Positions 1 to 42,802 of a DNA stretch of 42,802 nucleotides are shown one piece after another. Location of the stretch: positions 1-42,802 of the forward strand of contig CALXJM010000002.1 in NCBI GenBank assembly GCA_944388625.1. Direction: 5' to 3'. How positions within the stretch are numbered: the stretch's first letter is position 1; each line of letters begins with the position of its first letter. The notes under the pieces are model-generated. The model did no database searches, had not been told where the DNA came from, and saw only the letters and a list, made by a program, of their open reading frames with translations. This stretch comes from an uncultured Clostridia bacterium (GTDB lineage Bacteria; Bacillota; Clostridia; TANB77; CAG-508). A program made the translations under genes and the position numbers.

Positions 1-23
1 AAGAAAAGAATTAAATAGGAGGA

Positions 24-1118
24 ATGAATCAAATGAAAGCCATTGATAACAAAGAATTAATATTAGCTCTAGAAGAACTAGAAAAAGAAAAGAAAATAAG
101 TAAAACATATATGCTTGAATCTATAGAAACAGCGCTACTTACCGCTTATAGGAGAAATTTTGACCAAGAAGAAAATGTAAAAATCGTAATGGATGAGCAA
201 ACAGGAATTATTCATATTTATGCAACAAAAGAAATAGTAGAAGTAGTAGAAAAGCCAGATTTACAAATTAGCAGAGTGGATGCTATAAAAATAAATAAAG
301 ATTTAAACATTGGAGATAGTGTTGACATAGAAATATTCCCAAAAGATTTTGGGAGAATTGCTGCTCAAACAGCAAAACAAGTTATTATACAAAAAATTAG
401 AGAAGCTGAAAGAAATATTGTATTTTCTGAATATAGTGATAGAAAGGGCGAAATTGTATCAGGAATTATTCAAAAAACAGAAGGATCTGCAATAGTATTA
501 GACCTCGGAAAACTTGAAGGAATTATGCCAATAAAAGAGCAAATGCCAACAGAAAAATATAGAGTCAATGATAAAATAAGAGCATATGTGCTAGATGTTG
601 AAAGAGGACAAAAAGGAAATGTACAAGTAATTGTATCTAGAAGTCATCCGGATTTTGTAAGAAAATTATTTGAATTTGAAATTCCAGAGATATATGAAGG
701 ACTTATTGAGATAAAAAATGTATCTAGAGATGCAGGGTATAGAAGTAAAGTTGCAGTATATTCAAAAAATGAAAATATTGATCCAGTCGGCTCATGTGTA
801 GGACAAAAAGGAATTCGTATTCAAAATATTATTAATGAATTAGGTGGAGAAAAAATTGATGTTATCGAATGGAATGAAGATCCAGCTATTTATATTGCAT
901 CAGCATTGCTTCCAGCACAAGTAATGGCAGTAGATGTAAAAGAAGATGAAAAATTTGCGCAAGTAGTAGTTCCAGATGACCAATTATCTTTAGCAATTGG
1001 AAAATCAGGACAAAATGCAAGGTTAGCAGCAAAACTTACAAATTGGAAAATAGATATAAAGAGTGAGACACAATTTAGAGAAATTTTAGCAAGTAAGCAA
1101 GAAAGTGAAGAAGAATAA
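24..1118 (+). CDS. nusA: Transcription termination/antitermination factor NusA
   Basis: 364 aa. The N-terminal, S1 and tandem KH layout is recognisable (e.g. GxxGxRI-like KH motif VGQKGIRIQNI and IGKSGQNARLA). SD AGGAGG lies upstream. It heads the canonical nusA-ylxR-ylxQ-infB-rbfA order. Confidence 0.95.
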   Translation: MNQMKAIDNKELILALEELEKEKKISKTYMLESIETALLTAYRRNFDQEENVKIVMDEQTGIIHIYATKEIVEVVEKPDLQISRVDAIKINKDLNIGDSVDIEIFPKDFGRIAAQTAKQVIIQKIREAERNIVFSEYSDRKGEIVSGIIQKTEGSAIVLDLGKLEGIMPIKEQMPTEKYRVNDKIRAYVLDVERGQKGNVQVIVSRSHPDFVRKLFEFEIPEIYEGLIEIKNVSRDAGYRSKVAVYSKNENIDPVGSCVGQKGIRIQNIINELGGEKIDVIEWNEDPAIYIASALLPAQVMAVDVKEDEKFAQVVVPDDQLSLAIGKSGQNARLAAKLTNWKIDIKSETQFREILASKQESEEE

Positions 1119-1132
1119 TTAGGAGGAAAAAT

Positions 1133-1393
1133 TTGAAAAAAATTCCACAAAGAACCTGTATGGGGTGTAACACAAAAAAAGATAAAAAAGAATTAATTCG
1201 AATTGTAAAAAAACAAGATGGAAAAATACAATTGGATAAAACAGGAAAGATAGCTGGACGAGGTGCATATATTTGTGATAATGTACAATGTTTAGAAAAA
1301 GTAATAAAAAGCAAAAGATTAGACAAAATCTTTCAATGTAAAATAGAAGATGAAGTATACCAAAACTTAAGAGGTGTGATGATTGATAGATAA
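1133..1393 (+). CDS. ylxR: YlxR/DUF448 family RNA-binding protein (RnpM-like)
   Basis: 86 aa with a TTG start 6 nt after AGGAGG. N-terminal PQRTCMGCN motif and GRGAYIC motif are typical of DUF448. It sits in the conserved position between nusA and infB. Confidence 0.85.
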   Translation: MKKIPQRTCMGCNTKKDKKELIRIVKKQDGKIQLDKTGKIAGRGAYICDNVQCLEKVIKSKRLDKIFQCKIEDEVYQNLRGVMIDR

Positions 1394-1706
1394 AGAAAAG
1401 ATTATGGGGCTTATTGGTTTATCGATGAAAGCCGGCAAAGTAATTTTTGGTACAGAGACAGTGCGAGAAGCCGCGGAAAGAAAAAAGATAAAATTAATAA
1501 TTGTAGCGGAAGATGCTGCAGACAGAACAATACTAAATTTTAAAAAAATAGCAGAAAAGCAAAAAATATTATTTATTACCTGGGGAACTGAGCAAGAACT
1601 GAGTAAAGCTATTGGTAAAGAAAACAAAGTAATTATTGGAATAAAAGATAAAAATTTAGCAAATGCAATTATTAAAAGAATTTATGGGGGTGATACTATT
1701 GGGTAA
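1383..1706 (+). CDS. ylxQ: L7Ae/L30e-family ribosome-associated protein YlxQ
   Basis: 107 aa, overlaps the ylxR stop by 11 nt. The L7Ae-like core ([15 protein letters not shown]...KLIIVAEDA) and the conserved position immediately upstream of infB support the call. Confidence 0.8.
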
Positions 1707-4683
1707 AATAAAAATACATGAATTAGCCAAAAAATTAAACTTAAATAGTAAAGAGGTATTGGCAAAAGCGCAGGAATTAAATATCAATGTAAAAAGTCAT
1801 TTGAGCAGTGTAGACGAGGCAGATTGCGCAAAAATAGAAGCCTCCTATAATGTTCCTAAAACAACTACAAAAGAAGTATCTAAAGAATTACCAGAAACTA
1901 AAAAAGCAAAAGAAACAAAAATAGAAAAGACTTCTGGCCCAGTTATTATAAGAAGAGAAGTTATTATTAGTAAAGAAGAACAAGAAAAACAAAAAGAAGA
2001 AGAAAAAAGAAAAAATGAGCAAAGACATAATGGAAATGTTGGTTTTGTTGAGAATCAGAGAAAAAAAGATTTTAATATCGTATATAGAAATAAACAAACT
2101 AAACCATTAACAGTTAATGAATTGTTTGGAATTGGAATAAAAGAAAGTAAAAAGGAAGAGACACGCCAAGAAGTGAAAAAAACAGAAAAAATTGAGGAAA
2201 AATTTGATATGCCAAAAGTAGAAAGTGCAAAAAAGGAAGCAGAAGTAAGAATTGTAGCAAAAAATAAAAACGAGAGTTTTGAAATCAAAACAGAAAGTAA
2301 ACCAGAAATCAAAACTGCTAATAATTTTAAAAAAGAAAATTTAAATAATTATAATAAAAATAACAAAGCATCAGGATATAGAAATCATAATTCAAATAGT
2401 AATTATAAAAATGAACAAAATAATTATTCATATAATAATGGTTATCGAAACAATAGGCAGAATAATGTTCAAAGTGGAAATTACAAAAACAATAATTTTA
2501 GAAATAATAATCAAAATAACAGAAATAATAATTATAAGGACAATACACAAAATAAAAGCTTTGGAAATAATAACAATACCTATGGAAACAATCGTAGACC
2601 TCTAGATGACAAAGGAATTGAAAAGAATATAAAGAATATTATGGCTGTAGATATTGCAGAAAAAGAAAATGTTAGAGAATATTCTAATAAAGCAATTGAT
2701 AAACAAAAAAGCAATCGAGCAGAAGAAGCAAAGACAAAAAAACAAAATAAAAGTAGAAGAAACAATGAGTTTGATACTGGAAAATTGAAAAGCTTAAAAC
2801 AAGAAAGCAAATTATCACATATGTTTAATGAAGGTTCTATGCTTGACTACTATGATCTAAGTAGTAATAAAGAAAGAAAAAACAAAAAGAAAAATCAGAA
2901 AGTAGAAGAACCAGTAAAACAAAAAATATTTAAATTAACTGATATTACAATTCCAGAAACAATTACAGTAAAAGATTTAGCAGCCGAATTAAAAAAGACA
3001 AGCGGAGAAGTAATAAAAAAACTATTGAGTTATGGAACATTAGCAACCATCAATAATGAAGTAGATTTTGATACGGCATTTCTAATAGCGGAAGAATTTG
3101 GAATTACAGCACATAAAAAAGAAATAATAACAGAAGAAGACATTTTATTTGATGATAGCGAAGATAAACCAGAAGAGCTAGAACCAAGACCACCAGTTAT
3201 AGTGGTAATGGGGCATGTTGATCATGGAAAAACTTCTTTACTAGATGCTGTAAGATCAACAAACGTAATAGAAGGAGAAGCTGGAGGAATTACACAGCAT
3301 ATTGGTGCTTATAAAGTAGAAATTAATGGTAGAGAAATTACATTTTTAGATACTCCTGGACACGAAGCATTTACAAGTATGCGTGCAAGAGGAGCACAAA
3401 TAACAGATATAGCTATTTTAGTAGTAGCAGCTAATGATGGTGTTATGCCACAAACGGTAGAAGCCATCAATCATGCAAAAGCAGCTAATATTCCAATTAT
3501 TGTAGCAATTAATAAAATGGACTTAGAAGGAGCAAATCCAGAGAAAATAAAACAAGATTTGACAGAATATGGTCTAGTTCCAGAAGAATGGGGCGGAGAT
3601 ACAATTTATGTACCAATATCTGCTAAAAAACATGAAAATATAGATACTTTGCTTGAAATGGTATTACTAGTAGCTGATATGAAAGAATTAAAAGCAAACC
3701 CTAATAAACAGGCAAAAGGAGTCGTTATTGAAGCAAGATTAGATAGAGCTAGAGGACCAATTGCTACTATGTTAGTACAAAGAGGAACATTAGATGTAGG
3801 AGATACAATTGTTGTTGGATCCGTTATTGGAAGAATTAGAACAATGAAAAATGATAAAGGTCAAAATGTAAAAAAAGCAGGACCATCTACACCAGTAGAA
3901 ATTACAGGTTTAACAGAAGTACCAGAAGCAGGAGAAATTTTCTATGAAGTAGAAGATGAAAAAACAGCAAAGCATTTGATAGAAAAGAGGAAACGTCAAG
4001 CACGTGATAGAATATTAAGTTTAAATTCAACAGTAACTTTAGATGATTTATTTAATCAAATTGAAAAAGGTAATTTGAAACAATTGAATTTAATTGTAAA
4101 AGCGGATGTACAAGGATCTGTTGAAGCAGTAAAACAATCATTGGAAAAATTGTCAGATGAGAAAGTGAAAGTATCTGTAATTCATGCTAATGTTGGTGGA
4201 GTTACAGAATCAGATGTAACTCTTGCTAAAGTATCTAAAGCTATTATTATTGCATTTAATGTAAGGCCTGAACTCAGAGCAAAACAAATGGCAGAAAAAG
4301 AGGAAGTAGAAATAAAAACATATTCTGTTATTTATAATGCAATAGAAGATATTAAAGCTGCTATGAAAGGAATGCTAGATCCGATTTATAAAGAAACAAT
4401 TATAGGAAATGCAGAAGTAAGGCAAATATTTAAAGTATCCAATGTAGGAACAATTGCTGGATGTTATGTAACTGATGGAAAAATTACAAGACATTCAATT
4501 GTAAGAGTAATTCGTGACAACATTGTTATTAGTGAAGGCAAAATAGCTTCCTTAAAAAGATTCAAAGAAGATGTAAAAGAAGTCACAAAAGAGTTTGAAT
4601 GTGGTATTCAAATTGAAAATTGCAATGACATTAAAGAAGGAGACATCATAGAAGCTCATATTATGGAAGAAGTTAAAGGATAG
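1699..4683 (+). CDS. infB: Translation initiation factor IF-2
   Basis: G-domain motifs [13 protein letters not shown] and NKMD, followed by the IF-2 C-terminal domains. The longest ORF starts at ATG 1663, but TTG 1699 sits 8 nt after the SD-like GGGGGTGAT and gives [14 protein letters not shown], a typical IF-2 N-terminus. The start is therefore uncertain (1663, 1684 or 1699). Confidence 0.93.
2320..2601 (+). repeat. Asn-rich low-complexity coding tract inside the infB N-terminal region
   Basis: Read directly from the sequence. About 41 of 94 codons are Asn (AAT/AAC), interspersed with Tyr, Arg, Lys and Gln, and there are no stops in the infB frame. Confidence 0.85.
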
Positions 4684-4695
4684 ATAGGTGAGTAT

Positions 4696-5067
4696 ATGCC
4701 AAAAGGAAATAATAACAAATTAAATAGAATTGATGAGGAATTAAAAAAGGAGCTCAGTAATATAATTAATTATGATTTAAAAAATCCTAAAATAACAGGA
4801 CTAATTAGTATAACTGATGTAAAAACAACTCCAGATTTAAGATTTTGTAGGGTATATGTAAGCATTTTAAATGCCAAAAATACAAAAGCGACTTTATCAA
4901 ATTTAAAAAAATCAACCGGATTTATTAGAACAGAAATCGCAAAAAGAATTAATTTAAGAACAACACCAGAATTCATATTTATATTGGATGAAACTATGGA
5001 ATATGGAGCAAAAATCGATGCCATTTTAGGAAAAATTATGAAGGACGCAAAACCTTTAGATAAATAA
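4696..5067 (+). CDS. rbfA: Ribosome-binding factor A
   Basis: 123 aa. The N-terminal RIDEELKKELSNII and the following V-rich core are typical of RbfA, and it sits directly after infB. Confidence 0.9.
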   Translation: MPKGNNNKLNRIDEELKKELSNIINYDLKNPKITGLISITDVKTTPDLRFCRVYVSILNAKNTKATLSNLKKSTGFIRTEIAKRINLRTTPEFIFILDETMEYGAKIDAILGKIMKDAKPLDK

Positions 5068-5088
5068 ATTCAAAAAGGGGAAAAACGA

Positions 5089-6042
5089 ATGATATTAGAT
5101 AATATAAAACAAGAAATTGAAAAAGCTAATACGATTGTATTATTAACTCATGAAGTGCCAGATGGAGATGCTATAGGAAGCAGTTTAGCTATGTATATAG
5201 CGTTAAAGAGAAGCGGAAAACAAGTTGACTTAATTATAGAAAATTGTCCAAGAGTGTATAATTTTTTACCATGCGCAAAGGAAATGAAAGAAAAAAGTGA
5301 AATAGAACAATATGACTTGGCAATAGCACTCGACTGCTCTGACATAAAAAGGCTAAATGGATTTGCGGCATATTTTGAAAAAGCGAAAACCAGAATTGTT
5401 ATTGATCATCATGGAAGTAATACTATGTTTGGAGATTATAATTTTGTAAACCCAGCATCACCAGCATGTGCACAGATATTAGTGACTGTTTTAGAATATA
5501 TTGGTATAGAAATAGATAAAGAAATTGGAACATGTCTTCTAGCAGGAATTATAACTGATACAGGTGGATTTAAATATACAAATGTAACGGCAGAAACTTT
5601 TGAATTTGTAGCAGATTTATTAAATAAAGGCGTAAATGTTTCAGAAGTATATAAAAGGGTTTTGCAAATTGTATCAAGAGCTAGCTTTGAGCTAAGAAGA
5701 ATTGCTATGAACAGATTAGAACTATTGGAAGATGGAAAAATTACTTTTACTTATATTACTTTAGATGATATGCAAAAATCGAATGCAGAATTAGGTGATC
5801 ATGAGGGAATTGTAGAACAAGGAAGAGATATTGAAGGTGTTGAAGTTTGCGTATTTTTAAGAGAAACCGAAAAAGGTGACTATAAAGTATCGATGCGTTC
5901 GAACGAATATGTTAATGTAGCAGATATATGCTTAATGTTTGGAGGTGGAGGACATCCAAAGGCAGCTGGTTGCAATATTAACTTGCCTTTAGAACAAGCA
6001 AAGGAAAAAATTTTAGCACAAATTAAGCCATATCTTAAATGA
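5089..6042 (+). CDS. nrnA: DHH/DHHA1 phosphoesterase (NrnA-like nanoRNase/pAp phosphatase)
   Basis: 317 aa with DHH-family motifs PDGDAIGS, DCSD, IDHHG and the DHHA1 motif GGGGH. Confidence 0.85.
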   Translation: MILDNIKQEIEKANTIVLLTHEVPDGDAIGSSLAMYIALKRSGKQVDLIIENCPRVYNFLPCAKEMKEKSEIEQYDLAIALDCSDIKRLNGFAAYFEKAKTRIVIDHHGSNTMFGDYNFVNPASPACAQILVTVLEYIGIEIDKEIGTCLLAGIITDTGGFKYTNVTAETFEFVADLLNKGVNVSEVYKRVLQIVSRASFELRRIAMNRLELLEDGKITFTYITLDDMQKSNAELGDHEGIVEQGRDIEGVEVCVFLRETEKGDYKVSMRSNEYVNVADICLMFGGGGHPKAAGCNINLPLEQAKEKILAQIKPYLK

Positions 6043-6073
6043 AATATAGAAAACTTAATTTTGTTATAAAGTG

Positions 6074-6116
6074 AAAAGTCAAAATGGATGAAGTATGTTC
6101 ATTTTGACTTTTATTA
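6074..6116 (+). terminator. Intrinsic terminator after nrnA
   Basis: Perfect 12-13 bp stem (AAAGTCAAAATG 6075-6086 pairs with CATTTTGACTTT 6100-6111), followed by a T-rich tail. Confidence 0.75.
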
Positions 6117-6202
6117 TCTAAGATAATAAGGTCTTGTAGTATCTGCGCACATTTTTAGATTATCTATATTAGTTATTATATTCAGAAAGAAAGGAATTAT
6201 AT

Positions 6203-7090
6203 ATGAATGGAATTATAATTATAGACAAACCTAAGGGAATTACTTCTCACGATGTAGTGAGTAAAATACGCAAACTTTACCATATCAAAAAAGTAGGACA
6301 TACTGGAACATTGGACCCGAATGCTACCGGTGTTTTACCAATACTAATAGGAAATGCTACAAAACTGTCAAAATATTTAACTGAGCATGACAAGACATAT
6401 ATAGCAACAATTAAGTTAGGAGAACAAACTGATACATTAGACTCAGAAGGTGTAATTATAAAAAAAAGCAAAGTAGATGAAAAAAATATGCAAAAAGGTC
6501 GAATAAAAGAGATTTTGCAAAACTTTTTAGGCAAGCAAGCACAACAGCCTCCTATATACTCTGCTATTAAAGTAAATGGAAAAAAATTATATGAATATGC
6601 AAGGAATGGAATAGATGTAGAAATACCTAAAAGAGAAATTGAAATTTATAAGATTAATTTGGAAAGTATAAATAAAAAAGAAAGAGAAATTATAATTAAA
6701 GTACAATGTTCTAAAGGTACATATATAAGAACACTGTGTAAAGACATAGCGGAAAAATTAGAAACAGTAGGTTATATGAAAGAACTAAGAAGAATAAGTG
6801 TAAATAATTTTAATATAGACAATGCTATAGATATAGAAAAACTTGAAAAAAATAAAGATAATCAATTATTTTTAGATATGCAAATAATAGCAATGGAAAA
6901 AATATTTACAAACTTTCCTAAAATAGAATTAGAACAGAAAAAGCTAGAAGCTTTATTAAATGGAGTAAAACTAACATATTTAAAACCTGATGGACTGTAC
7001 AAAATATATAATAAAAATAAAATTTTTCAGGGGTTTGGAATAATAGAAAATCATTTATTAAAAAGAGATGTTATGGAGGAACAAGTATAA
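6203..7090 (+). CDS. truB: tRNA pseudouridine-55 synthase TruB
   Basis: 295 aa. The catalytic-Asp motif HTGTLDPNATGVLPI is present, and the position after rbfA/nrnA is canonical. Confidence 0.93.
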   Translation: MNGIIIIDKPKGITSHDVVSKIRKLYHIKKVGHTGTLDPNATGVLPILIGNATKLSKYLTEHDKTYIATIKLGEQTDTLDSEGVIIKKSKVDEKNMQKGRIKEILQNFLGKQAQQPPIYSAIKVNGKKLYEYARNGIDVEIPKREIEIYKINLESINKKEREIIIKVQCSKGTYIRTLCKDIAEKLETVGYMKELRRISVNNFNIDNAIDIEKLEKNKDNQLFLDMQIIAMEKIFTNFPKIELEQKKLEALLNGVKLTYLKPDGLYKIYNKNKIFQGFGIIENHLLKRDVMEEQV

Positions 7091-7104
7091 AGAAAATGGC
7101 GAAC

Positions 7105-7133
7105 TTTACATAAATATACAAATATGCTATAAT
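7105..7133 (+). promoter_or_regulatory. Near-consensus sigma-70-type promoter for the orphan ORF
   Basis: TTTACA (7105-7110), 17-nt spacer, extended -10 TGcTATAAT (7125-7133). SD AGGAGGG (7152-7158) lies ~10 nt before the ATG at 7169. Confidence 0.6.
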
Positions 7134-7168
7134 AAAAATGAATAAACATTTAGGAGGGAAGACTACAA

Positions 7169-7633
7169 ATGAAACGGGGACTACTTACTTTTTTGCTCAA
7201 GGCATTTGGGTATGATTTCGTGGTTGATGTAATTCGGCAACGTGTTGTCGATTGTGACAATTACAAATTGTACCAATGGCCAGATGGTGGCATTGCCATC
7301 TACACCCCTGCAGGACGAAGACTAATTCGGCAACGATTTGATGAGGTAATACCCATTATTCCCATCGGCATTATTCTGGTGAGACGCCGTTTCTTGTGGG
7401 GCGCGATAAACCTACAAGGAGCAAGTGTTCTCAAAGTAGAATGGGCGAGCATTGGTACCCAGAATGGGTACCTAATTGCACAAGAGTCAAGCAGGCGTGG
7501 ATATGTTGGAGTTTATGATACCTTGGGTGAAACCGTAGTAGAACCCAATGCATACTGCAACATAGAAATAACTATTGATAACTCCATAATCTGCACAACA
7601 GATTATGGACGAAAGCTACGTTTCCAGCGTTAG
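7169..7633 (+). CDS. Hypothetical protein with three WG-like repeats, compositionally foreign
   Basis: Uninterrupted 154-codon ORF with an SD, its own promoter and its own terminator. Hand count gives ~199 G+C in 452 nt (~44%) against 27-28% in the adjacent truB and ispG segments. 12 of 15 Arg codons are CGN. Three ~36-aa repeats resemble the WG/KWG beta-repeat pattern. Confidence 0.75.
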   Translation: MKRGLLTFLLKAFGYDFVVDVIRQRVVDCDNYKLYQWPDGGIAIYTPAGRRLIRQRFDEVIPIIPIGIILVRRRFLWGAINLQGASVLKVEWASIGTQNGYLIAQESSRRGYVGVYDTLGETVVEPNAYCNIEITIDNSIICTTDYGRKLRFQR

Positions 7634-7641
7634 TTTTCCCG

Positions 7642-7675
7642 AGAGGAGATAGAAAAATTCTGTCTCCTTTTTCTA
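7642..7675 (+). terminator. Intrinsic terminator of the orphan ORF
   Basis: GGAGATAG (7645-7652) pairs with CTGTCTCC (7660-7667) with one G-U pair and a 7-nt loop. TTTTTCT follows, starting 12 nt after the TAG stop. Confidence 0.7.
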
Positions 7676-7712
7676 TACAATAAGGTTAGGTTTCTTGGAT
7701 CTTTCTTATATA

Positions 7713-7741
7713 TTGACAAAAACAAAATAATAATATATTCT
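7713..7741 (+). promoter_or_regulatory. Candidate ispG promoter
   Basis: TTGACA (7713-7718), 17 nt, TATTCT (7736-7741). The -10 element is imperfect. Confidence 0.4.
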
Positions 7742-7763
7742 AAAGAAAAAAGGAGAAGATTAT

Positions 7764-8816
7764 ATGGTAAAAAGAAGCAATACCAGACCTATTTTTGTTC
7801 ATGGAGTACAAATTGGAGGACAGAATAAAGTAGTTATACAATCTATGACAAATACAAAAACAAAAGATATAGAAAATACAGTAAAACAAGTATTAGACTT
7901 AGAAAAAGCTGGTTGCGAAATTGTACGTTTTGCTTGCTTAGATGAAGAAGATGCTAAAGCAATTGGAAAAATAAAAAAACAAATTCATATTCCAACAGTA
8001 GCAGATATTCATTTTGACTATAGAATTGCGTTAGAAGCGATTAGAAGTGGAGTGGATAAAATTAGAATTAATCCAGGGAATATTGGAGATGAAAATAGAG
8101 TAAAACAAGTAGTTGATGCCTGCAAAGCAAATAATATTCCAATAAGAATAGGAGTAAATAGTGGCTCCATTCAAAAAGACTTACTTATTAAATATGGAAA
8201 GCCTACTGCTAAAGCTATGGTAGAAAGTGCTAAAATCCATGTAGACATATTAGAAAAACTGAACTTTCAGGATATTGCTATTTCTCTAAAAGCTTCTAAC
8301 TTAGACTTATGTATAGAAGCTTATGAAGAAGCTGCAAAAACATTTTCCTATCCATTACACTTGGGAATTACTCATGCAGGAACAGCATTTAGTGGAACTG
8401 TAAGTTCTAGCATTGGATTGGGAGTTTTGCTAAGACAAGGTATAGGAGATACTATGAGAGTTTCTCTTTCAGCAAACCCAGTAGAAGAGATAAAAGTGGC
8501 AAAAGAAATTTTAAAAGATTGCAATTTATCTTCAAATGAGCCAACTTTAATTGCTTGTCCAACATGTGGTAGATTGCAATATGATTTAATTCCAGTTGCA
8601 CAAGAAATAGAAGACTTCTTACAGACTATCCACAAGCCAATTACAGTGGCTGTTATGGGATGTGGAGTTAATGGACCAGGAGAGGCACGACATGCAGATA
8701 TAGGTATCGCAGGAGGAGTAAAAGAAGGCTTATTATTTAAAAAAGGAGAAATTGTTAAAAAAGTAAAACAAGAAGATATGGTAAAAGTGCTAAAAGAAGA
8801 AATTTTAAAGATGTAA
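7764..8816 (+). CDS. ispG: 4-hydroxy-3-methylbut-2-enyl diphosphate synthase (MEP pathway)
   Basis: 350 aa. [4Fe-4S] ligand motifs ACPTCGR and GCGVNGPGE, plus the N-terminal TIM-barrel region (VQSMTNT). Confidence 0.93.
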
Positions 8817-8870
8817 AATATTATAATTATAAAAAATAGCAGAGCATAAAATTGCTCTTATGGAGGTTTT

Positions 8871-9917
8871 ATGGAAAAAGAGAAAATAAGTATAGTAATT
8901 CCGGCATATAATGTAGAAAAATATATAGAACATTGTTTAGAAAGTGTAATTCATCAAACATATAAAAATTTACAAATAATATTAGTTGATGATGGTGCAA
9001 CGGATAAAACAAGCGAAATTTGTGATAGATATGCTAAAATAGATAATAGAATTGAAGTAATACATAAACCAAATGGAGGACTTGCAGATGCTAGAAATAA
9101 AGGTTTAGAAAGAGTAAATGGAGAATATATAGCTTTTCTAGATAGTGATGATTACATTTATCCAACATTTTATGAAGAATTATATGATTTATTAAAAAAA
9201 TATGAAGCAGATATTGCAGAGTGCGATTTCTTAAGAATTGATATAGACAATAAAGAAAAATCAGAGCAACTTATTAGCGAAGAAAATGCCAAAAGAAAAA
9301 TCGAAGAAGAAGTGACTAATAATATAGAAGCATTAAAGTTACTTTATGGAATAAAGTTAGAACCTTATGTAAAAAAAGTAGTAGTGTGGAATAAACTATA
9401 TAAAAGAGAAATATACGAAAAAATAAGATTTCCTTTAGGAAAATTGCACGAAGACGAATACACAACTTACAAGGCATTATTCAATGCAAATAAAATTATT
9501 TCTACAAATAGAGTTTTACATGGATATATGCAAACCAAAAACAGCATTATGAGGCAAGAAATAAAGCAGAAAAGAATTGATGATACTTTAGATGCATATG
9601 TACAAGTAGTAGAATTTTTTAAAAAACAAAACTTACCAGAATTAGAGATGAAAGCAAGAAGAAGATCTTTAGAAAACTGCATTGAATTAGTGGGAAAAAT
9701 TATACAAGGAAATGGAACAAATGCTAAAATGCAAGTAGAAGAAATTTCAAACGTATATAAAAAGAATGGAAAACAATACATTGAATGTTTGAAAAATAGT
9801 GAAATAGACGAAAATGAAAATAAAATTGTACAATTTTTAATAAAAACATATGAAAAAATAGAAGATGGGAAAGTGCTAGATGAAAAAACATGGACACATT
9901 TGCAAAATATGATATAA
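8871..9917 (+). CDS. Family 2 glycosyltransferase (soluble, EpsJ/CpsJ-like)
   Basis: 348 aa. The N-terminal GT-A fold carries the signatures ISIVIPAYNVEKYI, VDDGATD and DSDD. Confidence 0.8.
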   Translation: MEKEKISIVIPAYNVEKYIEHCLESVIHQTYKNLQIILVDDGATDKTSEICDRYAKIDNRIEVIHKPNGGLADARNKGLERVNGEYIAFLDSDDYIYPTFYEELYDLLKKYEADIAECDFLRIDIDNKEKSEQLISEENAKRKIEEEVTNNIEALKLLYGIKLEPYVKKVVVWNKLYKREIYEKIRFPLGKLHEDEYTTYKALFNANKIISTNRVLHGYMQTKNSIMRQEIKQKRIDDTLDAYVQVVEFFKKQNLPELEMKARRRSLENCIELVGKIIQGNGTNAKMQVEEISNVYKKNGKQYIECLKNSEIDENENKIVQFLIKTYEKIEDGKVLDEKTWTHLQNMI

Positions 9918-9957
9918 GATTTAAAAATATTTTGATATGATAATTACACAAAAATCC

Positions 9958-9986
9958 TTGCATTTTTTGCCAAAGTGTAGTAAAAT
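9958..9986 (+). promoter_or_regulatory. rpsO promoter
   Basis: TTGCAT (9958-9963), 17-nt spacer, TAAAAT (9981-9986). Confidence 0.55.
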
Positions 9987-9993
9987 AGTAATG

Positions 9994-10082
9994 GTCGAAT
10001 TAGACATACCTTAATCTTGGCTATAAGCAATCCAACTTATTGCTCAGTGTAAGGCAAATTTTATAAATATAGGAGGAAAATT
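9994..10082 (+). promoter_or_regulatory. Candidate structured rpsO 5' leader (possible S15 autoregulatory element)
   Basis: Nested helices: CCTTA (10009-10013) with TAAGG (10050-10054), enclosing AGCAAT (10026-10031) with ATTGCT (10039-10044). An alternative TTGG/CCAA pairing is possible. It ends at SD AGGAGG. S15 autoregulation through leader mimicry is known in other bacteria. Confidence 0.3.
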
Positions 10083-10346
10083 ATGACAAAGGAAAGAAAA
10101 CAAGAAATAATTCAAAACTATAGGAGAGATGAAAAAGATACAGGTTCTCCAGAAGTTCAAATTGCTCTTTTAACAGAAAGAATTAATGAATTAACAGAAC
10201 ATTTAAAAGTGCACACAAAAGATAATCATTCTAGACGTGGACTTTTAAAGATGGTAGGGAAAAGAAGAAACTTACTTAACTATCTAGCTAGAACAGATTT
10301 AGATAGTTATAGAGAAGTGGCACAAAAACTAGGATTAAGAAAATAG
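10083..10346 (+). CDS. rpsO: 30S ribosomal protein S15
   Basis: 87 aa with the typical S15 sequence ([32 protein letters not shown]). Confidence 0.96.
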
Positions 10347-10357
10347 TCAGAAATAAA

Positions 10358-10391
10358 GGGCAGATATTAAGATAATTTCTGCCCATTTTTT
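10358..10391 (+). terminator. Intrinsic terminator/attenuator after rpsO
   Basis: GGGCAGA (10358-10364) pairs with TCTGCCC (10378-10384), followed by ATTTTTT. Confidence 0.75.
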
Positions 10392-10612
10392 GAGTGTTAA
10401 GAATATATCATAAAAAAATGGATAATTTTTCTTGAATTGATAAATGTTAACTTTATATTTTTATGATAATACATAAAAACAAGGAAATATTAATTAATAG
10501 GAATATTATTTGCTATAGAATGTAGCTTGTATTAAGATAAAAAAATTATTTTAATTTTAATAGAGGTTACTTTCAAACACAAATAATATTCTAATAGGAA
10601 TAGGAGGAATAT

Positions 10613-12715
10613 ATGTTTAAAACATTTAGTATGGAGCTTGCAGGAAGAACACTAACAGTAGAAAACGGAAAAATGGCAGAACTAGCCAACGGAAGTGTTC
10701 TTGTTAGATATGGAGATACTGCAGTGCTTGTTAATGTAACAGCTTCAAAGGAACCAAAAGAAGGTGTGGACTTTTTTCCATTATCTGTAGATTATGAAGA
10801 AAGACTTTATGCTGTTGGAAAAATCCCAGGAAGTTTTCAGAAACGAGAAGGAAAACCTTCAGAAAAAGCTATTTTAACATCAAGAGTAATTGATAGACCA
10901 ATTAGACCATTATTTCCAAAGGATTTTAGAAATGATGTATGTGTAAATTGTTTGGTACTATCTGTAGATCAAGATAACTCACCAGAGATATGTGCCATGA
11001 TTGGCGCTTCAGCAGCTTTATCTATATCTGATATTCCATTTGGAGGTCCAACAGGTTCTGTTAGTGTAGGGTATGTGGATGGAAATATTGTAATTAATCC
11101 AAACTCAAATGAAAGAGCTAAAAGCCTACTAAACTTAACTGTAGCTGGAACAAAAGATAAAATTGCTATGATTGAAGCTGGTGCATATGAAATTCCAGAT
11201 GACATAATGCTAGAAGCTATCAAACAAGCACATGTTGAGATTAAAAAAATTTGCGACTTTATTCAAAATATGAAGGATGAAATTGGAAAGCCAAAATTTG
11301 AATATAAATCTTTTGATGTAGACCAAAATATAATGGAAGAAATTACAACAAAATTTAAAGAAAGAATGTATAAAGATGTACAAGCAATAGATAAAACAGA
11401 AAGAGATGAAAATATTGAAAAATTAACAGAAGACATTATAAATTATTATATAGAAAAATATGGAGAAGAAGAAGCTGAAAATAAAAAAACAGATATTACA
11501 GAAAGTATTTACCGACTAGAAAAAAAATGTGTTAGAGAAATGATTCTAAAAGAACAAAAAAGGCCAGACGGTAGAAAAATAGACGAAATTAGACCATTAT
11601 CATGTGAAGTTGGTTTGCTTCCTAGAGCTCATGGTAGTGCACTGTTTACAAGAGGACAAACTCAGGTACTTTCAGTAGCAACTTTAGGTATGACAAGTGA
11701 AGAACAAATTCTAGATGGCCTAGATGAAGAAGAAGCAAAAAGATATATGCATCATTATAATTTCCCATCTTATAGTGTTGGAGAAGCGAGACCATCGAGG
11801 GGACCAGGAAGGCGTGAAATAGGACATGGAGCATTAGCGGAAAGAGCACTAGTACCGGTAATACCTAGTGAAGAAGAATTTCCATATGCAATTCGTGTTG
11901 TATCAGAAGTGTTAAGCTCTAATGGTTCTACTTCACAAGCTAGTATTTGCGGTAGTACACTTGCATTAATGGATGCGGGAGTTCCGATAAAGAAACCAGT
12001 AGCTGGAATTTCAACAGGGCTTGTAACAGATAGTGAAAATCCGGATAATTATATAATGCTTACAGATATACAGGGACTTGAAGACTTTTTTGGAGACATG
12101 GACTTTAAAGTGGCTGGAACTAAAGATGGAATAACAGCCATTCAAGTAGATATTAAAGTAGATGGGCTAACATATAATATTATTGAAGAGGCTTTTGCTA
12201 GAACAAAAAAAGCAAGAAAATATATTTTAGATGAAATTATGCTAAAACAAATTGAAAAACCAAGAGCAGAAGTTTCAAAATATGCCCCAAGAATTATAAA
12301 TATGACAATTAATCCAGAAAAAATAAGAGATGTTATTGGAACAGGTGGAAAAGTAATAAATAAAATTATTGCTGAAACAGGAGTAAAAATGGACATTGAA
12401 GATGATGGAAGGGTATTTATTTATTCTTCAGATTTAGAAGGAGCAGAAAAAGCAAGAAAAATTGTAGAAGAAATTACAAGAGAAATTGAAGTAGGGCATG
12501 TTTACGAAGGAACTGTTAGCAGAATTGCAACATTTGGAGCTTTTATCGATTTGGGAGGAGACAAAGAAGGACTTCTTCATATCTCTAAAATTTCAAAACA
12601 AAGAATTGGAAAAGTAGAAGATGTTTTAAAAATAGGCGATAAAGTAAAGGTAAAAGTATATGAAATTGATTCTCAAAACAGAATTAATTTAACATGTATT
12701 GACATAGATGAATAA
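10613..12715 (+). CDS. pnp: Polyribonucleotide nucleotidyltransferase (PNPase)
   Basis: 700 aa. Two RNase PH domains followed by C-terminal KH ([11 protein letters not shown]) and S1 ([18 protein letters not shown]) domains. rpsO-pnp synteny supports the call. Confidence 0.96.
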
Positions 12716-12784
12716 GTAGGTATATAATGCATATACATGCAATAAGAAAAAATAATAAGTAATAAAAAAGAATGGAGTAAAAAA

Positions 12785-14014
12785 ATGAAATATTTGTATA
12801 TTTTACAACAATCTCTAGTGTGGCTAATTACTATTTTTTGGCTATATCAAATTATGATTAGTGTATGCTCTTTAATTAAATTAAAAGATAAGCCAATGCT
12901 AAAAAATAAAAAACATAAATTTATGGCTATTATACCAGCACATAACGAAGAAAGTGTTGTAAAAAATTTAATTGAAAGTTTGAAAAAACAAGATTATCCA
13001 GCAGAATTGTTAGATATTTATGTTATTGCAGATAATTGTACAGATGCAACAGCTACGATTGCAAGAGAGGCTGGAGCAATTGTATATGAGAGATTTGATG
13101 AAGCACATAAAACAAAAGGATATGCTATGCAATGGTTTCTAAACAAAAAAATAGAAGAAAATGCAGATTATGATGCATTTTGCGTATTTGATGCAGACAA
13201 TATTGTAGATGTTAATTTTATTAAAAATATGAACAAAAAATTATGCCAAGGAGAGACAGTTGTTCAAGGATATAGAGATATAAAAAATCCAAATGACACC
13301 TGGATTACAGCAGGATATGCTATTTTTTACTGGACTATGAACCGCTTTTATCATCTTGCTAGATATAACTTAGGATTGTCACCACTAATTAATGGTACTG
13401 GCTTCATGGTAAGATTTGACATAATAAAGCCAGAAGGATGGAATACACAAACTCTTACAGAAGATATCGAATTCTCATTAAAAAATATTATTAAAGGAAA
13501 CAAACTTGGATGGGCTGTAGATGCTAAAGTATATGATGAGCAACCATTGGGATTTAAACAATCTTGGAAACAAAGAAGCAGATGGACAGTAGGACATATA
13601 CAATGTTTGCAAACATACACTAAGCCATTAGCACTAGCAGTGAAAGAACATAAAACTTTAATGAATTTTGATGGATTACTCTATATAGTAGGTAGTATAC
13701 CTATGTTTATAGCTACTATTGTTTTATTACTTACCAATATGTTTATTTACATTGGAAATGGAATGACAAATACAGAATTATTTATGAATTATATAAGATA
13801 TCTAGTGCCAACATTTCTATTACCAATTGCAACAGCGGTTCTTATAATGAAGTTAGACAGAAGACCAATCAAACCTATGATAAAAGGACTAATATGCTAT
13901 CCATTATTTTTAGGCTCATGGCTTGCTATTAACTTTAAATGCTTATTTAAGCGTGATACAAAATGGGAAAAAATTAACCATGTAAGAGATGTAAAAATAA
14001 ATGAAATTGCATAA
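12785..14014 (+). CDS. Membrane-embedded family 2 glycosyltransferase, processive-synthase-like
   Basis: 409 aa. N-terminal TM segment, GT-A core with DADN and TED motifs and a Q-R-S-R-W (QxxRW) motif, then ~4 C-terminal TM segments. Confidence 0.75.
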   Translation: MKYLYILQQSLVWLITIFWLYQIMISVCSLIKLKDKPMLKNKKHKFMAIIPAHNEESVVKNLIESLKKQDYPAELLDIYVIADNCTDATATIAREAGAIVYERFDEAHKTKGYAMQWFLNKKIEENADYDAFCVFDADNIVDVNFIKNMNKKLCQGETVVQGYRDIKNPNDTWITAGYAIFYWTMNRFYHLARYNLGLSPLINGTGFMVRFDIIKPEGWNTQTLTEDIEFSLKNIIKGNKLGWAVDAKVYDEQPLGFKQSWKQRSRWTVGHIQCLQTYTKPLALAVKEHKTLMNFDGLLYIVGSIPMFIATIVLLLTNMFIYIGNGMTNTELFMNYIRYLVPTFLLPIATAVLIMKLDRRPIKPMIKGLICYPLFLGSWLAINFKCLFKRDTKWEKINHVRDVKINEIA

Positions 14015-14040
14015 AGATAAAAATGATATATTTATTTATA

Positions 14041-14073
14041 AAAACTAACCATTTTAAAATGGTTAGTTTTTTT
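14041..14073 (+). terminator. Intrinsic terminator (perfect 30-nt palindrome)
   Basis: AAAACTAACCATTTTAAAATGGTTAGTTTT forms a ~13-bp stem and continues into TTTG. The A-tract/T-tract symmetry would allow bidirectional function. Confidence 0.8.
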
Positions 14074-14105
14074 GTATATCAATTTAACATAAATATTTAA
14101 ATCGC

Positions 14106-14134
14106 TTGAAAAAAATGTCAAATTATAATAGAAT
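14106..14134 (+). promoter_or_regulatory. Candidate miaB promoter
   Basis: TTGAAA (14106-14111), 17 nt, TAGAAT (14129-14134). Confidence 0.4.
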
Positions 14135-14158
14135 AGTACAAGAAATGGAGGAATTAAG

Positions 14159-15556
14159 TTGACAAGTGGAGATATAAAATTACAAAAAGAATATATACAA
14201 AAAATAAAAGAATATATTATAGAAAAAAACAGACCATTTTATTATTACATTCTTACTATGGGTTGCCAATTAAATGAAAATGATTCAGAAAAAATTTGTG
14301 GAATGCTAGAACAAATGGGATATCAAAAGACTGATAATACTAATATTGCAAACCTTATTTTATTTAATACATGTTGCGTTAGGGAAAATGCAGAAGAAAA
14401 GCTTTTCGGAAAATTAGGAGAAAGCAAAGAACAAAAGAAAAAAAATGGAACCATTATAGCTATTGGAGGTTGCATGATGCAAGAACCGCATATAGTGGAA
14501 AAAATTAATAAAAGCTATCCATATGTAGATATTATTTTTGGAACACATACTCTAAATAAATTGCCAGAAGATTTGTATGAAGCTATTTTAAAAAAAGCGA
14601 CTGTAAGAGATATTTTAGATATAGAAGGAGAAGTACACGAAGGAATACCGATAAAAAGAAATGACTTAAAAAAAGCTTCTGTTACTATAATGTATGGATG
14701 TAATAATTTTTGTAGTTACTGTATTGTTCCATATGTTCGTGGTAGAGAAAGAAGCAGAAAAGAAGAAGACATTTTAAGGGAAGTACGAGAACTTGCAGAA
14801 AAAGGATATAAAGAGATAACACTACTTGGACAAAATGTTAATTCATATATGAAAGAGGAAAACAAGAAGACTCATAGTACTATTACTTTTGCGAGTTTAC
14901 TTAGAAAAATCAATAAAATTGATGGAATTGAAAGAATTCGATTTGTATCCCCTCATCCAAAAGATTTTACTGATGATGTTATAGAAGCTATTAGGGATTG
15001 TGAAAAAGTATGCAAAATTATTCATCTACCACTACAATCCGGAAGTACAGAAATATTAAAAAAAATGAATCGAAAATATACAAAAGAACAATATTTACAT
15101 TTGGCAGAGAAAATGAAAAAAGAAATTCCTGATGTTGTATTTTCTACAGATATTATTGTTGGATTTCCGGGAGAAACAGAAGAGGATTTTGAAGACACAT
15201 TAGACGTAGTAAGAAAACTTCATTTTGAACAAGTATTTATGTTCATTTATTCAAGAAGAAAAGGAACAATTGCTGATAAGATGGAAAATCAAATTCCAGA
15301 AGAAACAAAGCATGAACGTTTTGAAAGACTAAAAAAATTAGTAGAAAGCCAAATTCAAGAAAACAATGAAAAATATGTAGGCACAATACAAAAAGTATTT
15401 GTGGAAGGTATTAGTAAAAACAATCCAGAAAAAATGACAGGAAGAACTGAAACAAATAAAGTAGTCATATTTGATGGAAATGAAAAACAAATAGGTACTA
15501 TTATTAATTTAAAGATAGTTTCAGAACATATGTGGTACTTAAAAGGAGAAACATAA
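14159..15556 (+). CDS. miaB: tRNA-i6A37 methylthiotransferase MiaB
   Basis: 465 aa with a TTG start after GGAGG. N-terminal MTTase cluster (TMGCQLNENDSE...NTCCVRE), radical-SAM CNNFCSYCIVP, and a C-terminal TRAM domain. Confidence 0.9.
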   Translation: MTSGDIKLQKEYIQKIKEYIIEKNRPFYYYILTMGCQLNENDSEKICGMLEQMGYQKTDNTNIANLILFNTCCVRENAEEKLFGKLGESKEQKKKNGTIIAIGGCMMQEPHIVEKINKSYPYVDIIFGTHTLNKLPEDLYEAILKKATVRDILDIEGEVHEGIPIKRNDLKKASVTIMYGCNNFCSYCIVPYVRGRERSRKEEDILREVRELAEKGYKEITLLGQNVNSYMKEENKKTHSTITFASLLRKINKIDGIERIRFVSPHPKDFTDDVIEAIRDCEKVCKIIHLPLQSGSTEILKKMNRKYTKEQYLHLAEKMKKEIPDVVFSTDIIVGFPGETEEDFEDTLDVVRKLHFEQVFMFIYSRRKGTIADKMENQIPEETKHERFERLKKLVESQIQENNEKYVGTIQKVFVEGISKNNPEKMTGRTETNKVVIFDGNEKQIGTIINLKIVSEHMWYLKGET

Positions 15557-15604
15557 AAAGATAATGAAAATTGAATAAAAAGAAAAACAAGGGAGGAAAA
15601 AATT

Positions 15605-18206
15605 ATGGCAGAATTTTCGCCAATGATGCAACATTATTTAAAAACTAAAGAACAATATCAAGATTGTTTACTGTTTTATCGTTTAGGAGATTTTTATGAA
15701 ATGTTTTTTGATGATGCAATTACAGCATCAAGAGAATTAGAAATAACTTTAACAGGAAAAGAATGTGGACAAGAGGAAAGAGCTCCTATGTGTGGAGTTC
15801 CATATCATGCAGCAGAAACATATATTGCAAGATTAATTGGAAAAGGTTATAAAGTAGCAATTTGTGAGCAACTAGAAGATCCAAAAACGGCAAAGGGAAT
15901 TGTAAAAAGAGACGTTGTTAGAGTAGTTACACCTGGAACCGTTATAGAAAGTAATATGCTAGATGAAAAGAAAAACAATTATATTATGGCAATTTATAAA
16001 ATGGGACTTTATTTTGGATTAGCTGCTTGTGATGTATCTACTGGAGATTTTATGGCAACACAGATAAAAGAAGAAAATAATTTTGCAAAATTATTAGATG
16101 AATTAGCAAGATTTTCACCAGCAGAAATTGTAGTAAATGAATTACTATTTAATTCACAAGAAGAAATGAACAAAATAAGAGAAAGATTTAGTGTTTATAT
16201 TACTAAACAATCTGATAATGCTTTTAAACAAGAAACAGAAAAATTATTAAGTAATTATAAAGTGATAGATAATAAAGGAGATGAAATTACTAACGTACAA
16301 GAACAATTACTTACTATTACAGCTATTAATGGCTTGCTAGAATATTTAAATGAAACACAAAAAATAAAATTAGAACATATTAATCGTATTCAAGTTTATA
16401 AAACAACTAAATATATGGCTTTGGATGTAAATGCAAGAAGAAATTTAGAAATTACAGAACGTATGAGAGATAAAGGAAAAAAAGGAACCTTGCTATGGGT
16501 ATTAGATAAGACTGCTACATCTATGGGAGGACGCCATTTAAGAAGATGGCTAAACGATCCGCTAATTGATGTGGCGGAAATTAATAAAAGATTAGAAGCT
16601 GTAAAAGAGTTAAAAGAAAATCTTATATTAAGAGGCGATATAATTACAGCTTTAAAGAAAATTTATGATATAGAACGATTAGTTCGGAAAAATTGCTTAT
16701 GGAAATGCAAATGGAAGAGATATGATTTCACTCAAGAATTCATTAAAACAATTGCCAGAAATAAAAAAACTGCTAAGTGAAACCAAATCTAAATTATTGC
16801 AAGAATTATATAATGGATTAGATGAGTTAAAAGATGTTTGTGAATTAATTGAAAAATCAATCATAGAAGAACCACCACTTACTATAAAAGAAGGAGGACT
16901 TATTAAACTTGGTTATAATGAAGAAGTTGACAAACTAAAAAAGGCAACTACTGAAGGAAAACAGTGGATTATTGACATAGAAACAAAAGAAAAAGAAAAA
17001 ACAGGAATTAAGAATTTAAAAATTGGTTACACAAAAGTTTTTGGATATTATTTAGAAGTAACTAAATCAAATTATGATTTGGTACCAGATTATTACATAC
17101 GAAAGCAAACACTAACAAATTGTGAACGATTTGTAACAGAAGAACTAAAAAACATAGAAGACGAAATTTTAGGAGCAGAAGAAAGAATTGTTACATTAGA
17201 ATATGAAACTTTTATAGATATAAGAAATAAAATTGCAAGTCAAATACAAAGATTACAAGAGACTGCAACTCAAGTCTCTACTTTAGATGTAATTACCTCA
17301 TTTGCAATTGTAGCAGAAGATTTAAATTATGTTATGCCAATTGTAGATGAAGGAGATGAAATTAACATAAAAGACGGAAGGCATCCGGTTATTGAAAAAA
17401 TGATACCAGCAGGAAGCTTTGTGCAAAATGATACATATTTAAATCAGAGGGAAGACAGATTGTCAATTATCACAGGTCCAAATATGGCTGGAAAATCTAC
17501 TTATATGAGACAAGTCGCACTTATTACTTTAATGGCACAAATAGGTAGTTTTGTTCCTGCAAGTTATGCCAAAATTGGAGTGGTAGATAAAATCTTTACA
17601 AGAGTGGGAGCTTCCGACGATTTAGGGATGGGACAAAGCACTTTTATGGTAGAAATGATGGAAGTAGCTACTATTCTAAAGGAAGCAACAAATAAAAGTT
17701 TAATTATTTTAGATGAAATAGGAAGAGGAACATCTACCTATGATGGGCTATCTATTGCTTGGGCAGTTGCCGAATATATAGATAATAAAGAAAAATGTGG
17801 AGCTAAAACATTGTTTGCAACTCATTACCATGAACTTACAAAACTAGAAGAAAAACTAGAGGGAGTAAAAAACTATTCAATTGCCGTAAAAGAAAAAGGT
17901 GAAGATATTATTTTCTTAAGAAAAATTGTCAAAGGTGGTACAGATGAAAGCTATGGAATTCACGTGGCAAAACTTGCAGGAGTGCCACAAACAGTAGTAA
18001 ATAGAGCGAATGAAATATTAAAAACATTAGAAAGAAATGTAACAATAAAAGCAAAAGAAGAAAAAAAGATTGTAGCTGGTCAATTAGATATGTATAACTA
18101 TAAATTAGCTGAAATCGCACATGAAATTGATAAAATAGATTTAAATCAAGTAACACCAATCGATGCATTAAATATTCTTATAAAAATAAAAAATAAAATG
18201 AAATAG
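15605..18206 (+). pseudogene. mutS: DNA mismatch repair protein MutS, interrupted by a +1 frame disruption
   Basis: Two overlapping ORFs (15605-16780 and 16722-18206). The second frame is open from 16683 and reads GKIAYGNANGRDMISLKNSL, continuing the MutS sequence after ...IYDIERLV in the first frame. The C-terminal part has Walker A GPNMAGKST and DEIGRGTST. The combined length of ~866 aa equals a full-length MutS. Confidence 0.85.
16683..16686 (+). other. Site of the mutS frame disruption (apparent extra base, e.g. C at 16685)
   Basis: The downstream frame has TAG at 16680-16682 and the correct continuation starts at GGA 16686. The upstream frame is correct through GTT 16682-16684. Removing one base restores ERLVGKIAYGNANGRD. 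Confidence 0.7.
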
Positions 18207-18338
18207 AAATTTTGTAAAAAACTCTATAAAAATATATAAAAGCCATATTAAGAAAAAATTAATATTTTTCAAAAAACTATTCCTATTTTAGATGTTTATA
18301 TGATAGAATAATAAAAAAGAAAAAAGGAGTGAAAGACT

Positions 18339-19046
18339 TTGCCTAATTTAGCATATAAGCGAATTCTACTAAAACTTAGTGGAGAAGCTTTAGCAGGAGA
18401 AAAAGGAACAGGAATTAATGCAGATACTTTAGGGAAAATTTGTGATAACATTAAAGCAGTTAGTGATTTAGGAGTAGAAATAGCAATAGTTGTAGGAGGA
18501 GGAAACTTTTGGAGAGGAAGATATGGTCACCAAATGGAAAGAACTACATCAGACTATATGGGAATGCTAGCAACGACCATTAATGCTCTAGCTTTACAAG
18601 ATGCATTAGAAGCAAGAGGAATCTATACAAGAGTTCAAACTGCTATAGAAATGCGAGAAATTGCAGAACCATTTATTAAAAGAAAAGCTATTAAACATCT
18701 AAACGAAAAAAGAATTGTTATTTTTGCATGTGGAACAGGAAATCCATATTTTACAACAGATACGGCAGGAGCACTAAGAGCAGCAGAAGTAGAAGCAGAT
18801 GTGATTTTGCTTGCTAAAACTATTGATGGAGTGTATTCTGCTGACCCAAAAGTAGACAGTAAAGCAGTAAAATACGATGAAATTACATATTTAGATATAT
18901 TAAATAAAGATTTAAAAGTAATGGACTCAACCGCAACTTCTCTTTGCAAAGATAATAAAATTCCATTAATCGTATTTGGAATTGATAAACCAGAAAACAT
19001 GATAAAAATTGTGCAAGGAGAAAAAATAGGAACCATTGTTAAATAA
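18339..19046 (+). CDS. pyrH: UMP kinase
   Basis: 235 aa with a TTG start 9 nt after AAGGAG. Motifs [12 protein letters not shown] and [10 protein letters not shown]. Confidence 0.94.
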
Positions 19047-19063
19047 TTAAAGGAGAGATAAGA

Positions 19064-19615
19064 ATGTCAAATTATAATCATATTGAAGAAAAAATGAATA
19101 AAACTATTAGTGTTTTAGAAGAAAATTTAGCAGAAATTAGAGCAGGAAGAGCAAATCCAGCAATTTTAAATAAAATTAAAGTAGATTATTATGGAGTACC
19201 AACTCCAATCAACCAAGTGGCTGGAATTTCAGTACCAGAAGCTAGAATGATTGTTATACAGCCATGGGATGCTAGTATATTAAAAGAAATAGAAAAAGAA
19301 ATTTTAAAATCAGATATAGGAATTAACCCAAATAATGATGGAAAAGTAATTCGTCTTAACTTTCCAGAATTAAACGAAGAAAGAAGAAAAGAAATCGTAA
19401 AAGATGTAAAGAAGATGGGAGAAGAATCTAAAGTGTCTATTCGTTCAATTAGAAGAGAAGGATTAGACGAATTTAAAGCGATGCAAAAAAATAGTAGTAT
19501 TACAGAAGATGAATTAAGAACAGCAGAAGATGAAATTCAAAAAATCACTGACAAAAAAGTAGAACAAATTGACAAAATAATAGAAGCAAAAGAAAAAGAA
19601 ATTATGAGTTTATAA
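19064..19615 (+). CDS. frr: Ribosome recycling factor
   Basis: 183 aa with the typical RRF sequence (RAGRANPAILN...V.YYG..TP..Q.A....PE.R). pyrH-frr synteny supports the call. Confidence 0.95.
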   Translation: MSNYNHIEEKMNKTISVLEENLAEIRAGRANPAILNKIKVDYYGVPTPINQVAGISVPEARMIVIQPWDASILKEIEKEILKSDIGINPNNDGKVIRLNFPELNEERRKEIVKDVKKMGEESKVSIRSIRREGLDEFKAMQKNSSITEDELRTAEDEIQKITDKKVEQIDKIIEAKEKEIMSL

Positions 19616-19652
19616 ATAATATTTTCCTAAAGGATATAAGTTGGAGGGGAAA

Positions 19653-20528
19653 ATGGACTTTAAACAAGAATTAAAAAAATATGCTAAAATCATAAACGAA
19701 GAGTTAATAAAATACGTCAGAACAAAAGATTGCCCGGAAGGTATATTAAATGCTTCTATGGAATATAGTCTAATGGCAGAAGGAAAAAGATTAAGACCAA
19801 TTCTTGTTTTAAAAACATATCAATTATTTAAAGATGATTATCAAGTTGCAATGCCATATGCTATAGCAATGGAAATGGTTCACAATTTTTCTTTAATACA
19901 TGACGATTTACCAGCTATAGACAATGATGACTTCCGAAGAGGACGCCTTACAAATCATAAAAAATTTGATGAAAGTACAGCTATTTTGGCGGGAGATGCA
20001 TTACTTAATAATGCATATATGTTAATATCCAAAGATTTATTAACTTTAAACGAAAAAAAGACACAGGCTTTTTATGAATTTACAAATGCAGTTGATCGAA
20101 TGATTATAGGAGAGTATGTAGACACTGAGTTTGAAGGAAAAGAAATTTCAAAAGAATATTTAGAATATATGCATCAAAATAAAACAGGAGCTTTAATTAA
20201 AGCATCTATTCGAATAGGAGCTATTCTTGCAGGAGCAGATAAAGAGAGTACAGCTAGACTTACAAATTATGCAGAAAAAATTGGATTAGCATTTCAAATA
20301 AAGGATGATATTCTATCAGAAACTGGAGATGAAAAAGTTTTAGGGAAACCAGTAGGAAATGATAGACAAAAAGGCAAATGTACGTTTGTTACCAAATATG
20401 GTATAGAAAAAGCAAAAGAAATGTTAGCAGAAGTTACCAAAGAAGCAGTAGAACAAGCAAAGTTCTTTGGGGATAATGGAGAATTTTTGAAAGAACTAGC
20501 TTTATATATTGAGTACAGGCAAAAATAA
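19653..20528 (+). CDS. Polyprenyl (farnesyl/geranylgeranyl) diphosphate synthase
   Basis: First Asp-rich motif DDLPAIDNDDFRRG, second Asp-rich region KDDILS, and the GK motif. ATG 19653 lies 5 nt after GGAGG. The ORF track begins at TTG 19641. Confidence 0.85.
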   Translation: MDFKQELKKYAKIINEELIKYVRTKDCPEGILNASMEYSLMAEGKRLRPILVLKTYQLFKDDYQVAMPYAIAMEMVHNFSLIHDDLPAIDNDDFRRGRLTNHKKFDESTAILAGDALLNNAYMLISKDLLTLNEKKTQAFYEFTNAVDRMIIGEYVDTEFEGKEISKEYLEYMHQNKTGALIKASIRIGAILAGADKESTARLTNYAEKIGLAFQIKDDILSETGDEKVLGKPVGNDRQKGKCTFVTKYGIEKAKEMLAEVTKEAVEQAKFFGDNGEFLKELALYIEYRQK

Positions 20529-20548
20529 ATACAAGGGGAATGAGTTAA

Positions 20549-21259
20549 ATGGAAGATAAAAATATGCCGAAACATATTGCTATTATCATGGATGGAAACA
20601 GAAGATGGGCAAAAAGCAAAAATTTAGAAACAAAAGACGGACATAAAGCGGGCGCAGATAATCTTGAAAAAATTGCTTCTTATGCTAATAAAATAGGAAT
20701 TAAATATTTAACAGTATATGCTTTTTCTACAGAAAATTGGAAACGAAGTAAAGAAGAGGTTGCTGCTCTTATGTTTTTGTTGAACTGGTATATTGACTCA
20801 TGGCTAAAAAAAGCCAATACAGAAAATATACGATTGAAAATCATTGGAGATATTACGGTATTATCTAAAACTTTGCAAGAGAAAATAGCAAAAGCAGTAG
20901 AAAAAACTAAGAATAATACAGGACTTACTTTAAGCATTGCTTTTAACTATGGAGGAAGAGCAGAGCTTGTAATGGTAACCAAAAAAATTGCAGAAAAAGT
21001 TCAAAATGGAAAGCTTAAAATAGAAGATATAACAGAAGAAACAATTTCAGAAAACTTATATACGGCAGGAGAACCAGATCCAGATTTATTGATAAGAACA
21101 AGTGGAGAACTTAGAACTAGTAATTTCTTACCATGGCAAATAACTTATTCAGAATTTTATTTTCCTCAAATTCATTGGCCAGATTTTAATGAGCAAGAAT
21201 TAGATAAAGCAATTGAAATATATGGACAAAGAACACGAAACTTCGGAGGAAGAAAATAA
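20549..21259 (+). CDS. uppS: Undecaprenyl diphosphate synthase
   Basis: 236 aa. Motifs HIAIIMDGNRRWA, TVYAFSTENWKR and RTSGE.R.SNFLPWQ. Confidence 0.94.
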   Translation: MEDKNMPKHIAIIMDGNRRWAKSKNLETKDGHKAGADNLEKIASYANKIGIKYLTVYAFSTENWKRSKEEVAALMFLLNWYIDSWLKKANTENIRLKIIGDITVLSKTLQEKIAKAVEKTKNNTGLTLSIAFNYGGRAELVMVTKKIAEKVQNGKLKIEDITEETISENLYTAGEPDPDLLIRTSGELRTSNFLPWQITYSEFYFPQIHWPDFNEQELDKAIEIYGQRTRNFGGRK

Positions 21260-21307
21260 GAAAGGAGACATTGTTAAATTTATTTTAACAATACAAAATG
21301 AAAAAAT

Positions 21308-22117
21308 ATGGATATAAAACGAATTACATCTGGATTAATAGGATTTCCGGTTGTGGCAATCATATTAATTTTAGGAAATAAATATATTGTAGATGTTGTA
21401 TTTAGTATAATTGCTATATTATGTATTCACGAATTTTATAAGAGCTTTAGTGTAAAATCAAAGCCAGTGCAAAGTATTGGATATATAATGGGAGCATTTA
21501 TTGCGGTAATACACATTATTCCAATAGAATTTATTATGCCTCTTATTACAGCGTTAATACCACTCCTTATTTTTGTATTATTCCTTCATGTTATTATAAG
21601 TAATATGGAGATAAATGTTGTAGATATATCAATTTCACTACTTGGAATTTGCTATGTAATAGTTTTTATTATGTTTTTACCACTTATATATGGATTGAAA
21701 ATGGGAAATATACTTATTTGGTATGTTTTTCTAGCAGCATGGGGAACTGACATTTTTGCTTATTTAATAGGTAAAAAATTTGGAAAGCATAAATTAGGTA
21801 ATAATAAAGTCAGTCCAAATAAATCATTGGAGGGGTGTATAGCTGGAATTATAGGGAGTATACTATTAATAATAATATATACAATTATTATTAATAGTGT
21901 GTTTGGTTTAGAAATTCCATATTTATTTGCTTTATTACTAGCCATTGCATTAAGTGTAGTAGGACAAATAGGAGATTTGGCGGCATCTAGTGTAAAACGT
22001 TACAATGAAATCAAAGATTTTAGCAATTTAATTCCTGGACATGGAGGAATGCTAGATAGATTTGACAGTGTTATATTTATTGCACCATTTGCATATTTTT
22101 TATTAAGCATGTTTTAA
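21308..22117 (+). CDS. cdsA: Phosphatidate cytidylyltransferase
   Basis: 269 aa polytopic protein with the CDS signature SSVKRYNEIKDFSNLIPGHGGMLDRFDS. Confidence 0.92.
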   Translation: MDIKRITSGLIGFPVVAIILILGNKYIVDVVFSIIAILCIHEFYKSFSVKSKPVQSIGYIMGAFIAVIHIIPIEFIMPLITALIPLLIFVLFLHVIISNMEINVVDISISLLGICYVIVFIMFLPLIYGLKMGNILIWYVFLAAWGTDIFAYLIGKKFGKHKLGNNKVSPNKSLEGCIAGIIGSILLIIIYTIIINSVFGLEIPYLFALLLAIALSVVGQIGDLAASSVKRYNEIKDFSNLIPGHGGMLDRFDSVIFIAPFAYFLLSMF

Positions 22118-22141
22118 ATATAATTTAGAATTCAGTAATAG

Positions 22142-22190
22142 AAATTAAGGAAGAATAGTAAAATAGCAAAATATTTTTCCTTAATTTTTT
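22142..22190 (+). terminator. Candidate intrinsic terminator after cdsA
   Basis: AAATTAAGGAA (22142-22152) pairs with TTCCTTAATTT (22177-22187), followed by TTT. The loop is large (24 nt), so efficiency is uncertain. Confidence 0.5.
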
Positions 22191-22217
22191 AAATAATAGT
22201 ATAAATAGGAGGAAGGT

Positions 22218-22949
22218 TTGATTAGTTTTATTGTAACTGCTATAAAAATTATTTTTTTATTAGGGTTTCTAATTTTAATTCACGAAGGTGGGCACTTTAT
22301 AGTGGCAAAGCTTTGCAAAGTAAGAGTTAATGAATTTGCAATTGGATTTGGACCAGTGCTTTTAAAAAAACAAGGAAAACAAACAAAATATGTTCTTAGA
22401 TTAATTCCATTAGGAGGGTTTGTAAGCTTAGAAGGAGAAGAGGAACGTTCAGATAAAGAAGGTTCCTTTTCAAAAGCAAGTATTGGAAAAAGAATTGCTA
22501 TTGTACTTGCTGGCGGAATGATAAATATTGTGTTTGGATTACTTGTATTTTTCTTATTATCATTATCTTTTACAAATCTCTATAGTGCACTTATCAATAC
22601 AAAAGAATTTGCATTATCAATTGTAGATAGTTTAAAAATGTTATTCACAGGTAATGTAACAGTTAATGACTTAATGGGACCAATTGGAATTTCAGAAGTA
22701 GTGGCACAAACCTCAAAACTTGATGAATTTATTTATATATTGTCTCTAGTTTCGCTTTCATTAGGAGTAACTAATTTATTACCATTCCCACCACTAGATG
22801 GAGGCAAAGTTTTATTGCTTATTATAGAAGCAATAAGGAGAAAACCATTAAAAGAAAAAGTTGAAATAAATATTCAACTTATTGGATTTTCACTTATGAT
22901 TTTACTATCAATTTATGTAGCATATAATGATATACTAAGAGCATTTTAG
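22218..22949 (+). CDS. M50 site-2 metalloprotease, short RseP/RasP-like form without a PDZ domain
   Basis: 243 aa with a TTG start after AGGAGG. HEGGHF (HExxH) lies in TM1 and NLLPFPPLDGG in the last TM region. No PDZ-length segment sits between them. Confidence 0.8.
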   Translation: MISFIVTAIKIIFLLGFLILIHEGGHFIVAKLCKVRVNEFAIGFGPVLLKKQGKQTKYVLRLIPLGGFVSLEGEEERSDKEGSFSKASIGKRIAIVLAGGMINIVFGLLVFFLLSLSFTNLYSALINTKEFALSIVDSLKMLFTGNVTVNDLMGPIGISEVVAQTSKLDEFIYILSLVSLSLGVTNLLPFPPLDGGKVLLLIIEAIRRKPLKEKVEINIQLIGFSLMILLSIYVAYNDILRAF

Positions 22950-22972
22950 AAATTACAGGAGGCGTAAAAATA

Positions 22973-25900
22973 ATGCAGCAATTGGTTAAAGAAATATTCA
23001 AAGATTATAAACAAGAAAACAGTTTGACACTTTGCCAAATTATAAGTATTAATTTATATAAAAAAACAAATAAATTAGAATTAAAATTACAAGCAAAAGA
23101 GAAAATTATATTAAAAAATTTAGAAGAATTTGAAAAATATTTAAAAGAACGTTTCAATATAGATTATGTAGCAATTAAAATAGAATATGAAGAAAAACCA
23201 AACTTTTCTATTCGAGATGAATGGGAAAATTTAATAAACTACATGGCAAAAAGTTATCCAATCAGCAAAGCTTTTCTATCTGAAAGCGAACTAGAAGAAA
23301 ATGGCAATATCATACAGATACATTTAGCAGTAAAAGGAGCAGATATCTTAGTAGCAAGAGGAATCGATAAAATTTTAGAGAATTTGATTTCTAACATCTA
23401 TAATCAAAATAAAAAAATAGAATTTTCAGACAAAATATTAGAAGAAAGTAAAAAAGAACATGAAACAATAATGAAAACAGCAGAAATAGAGGCTATTAAA
23501 AATGCTAAAATGGAAGCTGAACAAATAGCAAAACAGCAACAAATGCAAAAAAAAGAAGAAGCAAGATTAAAAGCAGAGAAAAAAGAAGAGCAGGCAAAAT
23601 CTGCTAAAGTAGCAGAAACAACTGCATCAGAACCTGAAGAGGAAACCCCATTGATTTATGGGAAAAATTGTAATATTAAAGAAGAACTAGTAAAAATAGG
23701 AGATATTTCAGTAGATACAGATAAAGTGTGTTTAGATGGAGAAGTTATTTCAACAGATTCTAGAGAAATCAAAAATGGAAAAGTTATTATTATGTTCGAC
23801 TTATATGATGGAACTAGTACAATTACTTGTAAAGCTTTTGTAGATGGAGAGCAAGCTAAAAAGGTATTAGCTAGGGTTCAAGGAGCTAAAGGAATTAGAA
23901 TTGGAGGAACTGCTAAATATGATCAATTTTCAAAAGAAATTACAGTTATGGCTAATACTATTGTAGAAACAGCTGGAAGAAAAAAAATAAAAAGAATAGA
24001 TGAGTCAGAAGAAAAAAGAGTTGAGTTGCATATGCATACACAAATGAGCCAAATGGATGGAATGACATCAGTTACAGATTTATTAAAAAGAGCTGTTAGC
24101 TGGGGATGGAAATCAATTGCAATTACAGACCATGGAGTAGTACAAGCCTTTCCAGAAGCACATAAGTTTTTAGGAAAAACAGGAGCTGACATTAAAGTTA
24201 TTTATGGCGTAGAAGCTTATTTAGTTCCAGACAAAATCCAATGTGTGTTTAATGAAAACGGACAAAAACTGGAAGATACAGAGTATGCTGTTTTAGATAT
24301 TGAAACAACTGGACTTTCTTTTAGAACAGAAAAAATAACAGAAATAGGAATTATAAAAATAAAAAACGGAAAAGAAATAGGTCGATTTGAATGTTTTGTA
24401 AACCCGGAAAAAACAATTCCAGAAGAAGTTGTAAATATTACTCATATTACAGACGATATGGTAAAAGATGCAGAAACTATAGATAAAGTAATTCCTAAAA
24501 TGATAGAGTTCTTAGGAGATGCAGTCATTGTAGCACACAATGCAGGTTTCGATGTGGGATTTTTAAAATACAATGCAGAAGAGATAGGACTCAATCTTAA
24601 AAATACTTATATTGATACTTTAAGATTAGCCAAAGACTTATTTCCAGACTATAAAAAATATAAATTAGGAATTATCGCAGAAAACTTAGGAATTAAAGTA
24701 GATGTAGCTCATCGAGCATTAGATGATGTTATTACATTGGTACAAGTATTTAATATTATGCTAGATAAGCTAAAAGAAAAAAATGTTAGAAAACTAAAAC
24801 AAATTGATAGTTTGATGACGGGAGAAATTAATTTAAAAAATTTAGAAACTTACCATGCAGTTATATTAGCAAAAGATTATGTTGGACTGAAAAATTTATA
24901 TAAATTAATTTCATTTTCACATTTGAATTATTTTTATAAAAAACCAAAAATACCAAAAAGTCTTTATATAAAGTATTCTGAGGGATTAATGATAGGTAGT
25001 GCATGTGAAGCAGGAGAATTATATAGAGCTATTGTTGCAGGAAAATCCGAAGAAGAAGTGGAAGAAATTGCAAAGTTTTATGATTACTTGGAAATACAAC
25101 CGTTAGGAAACAATCAATTTATGATAAGAGATGGGACAGTAGCAGATGATGATGCATTAAGAATGATTAATCGAAAAATTGTTGCTTTAGGAGAAAAATT
25201 AAATAAATTAGTTGTAGCTACATGTGATGTACATTTTATGGATCCACAAGATGAAATATATAGAAGAATTTTGCAGGCTGGACAAGGCTACGATGATGCA
25301 GATGAACAAGCACCATTATATTTGAGAACAACTAATGAAATGTTAGAAGAATTTAGTTATTTAGGAGAAGAAAAAGCACGAGAAGTGGTTATAACAAATA
25401 CTAATAAAATTGCAGATATGTGTGAAAAAATTAGCCCAATTTCTTCTGAAAAATGTGCTCCTCATTTAGAGGGGTGTGAACAGCAAATCGAAGATATAGC
25501 TTATACTAGAGCAAAAGAACTTTATGGAGATCCATTACCAGAAATTGTGCAAGCAAGATTAGATAAAGAATTGCAATCAATTATAAAAAACGGTTTTTCT
25601 GTTATGTATATCATTGCTCAAAAACTGGTATGGAAATCTAATGAAGATGGATATTTAGTAGGTTCTAGAGGATCAGTCGGATCATCTTTTGTTGCCAACA
25701 TGACAGGAATTACAGAAGTAAATTCACTTCAACCACATTATAGATGTCCAAATTGTAAATATTCTGATTTTACAGATTATGGATATAAAAATGGATTTGA
25801 CTTGCCAGATAAGGATTGCCCAAAATGTGGGCATAAGTTAGATAAAGATGGAATGGATATTCCTTTCGAAACTTTTCTTGGCTTTGATGGAGATAAAGAA

Positions 25901-27325
25901 CCTGATATTGACTTAAACTTTTCAGGAGAATACCAAGCAAAAGCGCACAAATATACAGAAGTTATATTTGGAAAAGGAACAACCTTTAAAGCTGGAACTA
26001 TTGGAACTATAGCAGATAAAACAGCTTTTGGATATGTAAAAAAATATTATGAAGAAAGACATATACCAGTAAGTAATGCAGAAGTTGGAAGAATTTCAGC
26101 TGGATGTACAGGCGTAAAACGAACAACAGGACAACACCCTGGTGGAATTATAGTTGTTCCATTAGGAAGAGAAATTTATGAATTTTGTCCGGTACAACAT
26201 CCGGCAGATGATCCTAATTCAGATATTATTACTACGCATTTTGACTATCACTCAATTGATCAAAACTTATTAAAATTAGATATATTGGGGCATGATGATC
26301 CAACTATTATAAGAATGTTACAAGACTTAACAGGAATTGACCCTAAAACAATACCATTAGATGACAAAGAAACTATGTCTATTTTTAGTTCAACAGAGGC
26401 ACTCGGAATTACTAAAGAGCAAATTAATTCAGAAGTTGGAACTTTTGGAGTACCAGAATTTGGAACTAAATTTGTAAGAGGAATGTTAGTGGACACTAAA
26501 CCAAAAACATTTGAAGAATTACTTAGAATTTCTGGATTATCACACGGAACAGACGTATGGCTAAACAATGCTCAAACTTTAATTGAAGAAGGAACAATAA
26601 AATTGGATGAAGCAATATGTACTAGAGATGATATAATGATTTATTTAATTAAACAAGGATTACCACCAAAACCTGCATTTAAAATTATGGAGTCTGTACG
26701 TAAAGGAAAAGGCCTTTCAGAAGAGCAAGAAGCTTTAATGAGAGAAAACAATGTACCAGAATGGTATATTAATTCATGTAAAAAAATTAAATACATGTTT
26801 CCTAAGGCACATGCAGCAGCATATGTAACAATGGCATTCCGCATTGCATGGTTTAAAGTACATATTCCTAAAGCATATTATACAGCTTTCTTTTCAATTA
26901 GAGCAGATGAATTTGATAGTGATATTATGATTCACGGAAAAGAAAAGGTAAAGAACAAAATGAAAGAAATTGAATTACAAGGTAATGCAGCATCTACAAA
27001 AGATAAAAATATGTACAGTGTTTTGGAAATTGTACTTGAAATGTATGAAAGAGGAATTAAATTCTTACCGATTGATTTATATAAATCACATTCAACCAAA
27101 TTTTTGATGGAAGAAGATGGAATAAGACCACCATTAAACAGTATACCAGGACTTGGAACAGTAGCAGCTGAAGGAATAGAAGAAGCAAAAAAAGAAGGAA
27201 AATTTATGTCTATTGATGATATGAAAATTAAATCTAAAATAGGAAACTCAGTAGTAGACTTACTGGAAAAAGCTGGCTGTTTAATTGGAATGACAAAAAG
27301 TAATCAAATGAGCTTGTTTGGATAG
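22973..27325 (+). CDS. polC: DNA polymerase III PolC-type alpha subunit
   Basis: 1450 aa. PHP domain (VELHMHTQMS), inserted DEDDh exonuclease (AVLDIETTGLS ... HRALDD), zinc module (CPNC...CPKCGH), and polymerase core. Confidence 0.97.
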   Translation: MQQLVKEIFKDYKQENSLTLCQIISINLYKKTNKLELKLQAKEKIILKNLEEFEKYLKERFNIDYVAIKIEYEEKPNFSIRDEWENLINYMAKSYPISKAFLSESELEENGNIIQIHLAVKGADILVARGIDKILENLISNIYNQNKKIEFSDKILEESKKEHETIMKTAEIEAIKNAKMEAEQIAKQQQMQKKEEARLKAEKKEEQAKSAKVAETTASEPEEETPLIYGKNCNIKEELVKIGDISVDTDKVCLDGEVISTDSREIKNGKVIIMFDLYDGTSTITCKAFVDGEQAKKVLARVQGAKGIRIGGTAKYDQFSKEITVMANTIVETAGRKKIKRIDESEEKRVELHMHTQMSQMDGMTSVTDLLKRAVSWGWKSIAITDHGVVQAFPEAHKFLGKTGADIKVIYGVEAYLVPDKIQCVFNENGQKLEDTEYAVLDIETTGLSFRTEKITEIGIIKIKNGKEIGRFECFVNPEKTIPEEVVNITHITDDMVKDAETIDKVIPKMIEFLGDAVIVAHNAGFDVGFLKYNAEEIGLNLKNTYIDTLRLAKDLFPDYKKYKLGIIAENLGIKVDVAHRALDDVITLVQVFNIMLDKLKEKNVRKLKQIDSLMTGEINLKNLETYHAVILAKDYVGLKNLYKLISFSHLNYFYKKPKIPKSLYIKYSEGLMIGSACEAGELYRAIVAGKSEEEVEEIAKFYDYLEIQPLGNNQFMIRDGTVADDDALRMINRKIVALGEKLNKLVVATCDVHFMDPQDEIYRRILQAGQGYDDADEQAPLYLRTTNEMLEEFSYLGEEKAREVVITNTNKIADMCEKISPISSEKCAPHLEGCEQQIEDIAYTRAKELYGDPLPEIVQARLDKELQSIIKNGFSVMYIIAQKLVWKSNEDGYLVGSRGSVGSSFVANMTGITEVNSLQPHYRCPNCKYSDFTDYGYKNGFDLPDKDCPKCGHKLDKDGMDIPFETFLGFDGDKEPDIDLNFSGEYQAKAHKYTEVIFGKGTTFKAGTIGTIADKTAFGYVKKYYEERHIPVSNAEVGRISAGCTGVKRTTGQHPGGIIVVPLGREIYEFCPVQHPADDPNSDIITTHFDYHSIDQNLLKLDILGHDDPTIIRMLQDLTGIDPKTIPLDDKETMSIFSSTEALGITKEQINSEVGTFGVPEFGTKFVRGMLVDTKPKTFEELLRISGLSHGTDVWLNNAQTLIEEGTIKLDEAICTRDDIMIYLIKQGLPPKPAFKIMESVRKGKGLSEEQEALMRENNVPEWYINSCKKIKYMFPKAHAAAYVTMAFRIAWFKVHIPKAYYTAFFSIRADEFDSDIMIHGKEKVKNKMKEIELQGNAASTKDKNMYSVLEIVLEMYERGIKFLPIDLYKSHSTKFLMEEDGIRPPLNSIPGLGTVAAEGIEEAKKEGKFMSIDDMKIKSKIGNSVVDLLEKAGCLIGMTKSNQMSLFG

Positions 27326-27338
27326 GAAGGAATGAAAA

Positions 27339-27641
27339 ATGGAAATTATAAAAAATTATATTTCACTGCAAAATATTTGCATATATTTATTGCTTATTAA
27401 CTTACTAGGGTTTATAATAATGTACATAGATAAAAGAAAAGCTCAAAAGCAGAAATGGAGAATTCCAGAAAAAACATTACTTTATGTTACATTACTTGGT
27501 GGTGGAATTGGCTCCATTATAGGTATGTATACTTTCAGACATAAAACGCAAAAGGTAAAATTTCTTTTTGGTTTTCCAATTATTACAATCATTGAAATAA
27601 TTTTTTTAGCATATTTTATTTGGAAAGTATATTTTGTATAA
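27339..27641 (+). CDS. DUF1294 family small membrane protein
   Basis: 100 aa. Motif DKRKAQKQKWRIPEKTL followed by GGGIGSIIGMYTFRHKTQK, which I recognise as the DUF1294 signature. Confidence 0.75.
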   Translation: MEIIKNYISLQNICIYLLLINLLGFIIMYIDKRKAQKQKWRIPEKTLLYVTLLGGGIGSIIGMYTFRHKTQKVKFLFGFPIITIIEIIFLAYFIWKVYFV

Positions 27642-27660
27642 GAATGGAGGTTAATAAAAA

Positions 27661-28653
27661 ATGGCAATTTTAGTTACAGGAGGAGCAGGCTATATTGGTA
27701 GCCATACTTGTGTGGAATTATTAGAAAAAGAAGAAGAATTGGTTGTTGTTGACAACTTTTCCAATAGTAAGCCAGAAGTTTTAGAAAAAATAAAGGAAAT
27801 TACACACAAAAATTTTAAATTTTATGAAGCAGACTTACTGGATAAAGAAAAAATCGAAAAGATTTTTAAAGAAAATCAAATTAATGAAGTTATCCATTTT
27901 GCTGGATTAAAAGCTGTAGGCGAATCTGTACAAAAGCCAATTGAATATTATCATAATAATGTAACAGGAACTTTAATTCTTTTAGAAGTTATGAAAAAGT
28001 ATAAGTGCAAAAAAATTGTATTTAGTTCCTCAGCAACTGTATACGGAGCACCTAAAACAGTTCCAATAAAAGAAGATTTTCCACTTTCTACTACTAATCC
28101 TTATGGAAGTACAAAATTAATGATAGAACAAATTTTAAAAGATGTTTATGTAGCAGACAATGAGTTCTCCATTATTCTATTACGTTATTTTAACCCAATT
28201 GGTGCACATGAAAGTGGAAAATTGGGAGAAGACCCAAACGGAATTCCAAATAATTTGATGCCATATATTGCAAGAGTTGCAAAAGGGCAATATAGTGAAT
28301 TAAAAGTATTTGGAAATGACTATAACACTATAGATGGAACTGGAGTAAGAGATTATATTCACGTAGTAGATTTAAGTTTAGGACATGTAAAGGCAATAGA
28401 AAAAGTACGAAAAGATAAAGGAGTGGAAGTGTATAACTTAGGAACAGGAAAAGGTGTTTCTGTTTTAGAATTGGTAAAAACTTTTGAAAAAGTAAATAAT
28501 GTAAAAGTAAATTATAAAATTGTAGGTAGAAGACCAGGAGATATTGATATATGCTATGCAGATCCAACAAAAGCAGAAAATGAATTAGGCTGGAAAGCAA
28601 CTAGAACAATTGAGGATATGTGCAGAGACACTTGGAAATTTATTAATCAATAA
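27661..28653 (+). CDS. galE: UDP-glucose 4-epimerase
   Basis: 330 aa. Rossmann motif VTGGAGYIGSH, catalytic SSSATVYG and YGSTK (YxxxK). Confidence 0.92.
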   Translation: MAILVTGGAGYIGSHTCVELLEKEEELVVVDNFSNSKPEVLEKIKEITHKNFKFYEADLLDKEKIEKIFKENQINEVIHFAGLKAVGESVQKPIEYYHNNVTGTLILLEVMKKYKCKKIVFSSSATVYGAPKTVPIKEDFPLSTTNPYGSTKLMIEQILKDVYVADNEFSIILLRYFNPIGAHESGKLGEDPNGIPNNLMPYIARVAKGQYSELKVFGNDYNTIDGTGVRDYIHVVDLSLGHVKAIEKVRKDKGVEVYNLGTGKGVSVLELVKTFEKVNNVKVNYKIVGRRPGDIDICYADPTKAENELGWKATRTIEDMCRDTWKFINQ

Positions 28654-28689
28654 AATTCAAAAACAATAGGGGAAAGGAAGATAATAAAA

Positions 28690-29739
28690 ATGGAAGAGGA
28701 AAAAAAGTTAAAAATACAAAAAAAATTAAAAAGAAATAATGGAATATTAATTGGTGCTATAATTTTATTTTTACTTATGATAGGTATGATTATATGGATT
28801 TATATGATTCAAAACGCTAAGCTAGAGGATCCACATAGTATGCATGATGTTATTGCAAGTGGTGTAGAGAGAGAAAATGTTTATGTAAAAATGGATGCAC
28901 AATTACTTACAGAATGCTTTGCTACATACGGAGATGGTTCTAGTACAGATAAAAGGTACTATTTTGCATCAGATGGAACATATACTTATATACTTAATTT
29001 AACAGTGAGCCAGTTTAACGAAATGAAAACTATTTATGAATTTACTTATGATGCTAGCGAAGATGCAATAGTTCCAGACCCAATTGAGGTAACAGGTGTT
29101 ACAGCTTTTATACCAACAGATATAAGAGAAATTGCTATAGACGCATATAATGAGATGATGGAAGAAGAACTTTTAACAGAAGAAAACTTTGATGAATATA
29201 TAGGTTCTATGTGTATTCAAGTAGGAACAACACCAAGAGACAATTATGTTTGGCAATTTGTAATTGCATTTACGGCTGGAGTAATGGGAATTGCTTTACT
29301 AGTTATATATTTAAATTATCATTTTACAACTAAAAAAACATTAAAAAAATATGCTAACCAAATGGATGAAATATATCAAGAAGTAGAAGCAGAAGAAACA
29401 AATATTTATAACAAAGAAAAATTATACATAACAAAAAATTATTTGCTTGATCTAAATACAGGTCTTAATATTATTAAGCTATCAGAAATTGAATGGATGT
29501 ATCCACATGAGTATAGAAGAAATGGAATTTCTACTAAAAGTATTGTTGTTGTAACATCAGACGGAAAAAGAAGTCAAATATCAAAAATGGAAGTTATATC
29601 TAAAAAAGCAAAAGAAACTTTTGATGAAATATATAACAAAATTTCTGAAAAAACACCAAATGCTATGAATGGATACACAAAAGAAAACATTAAAGCAATG
29701 AAAGAAAAAGATAAGGAAAGAAAGCAAAACAAAATATAA
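28690..29739 (+). CDS. Hypothetical two-TM membrane protein
   Basis: 349 aa. TM near residues 18-40 and again near 188-210. A ~145-aa domain lies between them and a ~135-aa Lys/Glu-rich C-terminal domain follows. I recognised no catalytic motif. Confidence 0.6.
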   Translation: MEEEKKLKIQKKLKRNNGILIGAIILFLLMIGMIIWIYMIQNAKLEDPHSMHDVIASGVERENVYVKMDAQLLTECFATYGDGSSTDKRYYFASDGTYTYILNLTVSQFNEMKTIYEFTYDASEDAIVPDPIEVTGVTAFIPTDIREIAIDAYNEMMEEELLTEENFDEYIGSMCIQVGTTPRDNYVWQFVIAFTAGVMGIALLVIYLNYHFTTKKTLKKYANQMDEIYQEVEAEETNIYNKEKLYITKNYLLDLNTGLNIIKLSEIEWMYPHEYRRNGISTKSIVVVTSDGKRSQISKMEVISKKAKETFDEIYNKISEKTPNAMNGYTKENIKAMKEKDKERKQNKI

Positions 29740-29821
29740 ATTTTTGTTAGTATCTGCAAACAGTAACAATAAATTATTTGATAAGTGAAAATTGTTTTGT
29801 GTATAGAAAAACTGAAAAAAT

Positions 29822-29875
29822 AAAAACCTAACCATCTTAAAGTTAACAAAAACTTAAGAAAGGTTAGGTTTTTTG
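29822..29875 (+). terminator. Intrinsic terminator after the hypothetical membrane protein
   Basis: AAAAACCTAACC (29822-29833) pairs with GGTTAGGTTTTT (29862-29873). An inner TCTTAA/TTAAGA helix is present, and the stem runs into a T-tract. Confidence 0.75.
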
Positions 29876-29964
29876 CACAATGTTGTTATTTCTAAAAAAA
29901 TGTAGGTGAGAACAATGCTCAAAAGTACTCCCAAAAATTACTAATACAAAACCATAGAAAATTA

Positions 29965-29992
29965 TTGCATTTTATGTAAGAACTGGTATAAT
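29965..29992 (+). promoter_or_regulatory. Promoter of the ABC-2 exporter / accessory block
   Basis: TTGCAT (29965-29970), 16-nt spacer, extended -10 TGgTATAAT (29984-29992). Confidence 0.55.
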
Positions 29993-30057
29993 GTAAAAGT
30001 AAAATAATGAAAACTATGAAAGGAGGAAATGTTAGCAAATAAGCTAACATAAATAAA

Positions 30058-30948
30058 ATGGGATTAAAAGTAACTAATGTACAAAAAAGCTTTACCGGAA
30101 AAAAAGCAGTAGATTCTATTTCATTTGAAATAAATAATCCAGGAGTTTTTGGACTATTAGGAACAAACGGTGCAGGAAAAACTACGACTATTCGAATGAT
30201 TTTAGGAATTATAAAAAAAGACGCAGGAGAGATAAAATGGAATGGTAAAGAGGTTATTAGAAAACATGTAAATTTTGGTTATTTACCAGAAGAAAGAGGT
30301 ATTTACCCAAAAACAAAAATTTATGATCAATTGATGTATTTTGCGGAATTAAAAGGAATGGATAAAGAAAAAGCAAATAATTCACTTAAATATTGGGCCA
30401 AAAGATTAGAAGTAGAAGAATATATAAATGTTCCTGCCGAAAAATTATCCAAAGGAAATCAACAAAAAATTCAATTTATAACAGCAATTATTAATGATCC
30501 AGAGCTAATTGTTTTAGACGAACCATTTAGCGGATTAGACCCTGTTAATACAGAACTTTTAAAAAGTGTTATTTTAGAATTAATTGATAAAGGAAAATAT
30601 ATTATTATGTCTAGCCATCAAATGAGTTCTATTGAAGAATTTTGCACAGATGTACTCATTTTAAATAAAGGAAAAACTGTCTTGAAAGGAAATTTAAAAG
30701 AAATAAAACAATCGTATAAGGCAAATAAAGTAGAAATAAGTTCAACAGTAAATATAGATTCTATTATTTCAAGTTTAAATTTAAGAGTAATCAGTAATAA
30801 AGATAATGATTATACAATTCAAATACAAGAAGAAATAGAAGCAACAAATTTATTAGAAAAATTAGTACAAGAAAATATAAAAATTAATAAATTTGAAATC
30901 AAAAAACCAACTCTAAACGATATTTTTATAGAAAAGGTGGGAAAATAA
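30058..30948 (+). CDS. ABC transporter ATP-binding protein (ABC-2/NatA-like)
   Basis: 296 aa. Walker A GTNGAGKTT, signature LSKGNQQK, Walker B LIVLDEPFSGLD, and a C-terminal accessory extension. Confidence 0.9.
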   Translation: MGLKVTNVQKSFTGKKAVDSISFEINNPGVFGLLGTNGAGKTTTIRMILGIIKKDAGEIKWNGKEVIRKHVNFGYLPEERGIYPKTKIYDQLMYFAELKGMDKEKANNSLKYWAKRLEVEEYINVPAEKLSKGNQQKIQFITAIINDPELIVLDEPFSGLDPVNTELLKSVILELIDKGKYIIMSSHQMSSIEEFCTDVLILNKGKTVLKGNLKEIKQSYKANKVEISSTVNIDSIISSLNLRVISNKDNDYTIQIQEEIEATNLLEKLVQENIKINKFEIKKPTLNDIFIEKVGK

Positions 30949-30949
30949 A

Positions 30950-32188
30950 ATGAAAGATTTGATGATTGTAGCTAGATATACATTTAAAGATATGGTAAAA
31001 CGAAAATCTTTTATTATATCTACTCTTATTATCTTAATTATTATTGTTATTGGTTTTAACATACCAAATATAATGGAAAAGTTAAATGGAAATAATGAAA
31101 ATACTAATGATAAAATTTTATTAGTAGATAATCAAAACATATTCGAAGGAACTCTACAAAGAATAAATGAACTACATCTCCCTTATGAATTTGAAATTAG
31201 CAATGATAATATTTCTTTTGAAGATGTGAAACAGAAAATAGAAAATGAAGAAATTAATTCTAGTATTATTATTACAAAAACAGAAAATGAAATTCACTTA
31301 GAATATATTGTAGAAAGCTTAGTAATGGTAGAAGAAGTTCCACAAGACTTAGTTTCTGCTATTAATAACATTTACAGTAGTTTGCAAATAACAAAATTAA
31401 ATTTAACTCAAGAAGAGTTAAGCAGTCTTACACCTAATTTTTCTTTTGAACTAAAACAAACAGAAGAAAAGGAAGTAAGTGGTAATGTTTTTGCAATCAT
31501 GCTACTATCACTCGTTCTATTTTATGCTATTTATTTTTGTGCATATCAAGTATCAAGTTCCATTACAACAGAGAAAACATCTAAAATTATGGAAACATTG
31601 GTAACTTCAACTAGCCCAAGAACAATTGTGCTTGGAAAAACCTTAGGAATTGGAGTTGGAGGATTATTACAAGTAGCAATTATGGTAGCAGTAGCACTCG
31701 TATCAGCTAAGACATTTTTACCAGAAGGAACTCTAGAAGCAATTATTGATGTGTCTAAAATAACACCAACACTTGCTATTATTACTACTATATATTTTTT
31801 ACTAGGTTATACAGTATACGCCTTACTTTATGCACTTACTGGTTCTACAGTAAGTAAACCCGAAGATATCAATTCTGCTAATGGGCCAATAGCTATTATT
31901 GCTGTAATCGGTTTTTATTTAGCTTATTTTACTATGATGAACCCAACTAGCAACTTAAATGTGTTTGCTTCAATATTCCCAATATCTTCTCCATTTTGCA
32001 TGCCATTTAGAGTTATGATGGGAGTTGCAACTATACAAGAAATAATTATTTCTATACTAATATTATTAATAACTATTTTACTTGTTGCAAAGATTTCTAT
32101 TAAAATTTATTCATCAGCAATTCTAAATTACGGTACAAAGCTAAATATAAAAGATATTTTAAATATATACCAAGATAAAAACAACTAA
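30950..32188 (+). CDS. ABC-2 family permease (NatB-like topology)
   Basis: 412 aa, starting 1 nt after the ATPase stop. One N-terminal TM, a ~150-aa extracytoplasmic loop, then ~5 C-terminal TM segments. Confidence 0.8.
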   Translation: MKDLMIVARYTFKDMVKRKSFIISTLIILIIIVIGFNIPNIMEKLNGNNENTNDKILLVDNQNIFEGTLQRINELHLPYEFEISNDNISFEDVKQKIENEEINSSIIITKTENEIHLEYIVESLVMVEEVPQDLVSAINNIYSSLQITKLNLTQEELSSLTPNFSFELKQTEEKEVSGNVFAIMLLSLVLFYAIYFCAYQVSSSITTEKTSKIMETLVTSTSPRTIVLGKTLGIGVGGLLQVAIMVAVALVSAKTFLPEGTLEAIIDVSKITPTLAIITTIYFLLGYTVYALLYALTGSTVSKPEDINSANGPIAIIAVIGFYLAYFTMMNPTSNLNVFASIFPISSPFCMPFRVMMGVATIQEIIISILILLITILLVAKISIKIYSSAILNYGTKLNIKDILNIYQDKNN

Positions 32189-32264
32189 TATAGTGTACTA
32201 TTAAAATTATACTAACTCTTCTTCGAATTTTATTTGCAGTTAAGAAAGGAATACATAGTAAAAA

Positions 32265-33146
32265 GTGGAAAGAATATTGAAATTTATTTTAGGAATTATG
32301 ATTATAGCTATTGTAGCTATAATCATAATAATTTATTATTTTTTAATTGTAGATATAAAATCAAATCCTCCTCAAGAAATACAAGAAGAATATAATATAA
32401 AGACTGAAACATATCAAAACAGGAGTGTTTTTTATTTAACACAAAAGCAAGGAGCTACAAATCCTTATACCATTTTTTATTTACATGGAGGGTCCTATGT
32501 TTCAGAAGCTTCTGTAGGGCATTGGGAATTTCTAAAAAGTATAGCAAAAGATACGGGTGTGACTATTGTTATACCAGATTATCCATTAGCACCAAAATAC
32601 AATTATAAAGATGTATTTCAAATGTTAGAACCACTATATAAAGATATAATAGAAAAAGTGGGAAAAGACAAACTAATTGTTATGGGAGATTCTGCAGGTG
32701 GAGGACTTGCATTAGCTTTATTAGAAAGAGCAGGAGAACTTGAAATGTCAATGCCTAAAAGAACAATTCTTATTTCGCCTTGGCTGGATGTGCGCTTGAA
32801 TAATCCACAGATAGATGAAGTACAAAAAAGAGATTCTCATTTAATTAAGCAAACTTTAATAGCTGCGGGGATTGCCTATGCTGGATTAGATGGAATTGAT
32901 AGTTATTTAGTAAACCCAATTGATGGTCCGCTAGATAAATTAGAGAATGTTACTATATATACAGGAACAGATGATATTTTAAATCCAGATGTGCATGTTT
33001 TAGTAGAAAGAGCAAAACTACAAGGAATAGAAATTGATTTAAGAGAAACAAAAGGTGCTTATCACAATTGGATTATTGAAAAGCATACAATAAAAGAAAA
33101 AGCATATAGAGATTTAATTACATTATTACAAAAAGAATGTATTTAA
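32265..33146 (+). CDS. Membrane-anchored alpha/beta hydrolase (HSL/Aes-type esterase)
   Basis: 293 aa with a GTG start. N-terminal TM anchor, oxyanion-hole HGGSY, nucleophile elbow GDSAGG, and C-terminal D and H candidates (GTDD, YHNW). Confidence 0.8.
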   Translation: MERILKFILGIMIIAIVAIIIIIYYFLIVDIKSNPPQEIQEEYNIKTETYQNRSVFYLTQKQGATNPYTIFYLHGGSYVSEASVGHWEFLKSIAKDTGVTIVIPDYPLAPKYNYKDVFQMLEPLYKDIIEKVGKDKLIVMGDSAGGGLALALLERAGELEMSMPKRTILISPWLDVRLNNPQIDEVQKRDSHLIKQTLIAAGIAYAGLDGIDSYLVNPIDGPLDKLENVTIYTGTDDILNPDVHVLVERAKLQGIEIDLRETKGAYHNWIIEKHTIKEKAYRDLITLLQKECI

Positions 33147-34447
33147 GAAAGGAGGAAAGCCAAATAAATAATACAAGAAAAAAGTTAGATTGGAGAAAAT
33201 TGGATAATTCAGCCAAAATTTTTCCCATTGCATCAAGTAAAAAATTTAGTACAGTATTTAGAATTTCGGCTGTACTTTCAGAAAAAGTAGACGAAATTGT
33301 TTTGCAAAAAGCAGTTGAAAAAGCTTTGGAAGTATTTAAATCTTTTAAAGTACGTGTTAAAAGTGGATTTTTTTGGTATTATTTAGAAGAAAACACAAAA
33401 AATGTAAGAATAGAAAAAGAAAATTATTATCCATGCAAATATATTGATCCTAATATTAATGCAGGATATCTTTTTAAAGTAACATATTTTGAAAATAAAA
33501 TTAACTTAGATGTTTTTCATGCTTTAACTGATGGAAACAGTGCAATGCATTTTCTAAAAGAAATTGTTTATTCTTATATCGAACTAAAACATCCAAAAGA
33601 ATTTTATAATACAAATAGAAAAGAAAGAAAAGTAATTTATAATACAGAAGATAGCTACATAAAAAACTATAATAAAAAAACAAAAGGAAATGCAAGTAAG
33701 CAAAAAGCATATATTTTACGAGGAAGAAAGTTACCTTTAGGAGCTATTTCGGTAACACATGAAATAATAGATTTGAATATGCTAAAACAAATTTGTAAAG
33801 AGAGAAATTGTACAGTGACACAATTTCTAACAGCAATTTTAGCTTATTCCATTTACGAAGAAAATTATAAAAAATATAATGGGAGAAAGATTATAAAAAT
33901 CTGTATACCAGTGAACTTAAAAAAGTATTTTGATTCTATTACGATTAGTAATTTTTTTTCTTATATAACAGCTAAAATTCATATCCAAGAAAAAATGAGC
34001 TTTGATTATATTTTAAAAGAAGTGCAAAAGGAATTTAAAGAACAATTAACACCAGAAGAAATTATGAAAACAATGTCTGCTAATGTCAAATTAGGAAATA
34101 ACTTATTTGTAAAAATCATACCTCTTTTTCTAAAAAAAATATTTGTAAAATTAAGTTATATAGAAATAAGAAAATATACAACATCTACATTTTCAAATTT
34201 AGGTAGAATTGGAATAATTGGAGATTATAAAAAATATATAGAAGAAATTTTTATATTAATTGCTCCAGAAAGTGTAGAAAAAATAAAATGTTCTTCATGT
34301 TCATATGAAAATAAAATGGTATTTACATTTACATCTATCTTAGAAGATAAATCAATAGAAAAGCGATTTTATGAATTATTACAAAAAGAAGGCATAAATG
34401 TAAAAATAGAAAGTAATGGTGTTTGTGATGTTATATCCGAAAATTAA
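33137..34447 (+). CDS. Condensation-domain-like HxxxD acyltransferase (alcohol acetyltransferase / WS-DGAT-like)
   Basis: 436 aa. Active-site-like FHALTDGNSA (HxxxDG) near residue 128 and the N-terminal WRKLDNSAKIFP motif. Overlaps the hydrolase gene by 10 nt. The start is uncertain because a strong SD (33148-33155) lies just inside the called ORF. Confidence 0.7.
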   Translation: MYLRKEESQINNTRKKLDWRKLDNSAKIFPIASSKKFSTVFRISAVLSEKVDEIVLQKAVEKALEVFKSFKVRVKSGFFWYYLEENTKNVRIEKENYYPCKYIDPNINAGYLFKVTYFENKINLDVFHALTDGNSAMHFLKEIVYSYIELKHPKEFYNTNRKERKVIYNTEDSYIKNYNKKTKGNASKQKAYILRGRKLPLGAISVTHEIIDLNMLKQICKERNCTVTQFLTAILAYSIYEENYKKYNGRKIIKICIPVNLKKYFDSITISNFFSYITAKIHIQEKMSFDYILKEVQKEFKEQLTPEEIMKTMSANVKLGNNLFVKIIPLFLKKIFVKLSYIEIRKYTTSTFSNLGRIGIIGDYKKYIEEIFILIAPESVEKIKCSSCSYENKMVFTFTSILEDKSIEKRFYELLQKEGINVKIESNGVCDVISEN

Positions 34448-34991
34448 TAATGTAGAGAAAAATCATTTTACAATTCGATTACTACTAGGAATTTCTATTG
34501 CTATTTCGATTATACTTATAACTATTAATTTATTAACTACACATAATGTTCGATGGGCAATGCTTGCAATATGTGGAATTGTATATATATGGACAATCAC
34601 TTTATATTCTATCTATCATAATATTAATATTGCATCTCATGTAATTTTACAAACGATAGCAACAGCTATTCTTACAATATTGATAGATACTATTATAGGA
34701 TTTAGAGGTTGGTCTTTTACAATTGCTATGCCAATTATTATTATCACAGCTAATGTAACTATGTTTATACTAACTTTAGTTAGCAGAAAAAAGTACTATA
34801 AATATGCAATTTATCAAATTATATTATTTATTTTAAGTATGGTACCAATGATTCTGATTTTTTGTAATGCCATTGACAAAATAGGGCTTAGCTTAATATC
34901 TACAATATGTTCTTTAGCAAATGCCGTTATTGTTATATTTTTATGTGGAAACGACATTGAAGAAGAGCTTAAAAGAAGGTTTCATATTTAA
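34416..34991 (+). CDS. Small polytopic membrane protein (resembles proteins annotated DUF6320; recollection only)
   Basis: 191 aa with ~5 hydrophobic segments. Overlaps the acyltransferase gene by 32 nt. Alternative in-frame starts lie at 34419, 34425 and 34428. Confidence 0.6.
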   Translation: MVFVMLYPKINNVEKNHFTIRLLLGISIAISIILITINLLTTHNVRWAMLAICGIVYIWTITLYSIYHNINIASHVILQTIATAILTILIDTIIGFRGWSFTIAMPIIIITANVTMFILTLVSRKKYYKYAIYQIILFILSMVPMILIFCNAIDKIGLSLISTICSLANAVIVIFLCGNDIEEELKRRFHI

Positions 34992-35011
34992 ATTTATATA
35001 CAGCAAAAGGA

Positions 35012-35040
35012 TTGACAAAAATAAAGTTTTAATAGATAAT
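35012..35040 (+). promoter_or_regulatory. glgP promoter
   Basis: TTGACA (35012-35017), 17-nt spacer, GATAAT (35035-35040). SD AAGGAGG lies before the ATG at 35079. Confidence 0.5.
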
Positions 35041-35078
35041 AAAATAAAATTGTTATATACTAAGGAGGAATTAAAATA

Positions 35079-37646
35079 ATGTACGTTTTTAATAAAATTA
35101 CTGTTAAGCCGCAACTGCCAGAAAGAATTGATAGATTAAACGAAATTGCAAACAATTTATGGTGGTCTTGGAATACTGAATTTTTAAAATTATTTAAAAA
35201 GATAGACTGTGAGCTATGGGGGAAGAGCAATAAAAACCCTGTAAAATTCTTAAGAAAAGTAGAACAAAATAAATTAGAAAAAGCAGCAAGTTCTTTAGAA
35301 TTTCTAAGAGAATATGATAAAATTGTAAAAAATTTTGATGACTATATGGAAAGCAAAGATACATGGTTTTCTAGAACATATCCCAAAAATAAAGAAGACT
35401 TAATTGCCTATTTTTCAGCAGAATATGGATTAGACGAAATATTGCCTATTTATTCTGGAGGGCTTGGAATTTTATCTGGAGATCATTTAAAATCTGCTAG
35501 TGACTTGGGTTTACCATTTGTTGCAGTAGGATTATTATACAAAAATGGATATTTTCATCAAAAAATAGATGAAAATGGAAATCAACAAAATATTTATAAA
35601 GATATTGATTTAGAGAATTTGCCAATCACACCAGTAAAAGATAATACTGGGAATGATTTGAAAATTTATGTACGTTTTCCAAGAAAAAAAATTTACTTAA
35701 AAGTATGGGAAATAAAAGTAGGAAGAGTTACACTTTATTTGCTAGACTCAGACATTGATGAAAATACTGATGATTATAGAAATGTTACTTTGCGACTATA
35801 TGGCGGAGATAGAGAAATGAGAATTCAACAAGAAATAGTATTAGGAATGGCAGGAGCTCATTTATTGAATGTACTAGGTTTAAAACCAACCATTTACCAT
35901 ATGAACGAAGGACATTCAGCTTTTGTAACAGTAGAATTAATTAAAGACGTTATTGCAGAAAAAGGAGTTTCATTTGAAGTAGCTCGTGATATAGTAACAG
36001 CAAAAACTGTATTTACAACTCATACGCCAGTTCCTGCAGGAAATGATATTTTTGATATTTCATTAGTTGAAAAATATTTCAAAAACTTCTGGGGAAGAAT
36101 GAATTTAAATAGAGAGAATTTTTTAAAACTAGGAATGAAAAATAATATAACAGAATTAGAACCTGGTTTTAATATGGGAATTCTGGCATTAAAAATCGCA
36201 GGAAAGAAAAACGGTGTAAGTAAACTACATGGAGCTGTTTCTAGAGAGTTATTTTCTGATGTGTGGAATAATATAGCATCAAACGAATCACCAATTACAC
36301 ATGTAACCAATGGTGTACATACATGTTCATGGCTTGCTCCAAACTTAAAAGAATTGTATAACAAATATTTAATTCCATATTGGCAAGACAATATACATGA
36401 AAAACAAGTTTGGAAAAAAATTAATAATATACCAAATGAAAAATTATGGGCAGAGCATAAAGCAAGAAAAGAAAAACTAATCGCACTAGTAAAGGAAAAT
36501 GTATCAAATAGATTAAAAAATAGTGGAAAAAGTTATGATGAGTTAAGAGAAATAACAGAACATTTAAATCCAGATGCATTAACTATAGGATTTGCAAGAA
36601 GATTTGCAACTTATAAAAGAGCTACATTAATTTTTAGAGATTTAGAAAGAATTACAAAAATATTAAATGATGAAAAAAGACCAGTTCAACTAATATTTGC
36701 TGGTAAAGCACATCCAGCAGATAAAGAAGGTCAAGATTTAATTAGACGTATTCATGAGATTTCTATGATGCCACAATTTAAAGGAAAAGTGTTTATAGTA
36801 GAAGACTATAATATAGGAATTGCTAGATATTTAATAAGTGGTGTTGATGTATGGCTAAATAATCCAAGAAGGCCAATGGAGGCTTCTGGAACAAGTGGAC
36901 AAAAAGCATCAATAAATGGAGTTGTAAACTTTAGCATTTTAGATGGATGGTGGGCAGAAGGATATAATGGAAAAAACGGCTGGGCAATTGGAACTAATGC
37001 GGAATATGATTGCTATGATGCACAAGACAATGATGATAGTAAGAGTATTTATAATCTACTAGAAAATGAAATTATACCAGCTTATTACAATAAAGATAAA
37101 AATGGAATTTCAGAACAATGGATGGAATTCATGAAAAATTCTATTACATCTACTGGACCAGAATTTAGTACAGCAAGAATGGTGGTAGAATATACAAATG
37201 AATTATATATGCCATTAATTGAACTTTCAAAAGAGTATTATCAAGACATAGAAAATGTAATTAATTATAACGCTTGGAAAGAAAATTTATACGAAAATTG
37301 GGAAAAGATTGTTATTACACAACCAAACAACATAGAAAATGTAACAATGGAAGCTGGAAAAACAATTGATGTTGCTTGTAATGTAACACTAGATGGACTT
37401 GGAGTAGAAGATATTATAGCTGAAGTTTATTATGGAAAAATTTTGGAAAATGGAACTATAGAAAATATTAGCATCATAGAAATGAATTTAAGAGAAATTA
37501 ATGAAAGTAAAAGAACATATGGATATACAGCTAGTATTAAATTAGAAAATGGTGGAGATTATGGTTATACTTTCCGTGTAGTGCCATCTCATAAAATGCT
37601 ATTAGATTCAGCAAACTTAAATTTAGTAAAATGGTTTACTAAATAA
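35079..37646 (+). CDS. glgP: Alpha-glucan phosphorylase (GT35, GlgP family with DUF3417-type N-terminus)
   Basis: 855 aa. Motifs NNLWWSWN, GGLGILSGDHLKSASDLGLP, and the PLP-region EASGTSGQKA. Confidence 0.9.
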   Translation: MYVFNKITVKPQLPERIDRLNEIANNLWWSWNTEFLKLFKKIDCELWGKSNKNPVKFLRKVEQNKLEKAASSLEFLREYDKIVKNFDDYMESKDTWFSRTYPKNKEDLIAYFSAEYGLDEILPIYSGGLGILSGDHLKSASDLGLPFVAVGLLYKNGYFHQKIDENGNQQNIYKDIDLENLPITPVKDNTGNDLKIYVRFPRKKIYLKVWEIKVGRVTLYLLDSDIDENTDDYRNVTLRLYGGDREMRIQQEIVLGMAGAHLLNVLGLKPTIYHMNEGHSAFVTVELIKDVIAEKGVSFEVARDIVTAKTVFTTHTPVPAGNDIFDISLVEKYFKNFWGRMNLNRENFLKLGMKNNITELEPGFNMGILALKIAGKKNGVSKLHGAVSRELFSDVWNNIASNESPITHVTNGVHTCSWLAPNLKELYNKYLIPYWQDNIHEKQVWKKINNIPNEKLWAEHKARKEKLIALVKENVSNRLKNSGKSYDELREITEHLNPDALTIGFARRFATYKRATLIFRDLERITKILNDEKRPVQLIFAGKAHPADKEGQDLIRRIHEISMMPQFKGKVFIVEDYNIGIARYLISGVDVWLNNPRRPMEASGTSGQKASINGVVNFSILDGWWAEGYNGKNGWAIGTNAEYDCYDAQDNDDSKSIYNLLENEIIPAYYNKDKNGISEQWMEFMKNSITSTGPEFSTARMVVEYTNELYMPLIELSKEYYQDIENVINYNAWKENLYENWEKIVITQPNNIENVTMEAGKTIDVACNVTLDGLGVEDIIAEVYYGKILENGTIENISIIEMNLREINESKRTYGYTASIKLENGGDYGYTFRVVPSHKMLLDSANLNLVKWFTK

Positions 37647-37663
37647 TTATTATATGATAATCA

Positions 37664-37719
37664 AAAGCCTTATGCAAGAACAAATATTATTCAAATTCTT
37701 GCATAAGGCTTTAATTTTG
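37664..37719 (+). terminator. Intrinsic terminator after glgP
   Basis: Perfect 17-bp stem: AAAGCCTTATGCAAGAA (37664-37680) pairs with TTCTTGCATAAGGCTTT (37696-37712), with a 15-nt loop. TTTAATTTT follows. Confidence 0.8.
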
Positions 37720-37727
37720 TGTATAAT
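37699..37727 (+). promoter_or_regulatory. argS promoter embedded in the glgP terminator
   Basis: TTGCAT (37699-37704, inside the descending terminator arm), 17-nt spacer, TATAAT (37722-37727). Confidence 0.55.
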
Positions 37728-37761
37728 AGAAATATTAAAAAAGAAGGGAATAGAAAAGAAA

Positions 37762-39468
37762 ATGATAAATTTAAAAGAGGAAATTGCAAAAAAAATATCA
37801 GAAATAATAGAAATGAATGCCAAAGACTTAGAAGAATATATTGAAATACCAAAAGACTCAGAAATGGGAGATTATGCTTTTCCGTGTTTTAGACTTGCAA
37901 AAGAATTAAAAAAAGCACCTCCGCTTATTGCTAATGAAATAAAAGAAAAAATACAATTAGATGAAAATATAGAAAAAATTGAAACAGTAGGAGGATATTT
38001 GAATTTTTATATTAATCCTTTGGTCTTAATTAAAAATGTTTTAGCCGAAATAGACGAAAAAAAACAAGACTATGGAAAAGTAGATATAGGAAAAGGAAGA
38101 AATGTTATTATTGATTATTCTTCTCCTAATATCGCAAAACCATTTCATATAGGGCACTTGCGCTCTACTGTTATAGGAGGAGCTTTATATAAAATCTATA
38201 ATTTTTTAGGCTATAACAGTGTAGGAATTAATTTTTTAGGAGATTGGGGAATTCAATTTGGAAAAGTTATGGCAGGATACTCAATGTGGAAAGATGAATA
38301 TGACTTTTCTGAAAGTGAGATTAATGCCATATTAAAAATTTATGTACGATATAACAAAGAAGAAAAGGAAAATCCAGAGCTTACAGATAAAGCTAGAGCC
38401 TATTTTAAAAAACTAGAAGATGGAGACGAAGAAGCAAGAAAAACTTGGGAATGGCTAAGAAAAATAAGCTTAGAAAATTATGAAAAAACATATAAACTAT
38501 TAAATTCTAAATTTGATTCTTATAATGGAGAAGCTTATTATAATGATAAAATGGAATCTGTTGTAAATGAATTAGAAGAAAAGGGATTGCTAAAAATTTC
38601 AGAAGGAGCAAAAGTAGTTGACTTAGAAGCTTATGATATGCCACCATGTATTATTATTACTTCAGCAGGAACGACTATTTATGCAACAAGAGATTTAGCA
38701 GCTTTAAAAGATAGAATTCAAACATATGATTTTGCTAAAGCTCTATATGTAGTTGGAAATGAACAGCAACTACATTTTAAACAAGTTTTTAAAGTGCTTA
38801 GTCTAATGGGATATGAAGAATATGCTAAAAATTGTATACACATACCTTTTGGTCTTGTAGTAGATAAAAATGGAGAAAGAATAGGTTCTAGAAAAGGAAA
38901 TTCGGTACTATTAGAAGATATTTTAAAAGAATCAATTCAAAAGGTAAAAACAATTATTGAAGATAAAAATCCAAATATTGAAGATAAAGAAGAAGTAGCA
39001 AGAAAAGTAGGAGTTGGAGCTATTATATTTAATGATTTATCTAATAGCCGTATTAAAGACGAAATATTTGATTGGGATATGCTATTAAACTTTAATGGAG
39101 AAACAGGACCATATATGCAGTACATTTATGTACGAACTAAAAGTGTATTAAAAAAGGCAGGATATGTTCCAGAATTTAAAAATTTGATTTTAGAAAAATT
39201 ATTAGATAAGCCTAGCATAAATACTATAAAACTTCTATATCAATTTAGCAATACTGTTATATTAGCAGGAGAAAAAAACGAACCATCAATTCTTGCTAGA
39301 TATTTAATTGATCTAGCACAAAGCTATAGCAATTTCTATAATGAATGCAAAATTATTATTGAAGATAAAGAATTGCAAGATGCAAGATTATATCTAACTT
39401 ATGCTGTTGGAAATGTATTAAAAACAGGAGCTGAATTGCTAGGAATGGAAATGCCAAATGAAATGTAA
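37762..39468 (+). CDS. argS: Arginine--tRNA ligase
   Basis: Class I HIGH-type motif PFHIGHLRS and ArgRS N-terminal and anticodon-binding regions. The ORF-track start at 37654 would translate through the terminator and promoter, so the internal ATG at 37762 (MINLKEEIAKK) was chosen. Confidence 0.92.
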   Translation: MINLKEEIAKKISEIIEMNAKDLEEYIEIPKDSEMGDYAFPCFRLAKELKKAPPLIANEIKEKIQLDENIEKIETVGGYLNFYINPLVLIKNVLAEIDEKKQDYGKVDIGKGRNVIIDYSSPNIAKPFHIGHLRSTVIGGALYKIYNFLGYNSVGINFLGDWGIQFGKVMAGYSMWKDEYDFSESEINAILKIYVRYNKEEKENPELTDKARAYFKKLEDGDEEARKTWEWLRKISLENYEKTYKLLNSKFDSYNGEAYYNDKMESVVNELEEKGLLKISEGAKVVDLEAYDMPPCIIITSAGTTIYATRDLAALKDRIQTYDFAKALYVVGNEQQLHFKQVFKVLSLMGYEEYAKNCIHIPFGLVVDKNGERIGSRKGNSVLLEDILKESIQKVKTIIEDKNPNIEDKEEVARKVGVGAIIFNDLSNSRIKDEIFDWDMLLNFNGETGPYMQYIYVRTKSVLKKAGYVPEFKNLILEKLLDKPSINTIKLLYQFSNTVILAGEKNEPSILARYLIDLAQSYSNFYNECKIIIEDKELQDARLYLTYAVGNVLKTGAELLGMEMPNEM

Positions 39469-39518
39469 ATTTTATTTTAATATAGTAATTTTTTAATAAC
39501 ATAGAGGTAGGAAAAATT

Positions 39519-40748
39519 ATGAAAAAACCAGAATTATTAGCACCAGCTGGAAGCTTTGAAAAAGCAAAAATTGCTTTCATGTATGGAGCAGATGCTATAT
39601 ATGCAGGAACAGCATCACTTTCTTTAAGATCTAGAGCAGAAATGGAAAATAGTGATTTATATAATACTATAAAATATGCTCATGAATTGGGCAAAAAGGT
39701 ATATGTAGCTATTAATATATTTGCTTGGGATGAAAATTACGAGGAAGTAAAATCTCAAGCTAAAGTATTAAATGAATTAAAAGTAGATGGTATAATTGTA
39801 GCCGACGGCGGAGTGGTAGAAGCTATAAAACAAGAAGCACCAAATGTAGACATACATATTAGTACACAAGCTAATACAGTAAGCTATCATGCTGCTAACT
39901 TTTGGTATAAAAATGGTGCTAAAAGAATTATACTAGCGCGTGAATTAAACAAAGAACAAATACGAAAAATTATGGAAAATAAGCCTAAAGAACTAGAAAT
40001 AGAAATGTTTATTCATGGAGCAATTTGCTTTGGATACTCGGGAAGATGCTTTTTAAGTGATTTCCTAGCTAGTAGAAGTGCAAACTTGGGGGATTGTGCC
40101 CAAAGTTGTAGATGGGGATACAATGTATATGTAGAGGAAGCAAATAAACCAGGTAACTTAATGCCTGTAGAATATGGAAAAGAAGGCACACATATATTTT
40201 CTTCAAAGGATTTATGTTTAATTAAAGAAATACCAGAAATTTTTGACTTGGGAGTAGATAGTCTAAAAATAGAAGGAAGATTAAAAACAGAATACTATTT
40301 ATCTACAATTGTTAATGCATATCGTTGTGCTATTGACGATTATGCGAAAAATCCAAAAGAATATGACTATACAAAATATTTAAAAGAAATCGAAAAAACA
40401 AAAACAAGAGGGCTTACTACTTTTTATTTTAATGATAGAAATAATAAAGATTTCCAAGAATATGATGGGAAGCAATATAATTTAGAATACGAATATGCAG
40501 GTAAAATAATATCTTATAAAGAAGATAAATCTATTATTGAAATAAAAAATAAACTTCAAATTGGAGACAATTTAGAAATTATTATACCAGGTAAAATCGA
40601 AACAGAGAAATTTCAAATAAAAAAATTATGGGATGTAGAAACAGAAGAAGAAATTTCTGTTATAAATCCAGGAAAATCTGAGCAAAAGGTAAAAATTCAT
40701 ATTCCAATAAAAGTAGAAAAAAATTGGATTTTAAGAAGGAAAAAATAG
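39519..40748 (+). CDS. Peptidase U32 family protein (YrrO/TrhP/RlhA-like)
   Basis: 409 aa with the U32 signature EMFIHGAICFGYSGRCFLSDF. Members of this family are linked to prephenate-dependent RNA hydroxylation. Confidence 0.8.
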   Translation: MKKPELLAPAGSFEKAKIAFMYGADAIYAGTASLSLRSRAEMENSDLYNTIKYAHELGKKVYVAINIFAWDENYEEVKSQAKVLNELKVDGIIVADGGVVEAIKQEAPNVDIHISTQANTVSYHAANFWYKNGAKRIILARELNKEQIRKIMENKPKELEIEMFIHGAICFGYSGRCFLSDFLASRSANLGDCAQSCRWGYNVYVEEANKPGNLMPVEYGKEGTHIFSSKDLCLIKEIPEIFDLGVDSLKIEGRLKTEYYLSTIVNAYRCAIDDYAKNPKEYDYTKYLKEIEKTKTRGLTTFYFNDRNNKDFQEYDGKQYNLEYEYAGKIISYKEDKSIIEIKNKLQIGDNLEIIIPGKIETEKFQIKKLWDVETEEEISVINPGKSEQKVKIHIPIKVEKNWILRRKK

Positions 40749-40749
40749 A

Positions 40750-41538
40750 TTATCTATCAAAAAAACGAGATAGAATGAAACCAAAAAATAAGCATAAAAG
40801 AGCGGAAAAGCCAGTAAAGTTAAAAGGTAGAGGTTCATATAAAATAAAAACAGAACCACATACAAAACCAATAATAGAATAATATGTTTGAATATAGAAT
40901 TTCTGGAAAAGAAATTCTATTATTTTTAAAGTTAAAAATCCACCCATAACTAATCCTAATCCCATAGGAATTAAAATAGTAAACTGTAAAGTAGAAACAG
41001 AAGCTAAATATAAATCGTAAACTCCCAAAAGCATTAAAATAACAGTACTACTAACACCAGGAACAACTACTCCAATAGACATAATTAAACCAGATATGAA
41101 TAAATAAATAAATTGAACATTTTCCAAATCTATAGTAGGAATATAATTCTCCAAATAAATTAATAAAAGAGAAAGTATAAAACTAAAAAGAAATAATAAG
41201 ATATATGAAAAATGAAATTTTTCCTTATTAGCTTCTTTTACAAGTAAAGGAACGCTACCTAAAATAAGGCCAATAAAAACAAATTTGGTCCCAATAGGAT
41301 AATTCAGAAATAGCCACTTTAAGGCATTTCCAAATAAAATAATTCCTATCCCAATTCCAAAACAAATAGGAAACAAAAATGAAAAATTCTTTTTCCAATC
41401 CTTAAAGAAATGCATAATAGAAGATATTAATTTGTCATAAATACCAAAAATAACACAAAGAACGCCGCTGCTAATTCCTGGAAGAATAGCACCGGCTCCA
41501 ATTAATATTCCTTTAAAAAAATTCCACAAAAATTTCAT
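40750..41538 (-). CDS. DUF368 family membrane protein (PopT-like undecaprenyl-phosphate translocase candidate)
   Basis: Polytopic protein with duplicated PG(I/V)SS motifs (AILPGISSGV, VVPGVSSTV). ATG 41538 is preceded by SD AGGTG. The ORF-track start at 41565 is an unsupported TTG extension. Confidence 0.8.
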   Translation of the reverse strand: MKFLWNFFKGILIGAGAILPGISSGVLCVIFGIYDKLISSIMHFFKDWKKNFSFLFPICFGIGIGIILFGNALKWLFLNYPIGTKFVFIGLILGSVPLLVKEANKEKFHFSYILLFLFSFILSLLLIYLENYIPTIDLENVQFIYLFISGLIMSIGVVVPGVSSTVILMLLGVYDLYLASVSTLQFTILIPMGLGLVMGGFLTLKIIEFLFQKFYIQTYYSIIGFVCGSVFILYEPLPFNFTGFSALLCLFFGFILSRFFDR

Positions 41539-41584
41539 AACAACACCTATTGCATGAGTATGCAAAAAATAAAGAAATATGATT

Positions 41585-42802
41585 TTAAGATTCTAAAATT
41601 TTTTTCATTTCTTCAAATCGTTTAATTTTTTGAGTTGTTGTTTTTATCATTGGTTCATCTGTAATAACTAAATATTTTATATGCTTATAATTAGTTAAAG
41701 TTTGATTTAATTCTTTTATATCTTGCCAGATTTTTTCTTCTAATTGCTCTTTTGTAAAATTAATGAAATGCTCTTGAACATAATCTGTATTATAAACAAT
41801 TTTTGCAGATAATAATAAATCATCGCCCTTTGGCATTCCAAATACCATACTTTCATCTACATATGGGAATTTATTAATTAATATTTCTAATTCTTCTGGA
41901 TAAATATTCTTTCCATTTTTTAAAACAATAACATTCTTTTTTCTACCAGATATATAAATATAACCATCTTTGTCTATATAACCCAAATCACCTGTGTAAA
42001 ACCAACCATCTTTTAAAACTTCTTTAGTTGCTTCTTCATTTTCATAATAGCCAAGCATTACATTAGGACCTTTAGCAACAATTTCTCCAATTCCATTTTC
42101 ATTTGGATTATCAATTTTTATTTGTACATTACAAAGTGGAAAACCAGTAGAACCATAACGAATAGCAGATTCTCTTTCTGCAATAAGAACAGGAGAAGTT
42201 TCAGTTAAACCATAACCTTGAATAGCAGTAATTCCAAAATCATGAAAACCTTTAGCTACGGTTTTATCAATAGCAGCAGCGCCACTAATAGCAAAGCGTA
42301 TACTACCACCTAATTGATCCAATACACTTTTAAAGATTTTTCTTCTAATATCAATTTTAAATTTAAGAAGAAAATTGCTAATCTTTATTGCAAGTTTTAC
42401 TATTTTTGTTTTATCTTGTTTATCTATTTCTTTCCATATTTTTTTATACATAGCTTCTAATAAAAGAGGAACACATACAAAAATAGATACTTTATATTCA
42501 ACTAAGTTCTTCTGAATATATTTTAACCCATCGCAAAATACATTGGTTACACCATGACTTAAAAAAAAGATTAAGCCAGTTGAGCCGAAAGTATGGTGAA
42601 GTGGTAAAAAAGCCATATTAACATCGGATGGATATATTTTAATAACATAACTTAAAGCATAAATATTGGAGGTAATATTTTTATGAGAAAGCATTACCGC
42701 TTTTGAAATAGAAGTAGTACCAGAAGTGAAAAGAAGCATACTCATTTTTTGCTCATCAATAGGAGCAGTAAGAAAACGAGTATCTCCAGCATTTAGTTTT
42801 TC
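41585..42802 (-). CDS. AMP-dependent long-chain acyl-CoA synthetase (5' end outside the window)
   Basis: Adenylation motifs FTSGTTSISKAV, GYGLTET, YTGDLG and GRKKNVIVLKNGKNIYPEELE. The reading frame stays open upstream of Met 42745 to the window edge (...EKLNAGDTRFLTAPIDEQKM...). Confidence 0.85.
   Translation of the reverse strand, partial: EKLNAGDTRFLTAPIDEQKMSMLLFTSGTTSISKAVMLSHKNITSNIYALSYVIKIYPSDVNMAFLPLHHTFGSTGLIFFLSHGVTNVFCDGLKYIQKNLVEYKVSIFVCVPLLLEAMYKKIWKEIDKQDKTKIVKLAIKISNFLLKFKIDIRRKIFKSVLDQLGGSIRFAISGAAAIDKTVAKGFHDFGITAIQGYGLTETSPVLIAERESAIRYGSTGFPLCNVQIKIDNPNENGIGEIVAKGPNVMLGYYENEEATKEVLKDGWFYTGDLGYIDKDGYIYISGRKKNVIVLKNGKNIYPEELEILINKFPYVDESMVFGMPKGDDLLLSAKIVYNTDYVQEHFINFTKEQLEEKIWQDIKELNQTLTNYKHIKYLVITDEPMIKTTTQKIKRFEEMKKILES

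Follow-up and report, generated by a model that had tools for sequence, protein, structure and literature searches.

The interval between truB and ispG in this uncultured Clostridia bacterium holds a single ORF whose composition departs sharply from that of its neighbours. Does this ORF represent a genuine gene, what does it encode, and how did it come to occupy its present position? The stretch of DNA analysed here (the window; 42,802 nt, overall G+C 28.7%) covers a Firmicutes-type core region with nusA, infB, rbfA, nrnA and truB, followed by ispG, rpsO, pnp, miaB, mutS and polC, some of these names being our reading of the translations. The ORF and the signals around it are laid out as follows.

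7105–7133, plus strand: sigma-70-type promoter, with −35 TTTACA at 7105–7110, a 17-nt spacer and extended −10 TGcTATAAT at 7125–7133
7152–7158, plus strand: Shine-Dalgarno sequence AGGAGGG, 10 nt 5' of the ATG, invariant in all four orthologous loci
7169–7633, plus strand: CDS of foreign composition for a basic (pI 9.2) protein of 154 aa, a minimal WG-repeat protein
7641–7675, plus strand: intrinsic terminator, a 14-bp stem-loop (hairpin 7641–7671) followed by a U-rich tract
7713–7741, plus strand: promoter-like site of ispG, TTGACA-17-TATTCT (10/12), 3' of the cassette terminator and conserved in the sister species L001

The ORF is foreign in its base, codon and amino acid composition. At 44.1%, its G+C content exceeds that of the 33 other genes of the window, which average 28.5% (sd 2.4; z 6.6). 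Third codon positions reach a GC3 of 0.39 against 0.150 ± 0.018 in the window genes (z 13.4), first and second positions likewise exceed those of the native genes, and 36% of 4-fold sites are G or C compared with 11% in native genes. Arginine is written with CGN codons in 12 of 15 cases (83 of 456 elsewhere in the window), and is itself over-represented relative to lysine: the ORF uses 9.7% Arg and 3.2% Lys, the native genes 3.6% and 10.1%. A CAI-like index with the pooled window genes as reference gives 0.313 for the ORF against 0.696 ± 0.037 (z −10.5), a value matched by none of 286 length-matched native chunks, and the tetranucleotide distance is similarly displaced (z 5.1). The host background for all composition z-scores is the 42.8-kb window rather than the whole genome; measured against it, composition and codon usage both lie beyond the host distribution. 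At the 5' end G+C steps from 0.25 (7130–7169) to 0.42 (7170–7209), and at the 3' end it falls from 0.50 (7610–7649) to 0.28 (7650–7689), so that the composition changes at the ends of the CDS, at a resolution of one 40-nt bin. The intergenic flanks are host-like (G+C 25.6% and 26.2%). An earlier note on this DNA had described an ORF of roughly 44% G+C among AT-rich neighbours, with an arginine codon usage unlike theirs and a compositional step at both CDS boundaries. All three features hold, and the G+C, codon-adaptation and tetranucleotide comparisons that it had proposed place the ORF far outside the native range of the window.

Four further, independent metagenome contigs carry the arrangement truB-ORF-ispG with identical junctions; they derive from four samples and were produced by two assembly pipelines. 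Two of them (L003 and L004) belong to the same species, with a 99% identical protein and the same flanks; the other two (L001 and L002) represent a sister species, with an 86% identical protein and flanking genes that are 85–96% identical in nucleotides. The earlier note had left room for an assembly chimera, and the abrupt compositional step is indeed the sole point in favour of a chimera or a contaminant insertion. Since the same junctions recur in four further assemblies, chimerism is excluded as their source; the sister-species copy has, moreover, diverged in step with its flanks, and the probability of an artefact is negligible.

Comparison of the window with L001 shows that the ORF is a real protein-coding gene kept by purifying selection. 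The two copies are 80% identical in DNA and 86% in protein, with a dN/dS of 0.074. Their differences fall 17, 11 and 64 on the three codon positions, that is, 64 of 92 at third positions, and the annotated frame is the only one open in both species. The low dN/dS, the excess of third-position changes and the single open frame together argue for a translated gene whose protein is under constraint. The synonymous divergence of the ORF is 1.13, about twice that of its neighbours (0.24–0.62, or 0.38–0.62 excluding the short rpsO).

Elsewhere in the window, an A5 run of mutS (16688–16692 in the window) contains a +1 frameshift that the two species share. Both halves of mutS are under strong purifying selection despite the frameshift (dN/dS 0.04 and 0.14).

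The gene is restricted to the lineage of the two sister species. We compared the locus with the 80 next-nearest genomes of a species-representative collection, which are uncultured gut Clostridia (for example, Clostridium sp. CAG:508) with TruB at most 62% identical, and the ORF is absent from all 80. In this set truB is followed by ispG in only four genomes. One of these (L010) has an empty site, with 78 bp between truB and ispG; two (L036 and L051) carry a gene for a YgjP-like metallopeptidase between them; in the fourth (L076) ispG lies ~4.9 kb 3' of truB with several genes in between. Elsewhere among the related genomes the next gene varies: metG, prmC, a YgjP-like peptidase gene, pilin-like genes and others occur after truB, and ribF was not seen among the truB-downstream genes tested. 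Within this clade, synteny breaks down in the region 3' of truB. The earlier note had placed the ORF in one of the most conserved gene neighbourhoods in bacteria and in a slot often held by ribF, and neither description fits these genomes. The comparison of the truB-ispG interval that it had suggested yields, instead, a lineage-restricted gene with relatives that lack it at the same locus, including an empty site in L010. A gene universally present at this locus, under purifying selection and with a known annotated function would not have suited the earlier proposal of a foreign gene; only the purifying selection is found here, not universality and not a known function. Wider searches returned no relatives from degenerate-pattern scans of JGI metagenomes and IMG/VR, no match by tblastn against phage and plasmid collections, no match in NCBIfam or PADLOC, and a chance-level match only in PHROGs (E 0.1).

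The gene would be transcribed as a monocistronic unit, from its own strong promoter to its own terminator. The cassette promoter matches the consensus in 11 of 12 positions and has the extended TG; its −35 and −10 elements are identical in L001, with one change in the spacer, and no second copy of the promoter was found elsewhere in the window. The terminator hairpin at 7641–7671 has a predicted energy of −17.5 kcal/mol (z −4.85), although it is absent from the list of a simple terminator scan; in L001 it is kept, one pair having turned from U·G into C-G and another being lost. The non-coding DNA around the conserved promoter, Shine-Dalgarno sequence and terminator varies between the species, including a 130-nt insertion in L001. 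The AT-rich, host-like promoter, ribosome-binding site and terminator which the earlier note had assigned to the ORF are all conserved in the sister species. The cassette may be insulated from ispG, which would use its own promoter at 7713–7741.

By homology and by modelled fold the protein belongs to the WG-repeat superfamily, as a divergent member of minimal size. Two segments of the protein can be distinguished.

7169–7243, plus strand: N-terminal ~25 residues (MKRGLLTFLLKAFGYDFVVDVIRQR), with a helix predicted at residues 3–12; a degenerate signal-peptide-like or amphipathic segment
7259–7630, plus strand: ~3.5 WG-type repeats (aa 31–65, 66–100, 101–137 and a partial 138–154), with approximate boundaries drawn by eye

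Residues ~31–154 align repeatedly to the WG units of the proteins P0003 and P0066 in BLASTP and phmmer, and a periodicity of ~35 residues is visible. The canonical W-G dipeptide occurs only at W77-G78 (7397–7402), in the repeat 66–100, which displays the canonical pattern hydrophobic-x-WG-x-I/V-D/N-x-x-G; the equivalent positions in the other repeats are G40-G41, V113-G114 and Y146-G147. The match to Pfam PF14903 (WG_beta_rep) covers one repeat (residues 77–103) and falls below the gathering threshold (15.6 against 25.6 bits, E 0.017). A word-indexed search found only two close clusters, and an exhaustive HMMER/phmmer search of 1.84 billion representatives a single 50%-identity cluster of close relatives. 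Beyond this cluster, phmmer returned 754 distant hits at E ≤ 1e-3, 34 of them at E ≤ 1e-10, the best with an E of 2.8e-23 and 29% identity. In the 149 distant matches listed of these 754, long proteins in every case, the similarity extends over several stretches, and all seven distant matches scanned in Pfam carry WG_beta_rep, at 160–482 bits. The similarity of the ORF protein to undisputed WG_beta_rep members is thus significant. Sequence searches of the PDB with the ORF protein and with two canonical WG proteins retrieved no relative of solved structure.

The repeats resemble beta-propeller blades behind a short N-terminal helix, as judged from structure prediction. An AlphaFold2 model built on a 41-row alignment of homologous WG segments has a mean pLDDT of 88.1 and a pTM of 0.77, with pLDDT of 85–97 over residues 30–154, and contains 14 strands, about four per repeat. 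An earlier model from a 3-sequence alignment reached a pLDDT of 61.6, and the Foldseek result of that model was discounted. With the later model, Foldseek retrieves beta-propeller blades (the designed half-propeller Ika4, PDB 6g6q; BamB/PQQ-like proteins; WD40) at E 7e-5 to 1e-3 and probability 1.0, with TM-scores of only ~0.4 and 10–17% sequence identity, and a search of a viral library gives the same kind of match. Model and matches agree on an all-beta repeat fold. The model gives the N-terminal helix 3–12 little confidence (pLDDT about 60). In alignment the N-terminus falls on the signal-peptide region of P0066 (a 337-aa WG protein, 29% identity), but K11, D16 and D20 break up the segment and leave it too polar to be called a signal peptide with confidence, and no convincing signal peptide or lipobox is found in the protein.

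The protein bears no catalytic signature. It would most likely act by binding, as a scaffold for a protein or an envelope ligand and not as an enzyme, and its 3.5 blades may be completed to a propeller by oligomerisation. WG-repeat proteins as a family have no assigned function, and literature searches returned nothing functional on them; the notion of a binding scaffold is generic for that reason. The homology, fold-prediction and Foldseek checks which the earlier note had recommended for the 154-aa protein thus give a WG-repeat, propeller-blade assignment. The note had spoken of a gene of unknown function: the kind of protein can now be named (WG-repeat, PF14903). The note's further expectation, that this was the strongest candidate for something new, does not hold, as the locus reads as an ordinary small islet with a member of a known repeat superfamily.

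We consider it probable that the cassette is a single-gene, horizontally acquired islet encoding a WG protein of ~3.5 repeats, and that it entered before the two sister species split. The gene would have been acquired in one event, by the common ancestor of the two species, into the variable region 3' of truB. The donor would have been considerably more GC-rich, with a G+C content at 4-fold sites (GC4) that stood at about 0.57 or higher when the two species parted, and the gene was presumably retained under selection while its amelioration continued and still continues. The value of ~0.57 is implied by a simple HKY model of amelioration with native equilibrium frequencies, fitted to native 4-fold sites. 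For the 4-fold divergence of the ORF this model gives 0.395, against 0.542 observed and 0.248 in native genes. Ongoing amelioration would therefore account for part of the doubled synonymous divergence of the ORF; the explanation has the right direction but is incomplete, the observed divergence still exceeding the model (P about 0.015). No donor and no closer homolog in a distant taxon was identified, the next-best homolog being 29% identical, and the few distant matches with a source name are from Bacteroidota. Without a donor or a close homolog outside the lineage, the case for horizontal transfer is made by composition and patchy distribution.

Searches for flanking direct or inverted repeats and target-site duplications returned only low-complexity, AT-rich chance matches, and no integrase, transposase, insertion sequence, tRNA, attC or attachment site was found near the ORF, in agreement with the earlier note, which had seen no integrase, inverted repeats or target-site duplication. 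A mobile element or integron cassette is ruled out by the lack of an integrase or transposase, terminal inverted repeats, target-site duplications and attC. The hairpins in the locus, together with the lack of inverted repeats and target-site duplications, prompted us to consider IS200/IS605-type and integron-cassette models as well; neither a Y1 transposase or integrase nor an attC-like site is present. As mobility signatures are lacking, insertion by illegitimate recombination at the synteny breakpoint is taken as the default assumption.

The same lack of a donor and of mobility signatures would suit a native, vertically inherited gene whose odd composition reflects protein constraint or local mutation bias, as would the host-like flanks and the presence of a gene under purifying selection at the same locus in two species. 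Such an origin is highly improbable in view of the composition and distribution of the gene. Its GC3 lies 13 sd above that of native genes, and its 4-fold sites are 36% G+C against 11%; the CGN arginine codons and the preference for Arg over Lys are foreign; the composition changes sharply at the CDS ends; and the gene is missing from all 80 next-nearest genomes, including the one with an empty truB-ispG site. Horizontal acquisition remains our preferred reading of the gene, and the properties of its transcript can be considered against that background.

Folding predictions give the mRNA an unusually high stability in both species. The plus-strand transcript 7140–7675 reaches −186.5 kcal/mol, its dinucleotide shuffles averaging −138.7 ± 6.5 (z −7.4); the minus strand has a z of −3.35. 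For the CDS alone, z is −5.3 (window) and −5.7 (L001) relative to dinucleotide shuffles, and −4.6 and −3.8 relative to synonymous-codon shuffles, which keep the protein; none of 100 such shuffles is as stable. Chunks of native genes average a z of −0.22 (sd 1.53), with a minimum of −3.89 in one of 21 chunks. Three predicted elements stand out in the transcript.

7583–7609, plus strand: perfect 11-bp hairpin (TCCATAATCTG-CACAA-CAGATTATGGA) inside the 3' end of the CDS
7209–7274, plus strand: 66-nt G·U-rich predicted hairpin within the CDS, sense-strand-specific
7629–7640, plus strand: stop-codon/3'-UTR segment (GUUAGUUUUCCC), predicted to pair with the 5' UTR close to the Shine-Dalgarno sequence (7156–7166)

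In L001 a C-to-U change that leaves a wobble pair preserves the hairpin at 7583–7609, and changes in the loop lengthen its stem in L001 and L003. In the hairpin at 7209–7274, 10 of the 12 pairs changed in L001 stay paired, all through one-sided changes, a result which alone is not significant. The helix between the Shine-Dalgarno region and the 3' UTR is predicted with a core pair probability of at least 0.9 in both the window and L001; the 3' half of the Shine-Dalgarno sequence (7156–7158) has its predicted pairing partner in the 3' UTR in both orthologs (p ≥ 0.99), and an adjacent predicted helix joins 7171–7175 to 7620–7624. The paired columns of the Shine-Dalgarno/3'-UTR helix are mostly invariant and hence offer no covariation. 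The consensus structure of the window and L001 contains seven pairs with double compensatory changes and about 19 broken pairs. When the positions of the substitutions are permuted, one specific structure common to both species gains little support: retained pairs score z 1.4 and 1.9, and threaded energy z +0.5 and −1.8. An Rfam search of 6000–9000 returned no match at E ≤ 1.

These observations raise the possibility that the locus works mainly at the RNA level, as a structured or dual-function RNA of ~530 nt in which structure keeps the G+C content high and the 5'-3' helix occludes the Shine-Dalgarno sequence. The strand asymmetry of folding, the stability of the CDS beyond both kinds of shuffle in both species, the near-neutral average of native chunks, the hairpin kept or extended in the orthologs, the high pair probability of the Shine-Dalgarno/3'-UTR helix in both species and the seven double compensatory pairs speak for such a role. 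We nevertheless find it unlikely. Taken together, dN/dS, the third-position excess and protein homology leave no doubt that the locus is coding; L001 breaks about 19 of the consensus pairs, the permutation test is weak for one shared structure, no Rfam family is matched, and one of the 21 native chunks also folds with a z of −3.9. Two diverged lineages give minimal power for covariation, and RNA structure does not account for the foreign GC1 and GC2 or the use of Arg over Lys. A structured non-coding RNA without a protein can be rejected on dN/dS and protein homology.

A role for the protein in gut interbacterial defence has a different basis. A gut organism (the sources of the carrier genomes point to gut or animal) has here a small, single, acquired gene whose promoter looks strong and constitutive, the modelled repeat-scaffold fold would suit protein binding, and the distant homolog P0066 (29% identity) is encoded directly 5' of a TipC-family gene, in an array where DUF2691 and further small genes are also found. 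TipC itself serves as immunity protein against a type VII-secreted toxin. The product could on these grounds be an orphan immunity-type or anti-toxin binder, horizontally acquired, constitutively made and neutralising the secreted toxin of a competitor, comparable to the interbacterial defence genes that gut bacteria acquire. It is very unlikely to be one: the window contains neither a toxin, nor a secretion system, nor a described immunity family, the protein matches no immunity family in Pfam and nothing in PADLOC, the contexts of other homologs are unrelated, the single supporting context is that of a very distant homolog, and literature searches found no link between WG repeats and immunity. 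The gene is not a component of a defence system, and PADLOC returned no match. The two ideas can also be combined in a dual-level element, in which an acquired WG half-propeller is joined to a selected mRNA fold (the Shine-Dalgarno/3'-UTR helix and the hairpins) that gates translation or stabilises the transcript, and the protein is an orphan factor that neutralises toxins or binds the envelope when gut bacteria compete. This combination, distinctly unlikely as it is, would if true explain the persistence of the high G+C content since before the species split.

If the single-gene islet is the right reading, the locus offers a clean and datable example of a single foreign gene part-way through amelioration, fixed in an AT-rich, small-genome gut lineage without a mobile-element scaffold. 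The encoded protein is the smallest WG-repeat protein seen in this analysis, and its 154 residues make it a convenient target for a first experimental structure of the WG family and for partner hunting. Beyond an amelioration example and a compact entry point to WG proteins, no general picture is changed.

Several known systems share features with the locus. In hok-type fold-back-inhibited mRNAs, pairing of the 5' and 3' ends occludes the Shine-Dalgarno sequence. The likeness lies in the predicted helix between the 5' UTR near the Shine-Dalgarno sequence and the post-stop segment in both orthologs, and in the unusually stable mRNA of the ORF. The hok product, however, is a small membrane toxin and that of the ORF a 154-aa repeat protein, no antisense RNA gene or promoter was found at the ORF, and the structure of its transcript is a prediction without covariation support. 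Beta-propeller proteins (BamB/PQQ-like, WD40 and Ika4) share with the model successive four-stranded antiparallel blades, and in size the ORF protein equals a four-blade half-propeller. The resemblance is one of TM ~0.4 and 10–17% identity with no sequence relationship, and ring closure or oligomerisation of the ORF protein is a proposal only.

The closest relationship of the protein is with other WG-repeat proteins, with which it shares beta-rich repeats of ~35 residues (canonical at residues 66–100), significant HMMER matches to hundreds of undisputed members and a blade-like predicted fold. It differs by its size, with ~3.5 repeats in 154 aa against 4–12 or more detected repeats in the 300–1300 aa of its matches, by keeping the WG dipeptide in only one repeat, by a sub-threshold Pfam score, and by a subfamily confined to two sister species. 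Lineage-specific singletons of unknown function acquired by horizontal transfer are common. As a locus, the cassette resembles such single-gene islets and ORFan insertions in its atypical composition, patchy distribution, position at a synteny breakpoint, own expression signals and apparent amelioration. It differs from them in having no tRNA, integrase, insertion sequence, repeat or attC nearby, and in having persisted through speciation under strong purifying selection.

The interval between truB and ispG was found to vary in content among relatives. At two loci without the cassette ORF, L036 and L051, it is occupied by a gene for a YgjP-like metallopeptidase bearing the HExxH motif:

L036, 6201-6875: YgjP-like (HExxH) metallopeptidase gene in the truB-ispG slot
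L051, 6012-6704: YgjP-like (HExxH) metallopeptidase gene in the truB-ispG slot

At a third such locus, L010, the slot is empty, with 78 bp separating truB from ispG; the slot, therefore, turns over. In another relative a small ORF lies directly downstream of truB:

L083, 3336-3776, minus strand: 146-aa ORF

This ORF has a G+C content of 40% and a GC3 of 0.39, against 30% G+C in the surrounding locus, and a Pfam search with it returned no match. This makes it a second small, foreign-looking gene at the same synteny breakpoint after truB. The sister-species contig L001, which carries truB, the cassette ORF and ispG, displays a 130-nt insertion (~2540-2670) between the cassette terminator and the ispG promoter, and the insertion includes a second hairpin, GAAAAATTGC-ATA-GCAATTTTTC.

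Sequence comparison revealed an identical +1 frameshift in the mutS genes of the window and of this sister species:

Window, 15605-18206: mutS split by a +1 frameshift at the A5 run 16688-16692
L001, 10693-12489: mutS split by a +1 frameshift at the equivalent site, ~11776-11780

The shift site reads CGG AAA A ATT, and the intact frame would give ...LVRK-IAYGNANGRD... Decay into a dead pseudogene appears disfavoured, and so does a sequencing error: the shift is common to two species, neither copy has accumulated further stop codons, and both the N part (dN/dS 0.042) and the C part (0.137) are under strong purifying selection between them. The same observations suggest a functional split gene, or recoding via a +1 slip on AAA A.

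Among the native gene segments of the window folded as controls for the cassette mRNA, 21482-21946, inside the gene at 21308-22117, displays the largest folding excess (MFE -105.7 against -86.8±4.9 in synonymous shuffles, z -3.9), despite a G+C content of only 26%. This segment may represent a structured mRNA region. Elsewhere in the window, infB (1663-4683) contains a long low-complexity stretch rich in Asn, Gln, Lys and Arg (~2310-2600), which corresponds to the N-terminal region of the protein.

P0066, a 337-aa WG-repeat protein and distant homolog of the cassette protein, is encoded in an unrelated genome, GCA_031552735.1:

L088, 1843-7567: gene array that includes the WG-repeat gene P0066

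Downstream of its gene come one of the TipC family, DUF2691 and several small ORFs that lack annotation, an order that looks like an immunity-gene-style arrangement.
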